Source of the DNA: an uncultured Pseudomonadales bacterium
Lineage (GTDB): Bacteria; Patescibacteriota; Microgenomatia; UBA1400; PJMF01
Reading direction: 5' to 3'
Assembly: GCA_964620965.1 (NCBI GenBank)
Contig: CAZUHV010000003.1
Coordinates: 162,093-226,092, forward strand
DNA: 64,000 bases
Shown: one piece after another, positions 1 through 64,000 of the stretch
Layout of the letters: each line of letters starts with the position of its first letter
How positions within the stretch are numbered: position 1 is the first letter of the stretch
Translations under genes and position numbers: made by a program
The notes under the pieces: generated by a model
What the model was told of the DNA's origin: nothing
Databases searched by the model: none
What the model saw: only the letters and a program-made list of their open reading frames with translations

Positions 1-184
1 AGATTTTTAAATTCAAAACGCTTTTGTCGGAAAATGACAAACGTACTGGTGAATCGTTATTTCACAATAGCTGATTTTTTAATTTTATTTCTTACATATC
101 AAATGAGTAATGGATTAAAAAAAGCTAGTAAGGTTTTGGTAGAAAGTGCCAAAACGAATAAGGGTGGTACCGCTCAAGAGAAGA

Positions 185-238
185 GCCCCTTTTGCTTTTA
201 GACAGTTTTTCTGTTGGAGGCAAAAGGGGCTTTTTTAG
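185..238 (+). terminator. Hairpin plus T-run upstream of argS: a terminator of the upstream gene or an attenuator
   Basis: AGCCCCTTTT ... CAAAAGGGGCT inverted repeat followed by TTTTTT. The loop contains a GGAGG-like element. Confidence 0.4.
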
Positions 239-293
239 TCTAAATGAGTTAGTATTAAGTTTAAGAATAAATACAAAAGATAAGGCAAAAACT

Positions 294-2129
294 ATGAAAA
301 TCACAGAATTGTTGCAACAAGCAATACAAGAAGCACTTGCAGAATTACGTATTCAAACAGATCAAGAGTTAATATCTCAAGAACTAGAAATAGCCCTTGA
401 ATACCCAGCAGACAAGTCTCATGGAGATTTTGCAAGTAATATTGCTCTGGTTTTATTTGGAAAACTAAAAGGTCAACCAGGCTTTGCTGCAAATTCTCCT
501 CGAGAATTTGCAGAACAAATAGCAAACAAGCTAAAAGCAAAAAGAGTCGATGAGCTCAGTAAAATAGAGATCGCAGGTCCAGGGTTCATAAACTTTACAC
601 TTTCTGACGCGTTTTTGTTATCCAAAATGGGCTTACTTATTAAAAATCGTGGAGATGTACTAGAAAAGCTTGGTAACGGCAGAAAAATAGTCGCAGAATA
701 CTCTTCGCCAAATATTGCGAAACCATTTACAGTTGGGCATCTTCGATCAACTATTATTGGTGATGCACTCGCAAATATTTTTACAGCAATGGGATATGAA
801 GTTTTCAGAGATAACCACTTGGGAGATTGGGGAACTCAGTTTGGAAAACAGATTTACGCTATCAAAACTTGGGGGAGCGAGTCTGAAATAGAAAACTCAG
901 AAAACCCAGTCAAAGAACTTGTTAAACTTTATGTTAAGTTTCATGAAGAAGCAGAAAAGAATCCTCAGATAGAAGATGAGGGTAGAGCGTGGTTTACAAA
1001 GCTGGAAACTGGTGATCAAGAAGCCAGAAGACTTTGGGAAAAATGTATTACTTGGTCTTGGAAAGAGTTTGAAAAAATCTATAAATTACTCAATGTTACA
1101 TTCACAGAAAATAACGGTCGTGGGTATGGAGAATCGTTCTTTGAAGATAAGATGACTGCGATTGTTGATGAGCTACGACAAAAAGGCTTTTTAGAGGAAA
1201 GTAAGGGCGCACAGCTGGTTTTTTTCCCAGAAGATAAGTATCCACCTCTCATGATTTTGAAAAATGACGGTTCAACCTTGTATGCAACTCGAGATTTAGC
1301 CACTGATAAGTTCAGACGAGATAAGTATGGTTCTGATATCACTATCTTCAATGAGGTTGGTGCAGAGCAGAGTTTATATTTTCAACAACTCTTTGAGATT
1401 GAGCAGATGTTGGGTTGGTACAAACCTAATCAAAGAGTTCACGTTGGACATGGTTTAATCAGGTTTAAAGATAAAAAAATGTCTACAAGAAAAGGTAATG
1501 TTATTTGGCTTGAAGATGTGCTTCAAGAAGCATATTCAAGAGTAGCAGACATGAGCTCGGATTTAACTGAAGATGAGATCTGGAAAATCGCTGTAGGTGC
1601 CCTTAAATGGAATGACTTAAAGAGAAAAATGCATTTACCTATGGTCTTTGATTGGGATGAACTAACAAACATCAAAGGGAATAGTGGTCCATATATGCAG
1701 TATACCTATGTAAGGTGTCAGAGTGTCTTAGAAAAAGCTCAAAATGAGGGAATAGAAGCAGTTCTTACCAAGAATATTGGAGAAAATAATGAAGATGCTT
1801 TAAATATCATTGCAGAATGTTTTGATATATTACTTAATAATAAATCATATTTAAATTCTCAAATAAATATTGATGAGAAAAATATATTACGAAACCTTAA
1901 TAGATATTCTGATATAGTTGAGCTGTCGGCAACAGAATATGCTCCACACCACATTGCAATTTACTTGTACGAGCTTGCACAAAGCTTTAATACCTTTTAT
2001 GCGAACCACAAAATCATAGATACCAACGCTCAAACAACAGAGTTGCGGCTCGCAATTGTTACTGCAGTCGCTTTAGTAATCAAGCATGGACTTGGTTTGT
2101 TGGGAATTCAGACAGTAAAGAAGATGTAG
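294..2129 (+). CDS. argS: Arginyl-tRNA synthetase
   Basis: Class I HIGH region (PFTVGHLRS) and a C-terminal DALR-type anticodon-binding region. The likely start is Met35 of the track ORF (MKITELL) with an upstream AAGG. An N/I-rich low-complexity insertion lies near the C-terminus. Confidence 0.9.
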   Translation: MKITELLQQAIQEALAELRIQTDQELISQELEIALEYPADKSHGDFASNIALVLFGKLKGQPGFAANSPREFAEQIANKLKAKRVDELSKIEIAGPGFINFTLSDAFLLSKMGLLIKNRGDVLEKLGNGRKIVAEYSSPNIAKPFTVGHLRSTIIGDALANIFTAMGYEVFRDNHLGDWGTQFGKQIYAIKTWGSESEIENSENPVKELVKLYVKFHEEAEKNPQIEDEGRAWFTKLETGDQEARRLWEKCITWSWKEFEKIYKLLNVTFTENNGRGYGESFFEDKMTAIVDELRQKGFLEESKGAQLVFFPEDKYPPLMILKNDGSTLYATRDLATDKFRRDKYGSDITIFNEVGAEQSLYFQQLFEIEQMLGWYKPNQRVHVGHGLIRFKDKKMSTRKGNVIWLEDVLQEAYSRVADMSSDLTEDEIWKIAVGALKWNDLKRKMHLPMVFDWDELTNIKGNSGPYMQYTYVRCQSVLEKAQNEGIEAVLTKNIGENNEDALNIIAECFDILLNNKSYLNSQINIDEKNILRNLNRYSDIVELSATEYAPHHIAIYLYELAQSFNTFYANHKIIDTNAQTTELRLAIVTAVALVIKHGLGLLGIQTVKKM

Positions 2130-2144
2130 GTGAATTACAGAATT

Positions 2145-2786
2145 TTATTTGGTTTGTTTGACTTGCTCAAATTTCTCGAGTGATTCTGACAGAACTTCTC
2201 TATTAGCATTGAAACCGTTGGCTACAACTGCCGATTTTTTTCTATTTCTTCTAGATATTCTTGATTCTTGTTGCAAAATTGATTCAATTATTATTTTTAA
2301 AAACTGAGCATCTCTTTTGCCAATCTCATACATAGTTTTAAACTCTGGAACATCTAGCATGTTTCTGATTGGATATGCTTTTCCAACATGAGTCTTAAAC
2401 TGGTGATAGAGTACTTTCATGATTGGGGCAATTAACTCTGGTTTCTTTGTAAGTAGCTTAGTAATAATAGAAGTAGGGATAGCCATCCAGACTTCTACTT
2501 TTTCATTTCCAGTATCTACAAAGATAAAAAGCTTTGGATTAATTAGATCATGGACATTTTCATAATTGAGCAGTTCATACACATGACCCTCGTTTAAAAT
2601 AACTTGATTTTTTTGTCTGTCAACTAATTGTTCTCTGGTGTAAACAGTTTTATCGATTCTTCTTGCATATTTTTCGCTATTTCTTTTAAATTTATCTGGC
2701 AGAATCTTACCAATTGGTTGCACGTAGTCAAAACCAGAAGGACTTGTATTTGGATTGGTCTCTTTTGAAAATGCAAATAGTTTCAT
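2145..2786 (-). CDS. Hypothetical protein (213 aa, basic C-terminus)
   Basis: Long ORF with no recognisable motif. Confidence 0.5.
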   Translation of the reverse strand: MKLFAFSKETNPNTSPSGFDYVQPIGKILPDKFKRNSEKYARRIDKTVYTREQLVDRQKNQVILNEGHVYELLNYENVHDLINPKLFIFVDTGNEKVEVWMAIPTSIITKLLTKKPELIAPIMKVLYHQFKTHVGKAYPIRNMLDVPEFKTMYEIGKRDAQFLKIIIESILQQESRISRRNRKKSAVVANGFNANREVLSESLEKFEQVKQTK

Positions 2787-2932
2787 GTAATCCTTTCATA
2801 AAGCTATATAGAGTGTCTCCATGAAGATTGAAATTATACACACTCAATGTGTATAAAAAAGTGTCAAAATAATGAATGAGCGTTAATCGAAGCTGAAATC
2901 TGCAATAGGATACCTGCTTTTTTAGAGGTATA

Positions 2933-4243
2933 ATGCTTCCCATGCTTACATATATTTACACAAAACTCCCTTCAGGATTACAAGTTATTAGAATTCCAAT
3001 GCCAGAGGTTAAATCAGTCACTGTTTTGGCTTTGGCAAACACGGGTTCAAGGTATGAAACTCCAAAAGAACAGGGTATTGCCCACTTTTTTGAGCACATT
3101 GTTTTTAAAGGAACAAAAAATTACCCTGATGCGCAAGTTTTGGCTGGTGCAATCGATGCAATTGGAGCAGACTTTAATGCTTTTACCAGTAAAGAATACA
3201 CAGGATACTATGTTAAATCAGCAAGTGAACATATTACAACCTCTTTAGATGTTGTTTCAGACATGTTGTTAGCTCCAAAGATACTTCAAGAAGATATAGA
3301 TCGAGAAAAAAATGTCATTATTGAAGAAATAAATATGTACGAAGATACTCCAATGCGTCAAATTGGAAATCTTTTTGAAGGTTTGGTTTATGACGGATCC
3401 GGTTTAGGACATGATATTTTAGGTACAAAAGAAACTGTTTCTAGTATTAAAAGTGCAGATTTTAGAAAATTTTTAAAGAAATGGTATGGCTTGGGGAATC
3501 TAGTTTTGATTGTTTCTGGAGATGCAAGCATTGTTGAATCAGATAGGACTTTAGATTTAATAAAAAAATACTTTAGCAAAGACGCTGGTGAAAGAGAAGT
3601 TAATCGAGTTGATACAAAAGCAATTGCAGACAAAGAACTCAAACTCTCTCAAGAAAAACTATTGGTTACTTACAAAAAAACAGAACAAGCACATTTGTGT
3701 ATGGGGTGGCTTGGTCTCGAAAGAGAAGACGACAGAAGATATGCCCTTACGTTATTGAGTACAGTTCTTGGTGCAAACATGAGCTCCAGACTTTTTACTG
3801 AAATCAGAGAGAAACGTGGGCTTTGTTACTATGTGCATTCCGACACTGATTTTTACCACAACACAGGAATTTTCGGAGCTTCAGCAGGTGTTGATCCAAG
3901 TAGAATTGAAGAAGCAATTACTGTAATGCTCGAGGAATTTTATAGCCTCATAGATGGAACTAAACCAGTTACAGCAGAAGAGCTTAAAAAAGCAAAAGAC
4001 TATGTCGCTGGATCAATGGTTTTGGGGTTAGAGGATTCCAGAAGTGTTGCTCAGTTTTTTGGAATGAAACAGTTACTCTCAGGAGAAATAAAATCTCCAA
4101 CAGAGGTTTTGACGGAGTTTGAGAAAGTCACTTTGAAAGAAGTTAACGATATTGCAAAAGAGTTAATTAAGAAAGGTGAGTGTAGATTGGCTGTGATTGG
4201 GCCTTACAAAGAAAAAAAGAAGTTTGCTGATTTGATCAAGTAA
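2933..4243 (+). CDS. M16 (pitrilysin/insulinase) family zinc peptidase
   Basis: Inverted zinc motif HFFEH-IVFKGT (HxxEH) near the N-terminus; length is typical of M16B. GAGG lies 5 nt upstream of the ATG. Confidence 0.8.
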   Translation: MLPMLTYIYTKLPSGLQVIRIPMPEVKSVTVLALANTGSRYETPKEQGIAHFFEHIVFKGTKNYPDAQVLAGAIDAIGADFNAFTSKEYTGYYVKSASEHITTSLDVVSDMLLAPKILQEDIDREKNVIIEEINMYEDTPMRQIGNLFEGLVYDGSGLGHDILGTKETVSSIKSADFRKFLKKWYGLGNLVLIVSGDASIVESDRTLDLIKKYFSKDAGEREVNRVDTKAIADKELKLSQEKLLVTYKKTEQAHLCMGWLGLEREDDRRYALTLLSTVLGANMSSRLFTEIREKRGLCYYVHSDTDFYHNTGIFGASAGVDPSRIEEAITVMLEEFYSLIDGTKPVTAEELKKAKDYVAGSMVLGLEDSRSVAQFFGMKQLLSGEIKSPTEVLTEFEKVTLKEVNDIAKELIKKGECRLAVIGPYKEKKKFADLIK

Positions 4244-4328
4244 TGATACTCGAAAAATGATAAAATAGTCTTTCTATCATACATAATAAATTTAGTAAAT
4301 TAAAAGTATAAAGTATAAAAAGGAAATT

Positions 4329-4811
4329 ATGAAAACAGCACGAACAGCAGTTTTAGTTAAGCCAGATGGCTTACAAAGAGGATTGATTGGAGAAATTATC
4401 TCAAGATTCGAGAGAAAAGGTCTTAAATTGATTGGCCTTAAAATGCTTAACATGTCTGATGAACAACTCTCAGATTGGTATGCAGAACATAAAGACAAAA
4501 GTTTCTTTGGAGATCTCAAGTCTTTCATGGGTTCTATGCCAATTGTTGCTATGGTCTGGGAAGGTATTGATGCAGTTCCAGTCGTAAGAAAACTCGTTGG
4601 AACTACTCTTGGTAGAGAAGCAGAAGGTGGATCTATTCGAGGTGACTTTGGAATGAGCCAACAGTTTAATCTTATTCATGCCTCAGCAAATGGGGATGAT
4701 GCAGAACGAGAAATCAAGATAGTTTTTGAAGATGCAGAACTTTTTGACTATGTAGGCGTTATGGACACTGTTATCTATGCAGACTATGAGCTTGCTAAGA
4801 TGAAAGAGTAA
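4329..4811 (+). CDS. ndk: Nucleoside diphosphate kinase
   Basis: NDK fold motifs (VLVKPDG, NLIHASAN active-site His region). AAAAGGAAA RBS. Confidence 0.9.
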   Translation: MKTARTAVLVKPDGLQRGLIGEIISRFERKGLKLIGLKMLNMSDEQLSDWYAEHKDKSFFGDLKSFMGSMPIVAMVWEGIDAVPVVRKLVGTTLGREAEGGSIRGDFGMSQQFNLIHASANGDDAEREIKIVFEDAELFDYVGVMDTVIYADYELAKMKE

Positions 4812-4855
4812 TAAATGTTGCTAAGTTTTTTAACTTGCTAAATTTAGTTTTAAAA

Positions 4856-4890
4856 TCAAAAATCGCTCGAGTAAAATTGGGCGATTTTTT
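4856..4890. terminator. Bidirectional rho-independent terminator between ndk and tRNA-Arg
   Basis: AAAATCGC-loop-GCGATTTT hairpin flanked by an A-run and a T-run. Confidence 0.6.
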
Positions 4891-4909
4891 GTATTTCTTA
4901 CAAAATTTG

Positions 4910-4981
4910 TGCCCCCACCAGGAATCGAACCTGAAGTTGCCGCTTAGGAGGCGGCCGTTTTATCCATTGAACTATAGGGGC
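4910..4981 (-). tRNA. tRNA-Arg (anticodon CCT)
   Basis: The reverse complement folds as a cloverleaf: GCCCCTA acceptor, GTTCGATTC T-arm, and anticodon loop CUCCUAA giving CCT. CCA is not encoded. Confidence 0.85.
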
Positions 4982-5155
4982 GTTATAGCTAGTGTTTTCT
5001 CAAACAGTTTTATTACACATTGCGGAATCACTTTTTGCAATGCGATAATAGCTGTACGCTACAAGGTATTCTACCAAACATGCCTGGCATATTAAATACA
5101 CATAGGTTTTTTTAGCTTATGCTGATACTATGTGCAGTGGTCAGAAGGGGAGAAT

Positions 5156-6376
5156 ATGGTTCGTACAACGAAAAAAACTGTAAGAAAACCTAAAAAAGTG
5201 GGTGGGGCTGTTCCTTCAAAAAATCAAAAAAAAAGCCCTAATAAAAAAGTTCCTGCAAACGCCCGTATCAAGGCACAGACTCCAAAAGATAGAACTCAAC
5301 TTAATTCAATTTACCTTTCTTCAGTGTTTGTAAGGCCAGATGAAACGCCTTTTTGGGAATTTTTGAAGAACGCGAACATTCCATTTTTTAAGAAACATTT
5401 CCCATTTTTAACAAACAACCAGATTCCTCAAATAAAGCAGGTTTTTGATTTTTCTGACTATATACGCATCGGATCGCGTGGAGAGGCTCTTTCGTACCTA
5501 TACAACGGCTTTGGCAAGGCATTAAACTATGTTGGTCCAGTCTTAGATCTTGAGTTAGAGCATGGTTTTAATGATCACACTGATCGCCACACGCTTTGGG
5601 TAACTCAGACAGGTGTTGAGCTGTTGCAAAGAGCTGGGATTTCTTATGATGGATCTGGGCATTATGATCCGTTAACAGAAACAATGATGACTTTAGTTGG
5701 TATGACCCATGATTTGGGTAATTTTTTCTCTAGAAAAGAACATTCAACATATAGCGCTTGGTTGCTTACCAGGCTATTTTCAAACACTAAAAAACATCCA
5801 AAAGAGTTTGAAACTGTATTACATTCAATTTTATTTCACGAAGAACCAACTTTAGTGAATCTGGGAATGAATATCGAGGACGGCACACCACTACAGTGGG
5901 CTTTGGTTGCTGCAGATAAGATGCATGTTGGCAGAGATAGAGTGGGAGGGCGTTCATTTGAGAGTGGAATTGCTAAAGGTGCACTCGAGGATGATATTCA
6001 TATTGTTTTAAATGCGTTAGTCGTTCGATCTAGCTGGCATTTGGGAGTTCGTAAGTTTGTTTGGAACCTTGATTTTAGTGTGGATCAACTTGAGGAAAAA
6101 TTTGAAAGTTTTACAACAGGCAATCAAAGGTTATATCTTCCAAAGTTTTTCCAGAAAATGTTTATTAGTAAGGGAACCTTATATCGAGAGTCATTCTCGA
6201 AATTATTTACTGATATTTATAAAAATCGTATTGAATTGGCGGCGAAATGTGTGTTTTTACTATTTCCTCATATTTCTGAATTTGTTGTCGAGTTGTCAGA
6301 CAATGATACAAGGGCAAAAGTGGGTAGTGGCAGGATGACAGTGGTGACTTTAACGAGAAAACAAGTATTTCTTTAG
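5156..6376 (+). CDS. Hypothetical protein with a Lys-rich N-terminal tail and a possible HD-domain phosphohydrolase core
   Basis: Start moved to MVRTTKK, which has AGGGGAG 5 nt upstream. H...DH...HD (MTHDLG) spacing resembles an HD domain but is unverified. Confidence 0.45.
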   Translation: MVRTTKKTVRKPKKVGGAVPSKNQKKSPNKKVPANARIKAQTPKDRTQLNSIYLSSVFVRPDETPFWEFLKNANIPFFKKHFPFLTNNQIPQIKQVFDFSDYIRIGSRGEALSYLYNGFGKALNYVGPVLDLELEHGFNDHTDRHTLWVTQTGVELLQRAGISYDGSGHYDPLTETMMTLVGMTHDLGNFFSRKEHSTYSAWLLTRLFSNTKKHPKEFETVLHSILFHEEPTLVNLGMNIEDGTPLQWALVAADKMHVGRDRVGGRSFESGIAKGALEDDIHIVLNALVVRSSWHLGVRKFVWNLDFSVDQLEEKFESFTTGNQRLYLPKFFQKMFISKGTLYRESFSKLFTDIYKNRIELAAKCVFLLFPHISEFVVELSDNDTRAKVGSGRMTVVTLTRKQVFL

Positions 6377-6377
6377 T

Positions 6378-7727
6378 CTACTTCTTCAACTCAAGCGCGT
6401 ACAAATTCAATGGAGCATCTGGGCTGAAACTTGTAAGAATTACGATTCTATCTCCATTTGGCCATGGATAGGTGAAGCTATTTGCAAATGGGCCAGAGTA
6501 AAGGGTTGTTAAGTTAGTTCTGTCATATTCCATGATTTTAATAGTAGAGTCTTCAACAAAAATTAAGTGTTTTGAATCTGGAAACCATTGCAAAGTATCT
6601 GCAAATGCACTCGAATGGTAAACATTAAAGTTATCTGCAGTTTGGGCACTGACAGTAGCTTGTAAAGTCTGGAATGCGCTAGGTGAAGCACTCAAAAGTG
6701 GTGAGTTTTTATCTAAAATATCTTGTGCTAACAAGACTTTATCTGCGGCTTGTGCGCTTTGGGAAGCTTCTGTTCCTACTCTAAAGTTTCTGTCTTCTTC
6801 TCGGTCATAAACATAAATGCCGCCAACCGACAGTGTTCGTTCTTCTTCTTGAGTGTTGCTTGCAGGAATTGGAGGGATAAGTTCGTCAGGAAGTGTTGTT
6901 TCTGCAATTGCGGTATATAAAATTCGTTTTTTATCTGGAGAGATATAAACATTTTTTGCACTTGTAGTTGCAAGCTCAATAACTTCTGGAGGGAATTTTG
7001 AGTAGTTTTCTCTTTCTCTTAAGTACATTTCTTGTTCCCATTCAGAAAGAATTTGTTTTTTTCTGAAGGTAATATCTGTAAGAGTATCGAGTGTGTTTAA
7101 TTTGTTGATATCTAAGAGAACTTCACGATTGTTAGAAATAAGGATGACCTCACTACTGTCTGGTGCCCAGATGAATTTAGCAGTTTCTAGATCAAAATTG
7201 AAAGATTCATCACTGATTTGTCTAGGTTCTTTTTGAAAGGTGAATGCATTATTTGAAAGTTCAAGTAAATAAAGTCCGTTTTTGCGTTCGCTCGTGTTGG
7301 AATGAGCATAGAAAATAATTTTTTGACCATCTGGAGATGGAGAAAGGTTCAAAGCTCCATTGAAAGTGAGAGTTGTTAAGCTTGGAGCTTTTGGGAACAG
7401 AGTTGCATTAGTTTGGACTACAAGTTCTTTTTCTATTCTGACTCTTTTTTTCCAGGAATTATAACCATCTTTTACGATCTCAATTTCGTATTCTCCAGGT
7501 TCAAGATACATAGTATCGTCTGTTGCTGTGATGAGTTTTCCGTCGATTATGACTTCTGCGGCCGTTGGAAATGAGTTTGCAGAAAGAAGTCCGGTTCCCT
7601 GTACAAAACCTTTATCTGTGAATCTGAAGTTGCCTTTTGCATATTGAATTGCGATTGCAGTACCGATTAAGATTGCAAAGGCTGAAAGCATTGTGTATAA
7701 AAAGCGTTTATTGACCTTAGACTTCAT
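6378..7727 (-). CDS. Membrane-anchored protein with a PEGA domain plus TolB-like beta-propeller repeats
   Basis: N-terminal TM helix; a PEGA-like segment (LEPGEYEIEIVKDGYNSWKKRVRI); repeated WAPDS/YISPD/WFPDS propeller-like motifs. Confidence 0.55.
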   Translation of the reverse strand: MKSKVNKRFLYTMLSAFAILIGTAIAIQYAKGNFRFTDKGFVQGTGLLSANSFPTAAEVIIDGKLITATDDTMYLEPGEYEIEIVKDGYNSWKKRVRIEKELVVQTNATLFPKAPSLTTLTFNGALNLSPSPDGQKIIFYAHSNTSERKNGLYLLELSNNAFTFQKEPRQISDESFNFDLETAKFIWAPDSSEVILISNNREVLLDINKLNTLDTLTDITFRKKQILSEWEQEMYLRERENYSKFPPEVIELATTSAKNVYISPDKKRILYTAIAETTLPDELIPPIPASNTQEEERTLSVGGIYVYDREEDRNFRVGTEASQSAQAADKVLLAQDILDKNSPLLSASPSAFQTLQATVSAQTADNFNVYHSSAFADTLQWFPDSKHLIFVEDSTIKIMEYDRTNLTTLYSGPFANSFTYPWPNGDRIVILTSFSPDAPLNLYALELKK

Positions 7728-7769
7728 ACAGGTATTATAGACTTAATAAAAGCTAAAGACTAGAGCAGT

Positions 7770-8795
7770 ATGCATATCCCATTTATCGATAAGCTGAATA
7801 AAAAAATAGGTATAGACTTGGGTACATCTCGTGTTCGCATTTGGGTTATGGGTTCTGGAGTGGTTGTTGATGAAGCGACATGTATTGCGTTTGATAAAAA
7901 AACAAAGAATATTCTTGCAGTTGGTGAGGCTGCTGTAGAAATGGATGGAAGAGTAGGGGATCATATTGAAGTTTCCTATCCTGTTGTTAATGGAAAAATC
8001 TATGATGAGGTTGCGGTTACAACGTTACTAAAGATTTTGTTGAATCAGGCGATTGGTTCTATTGCACTGTATAACCCAATTATTATGGCATCTGTTCCTG
8101 TGGGAGCTACGCAAGCAGATAGAGAAATAATGACGCAAGTTTTGTATGCACTTGGTGCAGGAGAAACGTACACTATTGCGCAACCCCTAGCTGCAGGGAT
8201 TGGTGCTGGGGTGCCCATTGCAGATGCTTCTGGAAGTTTTATTTTGCACATGGGAGCAGGAGTTGTTGAAGGAGTTGTTATTTCTTTAGGAAGTGTGATT
8301 GTTTCTCAGTCAAGTGAGTATGCGGGTAACTATATTAGCAATGGTATGCGAATTTTTATACAAAAAAATCTGGATCTCAAGATTAGTAAAAGAACAGCAA
8401 GTGATTTAAAGAAAACAGTTGTTTCTTTGGAGTATAACTCTGATAGAGAAAAATTGGTTGCAGGGCAGGATGTTGTTGATGAAAATCCTAAAGAGGTTTT
8501 GATTAAAAGTAGAGATTTGCTGGATTATACTTTGAATTACTTAGGCAAAGTTGAAGACGTTGTGGTGCGTTTGTTATCAAAAATGCCTTCAGAACTTGCA
8601 GTTGATGTGATTGATAAAGGGTTGTTATTGACTGGTGGAACAGCTCAGTTACATGCTATTGAAGCGTTTTTTGTAGAAAAACTTGGAATTCCAGTTTCTG
8701 TGGTGGACAATTCCGAACAGACAACAATCAATGGTATTGGCCAAGCTTTGGAGCACTTAGATCTATTTAAGAAAAGTTTGGGATATCAGGAGTAA
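7770..8795 (+). CDS. mreB: MreB-like actin-family protein (paralog 1, standalone)
   Basis: IGIDLGTS phosphate-1 motif, GAGVVEGVVISLG, LTGGTAQL. It is divergent from canonical MreB. Confidence 0.7.
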   Translation: MHIPFIDKLNKKIGIDLGTSRVRIWVMGSGVVVDEATCIAFDKKTKNILAVGEAAVEMDGRVGDHIEVSYPVVNGKIYDEVAVTTLLKILLNQAIGSIALYNPIIMASVPVGATQADREIMTQVLYALGAGETYTIAQPLAAGIGAGVPIADASGSFILHMGAGVVEGVVISLGSVIVSQSSEYAGNYISNGMRIFIQKNLDLKISKRTASDLKKTVVSLEYNSDREKLVAGQDVVDENPKEVLIKSRDLLDYTLNYLGKVEDVVVRLLSKMPSELAVDVIDKGLLLTGGTAQLHAIEAFFVEKLGIPVSVVDNSEQTTINGIGQALEHLDLFKKSLGYQE

Positions 8796-8844
8796 AAATT
8801 AGAAACGTATTTTGGAGCAGGTAAATATGTTTTTTTTGGAATCT

Positions 8845-10287
8845 TTAACCTAGTGCAACAAATTTTCTGAACTGATCTCCACGATCTTGGTAGTTTTCGA
8901 ACAAGTTGAAACTTGCGCTTGCAGGACTCATTAACACAACATCTCCTTCTTGAGAGTGATCTTTTGCAATTTGCACTGCTTGTTGCATAGAAGAAACTTG
9001 AGTATAGGTAATTTCTCCCATGTTATTAGAAATTCGCTTTTCAACTTCTTCTAAAATGATCTCACCTGTATCTGGGAGAAGGATTAAATGTTTGATTTGA
9101 TGATCAATAATTACTTGAGCGAGCTCTGAGTAGTCTAGACCTCGATCAAAACCACCTGCTATAAGAATAATTGGATTATTTTTAAAGCTTTCGATTGCGG
9201 CAATTGTTGCAACAGGAGTAGTAGAGAGTGAGTCGTTGTAGTAAGAAACTCCGTTAACTACTTGTACAAGTTCAAGTCTATGAGGCAGTGTTTTGAAGCT
9301 TTGCAGAGCTGAAGCTACAGCGGTAGTTTCTAGACCTAGTTGTTTGGCAATGACGACAGCTGGAAGAGCATTAGTGATTGTATGTTTTCCGATGAGGTTG
9401 ACTGTATCAAGATCAACGATTTGTTCTCCGTTGTAGGTAATCCAGTTGTTGTGAATGTTTCTTTCGTAACTAAAGTTGAGTTGTTGTGCATCTCCCATGT
9501 GCGCAATTTTTTTTGGAATGTACGAATGGGATTCAAGAACTGCAAAGTCGGCGTCAGACTGGAACATACAAATATGTGCTTTTGCTTTTACATATGCATC
9601 AAATGTTTTGTAGTAATCTAAATGTTCTGGGGTGACATCTAATATAACTGCATAGTTTGGACTTTGTTGTGCATCATTAAGTTGATGACAAGATAGTTCT
9701 AGAACAGCAAAAACTGGAAATCCAGAGGAATTTCTTTCTGCTGTATCGATAATTGGATCGATCAGTGAAAGGGGAGCAATTCCAATATTGCCGCCCAGAA
9801 ACGCGTGTAGTCCTGCACTAGAAAGTACATGCGCGATAATTGCAGTTGTGGTACTTTTTCCTTTTGTACCAGTTATTCCAATCGTTTTGACTTTTTGTTG
9901 TTCACTTGGAAGATTGGAATTAATAAGGTCTATTACAGTAAAAAAGAGATTGGTATTCGAGGTGATATTTGCTTGAAGTTCTTCTGCCTGCTTGAGTAAC
10001 TTGTTGTGGAGTGGGATGCCTGGTGTTTTAAAAATAATAACTCCATCTGCAGAGAGTAATTCTGAGTGTTGTAGATGATTTATGAATGTTGCGTTGCTGT
10101 CTGTGTTGCTAATTGTATGCCAAACCTCATCTAGGTTCGCGATGCTTTTTTCATCAACAAGCCAAAGATTTTTTTCTGGAAGATACTTTCTTAAGAATTC
10201 ATATGTTGAGTGTCCCTCACGACCAAGCCCAAGTATAACGATTTCTTTATCTTGGAGTTGCTGTAGGTAATCATAAATTTGATGCAT
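8845..10287 (-). CDS. murD: UDP-N-acetylmuramoylalanine--D-glutamate ligase (MurD or MurD2-type)
   Basis: N-terminal Rossmann IVILGLGREGHS and Mur-ligase P-loop GITGTKGKSTTT. The length is right for MurD. Confidence 0.85.
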   Translation of the reverse strand: MHQIYDYLQQLQDKEIVILGLGREGHSTYEFLRKYLPEKNLWLVDEKSIANLDEVWHTISNTDSNATFINHLQHSELLSADGVIIFKTPGIPLHNKLLKQAEELQANITSNTNLFFTVIDLINSNLPSEQQKVKTIGITGTKGKSTTTAIIAHVLSSAGLHAFLGGNIGIAPLSLIDPIIDTAERNSSGFPVFAVLELSCHQLNDAQQSPNYAVILDVTPEHLDYYKTFDAYVKAKAHICMFQSDADFAVLESHSYIPKKIAHMGDAQQLNFSYERNIHNNWITYNGEQIVDLDTVNLIGKHTITNALPAVVIAKQLGLETTAVASALQSFKTLPHRLELVQVVNGVSYYNDSLSTTPVATIAAIESFKNNPIILIAGGFDRGLDYSELAQVIIDHQIKHLILLPDTGEIILEEVEKRISNNMGEITYTQVSSMQQAVQIAKDHSQEGDVVLMSPASASFNLFENYQDRGDQFRKFVALG

Positions 10288-10293
10288 AGTTTT

Positions 10294-11772
10294 TTATATC
10301 TGCTTCATACGTTTGCTTGATTCTAGTTCAGTTTTTAGAATATCAGCAAATTCTTTTGGAAGCGAGTTGTCTTCATTCCAACTTGCAAAGATTTTTTGAG
10401 CTCTGACTGCATAGTCAGTATCACCATTTTGGCCAGTTTGCAGCTTTGGATTAGAATCTAGCTCTTGTTTTACTTTTTTGAGTAAAATTGGAAGGTTTTT
10501 ATGGTTTTTTTCATATGTTTGAATACAAAGATAGAATGCTGCGACTGTTTCTTCATGTGTTCCCACACAATCAAATGGTTTCGTTTCTGCTATTCCAAGA
10601 AGTTCTTTTGTAGTTTGCCAGAGTTCTTCGGATTCAAAGAGGTTTTTACCAAAGTATGCAGTAAGCCGGTCTTCTCCTAAAAATGGAAAGAGAATTGTCC
10701 AAGCAAATAAGCATTTTGAGCAGTGGCAACACCAAGCATTTTGCTTTTGTCCTTTGTTACAACTTCTAAACGTTGGATGGTGGTCTGGAAACTGGGCAAA
10801 AATTTGAGCAATTTGGAGTTCATAGAGTGGGCGTAAAAACGAAAAGTAGAAAGGAGCCTGTTCTGGAAGATATGTCTTAACGTATTGCTGAAAGTCTTTT
10901 TCAAATTCATATGATTTAGAGTATTGATGGTTTATTTCTTGATCACAATACCAGACGTTTCCTTCATTTGAGCTTCTCTCATTACTAATTGCAACATGCG
11001 TGTATCCAAACAAATCGGCAGTTAATAGGCTTAAAAATGCAAGATAGGCGCTGATTGGAACGTGCCCGTTGAGGTAGCCGGCCTCATTGAGCTCAAAGAG
11101 CTTTGGATCAATAGTTCTTGTAATTTTGATTTGTCTTTCTTGAGGAATGCGACTGACATCTATAGTGTGTTGTGCAGATTGAGGAGTGCTGACAATATAC
11201 GTGCCAACAGTGTAGTTTTTTTTGAGTATCTCTAGTGTCGTAGCAGAGTCTTTACCACCACCAACGGGTACGAGGACTGTAGGGGAAGATTTGGTGTCGG
11301 AAAAAGATGCATTTTCTTGAGATGTTAAAACTCTAGAGGTTGAGTGTTCCTTATTAGATTCAATTCTGAAGTTTACAAAGCTTTGTGTAGAAAAATCTAT
11401 GTTATTTTGATAGAAAAATTCTCCCATTCCTTTGAGGAGGAGCTTGTGCCAAAAACTTACTCCTTCTGGAGAAAGTTTTCCAGCTTGGATGACTATTTCT
11501 GGCGAGGCAGTGGTTTTCCAGTAGCTGTATAATTCTGCAAGTCCTATGGTAAAGGCATAAGTATCTATAGCATCTTTGCCAATTTTTTGAATCATTTCCT
11601 GAGTAACATTGTGAATTGTGACTGTAGGATTAAAGAAAATGTCTGGGCTAATTTTGTAAATAAATGTTAGTTTTAGGTCGGAATTATTGAGTAACTCCCA
11701 TGAATAACTCTGGTAGGTAAATGTTTTATGAGTAGCGCGCAGTTGTGTTGCTTGCTGTTTGAGTATTTGCAT
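10294..11772 (-). CDS. PP-loop (adenine-nucleotide alpha-hydrolase)-like ATPase with a C-terminal Cys cluster
   Basis: VPVGGGKDSATT resembles the SGGxDS PP-loop. The C-terminal CNKG...WCCHCSKC is a cysteine cluster. Its stop lies 6 nt from the murD start. Confidence 0.5.
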   Translation of the reverse strand: MQILKQQATQLRATHKTFTYQSYSWELLNNSDLKLTFIYKISPDIFFNPTVTIHNVTQEMIQKIGKDAIDTYAFTIGLAELYSYWKTTASPEIVIQAGKLSPEGVSFWHKLLLKGMGEFFYQNNIDFSTQSFVNFRIESNKEHSTSRVLTSQENASFSDTKSSPTVLVPVGGGKDSATTLEILKKNYTVGTYIVSTPQSAQHTIDVSRIPQERQIKITRTIDPKLFELNEAGYLNGHVPISAYLAFLSLLTADLFGYTHVAISNERSSNEGNVWYCDQEINHQYSKSYEFEKDFQQYVKTYLPEQAPFYFSFLRPLYELQIAQIFAQFPDHHPTFRSCNKGQKQNAWCCHCSKCLFAWTILFPFLGEDRLTAYFGKNLFESEELWQTTKELLGIAETKPFDCVGTHEETVAAFYLCIQTYEKNHKNLPILLKKVKQELDSNPKLQTGQNGDTDYAVRAQKIFASWNEDNSLPKEFADILKTELESSKRMKQI

Positions 11773-12380
11773 ACTGACCTTTTATTCTGGTTAGAAACTC
11801 GTTTATACCAAGTAGTGTATCTTATTTTTAGAGATTTTAATAGAAGTGCAGTAGCGTTGAAACGCAAATGAATTGTTGCACAATAAGATGAAAGCAGGTT
11901 GAGGCTAAAATTGGTTTTTTGGTAAAACTGGAAAAGTATCGGGTTTTGGAAATGTGGTGTTTTTAGTTCGGGTTGTAGTGATTAAAATATGATGTTTTTT
12001 GAGTGCTGGGGGAGGGGTTTTTCGAATTTAATCACTTATCTAGAAAAAATGTACTCAAAATGCCTTTTCAACAAGTTATCAAGATAAAGATGATAACAAA
12101 ATGTGTTTGTTTTTGGATTCTTTAGTTCGGAATATTGAACACAAAAATTTTTCAAAATTAAAAACACGAAGAAGATGCGAAAAAAAATAATATTTTACAT
12201 TTTTTAATTTTGTTCTAATTTTTAGTAAAATGTAAAAAAGAGCAGAGAATTCTTACATTTTTGCAGAAAAAATGCGCTCAATGACATATCTTTATAATTT
12301 TGCTAAACTATATCAGAGTGACAGTTTTGTTTGGGAAATACGTGGGGTAAAAAAACAATACTAACTGTTGATTTAAATTT

Positions 12381-13190
12381 ATGAAAAACAATGATAATTC
12401 AACCAATTTTCTTGGTTTTAAAATTGCTATCAATCAGAAACATGAACTGCTAAAAAATATTGTTTCTCAAGTTGAGGTTGGAAAAAAATTACAAACAGTG
12501 TTTACACCCAACCCAGAACAGCTTGTTTTTGCAAAGTCCCATAGTTCGTTCGAGAAAACTTTGGGTAAAGCGGATGTCTTACTTCCAGATGGTATTGGTA
12601 TAGTGATTGGGTCTCAAATTTTATCTGCTTTTGGGAAACAAACTCCAATTTTGGAAAGAGTGACTGGTGTTGATGTTGTTACAGAACTATTAGAAAAATT
12701 ACCAAAGAAGAAAATTCTGATTATTGGTGGCAGAAACTATGAGGGTTCACAGTATCAAAATTGGAAAGTGGTAAAGGCAGGTTCAAAAGTAGGTGGAAAA
12801 TCAGAGTTAAAGTCAAAGGGGCAAAGCGTTTTATATTGGCACGAGGCATTTTTGAATGTGAGTCAGCCAACAGAAGTTGAAAAAAAACAGTTGCTTGAAT
12901 ATATAAAAAAACTTGAACCAGATGTTGTTTTTGTTGCTTTAGGTGCGCCATACCAAGAGGAGTGGATTATTGAAAATAAAGCCACGTTGGAAACAAGCGG
13001 AGTCCGCCTTGCAATGGTAGTTGGAGGTGCTTTTGATATGTTGTTAGGAAAAGTAAAAAGAGCCCCAAAATGGATGCAAAGGATTGGCTTAGAGTGGTTA
13101 TTTAGATTGTACCAAGAGCCATGGAGATGGCGTAGACAGCTTAATTTATTGGTTTTCATGAAGATGGTAGTGCAAGAGGCGTTGGGGTAG
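12381..13190 (+). CDS. WecG/TagA/CpsF family (GT26) glycosyltransferase
   Basis: C-terminal signature RAPKWMQRIGLEWLFRLYQEPWRWRR, typical of WecB/TagA/CpsF. Confidence 0.8.
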   Translation: MKNNDNSTNFLGFKIAINQKHELLKNIVSQVEVGKKLQTVFTPNPEQLVFAKSHSSFEKTLGKADVLLPDGIGIVIGSQILSAFGKQTPILERVTGVDVVTELLEKLPKKKILIIGGRNYEGSQYQNWKVVKAGSKVGGKSELKSKGQSVLYWHEAFLNVSQPTEVEKKQLLEYIKKLEPDVVFVALGAPYQEEWIIENKATLETSGVRLAMVVGGAFDMLLGKVKRAPKWMQRIGLEWLFRLYQEPWRWRRQLNLLVFMKMVVQEALG

Positions 13191-13312
13191 AAGGTTTGTT
13201 TTCAATTACTTGAACACCTTAATTTTACAACGATTCATTCTAATTTATTAAGAGGATTTATGTTAGCATTAACATAGACGTATTTTTGAAATTTAAAAAA
13301 GGATGAAATCGT

Positions 13313-14920
13313 ATGGCAATTGAGACATATTCACTTCTTAAAGGGTTAAGAGAAGCAACAAAGAATAATATAGTTGGAAGGCCTGATACTGTTAAAGCTG
13401 GTGGGGTTAGTCAATTAAATCCTGACAAAAGAGATGCTCAAGTATCACAATTAGCAGAAGCAGTTCCTAATGTTGATAGAACTCATTGGCAGGACTCTGC
13501 TAAAGAGAAAAAAGCAAAAGAAAGAAAAACGATAGAACTTTTTGCAAGAATTGCTTCTACAATTAAAACAACAGAAGATGGTACTGCTGTTTGGAGAGAA
13601 CGAAGTTCTTCTTATGATGAGTCAGGTTATAAACCTGGTTCAAAATCAAGAGAAGAAGTGGTTAAAGAGCTTGTTGATTCTCTAGTACAGAATAAAGGTA
13701 CACTAATTTATGAAGTTTTTGGATCGGCTTTTTGTGCGGATGAGCAATTTGGAGGTTCTAACTATGGACAGATGCAACCTCATGAAAGAAGGCTTCTTAT
13801 AAATGTAGCTCCTAAGTTGATAGCTGAGTTACAAGCACAAAAAGGTGCTGATTTAGCGACAGAAGAGTACAGACAAAGAGCTGAAAGTACTATATTAAGT
13901 AAACTAAAACTTATAGCAAAGGGCAATTTGCCACCAAGATTGGTTGGGAAAGGTGAGTATAGTTCATATTCTCATGAGTCAATGTTGGCCTTAATGCAGG
14001 TTGAAGGCAATCATGTAAATGAAGTGCTTAAAAACTTTTTAGAAGATGGTTTAGTTGATGTTGATGACAAGATTGACGTTTTAAATAATTTCCCAATTAA
14101 TGATTTTGAAGATGTTTCTAGATTGATTAGTATAATTGCTGATGTTGATAGTCGAGGTATGAAAGGTGGAGATAAGATAACAGAAGCTGCAATTAAAAGA
14201 CTTAAATCGAAGAAAACATATGGCCACATTAACAATGAGACAATGGTTCAACATCAACATGTGACAAAAAAATTTGGAGCTTTTAGTCCTCAGGAACAAA
14301 GAGATATAGTTTCAGGAAGAAAAAATGTTTGTAGAGGTTTATTATTACAAATGAACTATTCTGGTAATTCTAAAGTCGCTTCTGAAGCTTTATCTCTTAT
14401 TCTCAGAGACATGACAAGTGAATGGAGTAGATCAGAAAGCCCTCGAATGTTTTCTGTTTATGGTGATGATCTAGATAGATTTAAGAGTATATCTCCAACT
14501 GTTATAAAGGCAATGCCAGGATTTGTGTTTGGGAAGAGTGCAGTTGACGAAGACGATGTGAGAGTTAATTCAGAAACAGATAAGCTCTTAGCAAAAGCAG
14601 GACTGCTTAAGAAACCAAACGTCATTCTTTCAGAAGCAAAAGCTTATTTAACGGGAGAGGTAATTAAAGGCGCTACTGAGCTATTGAAAATGATGGCTGG
14701 AAAACGAGACTATTTAGGTAACGTCAAGGTTGAGCAGGTTTCTACTGCTTTGGATGCTGCTATTGAAATGTACAGATCTCTGGACGTTTCTGACAGAGAG
14801 TCTATTACTATAAACAATTGGGATGTCAGAGAAAGCCTGAATTCTTTGCCTCGTCATATAAAGAAGGGCAGTTTAGTGAGAAAGCTTAAAAAACTTGGTT
14901 TTTCAGCTAGTGGGTATTAA
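13313..14920 (+). CDS. Hypothetical protein (535 aa) with no recognisable domain
   Basis: Long ORF with an AAGGA RBS and a strong terminator downstream. Confidence 0.55.
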   Translation: MAIETYSLLKGLREATKNNIVGRPDTVKAGGVSQLNPDKRDAQVSQLAEAVPNVDRTHWQDSAKEKKAKERKTIELFARIASTIKTTEDGTAVWRERSSSYDESGYKPGSKSREEVVKELVDSLVQNKGTLIYEVFGSAFCADEQFGGSNYGQMQPHERRLLINVAPKLIAELQAQKGADLATEEYRQRAESTILSKLKLIAKGNLPPRLVGKGEYSSYSHESMLALMQVEGNHVNEVLKNFLEDGLVDVDDKIDVLNNFPINDFEDVSRLISIIADVDSRGMKGGDKITEAAIKRLKSKKTYGHINNETMVQHQHVTKKFGAFSPQEQRDIVSGRKNVCRGLLLQMNYSGNSKVASEALSLILRDMTSEWSRSESPRMFSVYGDDLDRFKSISPTVIKAMPGFVFGKSAVDEDDVRVNSETDKLLAKAGLLKKPNVILSEAKAYLTGEVIKGATELLKMMAGKRDYLGNVKVEQVSTALDAAIEMYRSLDVSDRESITINNWDVRESLNSLPRHIKKGSLVRKLKKLGFSASGY

Positions 14921-14952
14921 TTATTTGATTAAAGAAATCAAAACCAGTTAAT

Positions 14953-14980
14953 CAAAAAGCCCCCAATCGGGGGCTTTTTA
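14953..14980. terminator. Bidirectional rho-independent terminator
   Basis: AGCCCCCAATCGGGGGCT hairpin with flanking A/T runs. It sits between convergent genes. Confidence 0.7.
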
Positions 14981-15007
14981 TATTTCATTTTTTATTGATT
15001 TTACAAT

Positions 15008-15277
15008 CTACATATCCTCACCAGTTACTCCAAGTAACCAGAGAACTGCTTCTTTTTTATATCTTCTGTCTCCGCGTGAGTTGATTCTAATTGCTGGAAG
15101 CTTACCTCTTTTTCCCCATCTTTTAATGGTTAATGGAGAAACGCGAAGTAAGTCTGCTACTTCACGAACAGTGAGCAGGTCTGGCAAGTTTTTGATATCT
15201 AATCTGCTTGCGTCATCAGCTCTCCCTGTTTTTTTATCTTCCTCTTGTACAGTGGTTGGCTGAACTTGATCGTTCAT
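15008..15277 (-). CDS. Excisionase-family (MerR-like, HTH_17) DNA-binding protein
   Basis: LTVREVADLLRVSPLTIKRWGKRGKLPAIRINSRGDRRYKKE matches the excisionase/AlpA-type HTH pattern. The N-terminus is acidic and disordered. Confidence 0.7.
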   Translation of the reverse strand: MNDQVQPTTVQEEDKKTGRADDASRLDIKNLPDLLTVREVADLLRVSPLTIKRWGKRGKLPAIRINSRGDRRYKKEAVLWLLGVTGEDM

Positions 15278-15527
15278 ATGTGCTGTCCTTTTGTTGTTTT
15301 CTGCCTAGAGTTATTTCTTTGGTTTACTCTAAGGCAACTCAATTTATACTATTTTTTGCAGTTTGCTTGACTTATTTTAAATTCAAATAAATCAATAAAA
15401 TGCTGTCTTACTAACAGTAAATAGAACTTACTGCTTAGCACATACCGGTGAAAAGTAGCTCAAACGTAAGCTTTGCTATATACAAAGTAGCAGAGTATTC
15501 GTAATTGGGTCAATAGGGAATTTTTGG

Positions 15528-17198
15528 TTACTCAATTTCAGTAGCATTAACAACTTCGCCTCCGCCGTGTTCATCCATTCCTACAAGATAAGCATTAGTG
15601 TAATCAATATTTTTTTCATCTAACCAAAGTTGAGCTATTTTTCTTAATTGATTCATAGTAACTCGACGATTTTGGTTTGCGGTAATAAAACCTATGCATT
15701 TATTATCTTTTATCACTGCAAAGTTAATAGCAATGTTGTGAACACTATTTTCTCTAGTTGGTATGTCATCAAAGGTATTAATATTAATGAGAGAAACTGG
15801 TCTTAAGATATTTTGACAAGATAAATATTCTTCTAGTTGGTTATTTGTATACTTTTCTGTGAGGATTGATATTAGTTGGGTATCACTCATAATTTGTATA
15901 TTTCCTTGAGTATCAAAGGTTACTATTGTGTGATAGGCAGGATAATTGTAGTTTTCTATTGGAATTCCACCCCATTGATCTTTGAGTTTAGAAACAAATA
16001 ACTTGAAAAAGTAATCTTTTTCTTGGGAAGAAAGCTTTTGGTATTTTGGAAGCATGTCTACTGACCAGCAGGCATACGAATTTGCAAAACATATAAATTC
16101 AATTAGGCTCATTGTTTTTTCTGCAACAACGCTTCCTCCCCAACCCATTGAAGGAATAGCTGTCCAAGAAGGAACTGTAGTAAATAGTGGATCTCCCCTT
16201 TTTCTATCATGAAATGAAAGAAACAACGGCCCTGTATGCATGTAGTTAACTGGAGAAGGGATTCCATGAGGATCTGTCATTACAGAGTCGGATGGTGGTG
16301 AAGGAAAGCCAAGTACTGGCTCATTATATCTGTTATGAGAATGGTAGGATGCTTTTTTTCCTTTTCTTTCTATTAGCTTTCTCAAAAATACCCCAACTTG
16401 ATACCCAATTACATCTTTTCCGTCTTGTGGGTAGGCTAGGGCAGAGTTGAGTTCTAATTTAAAATCACTATCAGTTGGTTCATAAATAAGAAGTTCGTCA
16501 AAAGCATTTTCTTTATTGGTTTCTATCCAACTGACGGGAATTGACGAAAGTGTGTAGCAAGGTTCAGTATGAATGTTTTTTTGTTGAGAAAAGTTTATAT
16601 TTATTGAGTGCTCAGAATATGTAGATGTTTCTTGTCTTTTTTTTGACTGTAGCATTTCTCCGATAAAAGCTCTCAGTGGGTCATAACTTGCAAGTAGAGA
16701 TTTTATGTCATCATATTTTGCCGTTCTTGCTCCTGTATTAGCAAGAATGCCTAAAATATTAAATTTTGAGCCAAAGACAATTGCAGCACTCCCTACAAGA
16801 GAAACTATGGAAGCTAGTTTTATAAACTGTCTTCTAGACATAGTCGTTGTTTCAAGTGTTTCTTTCCCTGATTTACCATCTAAAATTTTTCGTATTACCA
16901 AATTTAGTACTCCTGAACCAATGAGTGTTGCGAACCTATCATCTAGTGAGTTAATTCCGTTATGTGTGTAAATATTGGTAATTTTAAGGTGGGGAAGGTC
17001 ATGGATATGTACGTTGGGAAAAGGAAAAGTAATTGAAATTTCTGCTTGGTTGTCTGACAGAATTTGCACTTTAGGTTCTTGAAATTGAGTTACTATTTCA
17101 ATATTTGAGTCTTGTTGAGTGCGAGTTTTTTCTTGCGTATTCACAGTGTCGATATCAAAACCAGTAATCGCTAGAATTCTTTCTCTCATTGAAGGCAT
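15528..17198 (-). CDS. Hypothetical exported or membrane-anchored protein with a twin-arginine-like signal
   Basis: The track ORF runs to 17303, but a terminator hairpin lies inside its first 30 codons, so the start probably moves to MPSM (17198) or to MSRRQFIKLASIVSLVGSAAIVFGS (16841). Confidence 0.45.
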   Translation of the reverse strand: MPSMRERILAITGFDIDTVNTQEKTRTQQDSNIEIVTQFQEPKVQILSDNQAEISITFPFPNVHIHDLPHLKITNIYTHNGINSLDDRFATLIGSGVLNLVIRKILDGKSGKETLETTTMSRRQFIKLASIVSLVGSAAIVFGSKFNILGILANTGARTAKYDDIKSLLASYDPLRAFIGEMLQSKKRQETSTYSEHSININFSQQKNIHTEPCYTLSSIPVSWIETNKENAFDELLIYEPTDSDFKLELNSALAYPQDGKDVIGYQVGVFLRKLIERKGKKASYHSHNRYNEPVLGFPSPPSDSVMTDPHGIPSPVNYMHTGPLFLSFHDRKRGDPLFTTVPSWTAIPSMGWGGSVVAEKTMSLIEFICFANSYACWSVDMLPKYQKLSSQEKDYFFKLFVSKLKDQWGGIPIENYNYPAYHTIVTFDTQGNIQIMSDTQLISILTEKYTNNQLEEYLSCQNILRPVSLININTFDDIPTRENSVHNIAINFAVIKDNKCIGFITANQNRRVTMNQLRKIAQLWLDEKNIDYTNAYLVGMDEHGGGEVVNATEIE

Positions 17199-17213
17199 AA
17201 ACTCAGTATAGCA

Positions 17214-17242
17214 AAAACCCCACTCATTGAGTGGGGTTTTAG
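17214..17242 (-). terminator. Rho-independent terminator downstream of rplL
   Basis: AAAACCCCACTCATTGAGTGGGGTTTT hairpin with T-runs on both strands. Confidence 0.65.
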
Positions 17243-17336
17243 TTTTTATTTTAAGTTGAACTACGCAAAGTTTTTTAATAGTGCTTTGCAAATTTTGTAT
17301 CAACTCCTTTTTCTTCGAAAAAGAGAGGATCCAAAA

Positions 17337-17741
17337 TTACTTTAATTCAACAACACAACCTGCAGCTTCGAGGTCTTTTTGTGCTTGTTCAGCAACTTCT
17401 TTTTTAACACCTTCTAAAACTGTTTTTGGAGCTGATTCTACGAAAGTTTTAGCTTCACCTAAACCTAATTCTGGTTTGAGTGTTCTAACTGCTTTGATAG
17501 CACCAATTTTGTTTGAACCTGCGTCTTTTAAGACAACGTCAAACTCTTCTTTTTCTTCAACAGCTTCTGCTGCTGCGCCTGCCATTGGCATAGCACCCAT
17601 CATCATAGGAGCTGCTGCGGTAACACCGAATTCTTCTTCGAGTGCTTTTACTAATTCTGAGACTTCCATTAAAGAGAGATCTTTAACTGCGTCTACGATT
17701 TTTTGCACTTTTGCTGAGAGTGCTTTTGTTTCTTCTGACAT
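17337..17741 (-). CDS. rplL: 50S ribosomal protein L7/L12
   Basis: Typical N-terminal dimerisation helix, Ala-rich hinge and C-terminal domain ([11 protein letters not shown]...GLGEAK). Confidence 0.9.
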
Positions 17742-17875
17742 GAATGTCCTTTCTTCTTGCTGTTTTCAGCGAGTTTTGTACTATTTTTGTTGATTCCTTA
17801 GTTTTAAGTTTTCAACGGTGTCTGTTTTAGCTGAAGACAACCAGCGATTTACTTTCAAGCTTGTTTACCAAGTGA

Positions 17876-18385
17876 TTAGGCGTTGCCTTTTTCAGCAATA
17901 GCTTTAAGAGCGTAAACCAAGTCTCTTTGGTTAGCTTTAAGAACATTAACAAGTCCTGTAGCAGGAGATTGTAAGGTTCTAATAAGCATAGAGATAAGCT
18001 CGGATTTACCTGGAAGTTTGCTGAGTGCTTCTACTTCTGCAGCAGAAAGAACTTTATCTTCCATGTAGCCTTGTTTAATCTCTAATTTTTCTGAGTCTTT
18101 GTGAAAGTCGAATAGGGCCTTGATAGCTGCAACTTCGTCATTGTTTGAAAAGACGACAGCATTCATTCCTTCTAGAGATTCAGAAAGTTTGCCTTTACCA
18201 ATTGCAATATCGATTAAAGTGTTTTTGGTAACAAGAACTTCACCACCTGCTTCAGCAATTTTTTGTCTGAATGCAACTTGGTCGTTTGCACTTGTTCCGG
18301 AATAATCGACGATTGCCAATGATTTAGCCGCTGCGATCTTGTCTTTGAGACTTTGGACCATTTGTTGGTTTTTTTGGTTTGGCAT
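17876..18385 (-). CDS. rplJ: 50S ribosomal protein L10
   Basis: L10 N-terminal domain, synteny with rplL. Confidence 0.9.
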
Positions 18386-18719
18386 AGTCTTTCCTAGAGA
18401 ACTACTACTTAATACAATTTCTTTTTTGTATCAACCAAAGATGGGGGAGAGTGAAAAAAGTTTTAAGTGTTTTTGTAACCGAGACTTGAATCTTGGTGGG
18501 GCAACCATTTGACGGTTTTTATTCATTAAAACTTTTAATTTTCTCAGCCTCGGCGTGTCTTATGTTTATTTGCGATTTTTGTTTTCGCAAGCAAATTGCA
18601 CGCTGTCTTTGGATGACAGACTGGAATTATATAATTTATATCAAGAAGTGTCAAGTATTTTTTTTCTTGAATTATCTAAAAAAGATTGATTTGAACTTAA
18701 AAACTAATTTAAATTAATT
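18386..18719 (-). promoter_or_regulatory. 334-nt 5' leader of rplJ-rplL; candidate L10-leader autoregulatory structure
   Basis: Unusually long untranslated gap with several short hairpins upstream of rplJ; L10(L12)4 is known to regulate via such leaders. Confidence 0.3.
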
Positions 18720-19373
18720 TTAAACCAAGCCAGGTCTTAGAACACTAGGCGCAGATTCTAGTCTTGAGGGAGTTCTTTCCTTATTTGGTTTTCCTGCAAT
18801 CCAATAAATCAGTGCCGTTGGGATACCGTCCTCTGAGGTTCCTACGACATGTACTTGAATTTCCTTATCTGCAAACTGTGGAACTGTAACGCCGTGTGAA
18901 CTTAAAAAGGCGACCAAATCATTTACTGGAATACTCAGAGATCGTTTTATACTTTCGTTTTTTTTGATTTTACTCGCAACTCTTTTTGAAAAAAATGTGT
19001 TTGGACTTTGAATGATCGAGGCTGAAAGTGGGTTACTTTCGTCTATAGGAAAAAATTTGTTGATTTCGACGAGCAATTCTTGGACAGATGAGAGTGGCCG
19101 TAAATCAATTCGTGCAGAATCTTGAGCTCCGTACTTGATTGCATAGAGTAATACAGATGCAACTCTGTTGTGCGCAGTCAGTTGAGAGGTTCTGGCTAAA
19201 AACTCTTGTTTGAGCTTTTTTGCACGACTCATTTGTCCTAAAGTTTCTTGTTTCAACTTGAAAAATAGATTTACAAGAAAAGCCATATTCCTATGAGTTT
19301 CTAATGAACGTATTTTGTCATTTGGAGTTTTTTCTGGTTTCCCCCCACTGATTTCCTCTGGTGTTGTTTTCAT
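18720..19373 (-). CDS. Hypothetical protein (217 aa) just upstream of the rplJ leader
   Basis: ORF only; no motif recognised. Confidence 0.5.
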   Translation of the reverse strand: MKTTPEEISGGKPEKTPNDKIRSLETHRNMAFLVNLFFKLKQETLGQMSRAKKLKQEFLARTSQLTAHNRVASVLLYAIKYGAQDSARIDLRPLSSVQELLVEINKFFPIDESNPLSASIIQSPNTFFSKRVASKIKKNESIKRSLSIPVNDLVAFLSSHGVTVPQFADKEIQVHVVGTSEDGIPTALIYWIAGKPNKERTPSRLESAPSVLRPGLV

Positions 19374-19498
19374 TTTTTGTGTGTATGTACAAATTACATA
19401 TTGTAATATTTCTGGTTTTGTTTTACAGTATACACCAATGACAAGTAATTTTTATTGGCTTACCAGCAACCACATTTGCCGCTTCCAAATTAAGATGG

Positions 19499-19574
19499 GA
19501 GAGGTTTGTGCAGCAGTAAGTTAAAAAAAATTACAGTCTAAGCGCAAACCTCTCAAGCACACGAGAGGTTTTTT
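19499..19574 (+). promoter_or_regulatory. Mutually exclusive hairpins (GAGAGG / CCTCTC / GAGAGG) ending in a terminator
   Basis: A 13-bp stem (GAGAGGTTTGTGC / GCGCAAACCTCTC) shares the CCTCTC segment with a downstream CCTCTC-loop-GAGAGG-TTTTTT terminator. Confidence 0.4.
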
Positions 19575-19643
19575 AATATCTGTAGAGTGTTTTTTTGCAC
19601 AGTACTGTCGACTTGGTTTTTAAGTTTTCTTAAAAATATCGAA

Positions 19644-19694
19644 GGAGAAGTGTATGCAACTAGGTTTTTCGCGAAAACCTAAAAAGAAAAATGC
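19644..19694 (+). CDS. Micro-ORF encoding a 16-aa Lys-rich peptide (MQLGFSRKPKKKNAKK)
   Basis: GAAGGAGAAG Shine-Dalgarno 4 nt before the ATG; not in the ORF track because of the length cutoff. Confidence 0.2.
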
Positions 19695-19851
19695 TAAGAA
19701 ATAACAAGCTATAGTTTTCTTATGCAAAGGAGCACTCAGTTCAGATAGGTGGATGAAAAAGTAAAGATGTTTTGCACAGGTAAAAATCAGAGATTTTCTT
19801 AAACCAAAGTAGTAATAAAAGTGTGCTAGGAAGCAAACAGGAGGTGTTTGT

Positions 19852-20031
19852 ATGAAATTAGAAGAAACTTCTGCCCCCTACAGCAGAGAAACCCTTGAAA
19901 GGTTAATGAACGTGCTTAAGCAATATGAGGTTCTTCCTTGGCTTAATCCAGTCACTAATGCCATTAGCATTAAGGATTTTAATTTCGCCCAACATCGTCC
20001 CTTTACTCAAGGTCCCTGTCGAGAGGAATAA
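19852..20031 (+). CDS. Small ORF (59 aa) with a consensus SD
   Basis: CAGGAGGTG lies 6 nt upstream of the ATG; ORF MKLEETSAPYSRETLERLMNVLKQYEVLPWLNP...; sits 1 codon below the track cutoff. Confidence 0.4.
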   Translation: MKLEETSAPYSRETLERLMNVLKQYEVLPWLNPVTNAISIKDFNFAQHRPFTQGPCREE

Positions 20032-20047
20032 TGCTCAAATTGTTTTA

Positions 20048-20389
20048 TGGTATAATCCTCGAGATGGATAAAAACCTCACAACCACTACCACCACAACTA
20101 CAATCCCTGTTTAGGGTGTGGCTGATAGTGTTTGAAAACGAATCAGGAAGCCCCCTAAACAGGGGGCTTTTTTCTTTCATGCCCTGAATTTTTGAATAAA
20201 ATTCAGCTGGCATGAAATATGCAAAGCGCAGGACTCGATCTTTTTTGTTTAAAAAAGTCGCAGGTACGAAAGATGCAAAGCATGAAACAGATATACAAGA
20301 TAAAAAGTGGGAAGCAAAAAGTACATAAGAAACAAAATCGCTTCCCACAGACAAGAACAAACTATTATAATAAGGAAAAGAAAGACAAT
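20048..20389 (+). promoter_or_regulatory. thrS promoter and structured leader with terminator/antiterminator (attenuator)
   Basis: Extended -10 TGGTATAAT (20048-20056). CCCTGTTTAGGG (20104-20115) is exactly complementary to the 3' side of the 5' stem, the loop and the 5' side of the 3' stem of the terminator GCCCCCTAAACAGGGGGC-TTTTTT (20149-20172). A second hairpin lies at 20177-20213. Confidence 0.5.
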
Positions 20390-22159
20390 ATGAACGAACA
20401 ACATAATCAAGCAGAACTAGAAAAACTACGACATTCTGCAGCACATTTACTTGCGGCTGCAGTTTTAGAGTTATATCCAGAGGCTAAACTAACGATCGGG
20501 CCAGCAACAGAAGATGGGTTTTATTACGATTTTGATTTTGGGGATATTCAAATCAGCGATAAAGATTTTCAAGCAATAGAAAAAAAGATGAGGTTTCTTA
20601 GTAAAAGTTGGGGAAGTTTTGAGCGCCAAGAAATCTCTTCTCAAGAAGCATTAGAGCGTTACAAAGATAACGAATATAAAACAGAACTGGTTACAGACAT
20701 AGTTCAAGCTGGTGAACAGATTTCACTCTATAAATCTGGCAATTTTACTGATCTTTGTAGAGGTGGTCACATAGAAAAGCCAGCTGTGAGCTTGAAATAC
20801 TTTAAGTTGCTTTCAGTTGCAGGTGCCTACTGGCGTGGCAGTGAAGAAAATAAAATGCTGACTCGTATTTATGGAACAGCGTTTTTTAGTCAAGAAGAAC
20901 TTGATGCTTTTATCAAAATGAAAGAGGAAGCAAAAAACAGAGATCATAGAAAACTCGGTAAAGAGCTTGGTCTTTTTGTCTTTTCTGATACAGTCGGTAA
21001 AGGATTACCTCTATGGACAGCAAAGGGGGCAACGGTTCGTCGAGAACTTGAACGTTTTGTAACTGATGAAGAAATCAGAAGAGGTTACCAACATGTTATG
21101 ACTCCGGATATTGCTAATCTAGACCTCTACAAAAAATCTGGTCACTATCCGTATTACAAAGAAAGCATGTACGCGCCAATTCAAATTGAAGAAGAGGAAT
21201 ATATGCTTCGTCCAATGACTTGCCCACATCACTTTGAGTTATATAACGCACATCCACACTCATATAGGGAGCTTCCAATGCGTATTGCAGAACTCGCAAA
21301 GTTGTATCGTTTTGAGCGTTCTGGAGAGCTTTCTGGATTGATTAGGGTTCGAAGTTTTTGTTTAGCAGATTCACATATTGTTTGTATGAAATCTCAAGCA
21401 AAAGATGAGATTAACGGAGTTTTGGATTTAATTGAGTTTATGGGTAAAACATTTGGTTTAGAACCAGGCAAAGATCTTTCATACCGCTTATCTCTTGGAG
21501 ACAGAGCTGATGAAAAGAAATATTACAAAGATGACGCGTCATGGGATTTTGCAGAAAATGTTTTGCGTGAAGTTTTGGAAGAACGTGGTTCAAAATTTGT
21601 TGAAGCAGAACAAGAAGCTGCGTTTTATGGTCCAAAAATTGACGTTCAAATGAGAAATGTAAATGGCAAAGAAGACACTGCTTTTACTGTTCAGTATGAT
21701 TTTGTGATGCCAAAACGTTTTGATCTTAAGTATGTTAACGAACATGGTGAAGTTGAACAGCCAATCGTGATTCATCGTTCTTCTATTGGCGCAATCGAAA
21801 GAACACTCGCATTTTTAATAGAAAAATTTGCTGGAAAATTCCCGGTTTGGCTTGCTCCAACCCAAGTGAAAATCTTGCCTATATCAGATAAATTTAATGC
21901 TTATGCACAAGAACTCTATTCAAAGATGGTTCGGGAAAACATTAGGGTAGAAGTTGATGACAGATCAGAGCGTTTGCAAGCAAAAATTCGTGACGCGCAA
22001 ATGGAAAAAGTTCCATATATGCTAGTTGTTGGTGAAAAAGAAGCTGCAGAAGCTACCGTTACTGTTCGAAAACGAGATGGCAAAAACCAAGATGTTCAAC
22101 GAGTTGACGAGTTTATTGAATCAGTTAAGCAACAGATACGAGAGAGAAGCATAGAATAA
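20390..22159 (+). CDS. thrS: Threonyl-tRNA synthetase lacking the N-terminal TGS domain
   Basis: HSAAHLLAAAV editing-domain motif, class II catalytic core, C-terminal anticodon-binding domain. The real start is MNEQHN with AAGGAA upstream; the first 57 codons of the track ORF are leader. Confidence 0.9.
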   Translation: MNEQHNQAELEKLRHSAAHLLAAAVLELYPEAKLTIGPATEDGFYYDFDFGDIQISDKDFQAIEKKMRFLSKSWGSFERQEISSQEALERYKDNEYKTELVTDIVQAGEQISLYKSGNFTDLCRGGHIEKPAVSLKYFKLLSVAGAYWRGSEENKMLTRIYGTAFFSQEELDAFIKMKEEAKNRDHRKLGKELGLFVFSDTVGKGLPLWTAKGATVRRELERFVTDEEIRRGYQHVMTPDIANLDLYKKSGHYPYYKESMYAPIQIEEEEYMLRPMTCPHHFELYNAHPHSYRELPMRIAELAKLYRFERSGELSGLIRVRSFCLADSHIVCMKSQAKDEINGVLDLIEFMGKTFGLEPGKDLSYRLSLGDRADEKKYYKDDASWDFAENVLREVLEERGSKFVEAEQEAAFYGPKIDVQMRNVNGKEDTAFTVQYDFVMPKRFDLKYVNEHGEVEQPIVIHRSSIGAIERTLAFLIEKFAGKFPVWLAPTQVKILPISDKFNAYAQELYSKMVRENIRVEVDDRSERLQAKIRDAQMEKVPYMLVVGEKEAAEATVTVRKRDGKNQDVQRVDEFIESVKQQIRERSIE

Positions 22160-22181
22160 CTGTAATTAACAGGTATTTTTA

Positions 22182-24824
22182 CTACATTATCTTTCGAATT
22201 ATAGTAACTTTAGAGATTTCCTCAACTATTGGGGCAAGTAAAGATACTACAATTGCGATAGCAAGCAATTCTGCACTTAAATGCACGGTTTTAAAGATGT
22301 CTCCACCAAGATATACGACGGACAAGGTAACTGCTGTACCAAAAATCACAGAACCTGGAATCCACTTGTTTTTACTTAGACCAATACTGAACAGAGATTT
22401 ATCAATGGATCGTGCTGTAAAAGCTCTAAAAAGCTCTGTCATAGATAAGGTAACAAATGCCATTGTTTGTGCTGTTGCTGTTGAGATTTCTAATCCTACA
22501 AAGTAAGAGACCATAACAGCGAAAGTCGCCACAACTGTCATCAGTCCAATGTTAAACCACATTGGTTTTGTAATAATAGATTCATCTTTCTTTCTTGGAG
22601 GAAGATTCATGAGTGTTTCGTCACCTGGCTCTCTAGACATTGCAATAGCTGGGGCAGCATCTGTAACAATGTTTAAAAGAAGCAACATAACTGCTGTTAA
22701 AGGAATTGGTACACCAATAATTGTTGCAGCAACAAAAATTCCGATTTCGGCGAAGTTACAGCTTAAGAGGTAACTCACGAATAAACGAATTCTTTGCAGA
22801 ATAAATCTACCTTCTTTGATTGCTTCAACTAAGGTGCTATAGTTGTCGTCAAGTAAGACCAAGTCAGCTGCAGATTTAGTAACATCACTTCCTCTTTTTC
22901 CCATAGCCACTCCAACATGTGCGGCTTTTAGGGAAGGTGCGTCGTTAACTCCGTCTCCAACCATAGCAACGAGATATCCTGCGTTTTGGAACAAGTCAAC
23001 AATATACGATTTGTGACTTGGAGAAACTCTGGCAAAAATTCGTGCCCCAAGAATGTCATTTTTTCTATTCTCTGCAATAGCTTCATCAAGTTCTGCACCA
23101 GACATGACGATATGTTTTTGTTTTGCTTCTTGTTTACTGATGAGTCCAACCATAAGTCCAATTGTTTTTGCAGTTACTGGGTTATCACCGGTCATCATGA
23201 TTGGTTGAATTCCAGCTTTTCTTGCAAGTTCAATTGCTTCTGGAACTTCCTTTTTAGCTGGATCACTGAGGCCAATCAAACCAATAAGAGTGAGATTATT
23301 TTCAATACTATTACGTTTATCCGTCTTTTTGAAAGAATGTAGCGTTCTTTCTGCAAGCGCTATTACACGCAGTCCTTTTGAAGTCATTTCAAGTAGTTGT
23401 TCTTCGACTTTTTTCTTTGCTTCTGGGCTAAGTTTAACAGCTTCTGATTGCGCATTAAAATAGTGAGTAGTATAGCTTAAAAGAATGTCTGGGGCACCTT
23501 TTGTTGCTACGAAAAATGTTTCTTTTTTACTTTTAGAGTTGGAAGAATAGTTGTGAACAGTAGACATTCTCTTGAAGGAACTATTGAACTCATACTCAAA
23601 AACTTTTGGCAAATCAGGTATTTCTGCAGCACTTTCTTCCACCCAATTCAGGATAGCAATATCGGTTGGATTAGAATTTGTATTACAAAGTTTAGCAACT
23701 CGTAGTAGTTGCCCCAAAAGGGGAGAAGCGTGTTTTTCTTGTTGCTTTTTTGAGGCTAATAAATCTGTTGTCCATGTTTCTGTCACAGACATTGAACCGG
23801 TGGTAAGAGTTCCTGTTTTATCAGTTAAAATAACAGAAACACTACCGAGTGCCTCAACTGCTTTGAGTTTTCTTACAAGCGCATTTTTCTTAACCATTAC
23901 TTGAGTTCCAAAGGCCAAACAGATTGTGATAACAGCAGGTAAACCTTCTGGCACAGCCGCAATTGCCAGAGCAACAGACTCAATGAGAGCTTCTAAAAAG
24001 TGTTCACCTCGAACAAAAACATTTAAAAAGAGAACAATTGTTACCATACCAATGAGTACGGTGCTCAAGAATTTTCCAAGTTTTTCTAATTGTTGCTCTA
24101 GTGGAGTAGGTTCAGATTCGGTGTCTTTAAGGAGTTTTGCGATTTTACCAAGTTCGGTTTCCATTCCTGTAGCAGCTACAACGGCACTGAGTTTGCCTTC
24201 AAGTAGTAGGGTACCACTGTAGGCCATGTTGTTTCGTTCTGCCAATGGGGTATTTTCTTCGAGTACACCACCTCTTTTACTACAAGGTAATGATTCACCT
24301 GTTAGGGTAGACTCATCTATAGTACAGTTTTGTGCTTCAATAATTCTGATATCAGCAGGAATGCCGTCACCAGCCTTCAGCTCGACAATATCTCCAACAA
24401 CAACATCTCTAGTGTTAATAGTGATAAATTTTCCATCACGAAGAACTGTGGTACTATGAGATTCAAGTTTTTTGAGGTTTTTGAGTGATTCTTCCGCCTT
24501 TGCGTCTTGGATATAGCCAAGAATTGCCATAAAAAGGATGATAGCAATGATTAAAATTCCATCAATGAGTTCTCCAGCGAGTATAGAGATAATAGCTCCA
24601 ACTATTAGAATCCAGACAAGATAGTTGTTAAATTGTTCAAGTAGTTTTTTCCACCAAGGTACTGATTCTTGTTCTTCTATTTCGTTGAATCCGTGCTTTT
24701 CTTGAAGCGCGGTAGATTGTTGGGAGGTCAATCCAGTTTTTTCTGAAGTTTTGAGATCAGAAAGTACTACATTTATTTTTAGATTATGGAAATTTTTGTG
24801 CATTGTAACTTCTGATTCTAGCAT
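22182..24824 (-). CDS. P-type cation-transporting ATPase (P2-type, Ca2+/Mg2+-like)
   Basis: DKTGTLT phosphorylation motif, MMTGDN, VAMVGDGVNDAPSLKAA, about 10 TM helices. The start could also be Met8 (24803). Confidence 0.85.
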   Translation of the reverse strand: MLESEVTMHKNFHNLKINVVLSDLKTSEKTGLTSQQSTALQEKHGFNEIEEQESVPWWKKLLEQFNNYLVWILIVGAIISILAGELIDGILIIAIILFMAILGYIQDAKAEESLKNLKKLESHSTTVLRDGKFITINTRDVVVGDIVELKAGDGIPADIRIIEAQNCTIDESTLTGESLPCSKRGGVLEENTPLAERNNMAYSGTLLLEGKLSAVVAATGMETELGKIAKLLKDTESEPTPLEQQLEKLGKFLSTVLIGMVTIVLFLNVFVRGEHFLEALIESVALAIAAVPEGLPAVITICLAFGTQVMVKKNALVRKLKAVEALGSVSVILTDKTGTLTTGSMSVTETWTTDLLASKKQQEKHASPLLGQLLRVAKLCNTNSNPTDIAILNWVEESAAEIPDLPKVFEYEFNSSFKRMSTVHNYSSNSKSKKETFFVATKGAPDILLSYTTHYFNAQSEAVKLSPEAKKKVEEQLLEMTSKGLRVIALAERTLHSFKKTDKRNSIENNLTLIGLIGLSDPAKKEVPEAIELARKAGIQPIMMTGDNPVTAKTIGLMVGLISKQEAKQKHIVMSGAELDEAIAENRKNDILGARIFARVSPSHKSYIVDLFQNAGYLVAMVGDGVNDAPSLKAAHVGVAMGKRGSDVTKSAADLVLLDDNYSTLVEAIKEGRFILQRIRLFVSYLLSCNFAEIGIFVAATIIGVPIPLTAVMLLLLNIVTDAAPAIAMSREPGDETLMNLPPRKKDESIITKPMWFNIGLMTVVATFAVMVSYFVGLEISTATAQTMAFVTLSMTELFRAFTARSIDKSLFSIGLSKNKWIPGSVIFGTAVTLSVVYLGGDIFKTVHLSAELLAIAIVVSLLAPIVEEISKVTIIRKIM

Positions 24825-24899
24825 GTTTTGGTCGAGTAGAGAATAAGAATAAAATTATGACAAAACCAGAAAAAATGCGAAAAATAAGAAAAGGGCAAC

Positions 24900-24950
24900 A
24901 AAAAGCCCTGTCAGACTTTTATTATTTTAGAGTCTGACAGGGCTTCTATT
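24900..24950 (-). terminator. Terminator downstream of rplA
   Basis: Perfect 13-bp inverted repeat AGCCCTGTCAGACT ... AGTCTGACAGGGCT followed by a T-run on the minus strand. Confidence 0.65.
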
Positions 24951-24982
24951 TTCTGTGTAAGTACTGTTTGTACCAAGAAAAA

Positions 24983-25690
24983 TTATCTTGTAATTTCTAG
25001 TTTTACACTAGGGCTCATGGTTGCTGAGATTGTTGCAGATTGGAGTTTTCCTTTTGCAATGGTCAATAAAGCTTCAATATTTTCAACCAAAGCTTTGTCA
25101 TCCATAGAAACTTTACCAACTGTAACGTGAATTACAGGGTTTTTCTTCTCGGTTTTGAGTTCGAATGTACCTCTTTCTAATTCAGCTTTTTTGATTTCTG
25201 GTTTTGGAGTAACTGTACCATTCTTTGGATTAGGCATTAATCCTTTTGGACCTAAAACTCTAGCAAATTTAGCGAGTTTTGGCATGTATTGTGGAGTTGT
25301 GACTAATGCGTCAAATTCGATAGTACCAGCTTCGATTTCTGCTAATAGAGCATCATCAACGATAGCAACTCTAATTGATTTTCCTGTTGAGTGAGGAAGT
25401 GTGAGGGAAGCAACTTTTCCAGCTTCTTTGACAACTCCATCCAATGTGATTGTGCCGTCAAATTTTGTGTAGGAAAGTTTTTTGATGATTGCGACTGCTT
25501 CAGCAGTTGTGTATTTTCTTGTTTTATCAACTTGAGATCTGGTCTTAGCATATTTTCTGCTTCTGACTTTTTTGGAAGTAACAAGAGCTTCTTTTTTGGA
25601 AGTTTCTGTTCCTTCTACTGATTCAGCTGTTTCAACAACTTTTACTGTGTCTTGTGCCGCACTCATGTCGACATTTTTTTTGGAACCCAT
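24983..25690 (-). CDS. rplA: 50S ribosomal protein L1 with a Lys/Glu-rich N-terminal extension
   Basis: FARVLGPKGLMPNPKNGTVT L1 signature. Start chosen at MGSKK with a GGAGAGAAAGGAA RBS; the track ORF is longer. Confidence 0.85.
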   Translation of the reverse strand: MGSKKNVDMSAAQDTVKVVETAESVEGTETSKKEALVTSKKVRSRKYAKTRSQVDKTRKYTTAEAVAIIKKLSYTKFDGTITLDGVVKEAGKVASLTLPHSTGKSIRVAIVDDALLAEIEAGTIEFDALVTTPQYMPKLAKFARVLGPKGLMPNPKNGTVTPKPEIKKAELERGTFELKTEKKNPVIHVTVGKVSMDDKALVENIEALLTIAKGKLQSATISATMSPSVKLEITR

Positions 25691-25880
25691 ATAGGTTTTC
25701 CTTTCTCTCCTGCAATAGATTTTTTCGGGGTAGTTTTTACCCTTATTGTGAAGATTCACAACTTTTATAAAGCAGTAGTATTGATACTTAGTGGGATTGC
25801 TCCCAGTTGGGGGTTACCCCCCAGTTTTAATTTGTACGCACTTATTGAGCTGTATGCTTTTTTATGCGTATTTTTTTAAC

Positions 25881-26306
25881 TTACTCAGCGATTTTAACGC
25901 CCATACTTCTTGCTGCACCGGCAACTGTTTTCATTGCGGCATCAATATTGTTGGTGTTAAGATCTGGCATCTTTTCTTCAGCAATAGCACGAAGTTGGTC
26001 TTGAGTTAAGGTTCCAACGACAGCTTTTCCTGTGGTTGCACTTCCACTTTTGAGTTTTAAAGCTTGTTTGATCATTGCTGATACTGGTGGAAGTTTTAAA
26101 ACAAAAGAGAAAGATCTGTCTGCATAAACAGTGATTTCTGCAGGAATAACTTGACCTCTTTTATCTGATGTTTTGTCATTATATTGTTTCAAGAAGTCCA
26201 TCATGTTAATACCTGCTTGACCTAAAATAGGACCGACTGGAGGAGCTGGAGTAGCGCTTCCTGCTGGGAGGTTTAACTTAAGAACGTTAATTATTTTTTT
26301 TGCCAT
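25881..26306 (-). CDS. rplK: 50S ribosomal protein L11
   Basis: [22 protein letters not shown]11 N-terminal motif. Confidence 0.9.
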
Positions 26307-26377
26307 ACTTTTTTCGCCGCACTTTTGTATTGTTTATTTGCGCGTACGCCTTCTAATTTTCTTTATTTCTAATTTTT

Positions 26378-26998
26378 TTAAACTTTCTTTACTTGTAAAA
26401 AGTCGAGTGTAACTGGAGTTTCTCGGCCGAAAATATTAACTAACACTTCAACTTGACCTTTTTCTTCATCAATAGAGTTAACGGTTCCCAAAAAGTCATT
26501 AAATGGACCATCAACGATTTTGACAGCTTCACCTTCTGAGTAATCAGCCTTGTATGAAGGAGCAGCTTGTGTCATGTATTTTCTAATTGCTTCAACTTCG
26601 TGTTTTGGAAGTGGAGTTGGTTTATTTCCAACACCAACAAATCCGGTGACACCCTGAGTTGTTCTAACTGCTAACCAAGAATTGTCGGTAAGTTCCATTT
26701 GAACGAGCATGTATCCTGGAAAAATTTTCTCAGTAACATTTTTTCTTTGGCCACGTTTAATTTGGATTTTTTCTTGGGTAGGAATCAAAACAGAAATGAT
26801 TTTGTCGGTTAAGTCTAAGGTTTCTGCACGTTGTTTTAGTGCTTCTGCGACCTTGTTTTCATGACCAGAATAAGTGTGAACAACATACCAACGAGCTTTT
26901 CTGTTTTCAGTGTTAGAGATAATAACAAGGTTAGGGGTTTGTACCTTAACTTCTTGAACCTCTGGAGCTTCTAGTGGTTGTTGCATTTGGTCTGTCAT
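26378..26998 (-). CDS. nusG: Transcription termination/antitermination factor NusG with an N-terminal extension of about 30 aa
   Basis: NGN domain (WYVVHTYSGHENKV) and C-terminal KOW (GEAVKIVDGPFNDFLGTV). Confidence 0.85.
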   Translation of the reverse strand: MTDQMQQPLEAPEVQEVKVQTPNLVIISNTENRKARWYVVHTYSGHENKVAEALKQRAETLDLTDKIISVLIPTQEKIQIKRGQRKNVTEKIFPGYMLVQMELTDNSWLAVRTTQGVTGFVGVGNKPTPLPKHEVEAIRKYMTQAAPSYKADYSEGEAVKIVDGPFNDFLGTVNSIDEEKGQVEVLVNIFGRETPVTLDFLQVKKV

Positions 26999-27045
26999 AT
27001 TCTGTAATTTCTCTATTTTCTTCTTTTTTTTAATATATACAATTT

Positions 27046-27225
27046 TTATAAAACTGCGGACAACAATTTTTGAAAGACTGTGTCGAGTAGTGCTATGTAT
27101 AAGCCAATTGCGATACTAACACCAATAACAAGGAGTGTCATATCTTGAGTTTGTTTTCTTGTAGGCCAAGTAACTTTCTTGGTTTCTCTCACAACTTCTT
27201 GAATGAAATTGACTGGACTTAGCAT
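27046..27225 (-). CDS. secE: Preprotein translocase subunit SecE (59 aa)
   Basis: Not in the ORF track. The hand translation MLSPVNFIQEVVRETKKVTWPTRKQTQDMTLLVIGVSIAIGLYIALLDTVFQKLLSAVL has the typical SecE KVTWPTRKE motif plus a single TM helix. Position upstream of nusG fits. Confidence 0.75.
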   Translation of the reverse strand: MLSPVNFIQEVVRETKKVTWPTRKQTQDMTLLVIGVSIAIGLYIALLDTVFQKLLSAVL

Positions 27226-27239
27226 AGGCAGGTATTGTA

Positions 27240-29021
27240 TCAGGCTTTAGGTTGATTTTCAAGCGTTTTTAATAATTCTTTAGCTTTTTCTGATCCCTGA
27301 GGGGTACCTGGCTTTACAGCATAGGTTTGTACATCGATCTTCCTATCCTCAGTATGTGGATGGTATGTAACTGAACTACCAGGCTTTCTAAGTTTACTCA
27401 TAACTGCAAAGAGTATAGAGAGGACCAAAAGCAAAATGCCGACTAAGATAATAAAGAATGGAAGTTTTGATTCTGGATTTTGAATGAGGTTTTTAACCAG
27501 TCCCCAGAGTGTTTCGTCTGCCTCGTAGGAATCATCATATACTTTTTTCTCTACAAGCGCATTACCTTGCTCATTAAACTCAGTTGCATTTTCTACAGTC
27601 TTATCACCTTTGAGTGGAGTGTCAGAGTCTGCAACTTCTGCAGCATTGCTTGCATCAGTAACTTTATTTGAGTATGCATTAGAAACAGTTTCTTGAGTTG
27701 TTGCGCTACAAGAGGTGCTACTAACATTTGTTGCTAAACGGCATTGTCCCTCATAACAGCGTAAGTTAACTGCACAGTCTCTATTCGTAGAACAGGTTTC
27801 ATTACAGCTTTGAATAACGGCAGCTGTTTGTTGGGCAGTTGGGTTGGCACAACGATAATCTTGAGGGTTTTGAGGGTTTCTACAAAAGCTTTCATAGCAG
27901 GTTAAACCAGCAACACATTCAGAATTGCTTGTACAGTATTGGTTACAGCTTCGTAATGTAGTTTGTGTTGTTCCTGAACCAGTATCACTAGAGCCTCCAC
28001 CATTGTTCCCACCTCCAGTATTGCCACTAGATTCTTGGCAAGAAGAACTGCTTGGATTTATAGCAAGTCTACATAGTTTTTGGCCTCCAGTTGCATAGCA
28101 GCGCATGCCAACTTCACAGTCTCTGTTACTGGTACAGGTTTCGTTACATCCTTGTACTGGTGGAACAGTAGGTGTTGGGGTAGGAGATGGAGTTATTGTT
28201 GGAGTAGGGGTAGGTGTCCCAGATGGAGGAGGCGTTGTTCCAGGATTATTTGCACAAGTTGTGCCATTCCAACATTTACTTGCTCCACAATCACAACTGT
28301 CTGTGAGTACGTCAAGACAGGCTTGTTCTGAGACCAATGACCAACAGTTGTCTGCACAGCTATTTGGGAATTCTTTCCATGTTCCTCCAGAATTTTTACA
28401 TGCGGTTTGAGTATCAGAACCTGTAGAACCGGTTATTTCATATTCAAGCCCAGTTGGAACAGTTAATTGGACAGCAAGGTTTAAGGTATCTGCATAGGTT
28501 CTGTCTGGATCGAAAGTAATTTGGAGTTTACCAGGTTTTCTTGGAACCAGTTTAAGTCTAATAAGCGATTTATCTGATGGTTCAACGAGCCAATCTAAAT
28601 TATTTTTAACTGCTGTGACTTTAACTAAATATCCATCAGAAATTTTCTGAACTTCAATTTCTTTTGCATCAAAACCAGATCCTTGATTTACAATTACCTC
28701 TGGGGTATCTAGGTCTTTATTTGTTATGTTAAAAACTGCATATACGTGTGTAAAAGTATAATTAGCACTATTGAGGTTAAAGGCAACTTCTCCAGTTTTA
28801 TTAACTTCAAATTTTGTCCTTAGTTCTGCAGATATACCAGGTTTAGCAACAGTATCAGCAGTTTTAGCTTCACTTCTTGTATCCTGAGAAGTTTCTAGAG
28901 GTTTTTGGATAAATAAGAGTCCAATGATACCTGCTGCAACTAATAAAGCTCCGATATATGGAACTAAGTTTTTAAAATTTTCTAGGAGTGTTTGAAATAC
29001 TGAATTTGCTTTTTTCATCAA
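27240..29021 (-). CDS. Cell-surface protein: N-terminal signal anchor, beta-rich domain, Pro/Thr linker, three tandem six-Cys modules, C-terminal TM anchor
   Basis: TPTPTPTITPSPTPTPT linker; three copies of CN(E/Q)xC(T/S)xN(R/S)(D/E)C...RCY...C; hydrophobic C-terminal helix plus a basic tail. It lies 14 nt upstream of secE. Confidence 0.6.
   Translation of the reverse strand: MMKKANSVFQTLLENFKNLVPYIGALLVAAGIIGLLFIQKPLETSQDTRSEAKTADTVAKPGISAELRTKFEVNKTGEVAFNLNSANYTFTHVYAVFNITNKDLDTPEVIVNQGSGFDAKEIEVQKISDGYLVKVTAVKNNLDWLVEPSDKSLIRLKLVPRKPGKLQITFDPDRTYADTLNLAVQLTVPTGLEYEITGSTGSDTQTACKNSGGTWKEFPNSCADNCWSLVSEQACLDVLTDSCDCGASKCWNGTTCANNPGTTPPPSGTPTPTPTITPSPTPTPTVPPVQGCNETCTSNRDCEVGMRCYATGGQKLCRLAINPSSSSCQESSGNTGGGNNGGGSSDTGSGTTQTTLRSCNQYCTSNSECVAGLTCYESFCRNPQNPQDYRCANPTAQQTAAVIQSCNETCSTNRDCAVNLRCYEGQCRLATNVSSTSCSATTQETVSNAYSNKVTDASNAAEVADSDTPLKGDKTVENATEFNEQGNALVEKKVYDDSYEADETLWGLVKNLIQNPESKLPFFIILVGILLLVLSILFAVMSKLRKPGSSVTYHPHTEDRKIDVQTYAVKPGTPQGSEKAKELLKTLENQPKA
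27711..28148 (-). repeat. Three tandem coding repeats (about 35-45 aa, six-Cys modules) inside the surface-protein gene
   Basis: Protein-level repeats at residues about 292-328, 359-391 and 406-437. Confidence 0.5.
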
Positions 29022-29175
29022 TACTTTAGTATAGACATATTTTTATATTCAAGCAATATGTTTCTTAAGGCTAAACTTGGGTACTACATTAAATATGAAA
29101 AAGTATGAAGATTTTTTGCTGTGTGATACACTAGTGATACATGTATTGTATAAATCAAATAGATTTAAGGGAGAC

Positions 29176-30075
29176 TCTATGTCCACTGATATACAAAAGA
29201 AAGTGAGAAAAGCAATTATCACTGATGCAGGTTTTGCAAGCAGATATTTGCCAATCACTAAAACTGTTCCAAAAGGAATGTTACCACTTGGAAACAGACC
29301 AATTATGCAGTTTATGGTTGAAGAATGTGCTCAGGCTGGAATAGAAGAAATTATCATTGTTGCTACTCCAGAGGGTAAGCCAGTTTACGAAGATTATTTT
29401 AATAATGGTGTCAACAGAATTAGAAAACAATTAGCTGCACAAGGCAAAGAAGATCGTTATGAACCAGTTCAACATGTTTTAGATTTTCCAAAGATTGTGG
29501 TGATTACTCAAGACGAAAGCTTGCCTTATGGAAATGGTTCTCCAGTTGTTTCTGCATCAAAATTTGTTGAAGGAGAAGAAGCTTTTGTTGTTATCTATAG
29601 TGATGACGTTGTGTTTGGAGAGCAAGGAGACGTCAAGACTATGGTTGATTTATACGAAGCAAACCCAGATGTCTCTGGCATTATTATGTCTCAAGAGGTT
29701 TCTGCTGATGTTGTTGATAAATATGGAATCATTAAGTTTAAAGATGGTTCAGAAACAGATTTGGATTATATTGTTGAAAAACCAGATAAGGGTTCAGAAC
29801 CATCTAGACTTGGCTCATATGGTAGATATTTGCTGACCCCAGAAGTTTTACAACACTTAACTGGTGGCAATACTGGTAAAGATGATGAACTTTGGACAGT
29901 TGATGCTATTACAAAAGTAGCAGAAACAAAGACAGTGCTTGTTGGTAAAACAAAAGGTGAGTGGATGACCACTGGTGATCCAGAGAATTATTTTAAAGCT
30001 CATCTTAAGTTTGTGATTGATAGTGAAAAATATGGTCCAAATGTTGCTGAGTGGCTAGAGGAGATTCAAAAGTAG
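29176..30075 (+). CDS. galU: UTP--glucose-1-phosphate uridylyltransferase (GalU family)
   Basis: AIITDAGFASRYLPITKTVPKGMLPLGNRPIMQFMVEE matches the GalU N-terminal nucleotidyltransferase signature. Start moved to MSTDIQ. Confidence 0.8.
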   Translation, partial: SMSTDIQKKVRKAIITDAGFASRYLPITKTVPKGMLPLGNRPIMQFMVEECAQAGIEEIIIVATPEGKPVYEDYFNNGVNRIRKQLAAQGKEDRYEPVQHVLDFPKIVVITQDESLPYGNGSPVVSASKFVEGEEAFVVIYSDDVVFGEQGDVKTMVDLYEANPDVSGIIMSQEVSADVVDKYGIIKFKDGSETDLDYIVEKPDKGSEPSRLGSYGRYLLTPEVLQHLTGGNTGKDDELWTVDAITKVAETKTVLVGKTKGEWMTTGDPENYFKAHLKFVIDSEKYGPNVAEWLEEIQK

Positions 30076-30299
30076 CTCGAGTTACGTTGATTTATAAATC
30101 TCTTTTGACCCTTCAATAGTTTGAGCCAAAGCTTTATACTTTAGATATAAGATTGGCACATTAACAGTCGAGCGTGAGGGGTTTACAAATTTATTTTTCC
30201 TGAACACTTTTTTTAGGGTTCATGGAGTATTCCGCATCACCGTGGTGATGTAGATTTCCTACCCACCTGCTATTTTGCGGGAAAATCGTAGCCCTTCAC

Positions 30300-30349
30300 G
30301 CCCGGTTGTTAAAAAACTGCCCGAATTTTTTTGCCAACCGGGCTTTTTT
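30300..30349 (+). terminator. Rho-independent terminator inside a 520-bp noncoding region
   Basis: GCCCGGTTG-25 nt loop-CAACCGGGC-TTTTTT. Confidence 0.55.
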
Positions 30350-30594
30350 CAGTCAAAACGTTTGTGCTGTTGTTTCTTTTTTTATTTTTACAATTTTTAT
30401 CAATTGTTTATCTATATTTATGACTAAAAATAGCAATAGACAAAGTTATAATTTACAGAGATCAGAGGCTAGTGTGAGAGTTGTTGATATTTGGTGTTGT
30501 TTCTTAGCCATATTTTCTTCTGCACTTGTGATTTATTTATGATAAAATATTCTCCTGCTTTGGATAAATTTTGATGAAAACAGAGCGGAGAGCT

Positions 30595-30666
30595 GCCCAG
30601 ATAGTTCAGTGGCAGAACGCTTTCTTGGTAAGAAAGAGGTCGAGGGTCCGATTCCCTCTCTGGGCT
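30595..30666 (+). tRNA. tRNA-Thr (anticodon GGT)
   Basis: Cloverleaf: GCCCAGA acceptor, anticodon loop UUGGUAA, GGTCCGATTCC T-arm. Confidence 0.85.
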
Positions 30667-30734
30667 CAAGGTATCTTAATGATATAATAATTGCGCATGA
30701 AATTGTGTGTGAACTACATTTAACAAGTAAATAA

Positions 30735-30816
30735 GCCGAGTTACCCAAGCGGTCAACGGGGGCAGACTGTAAATCTGCTGACATAGTCTTCGGAGGTTCG
30801 AATCCTTCACTCGGCA
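30735..30816 (+). tRNA. tRNA-Tyr (anticodon GTA), type II with a long variable arm
   Basis: GCCGAGT acceptor, anticodon loop CUGUAAA, 13-nt variable arm, GGTTCGAATCC T-arm. Confidence 0.85.
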
Positions 30817-30820
30817 CAAT

Positions 30821-30893
30821 GCCACCTTAGCTCATTCGGTAGAGCATCTGTTTTGTAACCAGAAGGTGCGGGGTTCGAATCCCCGAGGTGGCT
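30821..30893 (+). tRNA. tRNA-Thr (anticodon TGT)
   Basis: GCCACCT acceptor, anticodon loop UUUGUAA (one mismatch at the 31-39 pair), GGTTCGAATCC T-arm. It starts 4 nt after tRNA-Tyr. Confidence 0.7.
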
Positions 30894-31013
30894 CAATCGA
30901 TTGGTTTTTAATAAGCGTTAGTTACAACGCCTAAAATTCTAAAAAAATTTGAACTCGCCCACATTGACAAGTTCTGATATAATACCAGTCTTGATTAAAA
31001 GAAAGAAATTACT

Positions 31014-31220
31014 ATGGCAGCAAAAAAGAAAAAAGGTCCACGCCAAATAACAGGTTTACAATGTAGCGTTTGTAAAGCTTTTGGATATGTTACCGAATAC
31101 AACAAAAATAATGAAATTTTAATGAAACAAACAAAAAATGTTTCAACTTTTCCATTAAGCAAGTACTGTAAAGTTTGTAAAAAACATACAGATCACAAAC
31201 AAATGAAGAAATTAAAATAA
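31014..31220 (+). CDS. rpmG: 50S ribosomal protein L33 (zinc-ribbon type)
   Basis: Two CxxC pairs (CSVC...CKVC) and the C-terminal KYCKVCKKHTDHKQ L33 pattern. Promoter-like TTGACA/TATAAT lie upstream. Confidence 0.75.
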   Translation: MAAKKKKGPRQITGLQCSVCKAFGYVTEYNKNNEILMKQTKNVSTFPLSKYCKVCKKHTDHKQMKKLK

Positions 31221-31242
31221 TTTTTTTGAATGAAAATTTTAA

Positions 31243-31270
31243 AAGCCCTCGAGAAATCGGGGGCTTTTTG
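31243..31270 (+). terminator. Terminator after rpmG
   Basis: GCCCTCGAGAAATCGGGGGC hairpin followed by a T-run. Confidence 0.5.
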
Positions 31271-31341
31271 GTTAGGTAACCAAAACCTGCAATTTCGTAA
31301 TCCACAAGAAGTTGTTTAAATAGTATGTATAATAAGAAACT

Positions 31342-31680
31342 ATGAAGACAGAAGGTAGTAGCGATCAATTAGAAAAAATAGGTCAAAAACTAAGAGCGGA
31401 AGAACTAGAAGAAAAGCTGAGGATAGAGGCAGAACAGATAGTAGAAGAAATTCGTAGACTTAAGACAGAAAACAGAGTTTTTAGTCTTCAAAGAATGGAA
31501 GATTTTGCAAATAGATTAGGTGGCAATCACCCAATCACAACATGGATGTTAGATGAGATTGAAGCTATGGGTATTGATGTTGCTTCTAGAATTCTAGAAG
31601 AGTTTAGGAGCCAAAAACTAGAGGGTTACAGAAAAAAATTAACACCTAAACTTGGTTTCAAGGTTACCAGATCCAGATAA
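31342..31680 (+). CDS. Hypothetical coiled-coil protein (112 aa)
   Basis: ORF with charged heptad-like N-terminus. Confidence 0.45.
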   Translation: MKTEGSSDQLEKIGQKLRAEELEEKLRIEAEQIVEEIRRLKTENRVFSLQRMEDFANRLGGNHPITTWMLDEIEAMGIDVASRILEEFRSQKLEGYRKKLTPKLGFKVTRSR

Positions 31681-31691
31681 ATGGTTAAGGT

Positions 31692-33008
31692 TTACTTAAA
31701 ATTTTTTACAACTTCTATAATCTTTTTTGCCCCATTTAAGAACAGAGGATCTATTTTGTGAGCATTATTCATGGCTTTTTCTACCCAAGACTGTGCTTTT
31801 CCTTGAGCTGAAGTTAAGACTCGAAGTTGAGTTCCAATGTTTTCTGTGAGTGCTACTCTGGAAATTTCTAGTTGTTCGAAAACTTCTCTAATACGTTCTT
31901 CCCATTCTCCCCATTCATCAAGTGTGAGAATGAATGAACCGGAAGCAGCTGCATCATAGGCCATGTCTCCAGAAGGTTTTGAAATAAAACCGTCAGCCCA
32001 AGGGAAGGCATATTTGATCAAGAACTCATTAGCATCAACGAGTTGTGGATGATGAAAGACCCTAAATGGAGCAGTTTTATCTTCAGACCGACCAATCTTT
32101 ACCTTATTTTCTTTCGCAATGGCTACGATTTCGTCATAAATGTCTTTATGTGTCCCAGTATACACAAGGAGCTTAAATTTACAGTTCGTGTTTTTTAGTT
32201 TTGGTACCAGTTGGCGGACAACTTCCATCATTTCCTGACTATTTGTGCCAAGTCCACCGGTGGTAAGGCAAAGGTTCAAACAGCCACTTCTCCAGGTGTT
32301 TTTCTTTTTTCTACAAGCAATTATTCTTGGATCAACCGGAGGTCCGGTGACAATAACTCTTTCTGGACTGGCTTCCTTACCTAGAAGCGCAGCTTTTTCT
32401 AAAAATTCGGTTTTTGTTTGTTCATCAAAGACACAAAAGACAATATTTTCCTTGTCCGAGTTAAACACGTACTCATCCCGAACGTGTGGATCGGTAATTA
32501 CCTGAACAACCTTCTTTCCTTGCTCTGCAAGTATATTTCCTGCAGCAATATGAAGTGAAAGAATTGGGTAAGTAATGTTTTCAGTTAAGTGTAGTAAAGG
32601 AGGGGTGATACTTTTGAGTATTGGAAGCTTACTTCTGCCAAACTTATCTATAAAATCTTTGATAAGTTTGAGAATTTTATGGCGTGCTAAAACTTTGCCA
32701 ATATTTTCTGTGAGGATAATTGAAGACCACTGTTTATTTGAAACATAGTTAGTTGGGTCGACTACCCACATTTTGTCTGGTTGAATTTTTTTGCCCCATA
32801 CTTCTACTGCAATGCCCGCAGCCATAGAGTAGTGGGCTCTAGAAAAAACTACGTCTGGAATTGTATCGTTGTCTGGATATCCATGAACTCTTTTGAGATC
32901 TTCACGATATGCAGCAGAGACAGTGATTGTTGGGATTTCTGTTTTCTCGAGTAGCTTTTTATCTTTTTGCAAAGTTTTTACTAAAAATTTGTCAAATAGT
33001 TCTGGCAT
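31692..33008 (-). CDS. GT28-family glycosyltransferase (UgtP / MGDG-synthase-like diacylglycerol glycosyltransferase)
   Basis: VIVTGPPVDPRI, LCLTTGGLGTNS and ADGFISKPSGDMAYDAAASGSFILT match the VKITGIPIRP / LLMGGGEGMG / ADLVISKPGGLTISE blocks of UgtP/MGDG synthases. The likely start is MPELFD (track ORF extends to 33080). Confidence 0.7.
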   Translation of the reverse strand: MPELFDKFLVKTLQKDKKLLEKTEIPTITVSAAYREDLKRVHGYPDNDTIPDVVFSRAHYSMAAGIAVEVWGKKIQPDKMWVVDPTNYVSNKQWSSIILTENIGKVLARHKILKLIKDFIDKFGRSKLPILKSITPPLLHLTENITYPILSLHIAAGNILAEQGKKVVQVITDPHVRDEYVFNSDKENIVFCVFDEQTKTEFLEKAALLGKEASPERVIVTGPPVDPRIIACRKKKNTWRSGCLNLCLTTGGLGTNSQEMMEVVRQLVPKLKNTNCKFKLLVYTGTHKDIYDEIVAIAKENKVKIGRSEDKTAPFRVFHHPQLVDANEFLIKYAFPWADGFISKPSGDMAYDAAASGSFILTLDEWGEWEERIREVFEQLEISRVALTENIGTQLRVLTSAQGKAQSWVEKAMNNAHKIDPLFLNGAKKIIEVVKNFK

Positions 33009-33054
33009 ATGTATCAGTATATAGTAGTATTGGACATTTATTCTAGATATAAAC

Positions 33055-33753
33055 ATGATAAAATGGTTATGTAACCTCAAATTTATGTCTTATTCTATTG
33101 CCGTAAAGCAAAAAGCAAAAAAACTTCGTGAAGAAGGTAACTCTCTTTTTTTTATCTCACAATCATTAGGTATTTCAAAAAGTACACTTTCTGTTTGGTT
33201 AAAAAATGTGCAGTTGAATGATTTAGCACTTGAGAAGATTAACAATAAGAAATACTTGTCTCAACAAAAAGCAATACTTACCAAACATAAACAGGTGTTA
33301 GCTAGAAAAGCGGGAATAAATAAGAAAGTAAAATCTTTCTTTAATAGATTCGATTTTTCTCAGGAGCAATTAAAAATTATTTGTTCTTTGCTATTTTGGA
33401 CAGAAGGGAGTAAATCTGGAAGTTTAGTATCATTTATTAATTCCGATCCAAAAATGATACAACTATTTTTATTTACTCTGAGGAGGGCTTTTATAATTGA
33501 TGAAAAAAAGCTGAGGGGGTTAGTTCACTTACATGAATATCATGATAGGGCTTGGACAGAAAAATACTGGTCTGATGTTTCTGGTATTCCCTTAAGCCAG
33601 TTTAGTAAAAGCTACTTAAAGTCAAATACGGGAAAAAGAAAAAAAGAGGGCTATTTTGGTAGTTTTCGTGTACGATATTATGATGTTAGGGTTGCAGAAG
33701 AATTAACCTCAATTTATACTATGCTCTCAGAGTTGATACTCAGAAGAGAATAA
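33055..33753 (+). CDS. HTH-containing protein with a LAGLIDADG-like motif (possible free-standing homing-endonuclease-like protein)
   Basis: N-terminal HTH (ISQSLGISKSTLSVWLKN), then LLFWTEGSKSGS resembling LAGLIDGDGS followed by FINSDPKMIQLFLFTLRRAF. It ends 1 nt before tRNA-Trp. The start may be 33085. Confidence 0.35.
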   Translation: MIKWLCNLKFMSYSIAVKQKAKKLREEGNSLFFISQSLGISKSTLSVWLKNVQLNDLALEKINNKKYLSQQKAILTKHKQVLARKAGINKKVKSFFNRFDFSQEQLKIICSLLFWTEGSKSGSLVSFINSDPKMIQLFLFTLRRAFIIDEKKLRGLVHLHEYHDRAWTEKYWSDVSGIPLSQFSKSYLKSNTGKRKKEGYFGSFRVRYYDVRVAEELTSIYTMLSELILRRE

Positions 33754-33754
33754 T

Positions 33755-33825
33755 AGGGCCGTAATGTAATGGTAGCATTAGTGTCTCCAAAACACTCCGT
33801 GGGGGTTCAAATCCCTCCGGCCCTG
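33755..33825 (+). tRNA. tRNA-Trp (anticodon CCA)
   Basis: AGGGCCG/CGGCCCT acceptor, anticodon loop CUCCAAA, GGTTCAAATCC T-arm. Confidence 0.85.
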
Positions 33826-33839
33826 CAAAATGAAAAAGT

Positions 33840-34391
33840 ATGAATAAAAAAAAACAAAAAGATTTTCAGCTTTTCACCCACGATGAGATTGAACTAAAAA
33901 ATGCTTTTATCACTGAAGCAAGAGAACTTGCGAAAAGTGAGCGTTTTGGTGGTAAATTAGCTTCAGCAATGATTTATGTTAGTTTGGCGGAATACTTAGC
34001 AGAACACTTATTAGAAAACTTGAATTACCTCGTTTATCGATCTAGTTACATTGATTATGGAGCAATACTATATATTGATGAAAGATCAGTTAGTGAAAAG
34101 CAGACTTTAGGACAATCGACAAGGAGCTTAGCAAAGTATTCTTTTCCTGATAAAGCGGATATCATCAAAATTTTAGAAAAAGTAGCTAAATCTAGAAATC
34201 ACTTGTTTCACAATTTGGCCAAAACTTCTGTTGCTGAATGGTCAAAATTAGAAGATGATATTAATGAAATCAGCAAGAATGTGGAAGAACTGATTGAAAA
34301 AATCAATGTTGTTACAGAGGGGCTGCGTAAAATTCTCATACCTCAACAAACCTCCTCAGGTGTTGCATCAAATGCAAATGTGGAAAAGTAA
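33840..34391 (+). CDS. Hypothetical all-alpha protein (183 aa) with a candidate HEPN Rx4H motif
   Basis: KSRNHLFHNLAK contains R-x4-H. The size and predicted helical character fit a HEPN domain, unverified. Confidence 0.4.
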   Translation: MNKKKQKDFQLFTHDEIELKNAFITEARELAKSERFGGKLASAMIYVSLAEYLAEHLLENLNYLVYRSSYIDYGAILYIDERSVSEKQTLGQSTRSLAKYSFPDKADIIKILEKVAKSRNHLFHNLAKTSVAEWSKLEDDINEISKNVEELIEKINVVTEGLRKILIPQQTSSGVASNANVEK

Positions 34392-34462
34392 GTTTTTACA
34401 TACTCTACCAAGCCCTGTAAAAAAATAAAAATCTGAATAAATGTTGCGAATTATGATGAGTA

Positions 34463-35302
34463 TTGTATAGTTATCATATGTTCTCTAGTTCAAAAAAAAA
34501 GCATTTTTCTAAAGTTACATTATATGGTTTCCCTTTAGGATGGCTTTTTTCACATTTTTCGCATGTTTCTGATGACGATACTTCTTTGAACGGAATTTTT
34601 GAGGCAAAGGAAATAGTTGATAGTAAAAAAGAAGGGCTGTCCGTTTTTTTTGCTCACTTAGGAGTATTCGATGTCTTTGGTACAGCCTGTGCTATAGAAA
34701 AGGTAATCAATTATAAAGCTGTGTTTCCTGTAGCAGCTTCTTGGTACTATTTTCCTTTGGTTAGATCTTTATTGAGAAAGCTAGATGAGCAAGTTCCTCA
34801 TGAATTTTATCCCGTGTTTAGGAAAGAAGAAATGGGATACTCAACATTCGATGTTACTTTTGTAGATTTTTCTGGGCTAGATCAACAGGGTAAAAGAGAA
34901 GCAAATAAAGCATATGTTGAAAGAAGCCTGGAGATGGTTTCTAATGGTGGTGTTCTTATTGTAGCTCCATATGGAGGAAGAGCTCCAAAAGTAGAATTTT
35001 TGCGCAGTGGGCCACTTAAAACAATGCAGCAAGGAAAGCCTATTATACTTTCATTAACAAAATGGAACTGGAAAAGATTAAAGTATGATGTGTTTTTTTC
35101 AAAAGTGTATACATTCCCTAAAACCATAGATAAAAAACAAGCACACAGACTGATAACAAAAGAGTTTTTTAGAATGGCAAAGCTTTCCAAACTTACAAAA
35201 GAACAAGTTTTGCACGCAAAGTCATCAAATGGGTTGGGAGGATCATTATGGAGAATGGCTCAACCAATACTAACACTTATTTTAAGCGTTAAGAGTCATT
35301 AG
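34463..35302 (+). CDS. Putative lysophospholipid (PlsC-like) acyltransferase
   Basis: HLGVFD (HX4D motif I) and VAPYGGR (FPEGTR-like motif III). Weak assignment. Confidence 0.4.
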   Translation: MYSYHMFSSSKKKHFSKVTLYGFPLGWLFSHFSHVSDDDTSLNGIFEAKEIVDSKKEGLSVFFAHLGVFDVFGTACAIEKVINYKAVFPVAASWYYFPLVRSLLRKLDEQVPHEFYPVFRKEEMGYSTFDVTFVDFSGLDQQGKREANKAYVERSLEMVSNGGVLIVAPYGGRAPKVEFLRSGPLKTMQQGKPIILSLTKWNWKRLKYDVFFSKVYTFPKTIDKKQAHRLITKEFFRMAKLSKLTKEQVLHAKSSNGLGGSLWRMAQPILTLILSVKSH

Positions 35303-35919
35303 CGAAAAATCGACTTGATTTTAGCAATAAGCCATTGCCAAAAGGTAAGTTCTTCATTTATTTGTTCTGTTTGATTTTGCGTGGGATCCAAAACAGCTGG
35401 TGGCTCTGGATATGCGTTTTTATTAGTATACGGAGCGGCTGTTCCCTGTGGGAGGAGCGTAGCAATTCCGTCTTTTAGTTCTGCTTCTGAGAATTCTTTG
35501 TTGCAAGTATCAGGAGATTTTATTCCAATTATATAGAGGGGTTCATTTTTTGCATCTTCCTCATAGATTTCAAAAGATGCTGTGGAGTAGGGAAAATACC
35601 AACAGTAATCGGGCGTAGTGATAGTTTTTTTTGAACAGGTAAAAATTTTTTCTGTAGTTGCTGAGACTCCTAAAACTGCTTCGCCATGTGTATCTGTGGT
35701 AATTTCGTGGGTAACTATTTCATCTTCTGTAACAAGTCCAAGTTTTTTTGGCATTTCTCTACAGACAATTATTTCATTAGCAACGGGCTCTTCAAGATCA
35801 GTTTGTAGGATGATTGGTCTAGAATATTTAGCTTCTGGAGCGTTTTCAATAGGAGCTTCCTGAGCAAAGACAGGGTTTACAGTAAAGAAACTAATTAAAA
35901 GAAAAAACAAAATTTTCAT
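35299..35919 (-). CDS. Secreted hypothetical protein (signal peptide MKILFFLLISFFTVNPVFA)
   Basis: Classic Sec signal with an A-Q-E cleavage context. Confidence 0.5.
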   Translation of the reverse strand: MKILFFLLISFFTVNPVFAQEAPIENAPEAKYSRPIILQTDLEEPVANEIIVCREMPKKLGLVTEDEIVTHEITTDTHGEAVLGVSATTEKIFTCSKKTITTPDYCWYFPYSTASFEIYEEDAKNEPLYIIGIKSPDTCNKEFSEAELKDGIATLLPQGTAAPYTNKNAYPEPPAVLDPTQNQTEQINEELTFWQWLIAKIKSIFR

Positions 35920-35946
35920 CTCAACTTTAGTGTAACACATCTACAG

Positions 35947-37227
35947 CTATTGGTTTTTTGTAATAATATTTTTAACAACCACTCCAGCAGGAGTATGAAC
36001 CATAGTTTCTACCCAGTTCGGTGCCTTTTGGAAGTGTTCCTTAGAAAGGTTTTCTGGGCTTACTAGTTGGAAGTGCACATTTTGTTTAAAAGAATCTCCT
36101 TGAGGAGTTTTGTATTCTCCAAGTTTTTTTGCGAGTTGTTCCTGATATTCTGTTGGAATACAAATTGTTGTGAGTAGGTTTTGGTCTGTTGCGATGTACA
36201 TATAGTGTACAAGGTTTAAAACTTCATGATCTCCTCTTGGGGGAAGCCAAACGATATTTGGATTTTTACCAAGTTCTGAAAGTACCAAGCTATGCTTAAT
36301 TTGCTCGGATGGGTTAGCAATAATGAGCTGTGCATCGTGATCCATTTGTCTTGCAGCATTATAATAGAGACCTTCGTCCAGGCTTGATTTAACAGTTGGA
36401 GTATTGTATTTATTTCTGTTTTTAACATGACCTTGTAGCCATTGTCGCAGTGCAATTTCCATTTTAGTATGACCTTTTCCTGGAAATACAATGGATTCTA
36501 TCCCGCTATTTTTCCAAAGTGCCTCAATAATTTGAGTAATTAATTTCGCATCTCCGCCACTGCCAGAAAGTTTAAATACACAAATATTTTCTTTTTCAAA
36601 AATCTCAGAAAGACCGAGAAAGCGTATTTGCTCTTCATTAAGATTTTTAAAGCCTTTGAGTGGATCTAGAAGTTTAATGAGGTGGGCATCTAGTTGGTGT
36701 TCTTCTGTAAGTGTTTTATATGCATGTTCACTCCAGACCAGGTATTGTGCTTTTCGTTGTTGTTCAGTTGGGGTTCTGTGAGGGGAAAGTTTTCCAATTG
36801 CGTCGGGCAGGATAATGATGACGGAAAATTTTTTGCCGTTAAGTTTTACTTCAGTTGCTTCTTCACCAAGCACATTCTGTGGAGTTAAAAAGAACTCAGC
36901 ATTTGGATATCGTTTTAATGTTGATTTAATAAAAAGTCGGAGTTGTAATTTAAGAAGCTCCGCTTTTTTTGAATCTCTAGTTGCCACACTATTTTCTGCG
37001 TATTTCATTGTTCTCTCTGTACTACTAGACATGAGTGCATGAAATACAGCTCCTGCAGTAATCATTGCTCCAGAAGGATAAATATCTTTGACTCTAATGC
37101 CAGCTTCTTCTAACTCTTGGGTTATTGCTGCTGTTTCTGTAGGATTGCCAAGACCGATAGCAGGTGTTGCTGTAACAACTTCTACGGATTTTCTAAAATT
37201 TTTTTCTTTACTAGAAAAAGGTGGCAT
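35947..37227 (-). CDS. Hypothetical protein (426 aa), possibly a GT-B-like or nucleotide-binding fold
   Basis: ORF with Gly-rich loops (LGNPTETAAI, SGSGGDAK); no confident family. Confidence 0.45.
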   Translation of the reverse strand: MPPFSSKEKNFRKSVEVVTATPAIGLGNPTETAAITQELEEAGIRVKDIYPSGAMITAGAVFHALMSSSTERTMKYAENSVATRDSKKAELLKLQLRLFIKSTLKRYPNAEFFLTPQNVLGEEATEVKLNGKKFSVIIILPDAIGKLSPHRTPTEQQRKAQYLVWSEHAYKTLTEEHQLDAHLIKLLDPLKGFKNLNEEQIRFLGLSEIFEKENICVFKLSGSGGDAKLITQIIEALWKNSGIESIVFPGKGHTKMEIALRQWLQGHVKNRNKYNTPTVKSSLDEGLYYNAARQMDHDAQLIIANPSEQIKHSLVLSELGKNPNIVWLPPRGDHEVLNLVHYMYIATDQNLLTTICIPTEYQEQLAKKLGEYKTPQGDSFKQNVHFQLVSPENLSKEHFQKAPNWVETMVHTPAGVVVKNIITKNQ

Positions 37228-37242
37228 ACATCTGGAATTATA

Positions 37243-37878
37243 CTACAGATTTTTTTCCTCTAAAATTGTAGTTGTTTCTCCATGACCTGGATAGCAAATT
37301 GTTTTTTCCGGAAAGTTTTTGAAGATTTTTTGTATTGAGTTTTGCATTTCTTTTGGAGAAGAGTACTCAAAATCAGTTCTTCCAACTCCTGCTTGGAAAA
37401 GCGTGTCTCCGGTAAAAAGTATTGGCTGTGGTTCATTAGCAAAAAGACAGATGGAGCCTGGAGTATGTCCTGGTGTTTCGTAAATTTCGAGCACAGAATT
37501 TCCAATTTTTAACTTTCCTCCCTCAGAAATTGGCAATGTTTTATCTGGAACAGGGTCGACTTGTTGTTTTAACCAGTACTGAGCACTTTTTTGGGCGTTT
37601 TTAAGAATATCTGTGTCTGCTTGGTGCATAAAGATTGGAAGGTTAAAGTTAAGTTTTAGTTCTAGGCTGCCAAGTACATGATCAAAATGGCCATGAGTAA
37701 AGACGATACAGAGTGGTGTAAGTTCTAGGTCTAAAATTGTTTGTGTAATGTAGTCTGCAGCGTCCGCTGGATCAATAATAATGCATTCTCGCGTTTTTTT
37801 ACACCAAACAATGTAGCAATTGGTTTCTAGTTGCCCCAAAGTGAGTGTTTCTATTTGTAAATTATTTTCTTGATTCAT
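37243..37878 (-). CDS. MBL-fold metallo-hydrolase (glyoxalase II-like)
   Basis: THGHFDHV (HxHxDH) zinc motif and downstream His/Asp ligands. Confidence 0.8.
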   Translation of the reverse strand: MNQENNLQIETLTLGQLETNCYIVWCKKTRECIIIDPADAADYITQTILDLELTPLCIVFTHGHFDHVLGSLELKLNFNLPIFMHQADTDILKNAQKSAQYWLKQQVDPVPDKTLPISEGGKLKIGNSVLEIYETPGHTPGSICLFANEPQPILFTGDTLFQAGVGRTDFEYSSPKEMQNSIQKIFKNFPEKTICYPGHGETTTILEEKNL

Positions 37879-37916
37879 TTAAATGTTTTGTTATAAAAAT
37901 CAACTCTGTAAAGAAG

Positions 37917-38630
37917 CTAGAAAAACCAAAGGTTACTGAGTAGTTTGATAACAAACTCAATAATAGGTGTAATGAGGTGGGAGACAGCGCTTCTTGAGCT
38001 AAAAATTGGTAAAATAAGGAATAATAGTACCATTGTTGAGTAGCGATTCATGAAAATTTCGTATTCAAGCGCGGTTTCTTTAGGAAGTAGTGCTTGGAAA
38101 ATTTTACTTCCATCAAGTGGATAGACTGGAATTAGATTAAAGATTGCAAGCATAACATTGACAAAAATTGTGGTCACCAAAACAGTTCCAATCATGCCGT
38201 TAAGGTTGAAAATCCCGATAATCAAAGAAAGGAGTGTTGCAAGAATAATATTTGAAAGAGGTCCGGCAACTGCGATAAGGGCGATGTCTTTTTTAGGGTT
38301 TTTGAGGTTGAATGGGTCAAACATAACAGCTTTTCCCCAACCAAAACCAATTAACAGAATCGCAAGTGTTCCAAGTGGGTCTAAGTGAGCTCGAGGGTCT
38401 AAAGTAACTCTTCCCTGATATCTTGGAGTTGGGTCTCCAAGTTTATCTGCTACGAATGCATGTGCAAATTCATGAATAGTAACTGATACTACTAAGCCAA
38501 TCGCAACTAAAACAAAGCTGATTGGGTCTGTAAAGAGTAATGAAATAAGTCCTGTTCTCATATAGCTACCCATTATACAAAAATTTTGGCAGATAGAAAC
38601 CACTAGTGATAGTTTTTTAGAGGTTTGCAC
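37917..38630 (-). CDS. M50 family site-2 protease-like membrane metalloprotease
   Basis: HEFAHAF (HExxH) inside a TM helix; several TM segments; PLDGS-like motif downstream. Confidence 0.75.
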   Translation of the reverse strand: MQTSKKLSLVVSICQNFCIMGSYMRTGLISLLFTDPISFVLVAIGLVVSVTIHEFAHAFVADKLGDPTPRYQGRVTLDPRAHLDPLGTLAILLIGFGWGKAVMFDPFNLKNPKKDIALIAVAGPLSNIILATLLSLIIGIFNLNGMIGTVLVTTIFVNVMLAIFNLIPVYPLDGSKIFQALLPKETALEYEIFMNRYSTMVLLFLILPIFSSRSAVSHLITPIIEFVIKLLSNLWFF

Positions 38631-38728
38631 GGCTCAGAGTATTTAAAAGCATTACTACAACACAAGGCTTGAATACTACAAATTTCAGGTTTGATAAAAA
38701 TCAGTTTTAGTTGTATAATCAACAGCCT

Positions 38729-38941
38729 ATGTCAAGTTTTGCTTTTAAACACAAATCAGTTGCTCATGTTGGAAACAAAGTTTCCCATGCAAAAAATAGA
38801 ACAAAAAGAAGTTTCAAATACAATTTACACACTGTTACAGTGATTGTAGATGGAATGAAACAAAAAATGAGAGTTCCTACAAAAGTTTTAAGAACTCTTA
38901 AAAAAGCTGGTCTTACCACACACTGGACAAAACCAGAGTAA
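38729..38941 (+). CDS. rpmB: 50S ribosomal protein L28
   Basis: GNKVSHAKNRTKRSFKYNLH plus downstream V..G..K..V....LR.LKKAG match the L28 signature. TTGTATAAT lies 10 nt upstream of the chosen ATG. Confidence 0.7.
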   Translation: MSSFAFKHKSVAHVGNKVSHAKNRTKRSFKYNLHTVTVIVDGMKQKMRVPTKVLRTLKKAGLTTHWTKPE

Positions 38942-38965
38942 ATTTCTATAAAATTGATTTTTAGA

Positions 38966-38992
38966 TAACGCAACTAAGTTGCGTTATTTTTT
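38966..38992. terminator. Bidirectional terminator between rpmB and fmt
   Basis: AACGCAACTAAGTTGCGTT hairpin with a T-run. Confidence 0.7.
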
Positions 38993-39058
38993 GTGATTTT
39001 TTTATTGAAGAGTGGCAAAGCTGGGTGATAATTTCAACGTTGTGGATAACCTTATAAT

Positions 39059-40066
39059 TTAATCCAAAATAGAATTTTTTATAGCATCCCAAGAAGTAGG
39101 GTTTTTTCCCTCAATCTGAACAGAGAGGAGTATAAGTTTACCGGATTTGTATTCTGCTTCAAGCAGTTTCATACGTTTTTCTCCCTGATTGGTATTCACA
39201 AGAGTCCAAACTTGCGGCCAGTTTGCAAAAGCCTTAGTTGCTCTTTCTATAGTGAGCGGCACGCTTTGATTTTTTAAAACAGCTTCTTGTAAAACTATAG
39301 AAAATTGAGAATTTTTGAGTTCGTTTTCATCTAACATTTCCCCGTTTTTTTCTGGAAATAGTCCTTCAAGCGCTTTTTTTATGTAATCCCAAGAGATAAA
39401 AGTCTCATCTTTGGAAATAAGTTTTGCAGTTATAGTAGGAGAGGCATCTGGTTGTTGGGTACATGCTTCATGTTTTGTTTTAGGGTTTGTATATTTTTCT
39501 GCGAATGTTGCGATTTTTGTGTCTAGGTTAGTGCACATTAAATCAAATGCATGGGCATAGTAATCTGATTGATCCCAAGCTTGGTCGACAGTAAAAAAGT
39601 CCTGGTGGATTATTGGTCCGTGATCGAGTTTAGAATCCATAACCATCAAAGTTACTGCAGAGTTTGTTTCATTGAAAAGTAACGCAAACTGACCAGGAGA
39701 ACTTCCTCGCCATTTTGGAAGCTCTGAAGGATGAATATTTAATGGCGCAATACTTGGAACATCAAGAAGCCACTGTGGAATAATGTAACCAAAATCAACA
39801 ACGAGCAAGAAATCTGGCTTTTCAAGAGCTATGATTTGGTTTTTAACGATCTCATTAATTTTATTTTCAACGAAAACGGTTTGTATTTTATGTTCTGTAG
39901 CGAAAAGTTCCATTGGGTTTGGGGTAAGTATTTGTTTTCTTCCAACAGGTTTAGCTACAGGGGTCAGAATCCAAGATATTTCAAAGAGCTCGCTTTGGAA
40001 AAGGGAGTTGGCGCATTGTTGTGTTCTGCTAGTAGTTCCTGCAATTGCGATACTGTATTTTTTCAT
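39059..40066 (-). CDS. fmt: Methionyl-tRNA formyltransferase
   Basis: HPSELPKWRGSSP (the HPSLLPKYRG motif) and the C-terminal domain. Synteny with def. Confidence 0.9.
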   Translation of the reverse strand: MKKYSIAIAGTTSRTQQCANSLFQSELFEISWILTPVAKPVGRKQILTPNPMELFATEHKIQTVFVENKINEIVKNQIIALEKPDFLLVVDFGYIIPQWLLDVPSIAPLNIHPSELPKWRGSSPGQFALLFNETNSAVTLMVMDSKLDHGPIIHQDFFTVDQAWDQSDYYAHAFDLMCTNLDTKIATFAEKYTNPKTKHEACTQQPDASPTITAKLISKDETFISWDYIKKALEGLFPEKNGEMLDENELKNSQFSIVLQEAVLKNQSVPLTIERATKAFANWPQVWTLVNTNQGEKRMKLLEAEYKSGKLILLSVQIEGKNPTSWDAIKNSILD

Positions 40067-40120
40067 TCACTCTTATCAATTTTTTTTATTTGACTGTATT
40101 TAGGCAAATCACTTTCAACT

Positions 40121-40669
40121 TTAAAATAATTTTAGAATTTCGTGATCAACTTCCTTGAACTTATCTTTTTGGTACTCTTTATAAACAGGAAGATCAAATT
40201 CAAGTGCGTAGTCTGTAAAGAGGATTCCATCTAGGTGGTCTAATTCATGTTGGAAAACGCGAGCTTCGAAGGCTTCGAAGCGAGCAGAGTGGTTCACTAA
40301 CTTCTCATCTTCAAGTATTTGAAACTCAGCATCAACCCATTCCCAACGAGGAACAGGCCCGTATAATTCTGGCATGGAAAGGCACCCTTCCATAATTGGA
40401 TCTTCTGGATCTGGTCCAAAAGTAGTCTTTGAGCTTGTTTTTATAATTTTTGGGTTGATATAGGTTTGTAATCCATTGACGTTCATACAGAATGCTCTAA
40501 TAGAAGTATCAACCTGTGGAGCAGCAAGGCCAACTCCTCTTGGATTTCTTTTTTTATCGAGTGTTTCTTCTAATTCCGCCACGAACCTAATGAGTTTTTT
40601 GTCAACTTTTGTAATGTCTTTTGCGACTTTTCTTAAGCTTTCGTGTGGTATTTCAATTATTTTTTTCAC
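40121..40669 (-). CDS. def: Peptide deformylase
   Basis: GVGLAAPQV, EGCLSMP and QHELDHLDG, the three PDF motifs. Confidence 0.9.
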   Translation of the reverse strand: MKKIIEIPHESLRKVAKDITKVDKKLIRFVAELEETLDKKRNPRGVGLAAPQVDTSIRAFCMNVNGLQTYINPKIIKTSSKTTFGPDPEDPIMEGCLSMPELYGPVPRWEWVDAEFQILEDEKLVNHSARFEAFEARVFQHELDHLDGILFTDYALEFDLPVYKEYQKDKFKEVDHEILKLF

Positions 40670-40684
40670 TTGAGTATTATATCA

Positions 40685-42868
40685 TTACTTCTGGTTTGCT
40701 TGCATTTCTTTAAGAACAGAAATTCTTTCAAGCACTTCGGCATTACCTGGACTAATATGTTCTAGAATAGTTTCTAAAGGTGCAATAGCTTTGTCATACT
40801 GTTCCAAAGATTGGTAGACTTCACTCAATTTTAAGTATGGTCTTTCATAGTCTGGTTTCAGTGTGATTGCTTCATTATATAATCGTACAGCTTCTTCAAG
40901 GTTTTCGTTTGTGTGTTCAATCACAGCCAGGGTGTACACAAGTTTTGGGTCTGTTGGAGAGAGTTCCATTGCTTTTAATAAAGTTGCTTTTGCATCTTCA
41001 AGGTACATTTCATCAAGTTGAGAAAGCGTCACCATTACTCGAGCTCTTGTTTTGTAAAAATTTAAGTGACGATCGTTTAGTTTGAGTGTTTCATTGCTTG
41101 CTGCTATGGTTTGTTCTGCCATTTGGGCTGCGGCTGTTGCTTCTCCAATGTTTGCAAAGTGTACTGCTAACTTTGCATAGTCATCACTTAAAGTATCAAA
41201 AAAAAGTGCTTCATTTGGAGATCTAGAGATAGATTCGAGCATTTTTTGAACTCCATACTGGTATTGTCCGGCATTAAAGTAGTTTTTACCTTGTGCGTAT
41301 GCTTTGTCAGCTGCCCAATAGTTGTATACTCTAAAGAGCAAAACAAGAGTGATAATTCCTACCAAAGTTAATCCAAAGTATTGTGAACCTTCATTGATTA
41401 CATAAGTTGTTCTTTTTTTATTTTTTACGCTTTCCTTATCTTCTTTTACATTTGAATAAATAATTGCTGTTATTGCAAAATATAGGTACATGAGCACGTT
41501 TACAGCAACAGTAGAGAAGCCAAAAAAGTTTGAGATAAACAGCGCAATTTGTCCAGAATAAAGGGCAAGGGCAATAAGTTTTTCTGTAGCTTCGTATTTT
41601 TTAAGTATGCTAATTTTGACAGTCATGATTGTGATAACGATAAAAATACTTAAGTAGGTAATAAGTCCAATAGTTCCGGTAGTAGCCATCAAGTTTAAAA
41701 GTTCGTTATGTGCCTTGTTGTATAAAAAATCCCACTCGGAAACATTGTTATGTTCTATAGTCCTGTCTTGGTAATAACTATAGGCGAAGGTTTCTACCCC
41801 AGATCCAATGATTGGATATCGTTGCCAAACTTTAAAAGCTCCTGTCCACACTATTTTTCTAATTTCTCCAGAGTCGGTACCGCCCTGATCTAGACGGTTA
41901 ACTACAATCTCTGGAGTTTGTGTTGGTTGGGGATCTTGATCTAAGTTTTGAGATACTTCAGAGGTTTGAGCTGAATCTTTTTGAAAGAGCTCAAAAAAAC
42001 TTGGAGTAAAGCTTGTTCCATTAAAAAGTACAAAGCCAAAAATACAAAGAGCAATGATTCCAAGTGAAGGAAAGTGGAATTTTTTGAACAGTTCTTTTTT
42101 TGATTGTAAGTAGAGTGTTCCAACCCCTAAAGCAAAGATGACTAATCCAACACCTAACCCAAGAATTCCAGATCTGGATCTGGTATATAAAAGGACCAAG
42201 AATAGGGCAAGAGTAGTAATTAGAAAGAGTATTCTTTTAGCTATTGGTAATTTATGTTGAATTGTTGCGATAAACGAAAGTGGAAACAGAGTTATTACGT
42301 ATGCTGCTAGCCAGTTAGGTTGGCCAAAGCTCGCAAATACTCTTGATTGAACGTCTTGAACCCAGCAATCAACACCAAAAGATCTGTTTCCAGCAACAAA
42401 CAAACAACTTAAGGAATGCCCAAAGTGTTCAAGAATTCCATATAAAGAAACTAATAATCCGGAGGCAAAGGTGCTCAAAAAGAAACTTCCCAGATCTTTT
42501 TTATTTATATTACTTACAAATGCATAGAAAAGTACTATGTAGGAAATTGTTGAAAAAAGTCCACCATTAAATCGGGAGTAATACCCAAACCATGAAGTAT
42601 AGGGGTGTATGGAAAAGATTGTTGAAATAAATTGAGAGAACAGAAACGCAAGTATTGGTAAGTCTAGGGGAGTCTTTTTAATAATCAAGCGTTTTTCAAA
42701 TATCATTCTTAGAACCCAGAGAAAGCCAATTATTATGGTAAGGGCATAGACGAGTATCATTTTGTTGAATTCGAATAGCTCTTCGTTTACGAATCTAAAG
42801 TACAGCGGAACGCTAAAAATTAAAAGATTAAAGGCACTAACAATAAGAAATTTTGGAGTAATTTTCAT
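40685..42868 (-). CDS. Polytopic membrane protein with an O-antigen-ligase (Wzy_C)-like domain fused to C-terminal TPR repeats
   Basis: About 12 TM helices, a Wzy_C-like loop (LLYTRSRSGILGLGVG), and TPR-like repeats in the last 250 aa. Confidence 0.6.
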   Translation of the reverse strand: MKITPKFLIVSAFNLLIFSVPLYFRFVNEELFEFNKMILVYALTIIIGFLWVLRMIFEKRLIIKKTPLDLPILAFLFSQFISTIFSIHPYTSWFGYYSRFNGGLFSTISYIVLFYAFVSNINKKDLGSFFLSTFASGLLVSLYGILEHFGHSLSCLFVAGNRSFGVDCWVQDVQSRVFASFGQPNWLAAYVITLFPLSFIATIQHKLPIAKRILFLITTLALFLVLLYTRSRSGILGLGVGLVIFALGVGTLYLQSKKELFKKFHFPSLGIIALCIFGFVLFNGTSFTPSFFELFQKDSAQTSEVSQNLDQDPQPTQTPEIVVNRLDQGGTDSGEIRKIVWTGAFKVWQRYPIIGSGVETFAYSYYQDRTIEHNNVSEWDFLYNKAHNELLNLMATTGTIGLITYLSIFIVITIMTVKISILKKYEATEKLIALALYSGQIALFISNFFGFSTVAVNVLMYLYFAITAIIYSNVKEDKESVKNKKRTTYVINEGSQYFGLTLVGIITLVLLFRVYNYWAADKAYAQGKNYFNAGQYQYGVQKMLESISRSPNEALFFDTLSDDYAKLAVHFANIGEATAAAQMAEQTIAASNETLKLNDRHLNFYKTRARVMVTLSQLDEMYLEDAKATLLKAMELSPTDPKLVYTLAVIEHTNENLEEAVRLYNEAITLKPDYERPYLKLSEVYQSLEQYDKAIAPLETILEHISPGNAEVLERISVLKEMQANQK

Positions 42869-43002
42869 ACTATATGTTATAGACTACCACATACTCAATA
42901 TTTTTTAATTTGGATATTTTCAAAACCCTAAAAAAACTGCTATAGTTGTATTAGAAGCAAAGACAACTTTGCTTATAGTTTCGTAAAGTAAATAAGGAAA
43001 TT

Positions 43003-43692
43003 ATGAACGATCAAACTGCCCAAAATCCGCAAACAAGTGTTTCTTATGTTGATGACTACGTGCCACCAACAGACGATGCAACAACTCCTACATCAGATCA
43101 GACTGCTTACCAAGCAACAACTTCACCAGTATCACAAGACAGTTCTGTCGTGAATTCAACAGATGATTCAAATGACGATATCGATCTAGAAGAAACCCTT
43201 GCAGGAACTGATGAAAATTCAGAAGGTATGGATATTTCAGACGAAGACATTGAAGCTCAGAATATTTTTGAGATGCTTGGGGTTGAAGGTGGTAATGAAG
43301 ATTTAAAAGAAAAGTTTTTAGATCAATTACAAGATGTGATTTGGGACGATTTTTTGGCAAATGATGTGCAATTATTGCTTTCAGAATCCGAAAACACAGA
43401 ATTTCAAACATACAAATCCAAAGCTGACTCAGCTGCAGAAGGTGATGCAAAGGAACAAGCAAAAGATGAAATGGTTGAGTATCTTGAGAAGTTAGTTCCA
43501 GATCTCGAAGATATTATGCTAGAAAAAGCACTTGACCTTAAAGCAGATCTTTTTGTCGAAAGAATTAATGGTCTTAAGGAATATTTCACTGAAAAACCAG
43601 ATCAGTTCGCAAAAGTAAACGAAGCAGAACAGATGATGTTTGAGGATAAATGGAAATCTGCAGCAGAGCTTTTGAACTCTCTTACTGACTAA
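43003..43692 (+). CDS. Highly acidic hypothetical protein (229 aa) upstream of mreB
   Basis: D/E/T-rich disordered N-terminus and a helical C-terminus. Confidence 0.45.
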   Translation: MNDQTAQNPQTSVSYVDDYVPPTDDATTPTSDQTAYQATTSPVSQDSSVVNSTDDSNDDIDLEETLAGTDENSEGMDISDEDIEAQNIFEMLGVEGGNEDLKEKFLDQLQDVIWDDFLANDVQLLLSESENTEFQTYKSKADSAAEGDAKEQAKDEMVEYLEKLVPDLEDIMLEKALDLKADLFVERINGLKEYFTEKPDQFAKVNEAEQMMFEDKWKSAAELLNSLTD

Positions 43693-43719
43693 AGCCAGTA
43701 AGTCTTATATACTAGCCCC

Positions 43720-44721
43720 ATGAAAGCGTTAGGAGTGGTGCAATCTTTATTTCTCAAAAAGGCAGAACCTGTTCTGATTGATCTTGGATCTTCCTACACT
43801 CGAATCTATCTTGGTGAAAAAGAAGCTTTCAATGGGGCAACTTGTATTGCAGTTCACACAAACTCAGAATCTGTGGTTGCTGTAGGAAACAAGGCTTTGC
43901 AGTTATTGGGTAAAACGCCCGATTCGGTAGAGATCAGTTTTCCTGTTTTAAATGGAGAGGTTGCTCACACAAGATATTTAGAATTATTTTTAACTGCCAT
44001 ATTAAAGGAAGCACTTTCAGAATTGAATATCCAAAGAGGTTTATTTGGTTTAACTGCAAAAGTCGCGATTCCCAATTCGCTTGCTCCAGCAAAAAAGAAT
44101 TTGTTAAAAGGAATTCTTAAAACTGTTGGTTTTAATAAGATAACATTCATAGGAAGTGGTTTTATTATTGCCAAGAACATTGCAAAAAATGATAGTAAGT
44201 TACGAGATATTTGTGTGTTAGATATTGGGGCTCAAAAATCAGAGATATCGATTTTTTCATTAGGAGAGCTTGTATATGCACAATCATATAGGTGGGGAGG
44301 AGTGTTTTTAACAGAGAGCTTGCAGAAAATTGTTAGAAGTAAACATAACTGTGTGGTTGGATGGCATGTAGCAGAGGATGCTAAAAAGGAAATTGGAAGT
44401 TTTGTTACAACAAAAGAAAAGCTTGCAATTAGAGGAAAAGACCTTGTGAGTCAGGCCAGTAAAACTGTTATTATAGATAGTACTGACATTAAAGGTGAGT
44501 TTTCGAAATTACTTGACGAACTACTAGATGATATTCAACAGTTTATCTCGTTGTTGCCTTCAGAAGTAGCAATCTCGGTGTTAGATAAAGGAATTTACTT
44601 AACTGGAGGTACTAGCCAAATAGAGGGAATTGACCAAGCAGTGATTGAAAAATTTAAGTGTGATGTTTTGGTTTCAACTCGACCACAAATGGATGTGATC
44701 ATTGGACTACAAGCTCTTTGA
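43720..44721 (+). CDS. mreB: Rod-shape protein MreB (paralog 2, in a mreBCD-PBP2 operon)
   Basis: LIDLGSSYTRIY, LTGGTSQIEG; operon context. Confidence 0.8.
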   Translation: MKALGVVQSLFLKKAEPVLIDLGSSYTRIYLGEKEAFNGATCIAVHTNSESVVAVGNKALQLLGKTPDSVEISFPVLNGEVAHTRYLELFLTAILKEALSELNIQRGLFGLTAKVAIPNSLAPAKKNLLKGILKTVGFNKITFIGSGFIIAKNIAKNDSKLRDICVLDIGAQKSEISIFSLGELVYAQSYRWGGVFLTESLQKIVRSKHNCVVGWHVAEDAKKEIGSFVTTKEKLAIRGKDLVSQASKTVIIDSTDIKGEFSKLLDELLDDIQQFISLLPSEVAISVLDKGIYLTGGTSQIEGIDQAVIEKFKCDVLVSTRPQMDVIIGLQAL

Positions 44722-45499
44722 GCAGAGTTTAAGTAGGAATAGTATGAAAAAAGAACCAGCAATTTTTATAGGTATTATATTTTTATGTGGATTGTTTGAG
44801 TTTGTTGGTTGGTTTGATTGGTTTAGAAATCTTTCTCAAAAAATAAGTGCTCCAGTTTTAGCATATAACGTAAGGTTGATAGAAAAAGCTGCTCGACCAT
44901 ATGAAGCAGTGGTGTTTAATTTTACAAAATCAAAGTACCTTAAGCAGGTTGAGGCAAATTATGCTCAAGCACTGTCTCAGTTAAATGAATTGGATGTGCT
45001 TCGTGCAGAAAATGCCGAGCTTCGAAAACTGCTTGGAACTAGTGACAGAAAAATAGATGAAAAAATAATAGTTGGAGCTCCGATTGTTTCTCTTGCATAT
45101 CCAGCAGTCGGGATAGGTTCTGTAGACGGAGTTCAAGTCAATGACATGGTTTTGATAGATAAAGTTTTGGTTGGCACAGTTGATACTGTTACGGAGTATC
45201 AATCAAAGGTTGCTTTGCTCACAACAAAGAGAAAAAACAGAATTTTGGCGCGAACAGAGAGTGGAGTCGAAGGAGTAATTGATGGAGACGGAAGAAACGT
45301 TTTATTAACACACATTCCCCGATCTACTCAGTTGCAAGAAGGAGAGCGCGTGGTTACAGTTGGTCAGGAAGGAATAGAAAAAAATGTGTTGATTGGAACA
45401 GTTCAAAAAGCTACGACAAATCCATCTGACTCAACAAATACGTATGTAGTTTCTCAGCTCGTCTCGTTTTATAATGCAGTTTTAGTGGAGGTGAAATAA
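44702..45499 (+). CDS. mreC: Rod-shape protein MreC
   Basis: N-terminal TM, a coiled-coil (ENAELRKLLG) and a beta-barrel region. Confidence 0.7.
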   Translation: MDYKLFEQSLSRNSMKKEPAIFIGIIFLCGLFEFVGWFDWFRNLSQKISAPVLAYNVRLIEKAARPYEAVVFNFTKSKYLKQVEANYAQALSQLNELDVLRAENAELRKLLGTSDRKIDEKIIVGAPIVSLAYPAVGIGSVDGVQVNDMVLIDKVLVGTVDTVTEYQSKVALLTTKRKNRILARTESGVEGVIDGDGRNVLLTHIPRSTQLQEGERVVTVGQEGIEKNVLIGTVQKATTNPSDSTNTYVVSQLVSFYNAVLVEVK

Positions 45500-45505
45500 A
45501 GCTAT

Positions 45506-45979
45506 ATGGTTTTAGTGTATAGAATTTTAGAAGTACTACTTAAGTTGGCAACACTATTTTTTGTAATAGCATTTGAGAGAGTTATCGGGTTTCCTGTGTT
45601 GTTTTTGACTTTTGCTGTTTCTTTTTTATTGTTTTCGCACTCTTTTAGTAGATACATTATTTTTGTTGGAGCAGCGTTTTTACTTGCAATTTTTTATCAG
45701 TTAGCTTTTATTTTAAGTTTCATCTTGCTTGCGGCTTTTTATTTAGGGTTTGTTTTAGGTGGGCAGTTTCTAGAATCAAACTTAAACAGATTCCTAATTT
45801 TGTTGAGCGCTGTAATCGTTTTAATTGCTCTATTGGCATCAATAGAGATTCATACTTTTGTGGTGGTTCAAGCTATTGCCGGAGTTTTTGTTTCAGCTGT
45901 TTTTTTGGTGAAGTTTTTATTTGTTCGATATGGGTTTTTAGGAACAAAAATGAGCTCTCGTCAGAGTTTCTTTAAATAG
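45506..45979 (+). CDS. mreD: Rod-shape protein MreD-like membrane protein
   Basis: Small multi-TM protein between mreC and PBP2. Confidence 0.5.
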   Translation: MVLVYRILEVLLKLATLFFVIAFERVIGFPVLFLTFAVSFLLFSHSFSRYIIFVGAAFLLAIFYQLAFILSFILLAAFYLGFVLGGQFLESNLNRFLILLSAVIVLIALLASIEIHTFVVVQAIAGVFVSAVFLVKFLFVRYGFLGTKMSSRQSFFK

Positions 45980-45982
45980 TGA

Positions 45983-47962
45983 GTGCTAGTTATGAAACAA
46001 CAAAAATATTCTAATCGAGGAAAAATCCTTTTTTTATATGGGTTCATGGTTTTTATTGTTACTAGTTTATGTATCCGTCTAATTGATACACAAATTGTGA
46101 ACGGTAAATTGTTTGCAGATTTAGCTGATGGAAACAGAATGTATATTGTTTCTGAACCAGAAGAAAGAGGAGTGCTACTTGATAGGTACTTAGAGCCATT
46201 GGTGTTTAATAAACCAGTGTATTACAAGCTGGATACTTCGGACACTTTATATAGTGAAAAACAAAGAATTAGCAGAGAAGAAGCGTTACAAATTATGGCA
46301 ACTGATCCTGATTTGATCCGTGTTGAACATGAAAGGGAGTATCGATATCCAGAGTCGTTAGCGCATGTCATTGGATATATTGGTAGTGTAACGGCGGATG
46401 ATTTATTGGCAGACAGTAGTTTGCATATCAGCGATAAAATTGGCAAGATTGGTTTGGAGTATAAATTGCAGGATTTTCTAAAAGGTGAAAATGGTTTCAA
46501 AAAGTTTGAAATTAACGCAATGGGCGAAAAACAACATCTTGTTGCTGAAGACTTAGGAATAGAGGGACAGTCAGTGCCAACAACGATAGACCCCTATTTA
46601 TCTGAAGTTGCCTATAAAGCAATGGGAGACAAGCTTGGAAGCGTTGTAATTCTTGATGGAGAAACAGGAGAAGTCTTAAGTTTAGTAAGTACCCCGAGTT
46701 TTGACCTGAGGTATTTTGCGGAATCGCAAGGCACAACTGAAGGGGAAGTGGAGCGAATTAAAAAAATCCAGTCCTTCTTTTCTCATCCACAGAAACTTTT
46801 TTTTAATCGTGCAGTGAGTGGGGCATATCCTCCAGGCTCTGTTTTTAAGCTTATTACAGCTTTGTCTGGTTTAGAAAATCAAAAAATCACTGCAAACACA
46901 ACTGTTCGTGATGAAGGGGTGCTTGAAGTTGGTGAGTATTCATACGCAAATTGGTATTTTACCCAATATGGTAGGGTAGAAGGAGATATTAATCTCGAGA
47001 AATCGATAGCTCGAAGTAATGATATTTTTTTCTATAAGGTTGCGGAGTGGGTCGGTCCAGAGAAAATTAAGGAAATGGCAGAGTTGTTTGGATTAGGTAA
47101 GAAAACTGGAGTTCAGCTCCAGGCAGAAAGTGAAGGTTTAATTCCAGATCCAGAATGGAAACAAGCAACACTTGGGGAGCGTTGGTTTTTGGGAAATACC
47201 TATCATTTTGGCATTGGTCAGGGAGATTTATTAGTTTCTCCGATTCAAATTGCTCAAATGGTTCAAGGAATAACAAACAAAGGGACACTTTGTGCTCCTA
47301 CCTTAGTGAAAGACTCTTTTAGATTAGGATATGTGAGTGAAGATCGTTGTGGGGAAGTTGGTGTTTTAAGGGAAAACCTTGATATTGTTGTTAAGGGAAT
47401 GCTTGATGCTTGTAGTACGGGAGGAACAGGCTTTCCATTTTTTAGTTATAACACTAAGGTTAGAAATCAAGAGTCGAATGCATATGATGAAATTGATGCA
47501 GGAGCGGTTGCTTGTAAGACTGGAACCTCAGAGTTTGGCTCTGCAGATTCTCGAGGATACAGAAAGACACATGGTTGGTTTGTAGCAAGTTTTGGTACTA
47601 AAAACCTCATAAACGAGCTTAAAAAACAGTATTCTGATGAGCTTGATTTGGAGGAAACAGATCTAGTCAGTAGTGATGAGGCAGAATTGGCGAGTGAAAG
47701 TGCTGTAGTGGTCAGTTCTGGAGAGAACTCTGCAATTGCGAGATCAGACAAACAATCCTGGAGAGAAAATGTGATTAAAAATGGATTTCCAGAAAAGTTA
47801 GTCATTGTTGTTTTGGTCGAAAGTGACGAGGTCAATCCTTATAAAGAAGGGTCAAAAGATGCTGGACCCGTTGCGAAAGAAATTTTTGATTGGATGTTTA
47901 GTGACGTTTCAGGCTTGGTTGGCCAAGATCTAGATGCAATTCCAGAGTATTCTCGAGAATAA
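45983..47962 (+). CDS. mrdA: Penicillin-binding protein 2 (class B transpeptidase)
   Basis: SVFK (SxxK), SND and KTGT motifs; N-terminal TM. Confidence 0.85.
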   Translation: MLVMKQQKYSNRGKILFLYGFMVFIVTSLCIRLIDTQIVNGKLFADLADGNRMYIVSEPEERGVLLDRYLEPLVFNKPVYYKLDTSDTLYSEKQRISREEALQIMATDPDLIRVEHEREYRYPESLAHVIGYIGSVTADDLLADSSLHISDKIGKIGLEYKLQDFLKGENGFKKFEINAMGEKQHLVAEDLGIEGQSVPTTIDPYLSEVAYKAMGDKLGSVVILDGETGEVLSLVSTPSFDLRYFAESQGTTEGEVERIKKIQSFFSHPQKLFFNRAVSGAYPPGSVFKLITALSGLENQKITANTTVRDEGVLEVGEYSYANWYFTQYGRVEGDINLEKSIARSNDIFFYKVAEWVGPEKIKEMAELFGLGKKTGVQLQAESEGLIPDPEWKQATLGERWFLGNTYHFGIGQGDLLVSPIQIAQMVQGITNKGTLCAPTLVKDSFRLGYVSEDRCGEVGVLRENLDIVVKGMLDACSTGGTGFPFFSYNTKVRNQESNAYDEIDAGAVACKTGTSEFGSADSRGYRKTHGWFVASFGTKNLINELKKQYSDELDLEETDLVSSDEAELASESAVVVSSGENSAIARSDKQSWRENVIKNGFPEKLVIVVLVESDEVNPYKEGSKDAGPVAKEIFDWMFSDVSGLVGQDLDAIPEYSRE

Positions 47963-48047
47963 TTACTGCGGTTTGTTTCCAGATTATACAGGTTTACGTT
48001 TGCGTCGTTACAGATAGATGTAAGATTCTTTATATAGTATCTGTGTT

Positions 48048-49220
48048 ATGGAGAGTGCAAGTGTAAATCTATTAGATTTTTCGTATTCGTCAAAAGAAAA
48101 GGACATACTGTTACAGCTCTATTTAGTTAAGGGCGCAGGAAGAAAGACACTCACAGAAGTTTTATTAGTACTTAAAAAACACGAACAAAGTTGTGGAAAT
48201 TATTTGGGTATCTTAAAAAAATATTATAACAAAAATAGTTTGATAAATAAATATTTTAAAGATGAATTAGAACAAAATATATGTTCTTTTAAAAAACAAC
48301 TCAAAAAATCAAAAATAAAAGTGATTGCTTTTTGGGAGAATGAGTATCCTTCGTTGTTGAAACGCACTGAAGATTTTCCACTCCTACTCTTTATAAAAGG
48401 GAATAGTTCAGTTTTGAATTCAGAACTGTTTGCAGTGGTTGGAACAAGAAAAATTACCTCATATGGCAAGATGGTAACTCAAAAATTGGTACGTGAGCTT
48501 GTTGCATACAACTATACTATTGTTTCTGGAGCAATGTATGGGGTTGATCAAGTTGCACATCAAGAAGCAATTCAGAATACAGGGAACACAGTTGCTGTTT
48601 TAGGATATGGTCTTGAGTATATTCCGCAACCCTCGATCCAAAAGTTACTTCAAGAGATTGTTGAGAGTGGAGGCTGTTTGGTTTCTGAGTATCTGCCCAA
48701 CACAGCTCCTTCAAAAGGAACATTTCCCCAGAGAAATCGAATTGTAGCAGGCATGAGTTCAGGAGTTTTGGTAACAGAAGCAGCTTTGCAAAGTGGCACT
48801 CATATTACTGCAAGGTTTGCACTTGATGCAGGGAGAGAGGTTTTTGCGGTTCCCGGAAGTATTTTTAATCCGTATTCAGAAGGGACCCAGTATTTATTAA
48901 ATCAGGGGGCAAAATGTGTAGGTTCTGCAGTGGATATAGTTGCAGAATTTAAAAAAGTCATTACAATACCTAGTTCTCTAGATCCAGGTTTAAAAGCGAT
49001 CGATATGGAAGAGCTTATTGAATCATTGAGCCTTGATTCTGTATCAAAAAAAATTATAAAAGAACTACTGTATTTGCCACAATCAACTAATGCATTGAGT
49101 CAAAGAACAAATCTACCAATTACAGAGTTACTTACCATTTTAGGTATGCTAGAGTTAGAAAATATAATAGAAAATGAGGCTGGGATATGGCACTGTGTGT
49201 TATCATATTCAAGTCACTAA
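48048..49220 (+). CDS. dprA: DNA processing protein DprA (Smf)
   Basis: Rossmann-like core (VVGTRKITSYG, SGAMYGVDQVAHQ, RNRIVAGMSSGVLVTEA). Confidence 0.85.
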   Translation: MESASVNLLDFSYSSKEKDILLQLYLVKGAGRKTLTEVLLVLKKHEQSCGNYLGILKKYYNKNSLINKYFKDELEQNICSFKKQLKKSKIKVIAFWENEYPSLLKRTEDFPLLLFIKGNSSVLNSELFAVVGTRKITSYGKMVTQKLVRELVAYNYTIVSGAMYGVDQVAHQEAIQNTGNTVAVLGYGLEYIPQPSIQKLLQEIVESGGCLVSEYLPNTAPSKGTFPQRNRIVAGMSSGVLVTEAALQSGTHITARFALDAGREVFAVPGSIFNPYSEGTQYLLNQGAKCVGSAVDIVAEFKKVITIPSSLDPGLKAIDMEELIESLSLDSVSKKIIKELLYLPQSTNALSQRTNLPITELLTILGMLELENIIENEAGIWHCVLSYSSH

Positions 49221-49253
49221 AAAGAAAAGTAGTACGAAGTTTAAAGAAAAAAT

Positions 49254-51473
49254 ATGAATTTAGTTATAGTTGAGTCTCCTACAAAAGCAAAGAAACTTAA
49301 GAACTTTTTAGGTAGTGCATATCAAGTTGAAGCCTCTGTTGGACATATAAGAGATCTTCCGCAAAAAGGACTTGGAGTAGACACAGAAAATAATTTTGAA
49401 CCAACGTATGAAATTTCAGAAGATAAAACAAAAGTTGTTACAAAACTAAGAGACGCTGCTGCAAAGGCAGAAAAAGTTTATCTTGCAACTGACCCTGACC
49501 GAGAAGGTGAAGCAATTGCATGGCACATTCAATATTTGTTGGAGAATGCTAAAGGTAAGAAAAAGTCGAAAGCCGATTTTTTAAGGGCAACTTTCCATGA
49601 AATTACTAAAGGAGCTGTTTTAGATGCAATAGATCACCCTTCAACTATAAATATGGATCTTGTTGATGCTCAACAAGCTCGCCGTGTTTTGGATAGGCTT
49701 GTTGGTTATAAAGTTTCTCCAGTTTTATGGAAAAAGATTAGACGTGGTTTATCTGCAGGTAGAGTTCAATCTGTTGCATTGCGTTTAATTGTTGAAAGAG
49801 AAAAAGAGATTGAAGCATTTAAGCCAGAGGAATATTGGGAATTAACAACAGCGCTTGCAACAAAAGAAGATCCACAAGAAGTTTTTTCAAAAGAAGGAAA
49901 GCCAGCTGAAGATTTGGCAGATCATATATTTTTAGGCCAAGTTGCTAAGGTCAATAATAAAAAGTTTGAGCCAAAAACTAAAGAAGATGTTGATCCAGTT
50001 GTTGCAGTAATTCCAGACTCAAAATATGTAGTTAAAACAGTCGAAAAGAAGCAGAGAAATAGAGCAAGCTTACCTCCATTCACAACTTCAACGATGCAAC
50101 AAAAAGCTGCAACAATGTTTGGTTATTCTGGTAAACAAACTATGAGGTTAGCTCAGCAACTCTATGAAGAAGGTTTAATTACGTATCACAGAACAGACTC
50201 TGTTAATTTATCTGATACAGCAATTGCAATGGCAAGAGACTATATTAAGACTCAGATTGGTCCAAACTATTTGCCAGACAAACCAAGAATGTTTGCAAAG
50301 CAGAGCAAAAATGCACAAGAGGCTCATGAAGCAATTCGTGTTACATATATAGATGTAATTGGATCAGACATTCTATCAAAAAGTGCTAAGTTTACTCCAC
50401 AACATGTAAAATTATATGAACTCATTTGGAAGCGATTTGTTGCAAGCCAAATGGAAACCGCAGTTTACGACCAAACAAGTGTTGAGATTCAATTCACTCC
50501 AAATAAATCAGAAAAAGTCAAAAATGGAATCATAAAAGTTACTGGCTCTGTTTTAAAATTTGATGGTTGGATGAAGTTATTCCCAAATAGAGAAGACAGT
50601 CTATTGCCAGAGCTAGAAGAAGATCAAGAGGTTTTCTTTACAGATATGTTTGCAGCACAGAAGTTTACACAACCACCTGCAAGATACAATGATGCTTCTT
50701 TAATTAAAGAGCTAGAAAAAAGAGGAATTGGTCGTCCAAGCACCTATGCCTCAATCATTTCTGTGATTATAGATAGAGGCTATGTAGAAAGAAATCAAAA
50801 AAAGTTTTTTGCGACAGCGGTTGGTATAACTGTTACAGATTTCTTACTTAAATATTTCGACCAAATTATGGATTATGAGTTTACTGCAGAAATGGAAGAA
50901 GATTTAGATAGGATCTCACTTGGAAAAAAAGATTGGCGAAAAGTTGTTGCGAGTTTGTATGATCCACTAGAAAAAAAGATTGAAGTTGTCACGGATAAGG
51001 CAGAACGTGCTCAGATTCCTGTCGAAACCACAGGAGAAAAATGTCCTGAATGTGGTGAGACAGAGCATGGTGAAATTGTTATTAGAACAGGTAGATTTGG
51101 TAAGTTTAAGAGTTGTAGCAGATTTCCAGATTGTAAATTTACAGAAAATATTGTTGAAACAGTTGAAGATGTAGTGTGTCCACTTTGTGGTACAGGTGAA
51201 GTTACAATTAAAAATACAAGATGGGGAAAGCCATTTTTTGGATGTGGCAGGTATCCAGAATGTAACTGGGCAAGTTGGAAACAACCACAAAAAGGTGAGA
51301 AAATTACAAAAAAGGAGTGGGAAGAGCTTCAGGCTAAGAGAGAAGAACGAAAACAAAAATGGCTAGAGAGCAAAAAAAAGACTGCAGAGGTAAAAAAGGG
51401 AGCTAAAGTAACCTCAACTAAAAAGGTCGCAACCAAAGCGACAAAAAAGAAGCCTGCAAAAAAAAGTAAATGA
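49254..51473 (+). CDS. topA: DNA topoisomerase I
   Basis: Toprim N-terminus (LVIVESPTKAKK), catalytic domains and C-terminal Zn ribbons (CPECG...CSRFPDC). Confidence 0.9.
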   Translation: MNLVIVESPTKAKKLKNFLGSAYQVEASVGHIRDLPQKGLGVDTENNFEPTYEISEDKTKVVTKLRDAAAKAEKVYLATDPDREGEAIAWHIQYLLENAKGKKKSKADFLRATFHEITKGAVLDAIDHPSTINMDLVDAQQARRVLDRLVGYKVSPVLWKKIRRGLSAGRVQSVALRLIVEREKEIEAFKPEEYWELTTALATKEDPQEVFSKEGKPAEDLADHIFLGQVAKVNNKKFEPKTKEDVDPVVAVIPDSKYVVKTVEKKQRNRASLPPFTTSTMQQKAATMFGYSGKQTMRLAQQLYEEGLITYHRTDSVNLSDTAIAMARDYIKTQIGPNYLPDKPRMFAKQSKNAQEAHEAIRVTYIDVIGSDILSKSAKFTPQHVKLYELIWKRFVASQMETAVYDQTSVEIQFTPNKSEKVKNGIIKVTGSVLKFDGWMKLFPNREDSLLPELEEDQEVFFTDMFAAQKFTQPPARYNDASLIKELEKRGIGRPSTYASIISVIIDRGYVERNQKKFFATAVGITVTDFLLKYFDQIMDYEFTAEMEEDLDRISLGKKDWRKVVASLYDPLEKKIEVVTDKAERAQIPVETTGEKCPECGETEHGEIVIRTGRFGKFKSCSRFPDCKFTENIVETVEDVVCPLCGTGEVTIKNTRWGKPFFGCGRYPECNWASWKQPQKGEKITKKEWEELQAKREERKQKWLESKKKTAEVKKGAKVTSTKKVATKATKKKPAKKSK

Positions 51474-52078
51474 ACATAGCATTATTTGGGGGAGCGTTTG
51501 ATCCTCCTCACATTGGTCATAAAATTGTTGCTGATTCACTAATAGAAAATAAGATTGTTGATGAAGTCTGGTTTGTGCCAGTGTTTCAGCATCCTTGGGC
51601 AGATCGATATGGGAAAAGACAACTTGCAGAATATGAGCTTCGAGTAGAAATGCTTGAATTAACAATACAATCACTTCACGCTCAAAGCGCTCAAGACGAG
51701 AAAAATAAAGATAAGCAGAAGGTTGCTCATTACAAGGATGTGAGTTTTACTTTTAACACATTGGAATATTTTTCAAAACTGCATCCAGAGCATATTTTTT
51801 CTTGGGTTATGGGTTCAGAATATTTAGATAGCTTTGATGACTTTCTAAAAGGACATCCTCAACTAATAGATTACCCATTTTTTGTATATCCTCGAGCAGG
51901 GCACTCTTTTAATGAAGCATTAAAGAAAAAGAATATGACTTTCTTACATGACATGACAGAAGTTTCTGCGTCTTCAACAGAGACAAAAGAATTGGTTAAA
52001 ACTCATAAAGATTTTTCTGCTTTAGTGGTTCCAGAAGTGCACAGTTTTATTTTGAAAAAAAACTTATATCAAGATTAG
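51470..52078 (+). CDS. nadD: Nicotinate-nucleotide adenylyltransferase
   Basis: GGAFDPPHIGH (HxGH). 4-nt overlap with the topA stop. Confidence 0.85.
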   Translation: MNIALFGGAFDPPHIGHKIVADSLIENKIVDEVWFVPVFQHPWADRYGKRQLAEYELRVEMLELTIQSLHAQSAQDEKNKDKQKVAHYKDVSFTFNTLEYFSKLHPEHIFSWVMGSEYLDSFDDFLKGHPQLIDYPFFVYPRAGHSFNEALKKKNMTFLHDMTEVSASSTETKELVKTHKDFSALVVPEVHSFILKKNLYQD

Positions 52079-52136
52079 TTTCTCTATTTTTTTGAACTGA
52101 TGATTTCAGAAATTTCTGTGATATGATTCGCTTAAT

Positions 52137-53288
52137 ATGAAAACAACAGCTCAACCAGAAAATCTTGTAACAAGTATTGATCAATCTCCTGTAAGAAAAG
52201 AGGAAACAAGAAATCTTTCCTTATATAGGAGGGAAACGAATGCGATTGGTACAGACGGAATATATCCTGTGGTTGAAGCAACTTTTGAGGCTCTAGATGA
52301 ATCAGAAAAGGCAGAGGTTTTTCGATTAGCTAAGGATTTGGGATTCGAAAAAGAGCAGTTGACTCTTGCTCTTGAAACCTCTTTAAGACAGACAGTTATT
52401 GTCCTTATTTTTAATAAAGAAAAAACCAAAGCTATTGGTATAGGCATGGTTTTTTTAATGAAAGAATTTGGAGCGGCAAATAAGAATCTTGGGGTTTCAA
52501 GATTAGGTACAGTTGGTTTGGGGTATGCTTTTATAGAAGAAGAGTTTAGAGGTAAACATCTTGGAAAAGAGTTGTTACGGTTACGTTGTGAAAAAATTGC
52601 AAGCGGTTATTTTCAAGATTGGGTGAAACAGAGTTCTACAGAAAAATTAAAACTTAGAGGGCAAAAATTGGATGGTAAACCAGTTACAAAAAGAACTCTT
52701 ATCTCTGCTACTGCAAGAGAAAATATTATTTTATATTGTGATTTAAGAGACAAAGAAGCGCATTTTGGAAGAGTTGCAGAAGCTGCAGAGGCAGTTGGAA
52801 TGGAAGTGACAACTGTTTCAAAAGAGAATATGCAACCATACGTTTCAATGACTATTTTGCAAGAAAAAGAGTTCCTTTTGATGTATGCATTTGATGGAGC
52901 TCCAGTTGATGAAGTTGGAGGAAGAAGTATGCTAAGTCGTAGGAATACGATACAACCAATATACTTTTATGGTCCAAAAAAAATGAGAGAACAAGTTGCA
53001 GATAAAATTGCTCAAAGATTAGTAGCAGTTGGAGCCCAATACAACGAAACGTTTCGTGCGTATAGCAATTTTTCAGCAGATCTTCTTTGGCAGATTGTTA
53101 CAGAACTTGTTGCAAGTAGTGAATACGACAAGACTCTTGATCAACCAAATACTGCCACAACAAAAACCAAAGCAGCAGAAGCTTATGCAAATGGTAAAAA
53201 ACTACATATGCTCACAATACAGGCTTATGATACGCATAGACTCAGTATGGGTTTTTCCTCAAAAAGAAAAAGAGGCAAGAGACAATAA
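52137..53288 (+). CDS. Hypothetical protein with a possible GNAT-like fold
   Basis: IEEEFRGKHLGKELL resembles GNAT motif A; the rest is unknown. Confidence 0.35.
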   Translation: MKTTAQPENLVTSIDQSPVRKEETRNLSLYRRETNAIGTDGIYPVVEATFEALDESEKAEVFRLAKDLGFEKEQLTLALETSLRQTVIVLIFNKEKTKAIGIGMVFLMKEFGAANKNLGVSRLGTVGLGYAFIEEEFRGKHLGKELLRLRCEKIASGYFQDWVKQSSTEKLKLRGQKLDGKPVTKRTLISATARENIILYCDLRDKEAHFGRVAEAAEAVGMEVTTVSKENMQPYVSMTILQEKEFLLMYAFDGAPVDEVGGRSMLSRRNTIQPIYFYGPKKMREQVADKIAQRLVAVGAQYNETFRAYSNFSADLLWQIVTELVASSEYDKTLDQPNTATTKTKAAEAYANGKKLHMLTIQAYDTHRLSMGFSSKRKRGKRQ

Positions 53289-53304
53289 TCTATTTTAGAG
53301 AACT

Positions 53305-53742
53305 TTATTTATTAAATATCTCTAAAAACTGTTTCAAAATCTCAGGATGATCAAAGGCAATCTCTCCAGATTCAATTAAATCTAAAATAGAGTTAAAAGG
53401 AACTACTTCGATGCTCTCAAACTCTCCGTGATTTGGCATAGAATTTACATCATATGCTTCATCTAATAATAAAATAAATGCAGTTGTTATCCATCCATTA
53501 TTTTCTGATTTACATAAGAAAATAAATTTCTCTAGCGAAGCAGTAATCCCTAATTCTTGTAATATTTCTCGTTGAGCAGCGTGTTGTTCTGATTCGTCGG
53601 TTGGTTCTTGTTTTCCTCCAAGCACCTGTAGTTTATTAGCTGCTTGTTTACTCCAGTCAGGTCGTCTGTTCAAGATAATAGATTTGTCTGGGTTAACGAC
53701 AACAACTCTTGCAACTTTCTTTTCATTGTTATGAGTATTCAT
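53305..53742 (-). CDS. NUDIX hydrolase
   Basis: Nudix box GGKQEPTDESEQHAAQREILQELGI. Confidence 0.8.
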   Translation of the reverse strand: MNTHNNEKKVARVVVVNPDKSIILNRRPDWSKQAANKLQVLGGKQEPTDESEQHAAQREILQELGITASLEKFIFLCKSENNGWITTAFILLLDEAYDVNSMPNHGEFESIEVVPFNSILDLIESGEIAFDHPEILKQFLEIFNK

Positions 53743-53829
53743 GAGCGATATTCTACCAGTAGTTTTGTGCTAATTCCTAGCTGAATTCTAGAGTGTTTTA
53801 TGTTAGTTTATTTGGGAGGAGACTTTAAA

Positions 53830-54744
53830 ATGCCAAAACAAAACACAAAAAACATTGTTACCTACAATAAAAAGCGGACTCCCGATGAACAATACAAAAA
53901 CCTACTCAAATTTATCCTAGAAAATGGGGAAAGGGTAGTGGCTCAACAAGAAGTTGATGCACTTACCTACATGGCGCCCCCATCTTTAAGATTTAAGCTT
54001 AAAAATGGATTTCCAATTATTACAGAACGAAAAATCAGTAAAAAAATTTGGGGTCAAGCTATTGGTGAGATCATTGGATTTATCAATGGAGCAAGGACTC
54101 AAGACGAACTTAGTGAATATGGATGTAAGTGGTGGAAGTATTGGGTAACAGAAGCTAAATGCCATAAGAGAGGTTTGGAAACTGGTGATATGGGTCCCGG
54201 AAGCTATGGGGCTGCGTTTCATGATTTTCCAACTGCAGAAGGGCCAACATATAATCAGTTTAAAAACATCATTGAGCAGATTAAAGAACAACCTCAATTA
54301 AGAACTCATTTTATTTCTCCTTGGGTTCCACAGTACACCATTCGTGGAGCAGGCAAACAACAAAAGGTTGTGGTTTGTCCTTGTCACGGATGGATTCATA
54401 TTAGAATTATCAATAATAAATTAACACTACACATGTTCCAAAGAAGTAGTGATACTCCAATTGGATTACCTGCGAATTTGGCGCAATATGCCGCTTTAAC
54501 AATGATGATTGCTCAAGTAACTGGATATGAAGCTTACGAATATATCCACAGTTTTTCTGATGCACATATTTATGTTGATCAGATAGACCATGTAAAAGAG
54601 CTTCTTGAAAGAGAAACAAAACCATTCCCAGTTATGAAGCTGAATCCAAAAGTAAATGATTTGTTTGAATTCAGACTTGATGATTTTGAATTAGAAGAAT
54701 ATGAATCTGGCGATGGTATGTGGGATATTCCAGTTGCAATTTAA
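53830..54744 (+). CDS. thyA: Thymidylate synthase (ThyA type)
   Basis: Catalytic Cys in CPCHGWIH; FQRSSDTPIGLPANLAQY with Asn indicating dUMP specificity; C-terminal DDFELEEY. GGGAGGAG RBS before MPKQN. Confidence 0.85.
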   Translation: MPKQNTKNIVTYNKKRTPDEQYKNLLKFILENGERVVAQQEVDALTYMAPPSLRFKLKNGFPIITERKISKKIWGQAIGEIIGFINGARTQDELSEYGCKWWKYWVTEAKCHKRGLETGDMGPGSYGAAFHDFPTAEGPTYNQFKNIIEQIKEQPQLRTHFISPWVPQYTIRGAGKQQKVVVCPCHGWIHIRIINNKLTLHMFQRSSDTPIGLPANLAQYAALTMMIAQVTGYEAYEYIHSFSDAHIYVDQIDHVKELLERETKPFPVMKLNPKVNDLFEFRLDDFELEEYESGDGMWDIPVAI

Positions 54745-54790
54745 ATTCAGATTCTTTGTGCGCGTGATGGATCACAATATAAAATGATGA

Positions 54791-55261
54791 GTGAAAATAC
54801 TAAGGAAAAAAATGCAGAAAAAACAATTCGTTGATTTAGATAATGCCAGAGAAGATGAGCAAAAAAAAGTGATGAATGAAATTATTGAAGCAGATCACTG
54901 CCCGTTTTGTTTAGAAAATCTTAAAAAGTATCATAAACAACCAATTATCAAAGAAGGGCAGTATTGGCTTGTAACGAATAATCAGTGGCCATACAAACAC
55001 ACTCAGTTGCATTTTTTAGTGATTTATAAAGATCATGCAATCAACTTATCAGAGCTTGATCCAAAATCTGGAACAGAACTACTTGAATTACTTCAATGGG
55101 TAGAAACAGAATATCAGGTTCCTGGTGGTGGTTGGGCAATGCGTTTTGGTGATACAAACTATTCTGCGGGTACAGTCAATCATATCCATGTACAGTTTAT
55201 TCAGCCAGATATTGCTACAGAAAACTTTGAGCCAGTGAGGATTAAGATTGGCAAAGGGTAG
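54791..55261 (+). CDS. HIT-family nucleotide hydrolase/transferase
   Basis: VNHIHVQFI histidine triad and an N-terminal CPFC. Confidence 0.7.
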   Translation: MKILRKKMQKKQFVDLDNAREDEQKKVMNEIIEADHCPFCLENLKKYHKQPIIKEGQYWLVTNNQWPYKHTQLHFLVIYKDHAINLSELDPKSGTELLELLQWVETEYQVPGGGWAMRFGDTNYSAGTVNHIHVQFIQPDIATENFEPVRIKIGKG

Positions 55262-55329
55262 GTTTTTGCTATAATCAGTTCAATTTATGTAATACAGAGC
55301 TCATTTTTTGAGACAGAGGAGGGTTTGTA

Positions 55330-55722
55330 ATGAAAACACATACAGGTGGACATGAAGATGAAGCAAGTAGAGGGATGGAAGAGGTTTTGGCAAAAAAACA
55401 GGCAGAGCATGGGGATGAGGTAAGTGAGGTTGAAGAACACGCTGGAGCTCAATTACTCTCAGAGTTTGTTCGTAGCATGAATATTCAATTAAGACCCGAA
55501 GAGATGCAAGTTTATCTCAAACTCTTGCTTGCGAATACAGAATTTCAAGGAAGTGCTGTAGTATATCGGGGAGTTACAAAACCAAATACGTTTCAAACAT
55601 TTCCTGCATACAGTTTTAAAATGCAAGAAATTTATGGAGAGTATCCAGAAAATGCATATAATATTTGGTTTCAAAGAAGTGAAGGTAAATGGATTTTAAA
55701 CTACAGCAAGGTTCCTCAATAA
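55330..55722 (+). CDS. Hypothetical protein (130 aa)
   Basis: ORF only. Confidence 0.4.
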   Translation: MKTHTGGHEDEASRGMEEVLAKKQAEHGDEVSEVEEHAGAQLLSEFVRSMNIQLRPEEMQVYLKLLLANTEFQGSAVVYRGVTKPNTFQTFPAYSFKMQEIYGEYPENAYNIWFQRSEGKWILNYSKVPQ

Positions 55723-55758
55723 GGGAACTATAGGGGTTAGTTAAACAAGAGTAAAAAA

Positions 55759-56622
55759 TTATTTTAATTTAATAATTTCAACTTCTGTATCGGTTAGGAT
55801 TCTTTCTCCGTCAAGCATAGAGTAGCCATCAAGGAAATAGAGCTTTTTGATCCCGCTTGCTGCAACTTGTTTTGCACAAACAGGACAAGGAAATGTAGAA
55901 ACAAGAAGACTTGTATCTTTGAGTGAAATCCCTTCTTTAGCACAGTAAGCGATAATTCCAGCTTCTGCATGGATAGCAGTACTTAAATCTATATGTTCAC
56001 CTTTGTGAAATGAATTTCTTGGATCAGAATCAATATATGGGGTGTAAGGGCTTGGCAGATGTGTATTATGCGCAATTGCAAGTATTTTTTGTTTTTTTGG
56101 ATTTTCAGCATCTTCTGTGAAGGCAATGGCACCGACTTGTCGCCACCAATCAGAGCTAAGTTCTGCAGTTTGGGCAACTAGTTGCATGAGTGGCTCAAGT
56201 TGCTTGCTTGCTGAATTTTTAGTTTCAATATTTATTTTATTTTTTTCCGCTGCATTTTTTCGATTCCAGCGCAAGAAAGTAGTATCAAAGGTAACATCAC
56301 AATTGGCTAAGTATTTTTTAGAAAGCCAAACAAAAATATCTTCATTTGGGAGAATAATTTTTTGATTTTTGTTGGCAAATAAGAGTAGGTCATTGCCTCC
56401 AATAAGTGTAATGTTTCGTTTAGGGAGCAATGCTTTTAAACTAATTTCTGCTTGTTGCGGGGTGATACTTCTTATTTCTTTTCGTAAGTAGTCAAACTCT
56501 TGATCAATGAGTTCAATGAGGTTTTGGTTTGCAATCAAAATATCTGCATCTGGATATTTTTCAAAAAAATGTAAATATCCTGCATGGATAACCGGAAGAT
56601 AGACAATAATTTTTGGTTTCAT
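55759..56622 (-). CDS. dCMP/cytidine deaminase-domain protein with an extra N-terminal domain of about 130 aa
   Basis: HAEAGIIAYCAKEG ... PCPVCAKQV zinc-binding deaminase motifs (H/C-A-E, PCxxC). Confidence 0.7.
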   Translation of the reverse strand: MKPKIIVYLPVIHAGYLHFFEKYPDADILIANQNLIELIDQEFDYLRKEIRSITPQQAEISLKALLPKRNITLIGGNDLLLFANKNQKIILPNEDIFVWLSKKYLANCDVTFDTTFLRWNRKNAAEKNKINIETKNSASKQLEPLMQLVAQTAELSSDWWRQVGAIAFTEDAENPKKQKILAIAHNTHLPSPYTPYIDSDPRNSFHKGEHIDLSTAIHAEAGIIAYCAKEGISLKDTSLLVSTFPCPVCAKQVAASGIKKLYFLDGYSMLDGERILTDTEVEIIKLK

Positions 56623-56637
56623 AACTTGTTTATTTTT

Positions 56638-57204
56638 TTATTCATTTTCTTCCTTGAGTTCTTCAAGGATATCTTCGATTGTTTTTATAAGTCTGTTTGA
56701 AATAGTTTTTGTCACTCTTTTTTCGGCACCAATTTGTACTAAGCGAATCTTTGCACTTGTAGAAGTCGTTGCTTTTCTACGAAGAACTACAACTTTGCCA
56801 CAGAACTCTAAAAGTTGTTGTTTTTGTTCTGGGGTATATGTATCGGCGGTTGCGATTAGAACGTCAGGTTTAATTATTTTGATCAGTTCCCATTTTGATT
56901 CAGAGAGTTTTTTAAGGATGACGTGATCAACTTGAGAAATATAGGTGAGCATTTCAAGGCGTTCATCTTGAGGAACAACTGGGCGATCTGGGCCTTTTCG
57001 TTCTTTGATTTTGTTATCACTATCAACTCCAACTAAGAGAACATCTCCGTGACTTTTAGCGTCACATAAATAGCGGCAATGCCCAATGTGTAGCATATCA
57101 AACGAACCAGAAGTTAAAACAATTTTTTTCTTTTTTCTTCTGTAAGATGCAACAAGCTTGGGAAGATCTTTATAGTTTGTAATAATTTTATTTTTCATTT
57201 TCAC
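56638..57204 (-). CDS. Cytidylyltransferase-like nucleotidyltransferase (RfaE domain II / HldE C-terminal-like)
   Basis: VLTSGSFDMLHIGH and LVGVDSDNKIKERKGPDRPVVPQDER parallel the RfaE-II blocks VFTNGCFDILHAGH / [22 protein letters not shown]. Confidence 0.65.
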   Translation of the reverse strand: MKMKNKIITNYKDLPKLVASYRRKKKKIVLTSGSFDMLHIGHCRYLCDAKSHGDVLLVGVDSDNKIKERKGPDRPVVPQDERLEMLTYISQVDHVILKKLSESKWELIKIIKPDVLIATADTYTPEQKQQLLEFCGKVVVLRRKATTSTSAKIRLVQIGAEKRVTKTISNRLIKTIEDILEELKEENE

Positions 57205-57242
57205 TGCATAGTACTATATTTACTATTGTTCTGACTACTATC

Positions 57243-57770
57243 GTGATACCATACTTAGGTATGAAAGTAAATTTACTTGCAGCAGTCACAGCAGATGGAT
57301 ATATTGGGAGATCAGATTCAGATCTTTCAACCAAATGGACCTCAAGAGAGGATACAAAATTTTTTGTAAAGTTTTCGAAAGAGGTTCGACACTTAATTCT
57401 TGGTTCAAAGACATTTGCAACTTTTGATAGAGAGCTAAAGGAGAGAACTTTCTATGTCTATTCAAGATCAAGTGAGGTTCCAAATCCATTTAATAATGAA
57501 ATGGAAGTAGTTTCGCAAGATCCTCAGAGTTTATTGGCTCGTTTAGAAGCAAACGGTATTACAGAAGTAATGGTGGCTGGAGGAAGTAATATTTATACAC
57601 TGTTTTTAAATGCAGGCGTGGTTACAGATATCTACCTAGTTTTTGAACCTGTTTTATTTGGTAAGGGCATTAGTTTATTTTCTGATGCTGTTTCTGCACA
57701 ACTAGAATTGGTTGAGGTCATAGATTTATCAGAGCAAACCAAAGTTTTTCATTATCAGGTACTAAAGTGA
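57243..57770 (+). CDS. Dihydrofolate reductase-like protein (RibD C-terminal / DHFR-fold family)
   Basis: LLAAVTADGYIGRSD ... ILGSKTF ... VAGGSNIY pattern of DHFR-fold reductases. Confidence 0.55.
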   Translation: MIPYLGMKVNLLAAVTADGYIGRSDSDLSTKWTSREDTKFFVKFSKEVRHLILGSKTFATFDRELKERTFYVYSRSSEVPNPFNNEMEVVSQDPQSLLARLEANGITEVMVAGGSNIYTLFLNAGVVTDIYLVFEPVLFGKGISLFSDAVSAQLELVEVIDLSEQTKVFHYQVLK

Positions 57771-57842
57771 GATATTTTTTCTTTTTAAAATTTTTTAGTT
57801 ATTTTGGTTATTAAAGAGAAAAGGGTTTACAGAGAGAAGAAG

Positions 57843-58286
57843 ATGAGTAAAGCAATTCAGGTAATTTTTAAACAATTTGATACAAGTTTGCCTAAACCAG
57901 AATACAAAACTGCAGGGGCAGCAGCGCTAGATTTATATGCAAGAGTTGAAACAGTCATCCCTGCAAGAGGGATTGAGTATGTGCCACTTAATATTGCATT
58001 GCAACTTCCAGAAAACCACTGGGCATTGTTGTCTGCCAGAAGTAGTTTGCACAAGCGCGGCCTAATGCTTGCGAACGGAATTGGAGTTGGAGATTACGAT
58101 TATCGTGGTCCAAATGATGAGTACTTGGCCGCGCTCTACAACTTTACAGAAACAGATGTGGTTGTGGAGAAAGCGGAAAGAATTGTTCAGATGATTGTTA
58201 TGCATCGTGAACCAGTTACGCTCAAACTTGTTGCAGATTTTGATACACAAGATAGAGGTGGGTTTGGATCTACTGGTCGAAAGTAG
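57843..58286 (+). CDS. dut: dUTP diphosphatase
   Basis: AGAAALDL motif, GVGDYDYRG, C-terminal RGGFGSTG. Confidence 0.8.
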   Translation: MSKAIQVIFKQFDTSLPKPEYKTAGAAALDLYARVETVIPARGIEYVPLNIALQLPENHWALLSARSSLHKRGLMLANGIGVGDYDYRGPNDEYLAALYNFTETDVVVEKAERIVQMIVMHREPVTLKLVADFDTQDRGGFGSTGRK

Positions 58287-58483
58287 TTGTAAAAACTGAG
58301 CAATGTATAGCAAAATTTTTCCGTACTAATTGTGTTCGATTTGTAAAATAGTGCCCTCAAATGGGCGCGGAAATCTTTGATTTCCATATTTCATAAAGCA
58401 CATGATATAGATATATCTAGTTGATAAACCACAACATGTTGTGGTTTAGTTGATTTTGTTGTTCAAATGTAGTGCATTGAAAA

Positions 58484-59461
58484 TTGAACTTAGAAAATAG
58501 AATGGTAAAGCGTACAGATAGTGGTTTATTTATTCCTGAGAGTGTTGTTATAAGGCCAACAGTAGGAGGTTTTAGAACTGCTCAAACTCTTGATAGTACG
58601 AGCAAAGTTAAGGAAAGGGACCAGAGGCGTAGAAAGTCCCTGATTCAACTTGAAGCCTTTGTCCAAGACGTTGTTCGCTGGCAAAAAGAACGTCCCCCAT
58701 TATTTGAGACAGATAAAGATGTTGAGATCTTAGTTTTACTCCTTCTTGGTGAAATAAAAGAAGTACTTGAGCATAGAGAACTTGAAGGTTTGTCTGGATA
58801 TGATTTTAAATCTGAAAAAGGTGAAATCATTGATGCCGCATTTTTTCTAGCAGCATTTGCCACAATTTTAAGAGAAAGAAATGAAGAAATTGATTTTAAT
58901 AGTGCGATTATGAACGCTAATGGACAAACCAATGGTTCTCATGCAATCGAGATCTTAAGAGAAGTTGGCGGGAATATTACCGAGAAAACACTTCAAAAAG
59001 ATTTGCAGTTTCTTTGGACACTCTGGGTTTCGTATGTGATTCACATGAAGTATCCAATAAGTCCGAACCAGGTTTTACACGAGTATACTTTTCCTAAAAA
59101 CAACGGCAACTATGTCGAAGAACTATTAAAAACAAACCCTGTTTTTGAAAGAGAATTTAGAAGAAGAATGAACAGGGAAGAAAAAATTGCTTATTTTGCT
59201 CATTACAGAAAAGCAATGCGTTTAATCAGAGATTTTGTTCTTAAATACATTGATCAATCAGTTGAACATACAGGTCTTAGACCAGAACACTACAGACCAT
59301 ATAAGCTTTTTATTTTTAACTTTATGAAATTTAACTCTGTGGGAATTACTGCAGAACAGGCTTTGGTTCAGCTAGAGGAGCAATTATTTAAAGATTTTGC
59401 GGTTCCAAGAGAAGCAGGTACACCAAAGATTTTGAGGGCTAACACAAAAATACCAAATTAG
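58484..59461 (+). CDS. Hypothetical alpha-helical protein (325 aa), possibly a MazG-like NTP pyrophosphatase
   Basis: LLLLGEIKEVLEH...EIIDAAFFLAAFA resembles the EExxE/D pattern of all-alpha NTP-PPases; weak. Confidence 0.3.
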   Translation: MNLENRMVKRTDSGLFIPESVVIRPTVGGFRTAQTLDSTSKVKERDQRRRKSLIQLEAFVQDVVRWQKERPPLFETDKDVEILVLLLLGEIKEVLEHRELEGLSGYDFKSEKGEIIDAAFFLAAFATILRERNEEIDFNSAIMNANGQTNGSHAIEILREVGGNITEKTLQKDLQFLWTLWVSYVIHMKYPISPNQVLHEYTFPKNNGNYVEELLKTNPVFEREFRRRMNREEKIAYFAHYRKAMRLIRDFVLKYIDQSVEHTGLRPEHYRPYKLFIFNFMKFNSVGITAEQALVQLEEQLFKDFAVPREAGTPKILRANTKIPN

Positions 59462-59535
59462 TGTATAAATGGTAGAGAAATTGTTAGTACAATGGATACG
59501 TTGATACAATAGAAGCATAGTAAAGAAGGAATTAT

Positions 59536-60171
59536 ATGGGAACAGATAACGGATATTTAATTACACTTGAAGGTGGAGAAGGTGGTGGAAAGACAACCCA
59601 AATTGTTCGTCTTCGCGACACACTGACAAAAGAGGGCAAAGACGTGGTTGTGCTTCGTGAACCAGGTGGAACAGTAATCTCCGAGCAAATTCGCGAAGTT
59701 GTGCTGTCTGCAAAAAATGTTGGTATCGCCTTCACTACAGAGGTTTTATTGTTCCAAGCAGCTCGGGCACAGATTTATAGAGAGATCGTTCTGCCTTCTA
59801 TGGAAGCGGGCAAAGTTGTTATTATTGATAGATCAAGAGATAGCTCTGTAGTTTATCAAGGAATGGTTCGTGGTTTCGGGAAAGATATGATAGAACAACT
59901 TAATGATGTTTCTACCAAAAATACATATCCAAATATTACACTTTTACTTGATATAGATGTTAAAACTGGATTAAAAAGAAGAGAAGACGCGGGAGCTATG
60001 AACCGCCTTGATATGGAAGCAAATGACTTTCATCAAAAAGTTCGAGATGCTTATTTAGAACTTGCAAAAGAAGATACAACCGGAAGATGGGAAATAATTG
60101 ATGCCTCAAAATCAATTGATGAGGTAGAAAAAGACATCTGGAACGCTGTATCTAAGAAGATGGGGATTTAG
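59536..60171 (+). CDS. tmk: Thymidylate kinase
   Basis: ITLEGGEGGGKTTQ P-loop, REPGGT, DRSRDSS lid region. Confidence 0.85.
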   Translation: MGTDNGYLITLEGGEGGGKTTQIVRLRDTLTKEGKDVVVLREPGGTVISEQIREVVLSAKNVGIAFTTEVLLFQAARAQIYREIVLPSMEAGKVVIIDRSRDSSVVYQGMVRGFGKDMIEQLNDVSTKNTYPNITLLLDIDVKTGLKRREDAGAMNRLDMEANDFHQKVRDAYLELAKEDTTGRWEIIDASKSIDEVEKDIWNAVSKKMGI

Positions 60172-61376
60172 GATTTGTTTCTAAATTTCCGTGATCTTTT
60201 TATTTTAAATTTTTCCTGAATACCAAGAAAAAATTTAGAAATTTTGCTATACAGATAATATCTAGAATGATCAATTCTAAATTCTCTATACAATTGGTCT
60301 ACTCTCATTTTTAGTGAAACTTCGTATGGATTTTCTACTCGAGTTTTTTCAGCACGCATTCTATCCATGATTTGAACAAGTTCTTTTAAGCTTTTATCTG
60401 TTGGAAAGTTGATCTTGGTAGGATCGAGTTTTTCAGGGTCATCATTTGATTCAGAACTATTGACGATTTTTGTGATTTCAAGATATTCATTATCGCTATT
60501 ACGTCCACGTGTTCTAAATATTCTGGAATGATATTTTGCCATTACAACAGCTGCTGACTCAAAAAAGCTCCAACCCAAACAACTATTAATAACATCAATC
60601 CACTGCCTGTACATTTCTGTAGCTTGAGGGTCAATGATAATCATATGTAGTAGGTTGTAGTGTAAGTCTATAATTTCAGATAGAAGATGGCCTTCAAGTG
60701 ACCTTCTTTCTTCAGCAATTTCTTGTATTTTCGCGATTGCATGTAGCCGTACTAACTCGCCGTTCTTGATTTTCTTTTGTTGTTCAAGTAAGTGTTGGTA
60801 CGCATCTATTTCTGCAATAGTTGTGTCCGATGAGAGTAGAGTTGACATAACTTCAACCAAACTATTGATAGCATGGTTGAGTTCTTCCATGCTAACTTCT
60901 AATTCTGATTGTGTATCTGCACCAAGTGTTAGGTTTTCCGCCTCGGTAGCCCTTCTTTTTTTGTGAGAAAACCATTCATCAATTTCTCTAAGAAGCTCAT
61001 ACATTTCAGAAAGTTTAACAATCCTTCCTAATTTTTCCTCATCCTCTTTTGATCTTATACGTCTTCCATAAAAATCAACTTCTTTTGCAGTATCAAAAGC
61101 GTAAATTCCTTTTAGTTTTGCTTCTCTTCTTGGAAAATATCCTGCCCTATATTGATCATTTTCTTTTAGCAACATTTTCCATAGTATGGAAAAGACTAGA
61201 TCCTCACTTTTTCTATCAAGAACTTCTCTGCAGACTGCTTGAGTTTCAAAGGTGCTAAGGTTGTTGATATCAATATTAAATTCAGAGTTATCTATTCTGA
61301 GAATTGAAAGTGGAGCAGGAAGTTTTTTTTCGTTAAAAGAGAATGATGGAGTATTTTTTTCTTGACCTTTTGTCAT
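60168..61376 (-). CDS. Hypothetical protein (402 aa)
   Basis: ORF only; predicted mostly helical. Confidence 0.45.
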   Translation of the reverse strand: MTKGQEKNTPSFSFNEKKLPAPLSILRIDNSEFNIDINNLSTFETQAVCREVLDRKSEDLVFSILWKMLLKENDQYRAGYFPRREAKLKGIYAFDTAKEVDFYGRRIRSKEDEEKLGRIVKLSEMYELLREIDEWFSHKKRRATEAENLTLGADTQSELEVSMEELNHAINSLVEVMSTLLSSDTTIAEIDAYQHLLEQQKKIKNGELVRLHAIAKIQEIAEERRSLEGHLLSEIIDLHYNLLHMIIIDPQATEMYRQWIDVINSCLGWSFFESAAVVMAKYHSRIFRTRGRNSDNEYLEITKIVNSSESNDDPEKLDPTKINFPTDKSLKELVQIMDRMRAEKTRVENPYEVSLKMRVDQLYREFRIDHSRYYLYSKISKFFLGIQEKFKIKRSRKFRNKS

Positions 61377-61510
61377 TAAAATTAAATTATAGGATCTTTT
61401 TAGAGATTTGTCAATAGTACTTGTTTTGCAATAATTTATTGTAGCTTTATTACTTGCGTCTTACTAGAAACATTTGTAGTATGGTGGTCTGAGGTTGAGA
61501 AAGAAATGCC

Positions 61511-62119
61511 ATGAAGTTACCAAGAGCAGTACAAGATTTAATCGAAAAATTTGAAAAGCTACCAGGTGTTGGACCAAAATCTGCTCAGCGCTTGGTTTTT
61601 TACTTGCTACATAACCCAGAACACGAACTTCAGGATTTTGCAAACAAACTTACTGCTTTGAAAAAAAATACAGTACTTTGCGACCTTTGCCACAATGTGA
61701 GCGAATCAAACCCCTGTTCAATTTGCGATGACCCAAACAGAGAGCAACACACGATTTGTGTTGTCGAACAGCCTTTAGACGTGATTGCTTTAGAAAAATC
61801 AAACTCTTTTAAAGGTAGATATCATGTGTTGCATGGAAGTATTGCACCTTTGAATAATATCGGTCCGGATCAACTTTTTTTACATGATTTGGCTGGAAGG
61901 TTAGAGGGTGTTACAGAGCTTATTGTGGCGACAAACCCTACTATGGAAGGTGAAGCAACGGCTTTGTATATAAATGAATATTTAGCGAGTAGCCCAAAAG
62001 TTGATTCCTCAGCAGTTAGCGTTACTAGAATTGGACACGGGTTGCCAATTGGGGCAGATATTGAGTATGCCGATGGTATTACATTAGCTAGAGCACTTGA
62101 GGGCAGACGAAAATTATAG
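61511..62119 (+). CDS. recR: Recombination protein RecR
   Basis: N-terminal HhH (LPGVGPKSAQRL), C4 zinc finger (CDLC...CSIC) and a Toprim domain. Confidence 0.9.
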   Translation: MKLPRAVQDLIEKFEKLPGVGPKSAQRLVFYLLHNPEHELQDFANKLTALKKNTVLCDLCHNVSESNPCSICDDPNREQHTICVVEQPLDVIALEKSNSFKGRYHVLHGSIAPLNNIGPDQLFLHDLAGRLEGVTELIVATNPTMEGEATALYINEYLASSPKVDSSAVSVTRIGHGLPIGADIEYADGITLARALEGRRKL

Positions 62120-62279
62120 CGTAGTGTGCTATACTGAATAATAGATGACACAGTTGCGTCAGATATTTGAACACTTGAGATTCTTATAAAGAGTCCAGGT
62201 GTTTTTTTGTTTGTTACTTTGTCATTCTCATCTCAAGTTACTTGAGAAAAAAGGTTATAAACTTGAAGAAAGGAACCCT

Positions 62280-62603
62280 ATGACCGTAATAGTTGAGTCA
62301 AAAAAAATGAAAGTTACTCAAGCTATTAGAATTTTTGCCGAGAAACAGGCAGAAAAACTCAAAAAATTGGAGAAGGGAGTTTCGCAAGTTCGCATTTATC
62401 TTGAGAGTGTGGCAAAGAAAAAGTCTGACGTGCACTCAAATATTGTTACCTATTGCATTTCAATTCCAGGAAAAGATGTGATTGTTAAAAAACGTGCTGT
62501 TGATATGTACACGGCAATTGTTGATGCTACAGAAGGAGCCGTAAGAAAGCTTCGAAAAGTCAGTGAAAAAAGAATGACTATGAAGCGGCACGCTAGAGCA
62601 TAG
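62280..62603 (+). CDS. hpf: Ribosome hibernation promoting factor / RaiA (YfiA family), short form
   Basis: MTVIVESKKMKVTQAIRIFAEKQAEKLKK...VRIYLE matches the HPF beta-alpha-beta fold signature. GAAAGGAA RBS. Confidence 0.65.
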   Translation: MTVIVESKKMKVTQAIRIFAEKQAEKLKKLEKGVSQVRIYLESVAKKKSDVHSNIVTYCISIPGKDVIVKKRAVDMYTAIVDATEGAVRKLRKVSEKRMTMKRHARA

Positions 62604-62675
62604 TTTTACAGTTATAGTCAATATTTTGTAGTCCTACTTGATTATTTAGGTATATATCTAGTATCTTGTAAGTAT

Positions 62676-63203
62676 ATGGCAGACGATGTGCAACAAAATT
62701 CGGTGCTTAGTGATGATGCTAGCAATTCTAGTGGGGTTCCTGTTTCGGGAACAACAGGAGATGCTGTAGCAAATCCCGCAGGTGGAAGTAGTGGCAAAAC
62801 AGGAGATCCAGCTAGTGGTGCATCTCAGCAAAATCCACTTGATGTTCTAGAAAAACTGCTTGATGAAATAGATTCTGGCAAGGGTTCTGGAGGCAAATCT
62901 AAAGGTGTGGCTGGTGGTGCACAAGCTCCTGCTGGTCCAACTCCAGAAGAAATCGCTGCAAAAGAAGCAGAAGAGGAATTAGAACGACGACGTATTGAGT
63001 ACGAAGAAAAGCAGGCTCAACAGCAGGTCATTGATCAACAAAAAATTGAGGAACAACGACAAGCTTTAGTCGAAGAAATGCAACACGGAACAGCAAATGT
63101 TGCTCGTGAACAGCAGGATAAAGAAAAGGCTGAAAAACAAGAAGAGGCAAAACAAGCAGGAGAAGGTTTTGAAGTTGTTCAGCTTGGTCATACAAAGATT
63201 TAG
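62676..63203 (+). CDS. Low-complexity hypothetical protein (G/S-rich N-terminus, E/Q-rich coiled C-terminus)
   Basis: ORF with compositional bias. Confidence 0.4.
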   Translation: MADDVQQNSVLSDDASNSSGVPVSGTTGDAVANPAGGSSGKTGDPASGASQQNPLDVLEKLLDEIDSGKGSGGKSKGVAGGAQAPAGPTPEEIAAKEAEEELERRRIEYEEKQAQQQVIDQQKIEEQRQALVEEMQHGTANVAREQQDKEKAEKQEEAKQAGEGFEVVQLGHTKI

Positions 63204-63292
63204 ATTTTGAGAAATTACACTTAGTTTGTGTAAGTTTACCAGCAGTTATAGTGTGAAAACGGTAATTGTGTTAGGTAAGAAGAAAGAAGTAC

Positions 63293-63991
63293 ATGCCTGC
63301 ACCAGGTGCCCCAATGGGAGGAATGGGTTTTCCAGGGGGAGAAGTTCCAGAAGAAATGGCTCAAATGATGGGAAATGTTTCTAGTGGTTCTACTGGAAGT
63401 AGTTCTGGTGGGGGTGCTGGAATTGGTGGGGCAGGAAAGCCAAATGCTGCACAGATGGCTGCCGCCCAGCAGGCAATGAGCCAAATGGGCGGAGTACCTG
63501 GTGGTGATGGAGAAAATATGGACGCAGCACAGGCTGCAGCGGCGGCTCAAGCTCAGCAAGCATCACAGAACCCTCCAAGAGAAGTTGGCACAATTGCTGA
63601 CGAAATGAAACGAGGTGTTACTGACTTATTTCAAGGAATCAAAGAATTTTTTAAGTTAAATACTTGGCTTGGTTTAAATGCAGAAAAAATGGATCCTCAA
63701 CAACAGGCTCATGCAAAACAACTGCATTCTCGTTATCAGCAGCTGGATCAAGAGCAACAAATGGTTGCGAAGCGTATGTATGAAGAGCGAATGCAGAAAA
63801 AGAAAATTGAGGAAGAAGAAGCTGCTCGTAAAAAACAAATGGAAGCAGAACAACAGGCACAGAGTTTTGAAATGCCAAGTGGTCCGCAAAAAGGTCCGGT
63901 TGGGCCTGGCTCTGGAAAGTCTAAAAAACAAAATACAATGACAAAGCTTAAGCAAGATAGAACGACACTTAATAATGTACAAGGGGAATAA
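63293..63991 (+). CDS. Low-complexity hypothetical protein (G/M/A-rich N-terminus, Q/E/K-rich coiled C-terminus)
   Basis: ORF with an AAGAAAGAAG RBS and compositional bias similar to the preceding gene. Confidence 0.4.
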   Translation: MPAPGAPMGGMGFPGGEVPEEMAQMMGNVSSGSTGSSSGGGAGIGGAGKPNAAQMAAAQQAMSQMGGVPGGDGENMDAAQAAAAAQAQQASQNPPREVGTIADEMKRGVTDLFQGIKEFFKLNTWLGLNAEKMDPQQQAHAKQLHSRYQQLDQEQQMVAKRMYEERMQKKKIEEEEAARKKQMEAEQQAQSFEMPSGPQKGPVGPGSGKSKKQNTMTKLKQDRTTLNNVQGE

Positions 63992-64000
63992 AACTGTTAC

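Follow-up and report, generated by a model that had tools for sequence, protein, structure and literature searches.

A Patescibacterial membrane protein encoded beside secE combines a predicted cohesin-like fold with three six-cysteine modules and is a candidate surface docking platform

The window, a 64,000-nucleotide stretch of DNA from a small-genome Patescibacterium, contains a 593-residue open reading frame on its minus strand (27240..29021), running from a TTG at 29021 to a TGA stop at 27240-27242; all features described below lie on this strand. The true start is probably the second codon, ATG 29018, which would give a product of 592 residues. We place it there because homologues begin with MKK at this position, including P0001, a 98% identical protein of 592 residues, one fewer than the window ORF, whose alignment starts at that ATG. 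Downstream on the same strand follow secE (27046..27225), nusG, rplK, and rplA, with exactly 14 nt separating the stop of the ORF from the secE ATG. Base composition gives no sign of foreign origin for the gene, and an Rfam scan returned tRNAs only. The elements reported in a first-pass annotation (a 593-residue frame with two transmembrane helices, a Pro/Thr linker, three six-cysteine modules, and a 14-nt distance to secE) are real, and its picture of an extracellular CPR protein that is rich in disulfides and anchored in the membrane is supported.

The lysine-rich N terminus leads into a hydrophobic helix (residues 19-40; 28902..28967) identified by hydropathy and modeled as a helix over residues 7-43, which may act as a signal anchor or be the h-region of a signal peptide that is removed. 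Immediately after it lies the conserved motif PLETSQDTRSEA (residues 41-52; 28866..28901), a candidate processing site in which Arg49 is nearly invariant and Ala52 invariant. This motif also occurs in other secreted proteins, dockerin proteins among them; within the window, the QDxRxxA motif and the six-cysteine pattern are absent from all other ORFs. Farther along the chain, a Pro/Thr-rich linker (residues 259-289; 28155..28247), which includes the sequence TTPPPSGTPTPTPTITPSPTPTPTVPP at residues 262-288, is modeled with pLDDT below 50. From the last cysteine module to the membrane extends a low-complexity, acidic, Ser/Thr-rich spacer (residues 439-519; 27465..27707) with pLDDT below 50 across residues 441-504; the median spacer in the family is 80 residues long. 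The C-terminal transmembrane anchor (residues 520-543; 27393..27464), assigned from hydropathy and the model, is the second hydrophobic helix and is directly followed by the basic stretch KLRK. The cytoplasmic tail (residues 544-593; 27243..27392), defined by alignment and the model, contains the C-terminal helix KELLKTLENQPKA. Across the family, the tail is mostly low-complexity and very variable in length (1-292 residues), and the tail motif of distant members, SSM[LMI]xR[ILM]KxKG[IVL], is found in 97 of 154 family proteins.

Between linker and spacer are the three six-cysteine modules. Module 1 (residues 292-328; 28038..28148) has the spacing C3C5C5C8C10C and forms a β-hairpin in the model. 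Module 2 (residues 359-391; 27849..27947), which bears a CRNPxNP signature, and module 3 (residues 406-438; 27708..27806), the best-conserved stretch of the whole chain, share the spacing C3C5C5C4C10C. Although the modules had been called tandem, the three are arranged serially, with linkers of 30 and 14 residues between them. All 18 cysteines are invariant across 15 aligned homologues, conservation extends to non-cysteine residues (CN, CR, and N), and exactly three modules with essentially fixed spacing occur in 132 of 176 related proteins. Identity to distant members is 47-65% in these modules (65% in module 3) and 20% in the cohesin-like domain described below, the least conserved folded part of the protein. 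With the modules best conserved and the head least, the essential function may sit in the modules rather than the head.

The prediction that the six-cysteine repeat matches no curated domain was borne out: module-by-module sequence searches of Pfam, NCBIfam, and the PDB returned nothing above threshold. Its proposed EGF- or defensin-like spacing is rejected, as Pfam searches that admitted matches with E up to 10 yielded neither family. A Foldseek comparison of the three-module model with the PDB gave no significant match (best E 0.094), and a 43-column module profile retrieved no candidates from a collection of 5.8 billion proteins. Paralogous modules have longer loops 3 and 4, of 8 and 6-9 residues. 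Outside the family, the occurrence of single modules was assessed from locus L029 only. Two surface proteins other than family members carry the same six-cysteine module directly ahead of a C-terminal LPATG-type anchor signal; one, of the sortase-signal type, has 10 in tandem, and the other has 2.

Residues 205-258 (28248..28409) form a further module with eight cysteines, which the first reading had missed as a separate unit. This optional insert, which 12 of 154 family proteins possess, occupies a position that holds other domains in other members, and it finds no match above threshold in Pfam, NCBIfam, or PDB sequences. It also occurs independently, sometimes with a dockerin (P0142 and P0156, Pfam; P0150, motif only).

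The family comprises 796 clusters from Patescibacteria/Woesebacteria, and whole-protein searches of Pfam, NCBIfam, and PDB sequences found no match above threshold. Its gene is usually single-copy at a fixed syntenic locus across a broad clade, a distribution that resembles that of a housekeeping surface platform more than that of a lineage-specific adhesin. The gene directly precedes secE in 27 of 29 sampled loci (two being duplicate entries), and more loci with this arrangement were found outside that sample. Other genes intervene in L014, L033, and L035, and in L021 and L034, the family gene does not adjoin secE. Variable domains occupy a single insertion site, among them CARDB in P0062 and an unclassified domain of ≈140 residues in P0028 and P0034.

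As the first-pass annotation implied, no terminator splits the surface-protein gene from secE: we found none in the window gap, and a terminator-like hairpin appears in just 1 of 20 related gaps. Its placement of the gene at the head of the secE-nusG-rplKA operon is not supported, as secE has an extended -10 element of its own in 25 of 25 related loci. In the window, the best promoter-like site (27234..27262) overlaps the 3' end of the surface-protein ORF. A -35 element, TTGAAA (27262-27257), falls within Leu-Glu-Asn codons of that ORF and is followed by a 17-nt spacer; the TG of the extended -10 (27242-27241) belongs to the TGA stop, and TACAAT (27239-27234) stands 8 nt from the secE ATG at 27225. 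Among the 25 loci, the extended -10 lies 8-9 nt before this ATG every time, as TGnTACAAT in 22 and as a TAGAAT or TATACT variant in 3, and the secE mRNA is probably leaderless. The surface-protein gene has a putative promoter of its own, read from the sequence (29028..29056): a -35 TTGCTT (29056-29051), a 17-nt spacer, and a -10 TATACT (29033-29028) with 9 nt to ATG 29018, a distance that would imply a leaderless mRNA here as well. A TATACT box precedes the start of the family gene by 8-10 nt in L001, L002, L005, L008, L027, and L028. The two genes look like adjacent transcription units with read-through possible, and because secE carries its own promoter, the surface-protein gene is better regarded as a neighbor of the secE operon than as its head. 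As a by-product, the comparison points to a conserved leaderless promoter at the start of the secE-nusG-rplKA operon in these bacteria; in the literature, we found nothing specific on leaderless mRNAs in CPR.

The region that had been described as β-rich, residues 60-200 (28422..28844), is modeled by AlphaFold2 as a β-sandwich with pLDDT of about 90. In a Foldseek search of the PDB, the top 21 matches were all cohesins, with probability 1.00, E down to 3.4e-7, and TM scores of 0.5-0.72 normalized to the target. The domain is thus predicted to adopt the cohesin jelly-roll fold. Its sequence drew no above-threshold match from Pfam, NCBIfam, or PDB sequences. The Pfam Cohesin model (PF00963) matched neither the window protein (E up to 10), nor the isolated domain, nor 32 family members, and a profile of the domain found no cohesin among PDB sequences, so the assignment rests on the predicted fold. 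That profile added only one extra protein from the 5.8-billion-protein collection. Together with the dockerin-bearing neighbors described next, the fold is the main functional clue to the protein, and it had escaped the first reading.

A secreted protein whose C terminus is a two-repeat type I dockerin is encoded directly upstream of the family gene, on the same strand, in 15 of 31 related loci. When 13 of these neighbors were scanned with Pfam, 8 passed the Dockerin_1 gathering score and 5 fell just below it; a further neighbor, in L036, has a precomputed Dockerin_1 match, and in L021, dockerin-tailed genes flank the family gene on both sides. The dockerin is the only domain recognized in 12 of the 13. 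The neighbor in L015 has sub-threshold EF-hand and FG-GAP matches to the same region, and the downstream dockerin-tailed neighbor in L021 carries a SASA carbohydrate-esterase domain. Neither a regular expression nor an HMM built from the neighbor dockerins detected a dockerin in the 64-kb window, and the closest relatives of the window likewise have no adjacent dockerin gene.

Domain sharing also connects the two groups of proteins. In P0142, the same combination of leader, cohesin-like domain, and 8-Cys module is joined to a bona fide dockerin (Pfam 1e-15). The dockerin neighbors in L018, L020, L023, L025, and L026 share a cargo domain of ≈140 residues, and its homologue (E 1e-17 to 2e-31) is the insert that P0028, P0034, P0139, and other larger members carry between the cohesin-like domain and the cysteine modules. 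Where the trans copy of this domain is present, the cis copy is missing, and vice versa. The 8-Cys module is likewise dual: it is part of the window protein itself and bears a dockerin tag in P0156.

On balance, we favor reading the protein as a docking platform that is anchored in the membrane and has a single cohesin-like module at its center. It would be exported through its N-terminal hydrophobic leader, possibly cut near the invariant Ala52, and retained in the membrane by the C-terminal helix, leaving a short cytoplasmic tail inside. The membrane-distal β-sandwich would bind secreted proteins by their dockerin tails, thereby displaying exchangeable cargo at the cell surface. A wall-proximal stalk, made up of the Pro/Thr linker, the three knottin-like modules, which we infer to be locked by disulfides, and the disordered spacer, would carry the head across the cell envelope or anchor it there. 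Such a role for the stalk is supported by the two other surface proteins in which the modules adjoin an LPATG-type anchor signal. In the window protein, the 8-Cys module, elsewhere found on dockerin-tagged proteins, is present in cis, at the position where family members usually take up inserts.

The strong conservation of the modules could also be read another way, as the mark of an envelope tether in which cysteine modules, transmembrane helix, and cytoplasmic motif together connect a partner in the cytoplasm with the cell wall or S-layer. On this view, the modules would bind wall material or glycans, and the cohesin-like head would be a secondary, exchangeable decoration. Conservation that includes the non-cysteine CN, CR, and N positions, retention of the C-terminal motif in those 97 of 154 members, the usually single-copy gene at a fixed locus in a broad clade, and the adjacency of modules and anchor in other surface proteins all agree with this idea. 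We nevertheless think it rather unlikely, as we found no similarity to LysM, SLH, or hevein wall-binding domains, and it leaves the neighboring dockerin genes unexplained. It is compatible with the docking-platform model, and the two are not mutually exclusive.

A direct adhesin for host or partner cells, the role suggested in the first-pass annotation, would use the disulfide-rich modules or the variable head to bind a surface structure of another organism. The supposedly adhesive modules are nearly invariant rather than diversifying, the protein shows no similarity to known adhesin domains, and a usually single-copy, syntenic, clade-wide gene is not typical of adhesins. This explanation is improbable to us, even though the protein is extracellular and disulfide-stabilized, its head diverges rapidly, it accepts variable domains (CARDB or the ≈140-residue domain) at one site, and CPR bacteria are often episymbionts. 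Still less probable is a transmembrane sensor whose ectodomain binds a ligand and whose conserved cytoplasmic motif relays the signal: a bitopic or hairpin topology with a short conserved cytoplasmic motif would suit one, but the protein lacks kinase, HTH, anti-sigma, and any other signaling domains, and the tail is mostly low-complexity and anywhere from 1 to 292 residues long. Finally, an accessory factor of the Sec translocon or of transcription-translation, tied to secE-nusG-rplKA by co-transcription, would account for the position directly before secE (27 of 29 sampled loci, two being duplicate entries, and others) and the terminator-free gap, but we reject it as highly improbable given the absence of similarity to Sec components, the separate promoters of secE (25 of 25 loci) and the family gene, the genes inserted before secE in L014, L033, and L035, and the location away from secE in L021 and L034.

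To our knowledge, almost nothing is known of how CPR/Patescibacteria build and decorate their surface, although it is believed to be the basis of their reliance on other cells. Our search of the literature found nothing specific on cohesin-dockerin systems or cysteine-rich surface proteins in Patescibacteria, and current domain libraries recognize neither the family nor its cohesin-like domain. If the docking-platform reading is correct, the locus offers a testable handle, with defined binding pairs, an anchor, and cargo domains. A bolder version, which we put forward tentatively, is that the family constitutes a clade-wide, single-cohesin plug-and-socket display system peculiar to Microgenomates-type Patescibacteria, with a transmembrane anchor, an invariant triple-cysteine stalk, coupling to a cytoplasmic partner, and a role in decoration or attachment. 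In that case, the stalk would represent a new bacterial family of knottin-like domains, one that needs oxidative folding in an organism presumed to be anaerobic, the cytoplasmic end motif would couple dockerin-tagged or fused cargo to an intracellular partner, and the platform would underlie envelope decoration or partner-cell attachment rather than cellulose degradation.

The six-cysteine modules resemble three kinds of known domain, knottin, DPY, and kissper, in each case below significance. We compared them with the knottins EETI-II, MCoTI, hanatoxin, conotoxin tx9a, and potato carboxypeptidase inhibitor, with which they share six cysteines in about 33 residues around a β-hairpin. Against the ICK consensus, CX3-7CX3-6CX0-5CX1-4CX4-13C, modules 2 and 3 (3,5,5,4,10) fit, whereas module 1 (loop 4 = 8) and the paralogous modules, whose loops measure either 8 and 6 or 6 and 9, fall outside. 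Most of the 45 listed Foldseek matches to the module model were knottins, all with E of 0.09 or higher and mostly with rmsd of 0.4-3.4 Å over 19-36 columns, and Pfam CarbpepA_inh matches were weak and below the gathering score. Knottins are free peptides, whereas these modules belong to a large membrane protein.

Dumpy, an insect matrix protein, is a tension-bearing extracellular tether in which DPY modules alternate with EGF modules. The core C-x5-C-x5-C-x4-C-R-x-P and a conserved Asn of DPY (PF21164; 1oig) align with the six-cysteine module over 22 residues, and two module profiles matched 1oig at E 6.8e-5 and 2.2e-3. The Pfam model PF21164 gave 12.7-18.3 bits, and 7 of 32 members matched it at E below 0.01 (best 7e-4); all scores lie below the 27-bit gathering threshold. 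DPY spans only four of the six cysteine positions, and this sub-threshold resemblance does not imply common ancestry. In the kissper domain of plant kiwellins (4pmk and 4x9u), the N-terminal five cysteines are in register (sCN..C.....C.....C....C), in an alignment with E of only 0.02-0.05; the sixth cysteine of kissper likewise follows after 10 residues. Kissper has six cysteines and three disulfides in about 40 residues, and kiwellins were not found in bacteria (PMC9813671). Unlike the modules, kissper is a single N-terminal domain on a double-psi β-barrel.

For the protein as a whole, the closest comparison is with the anchoring scaffoldins of cellulosomes, such as Clostridium thermocellum OlpA, OlpB, and SdbA, and with noncellulosomal cohesins, such as those of Clostridium perfringens (2jh2, 2vo8, and 2o4e). 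Like scaffoldins, it is a cell-surface protein with a module of (predicted) cohesin fold, a Pro/Thr linker separates that module from the anchor, and dockerin-bearing secreted proteins are encoded nearby in related loci. It differs in having a single cohesin that is unrecognizable by sequence, a stalk of three six-cysteine modules, a transmembrane helix with a 50-residue tail as its anchor (with no SLH match in Pfam and no LPXTG seen), and a small-genome Patescibacterium as its host; the cargo consists mostly of unrecognized domains rather than glycoside hydrolases. The docking-platform reading would extend cohesin-dockerin systems to a transmembrane-anchored, noncellulolytic format and add to them an uncatalogued six-cysteine extracellular module.

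The open reading frame for the surface protein is real and lies where the first-pass annotation had placed it, at 27240..29021 on the minus strand, encoding 593 aa counted from a TTG codon. Its second codon is an ATG (29018), and it is here (MKK...) that the alignment with the 592-aa protein P0001 begins, a 98% identical relative one residue shorter than the window ORF (P numbers denote collected related proteins, L numbers related loci from other genomes). Hydropathy analysis bears out the two annotated hydrophobic helices, one at aa 19-40 and another, with KLRK directly after it, at aa 520-543. The protein contains 26 cysteines. Three six-Cys groups are present as described (aa 292-328, 359-391, and 406-438), with spacing C3C5C5C8C10C in the first and C3C5C5C4C10C in the second and third, and the Pro/Thr linker (aa 262-288) lies ahead of the first group; eight further cysteines fall at aa 208-256. 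Searches of the whole protein against Pfam, NCBIfam, and PDB sequences returned no significant match.

A word-indexed search retrieved 45 relatives, and an exhaustive scan across 1.84 billion cluster representatives matched 796 at E ≤1e-3 and 79 at E ≤1e-30. The sole name given to any of them in any source is "hypothetical protein, Candidatus Woesebacteria," and nearly all genome records with a relative are titled Patescibacteria or Woesebacteria. Eleven loci (L006, L007, L009, L011, L016, L017, L019, L020, L023, L025, and L026) carry the title "uncultured Pseudomonadales bacterium"; these contigs are clearly Patescibacteria, with NusG 73-93% identical to that of the window, and the titles are probably a labelling artefact.

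Family members share an architecture in which an N-terminal hydrophobic helix is followed by a conserved Q-D-x-R-x-x-A motif, a β-domain, a variable insert, a linker, three six-Cys modules, a disordered spacer of ≈80 aa, a transmembrane helix, and a low-complexity cytoplasmic tail of median length 106 aa. Of 176 collected proteins, 132 contain three modules, neither more nor fewer, at virtually constant spacing, and an alignment of 15 sequences shows no variation at any of the 18 module cysteines. Each position has its own signature: CNesCssN..C..N.rCy...CRLaTNvsS..C for module 1, CNqyCad..ECa.GltC....CRnP.Np.s.sC for module 2, and Cn..C.sN.dCa.NlRCy.g.CRLAtNPsStsC for module 3. Between the window protein and distant members, identity peaks in these modules (0.47, 0.48, and 0.65, respectively) and is low in the β-domain (0.20) and tail (0.11). 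At or near the tail end, 97 of 154 members bear the motif S-S-M-[LMI]-x-R-[ILM]-K-x-K-G-[IVL], which is replaced in the window subclade by KELLKTLENQxK[DA] (27243-27290); conservation at this end suggests a cytoplasmic partner. The N-terminal Q-[DE]-x-R-x-x-A motif, located 5-12 residues past the hydrophobic helix (28866-28901, aa 41-52, in the window), is common to many unrelated secreted proteins of the clade, including the N termini of P0044, P0089, P0142, and P0156 and proteins upstream in L010, L011, and L026, and may be a signal, specific to this lineage, for processing or sorting.

The β-domain (aa 60-200) was modelled with AlphaFold2 from an alignment of 32 sequences at a pLDDT of ≈90. 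When this model was compared with the PDB using Foldseek, the 21 best matches were all cohesin modules, among them 2jh2 (E 3.4e-7), 2vo8, CaCohA2, OlpA, and 1g1k, with a probability of 1.00 and TM scores of 0.5-0.72 normalised to the target. By sequence, no cohesin match was found for the isolated domain, for any of 32 members, or for a domain profile searched against PDB sequences. As modelled, the β-domain is cohesin-like.

Cohesins are the sockets for dockerin plugs, and dockerins are encoded beside the family gene. Whenever an additional gene separates the family gene from the divergent NTP-transferase gene in a related locus, its product is a secreted protein with a C-terminal two-repeat dockerin. 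Of 13 such neighbours scanned with Pfam, eight (in L010, L011, L015, L020, L022, L023, L024, and L025) pass the Dockerin_1 gathering score, and the remaining five, at 18.7-22.7 bits, miss the cut-off of 22.9. An HMM built from neighbour dockerins detected one in 15 of 31 related loci, matching those of L021, L035, and L036, which were absent from the building set, at E 7e-25 to 4e-20; the L036 neighbour also has a precomputed Dockerin_1 match. In L021, dockerin-tailed genes flank the family gene on both sides, one with a SASA carbohydrate-esterase domain; the order over 2116-8274 is a dockerin protein, the family gene, and two further dockerin-tailed ORFs. Upstream of this cluster lies an O-antigen-ligase-like membrane protein (Wzy_C), and the L019 sequence has a similar membrane-protein ORF in the matching position. 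Within the 64-kb window, neither a pattern search nor the neighbour HMM found a dockerin gene.

The proteins encoded by these neighbours share cargo with the family itself. Larger members (P0028, P0034, P0062, P0079, P0101, P0109, P0129, P0139, and P0154) carry, between their cohesin-like domain and their modules, an insert homologous (blastp E 1e-17 to 2e-31) to a domain of ≈140 aa in the dockerin neighbours of L018, L020, L023, L025, and L026, and the insert of P0108, P0140, P0124, and P0132 matches the L010 cargo. Family proteins with a dockerin neighbour have no fused copy, and the locus of P0034, which has one, has no dockerin gene. The eight-Cys module (window 28248-28409, minus strand, aa 205-258; GGxWxxFxNxCxDxC...C...T..CDCG...CW.G..C), which matched no Pfam family, parallels this cis-or-trans arrangement, since the window protein and 11 further members carry it as a fusion, and in P0156 it comes with a dockerin tag. 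It is mobile, occurring alone, in two to three copies, or with dockerins in other secreted proteins (P0089, P0142, P0150, P0156, P0167, P0173, and P0176). P0142 is a fusion of a family-type leader, a cohesin-like domain, an eight-Cys module, and a dockerin (Pfam E 1e-15). Given the dockerin neighbours, this fusion, and the shared cargo, the most economical reading is that the family cohesin-like domain pairs with dockerins.

When aa 286-445 were modelled separately (mean pLDDT 74.7), each six-Cys module took the form of a short β-hairpin. Foldseek with this three-module model returned nothing significant, the best match being the Dkk4 N-terminal region (E 0.094); most of the 45 matches listed were knottins, with rmsd mostly 0.4-3.4 Å over 19-36 columns. 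Module profiles matched the Dumpy DPY module 1oig over 22 residues (E 6.8e-5 and 2.2e-3), the kiwellin kissper domain (E 0.02-0.05, five of the cysteines in register), and ICK conotoxins (E 0.06-0.7), and Pfam matches to CarbpepA_inh, Dumpy_DPY, Dickkopf_N, and DUF7107 all fell below the gathering score. Kissper is a 40-aa motif with six cysteines and three disulfides that has been likened to EGF-like motifs and toxins, and no kiwellins were found in bacteria (PMC9813671). The module also occurs outside the family, in two proteins of the Woesebacteria MAG that includes L027: an 800-aa protein with 10 tandem modules spaced C3C5C8C6C10C (L029 3338-5740) and a 693-aa protein with two (L029 1168-3249). 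In both, the modules directly precede a C-terminal ELPATG and hydrophobic segment resembling a sortase signal. The two genes are adjacent, both products ending in an LPXTG-like ELPATGPEDW and hydrophobic segment without a basic tail, and the 693-aa protein also matches the bacterial α-2-macroglobulin MG10 domain. Because it recurs before the anchor in other surface proteins, the six-Cys module behaves like a mobile stalk unit that sits close to the anchor and varies in its third and fourth loops.

The family gene is followed on the minus strand by secE (27046..27225), nusG (26378..26998), rplK, and rplA, with the 14 nt previously noted between its stop and the secE ATG. The order divergent NTP-transferase, family gene, secE, nusG, rplK, rplA occurs in 27 of 29 loci in one sample, which counts duplicates (L004 and L009 are the same locus as L003), and is kept in further loci and down to 28% family-protein identity; exceptions or insertions occur in L014, L021, L033, L034, and L035. 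The first-pass annotation had set the family gene at the head of the secE operon. No terminator separates the two genes in the window, and a terminator-like hairpin occurs in only 1 of 20 related gaps, so read-through into secE is possible, but the secE operon has a conserved start of its own. In 25 of 25 loci examined among L001-L028, the secE ATG is preceded at 8-9 nt by an extended -10 element, TGnTACAAT in 22 loci and either TGATAGAAT or TGGTATACT in the remaining three, often with a -35-like hexamer 17 nt upstream; outside these elements the gap, which ranges from 14 to 1971 nt, is unconserved. The putative window promoter (27234-27262, minus strand), which ranks first among the promoter-like sites of this region, has its TG inside the family-gene TGA stop and its -35 (TTGAAA) inside the Leu-Glu-Asn codons of that gene. 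No Shine-Dalgarno sequence precedes secE, and the spacing from -10 to ATG implies that the secE-nusG-rplKA transcript would be leaderless or nearly so.

The family gene has its own putative promoter, TTGCTT-17-TATACT-9-ATG, and in six relatives TATACT recurs at 8-10 nt from the start codon. A TAnnAT box at a distance of 6-9 nt precedes the start of about nine other window genes, among them those starting at 7742(-), 37242(-), 40681(-), 48024(+), 52122(+), 53769(-), 61460(-), and 62604(+), and an SD-like sequence precedes only ≈10 of 55 long window ORFs; this genome may commonly use leaderless mRNAs. On the opposite strand, ≈2 kb from secE, are tRNA-Thr, tRNA-Tyr, tRNA-Thr, and rpmG (30595-31220, +), with tRNA-Trp further on (33755-33826, +), a layout that looks like the classical tRNA-tuf-rpmG-secE-nusG region after rearrangement, interrupted by the NTP-transferase and surface-protein genes. 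Some relatives have genes inserted between nusG and rplK: Fic (L033 7458-9585), a BrnT/CopG toxin-antitoxin pair (L036 6735-7813), and three unannotated genes (L032 5721-8032).

The finding is real and of greater interest than a generic repeat protein, for a reason beyond the reach of the first-pass annotation. The family protein most likely serves as a docking platform anchored by a transmembrane helix and bearing a single cohesin of predicted fold, with a conserved stalk of three six-Cys modules and a conserved cytoplasmic end motif; no dockerin partner is encoded in the window. It carries an uncatalogued cysteine module and is a variant of the cohesin-dockerin kind, unrecognised by sequence libraries, that differs from such systems in its anchoring, which is without SLH or sortase.
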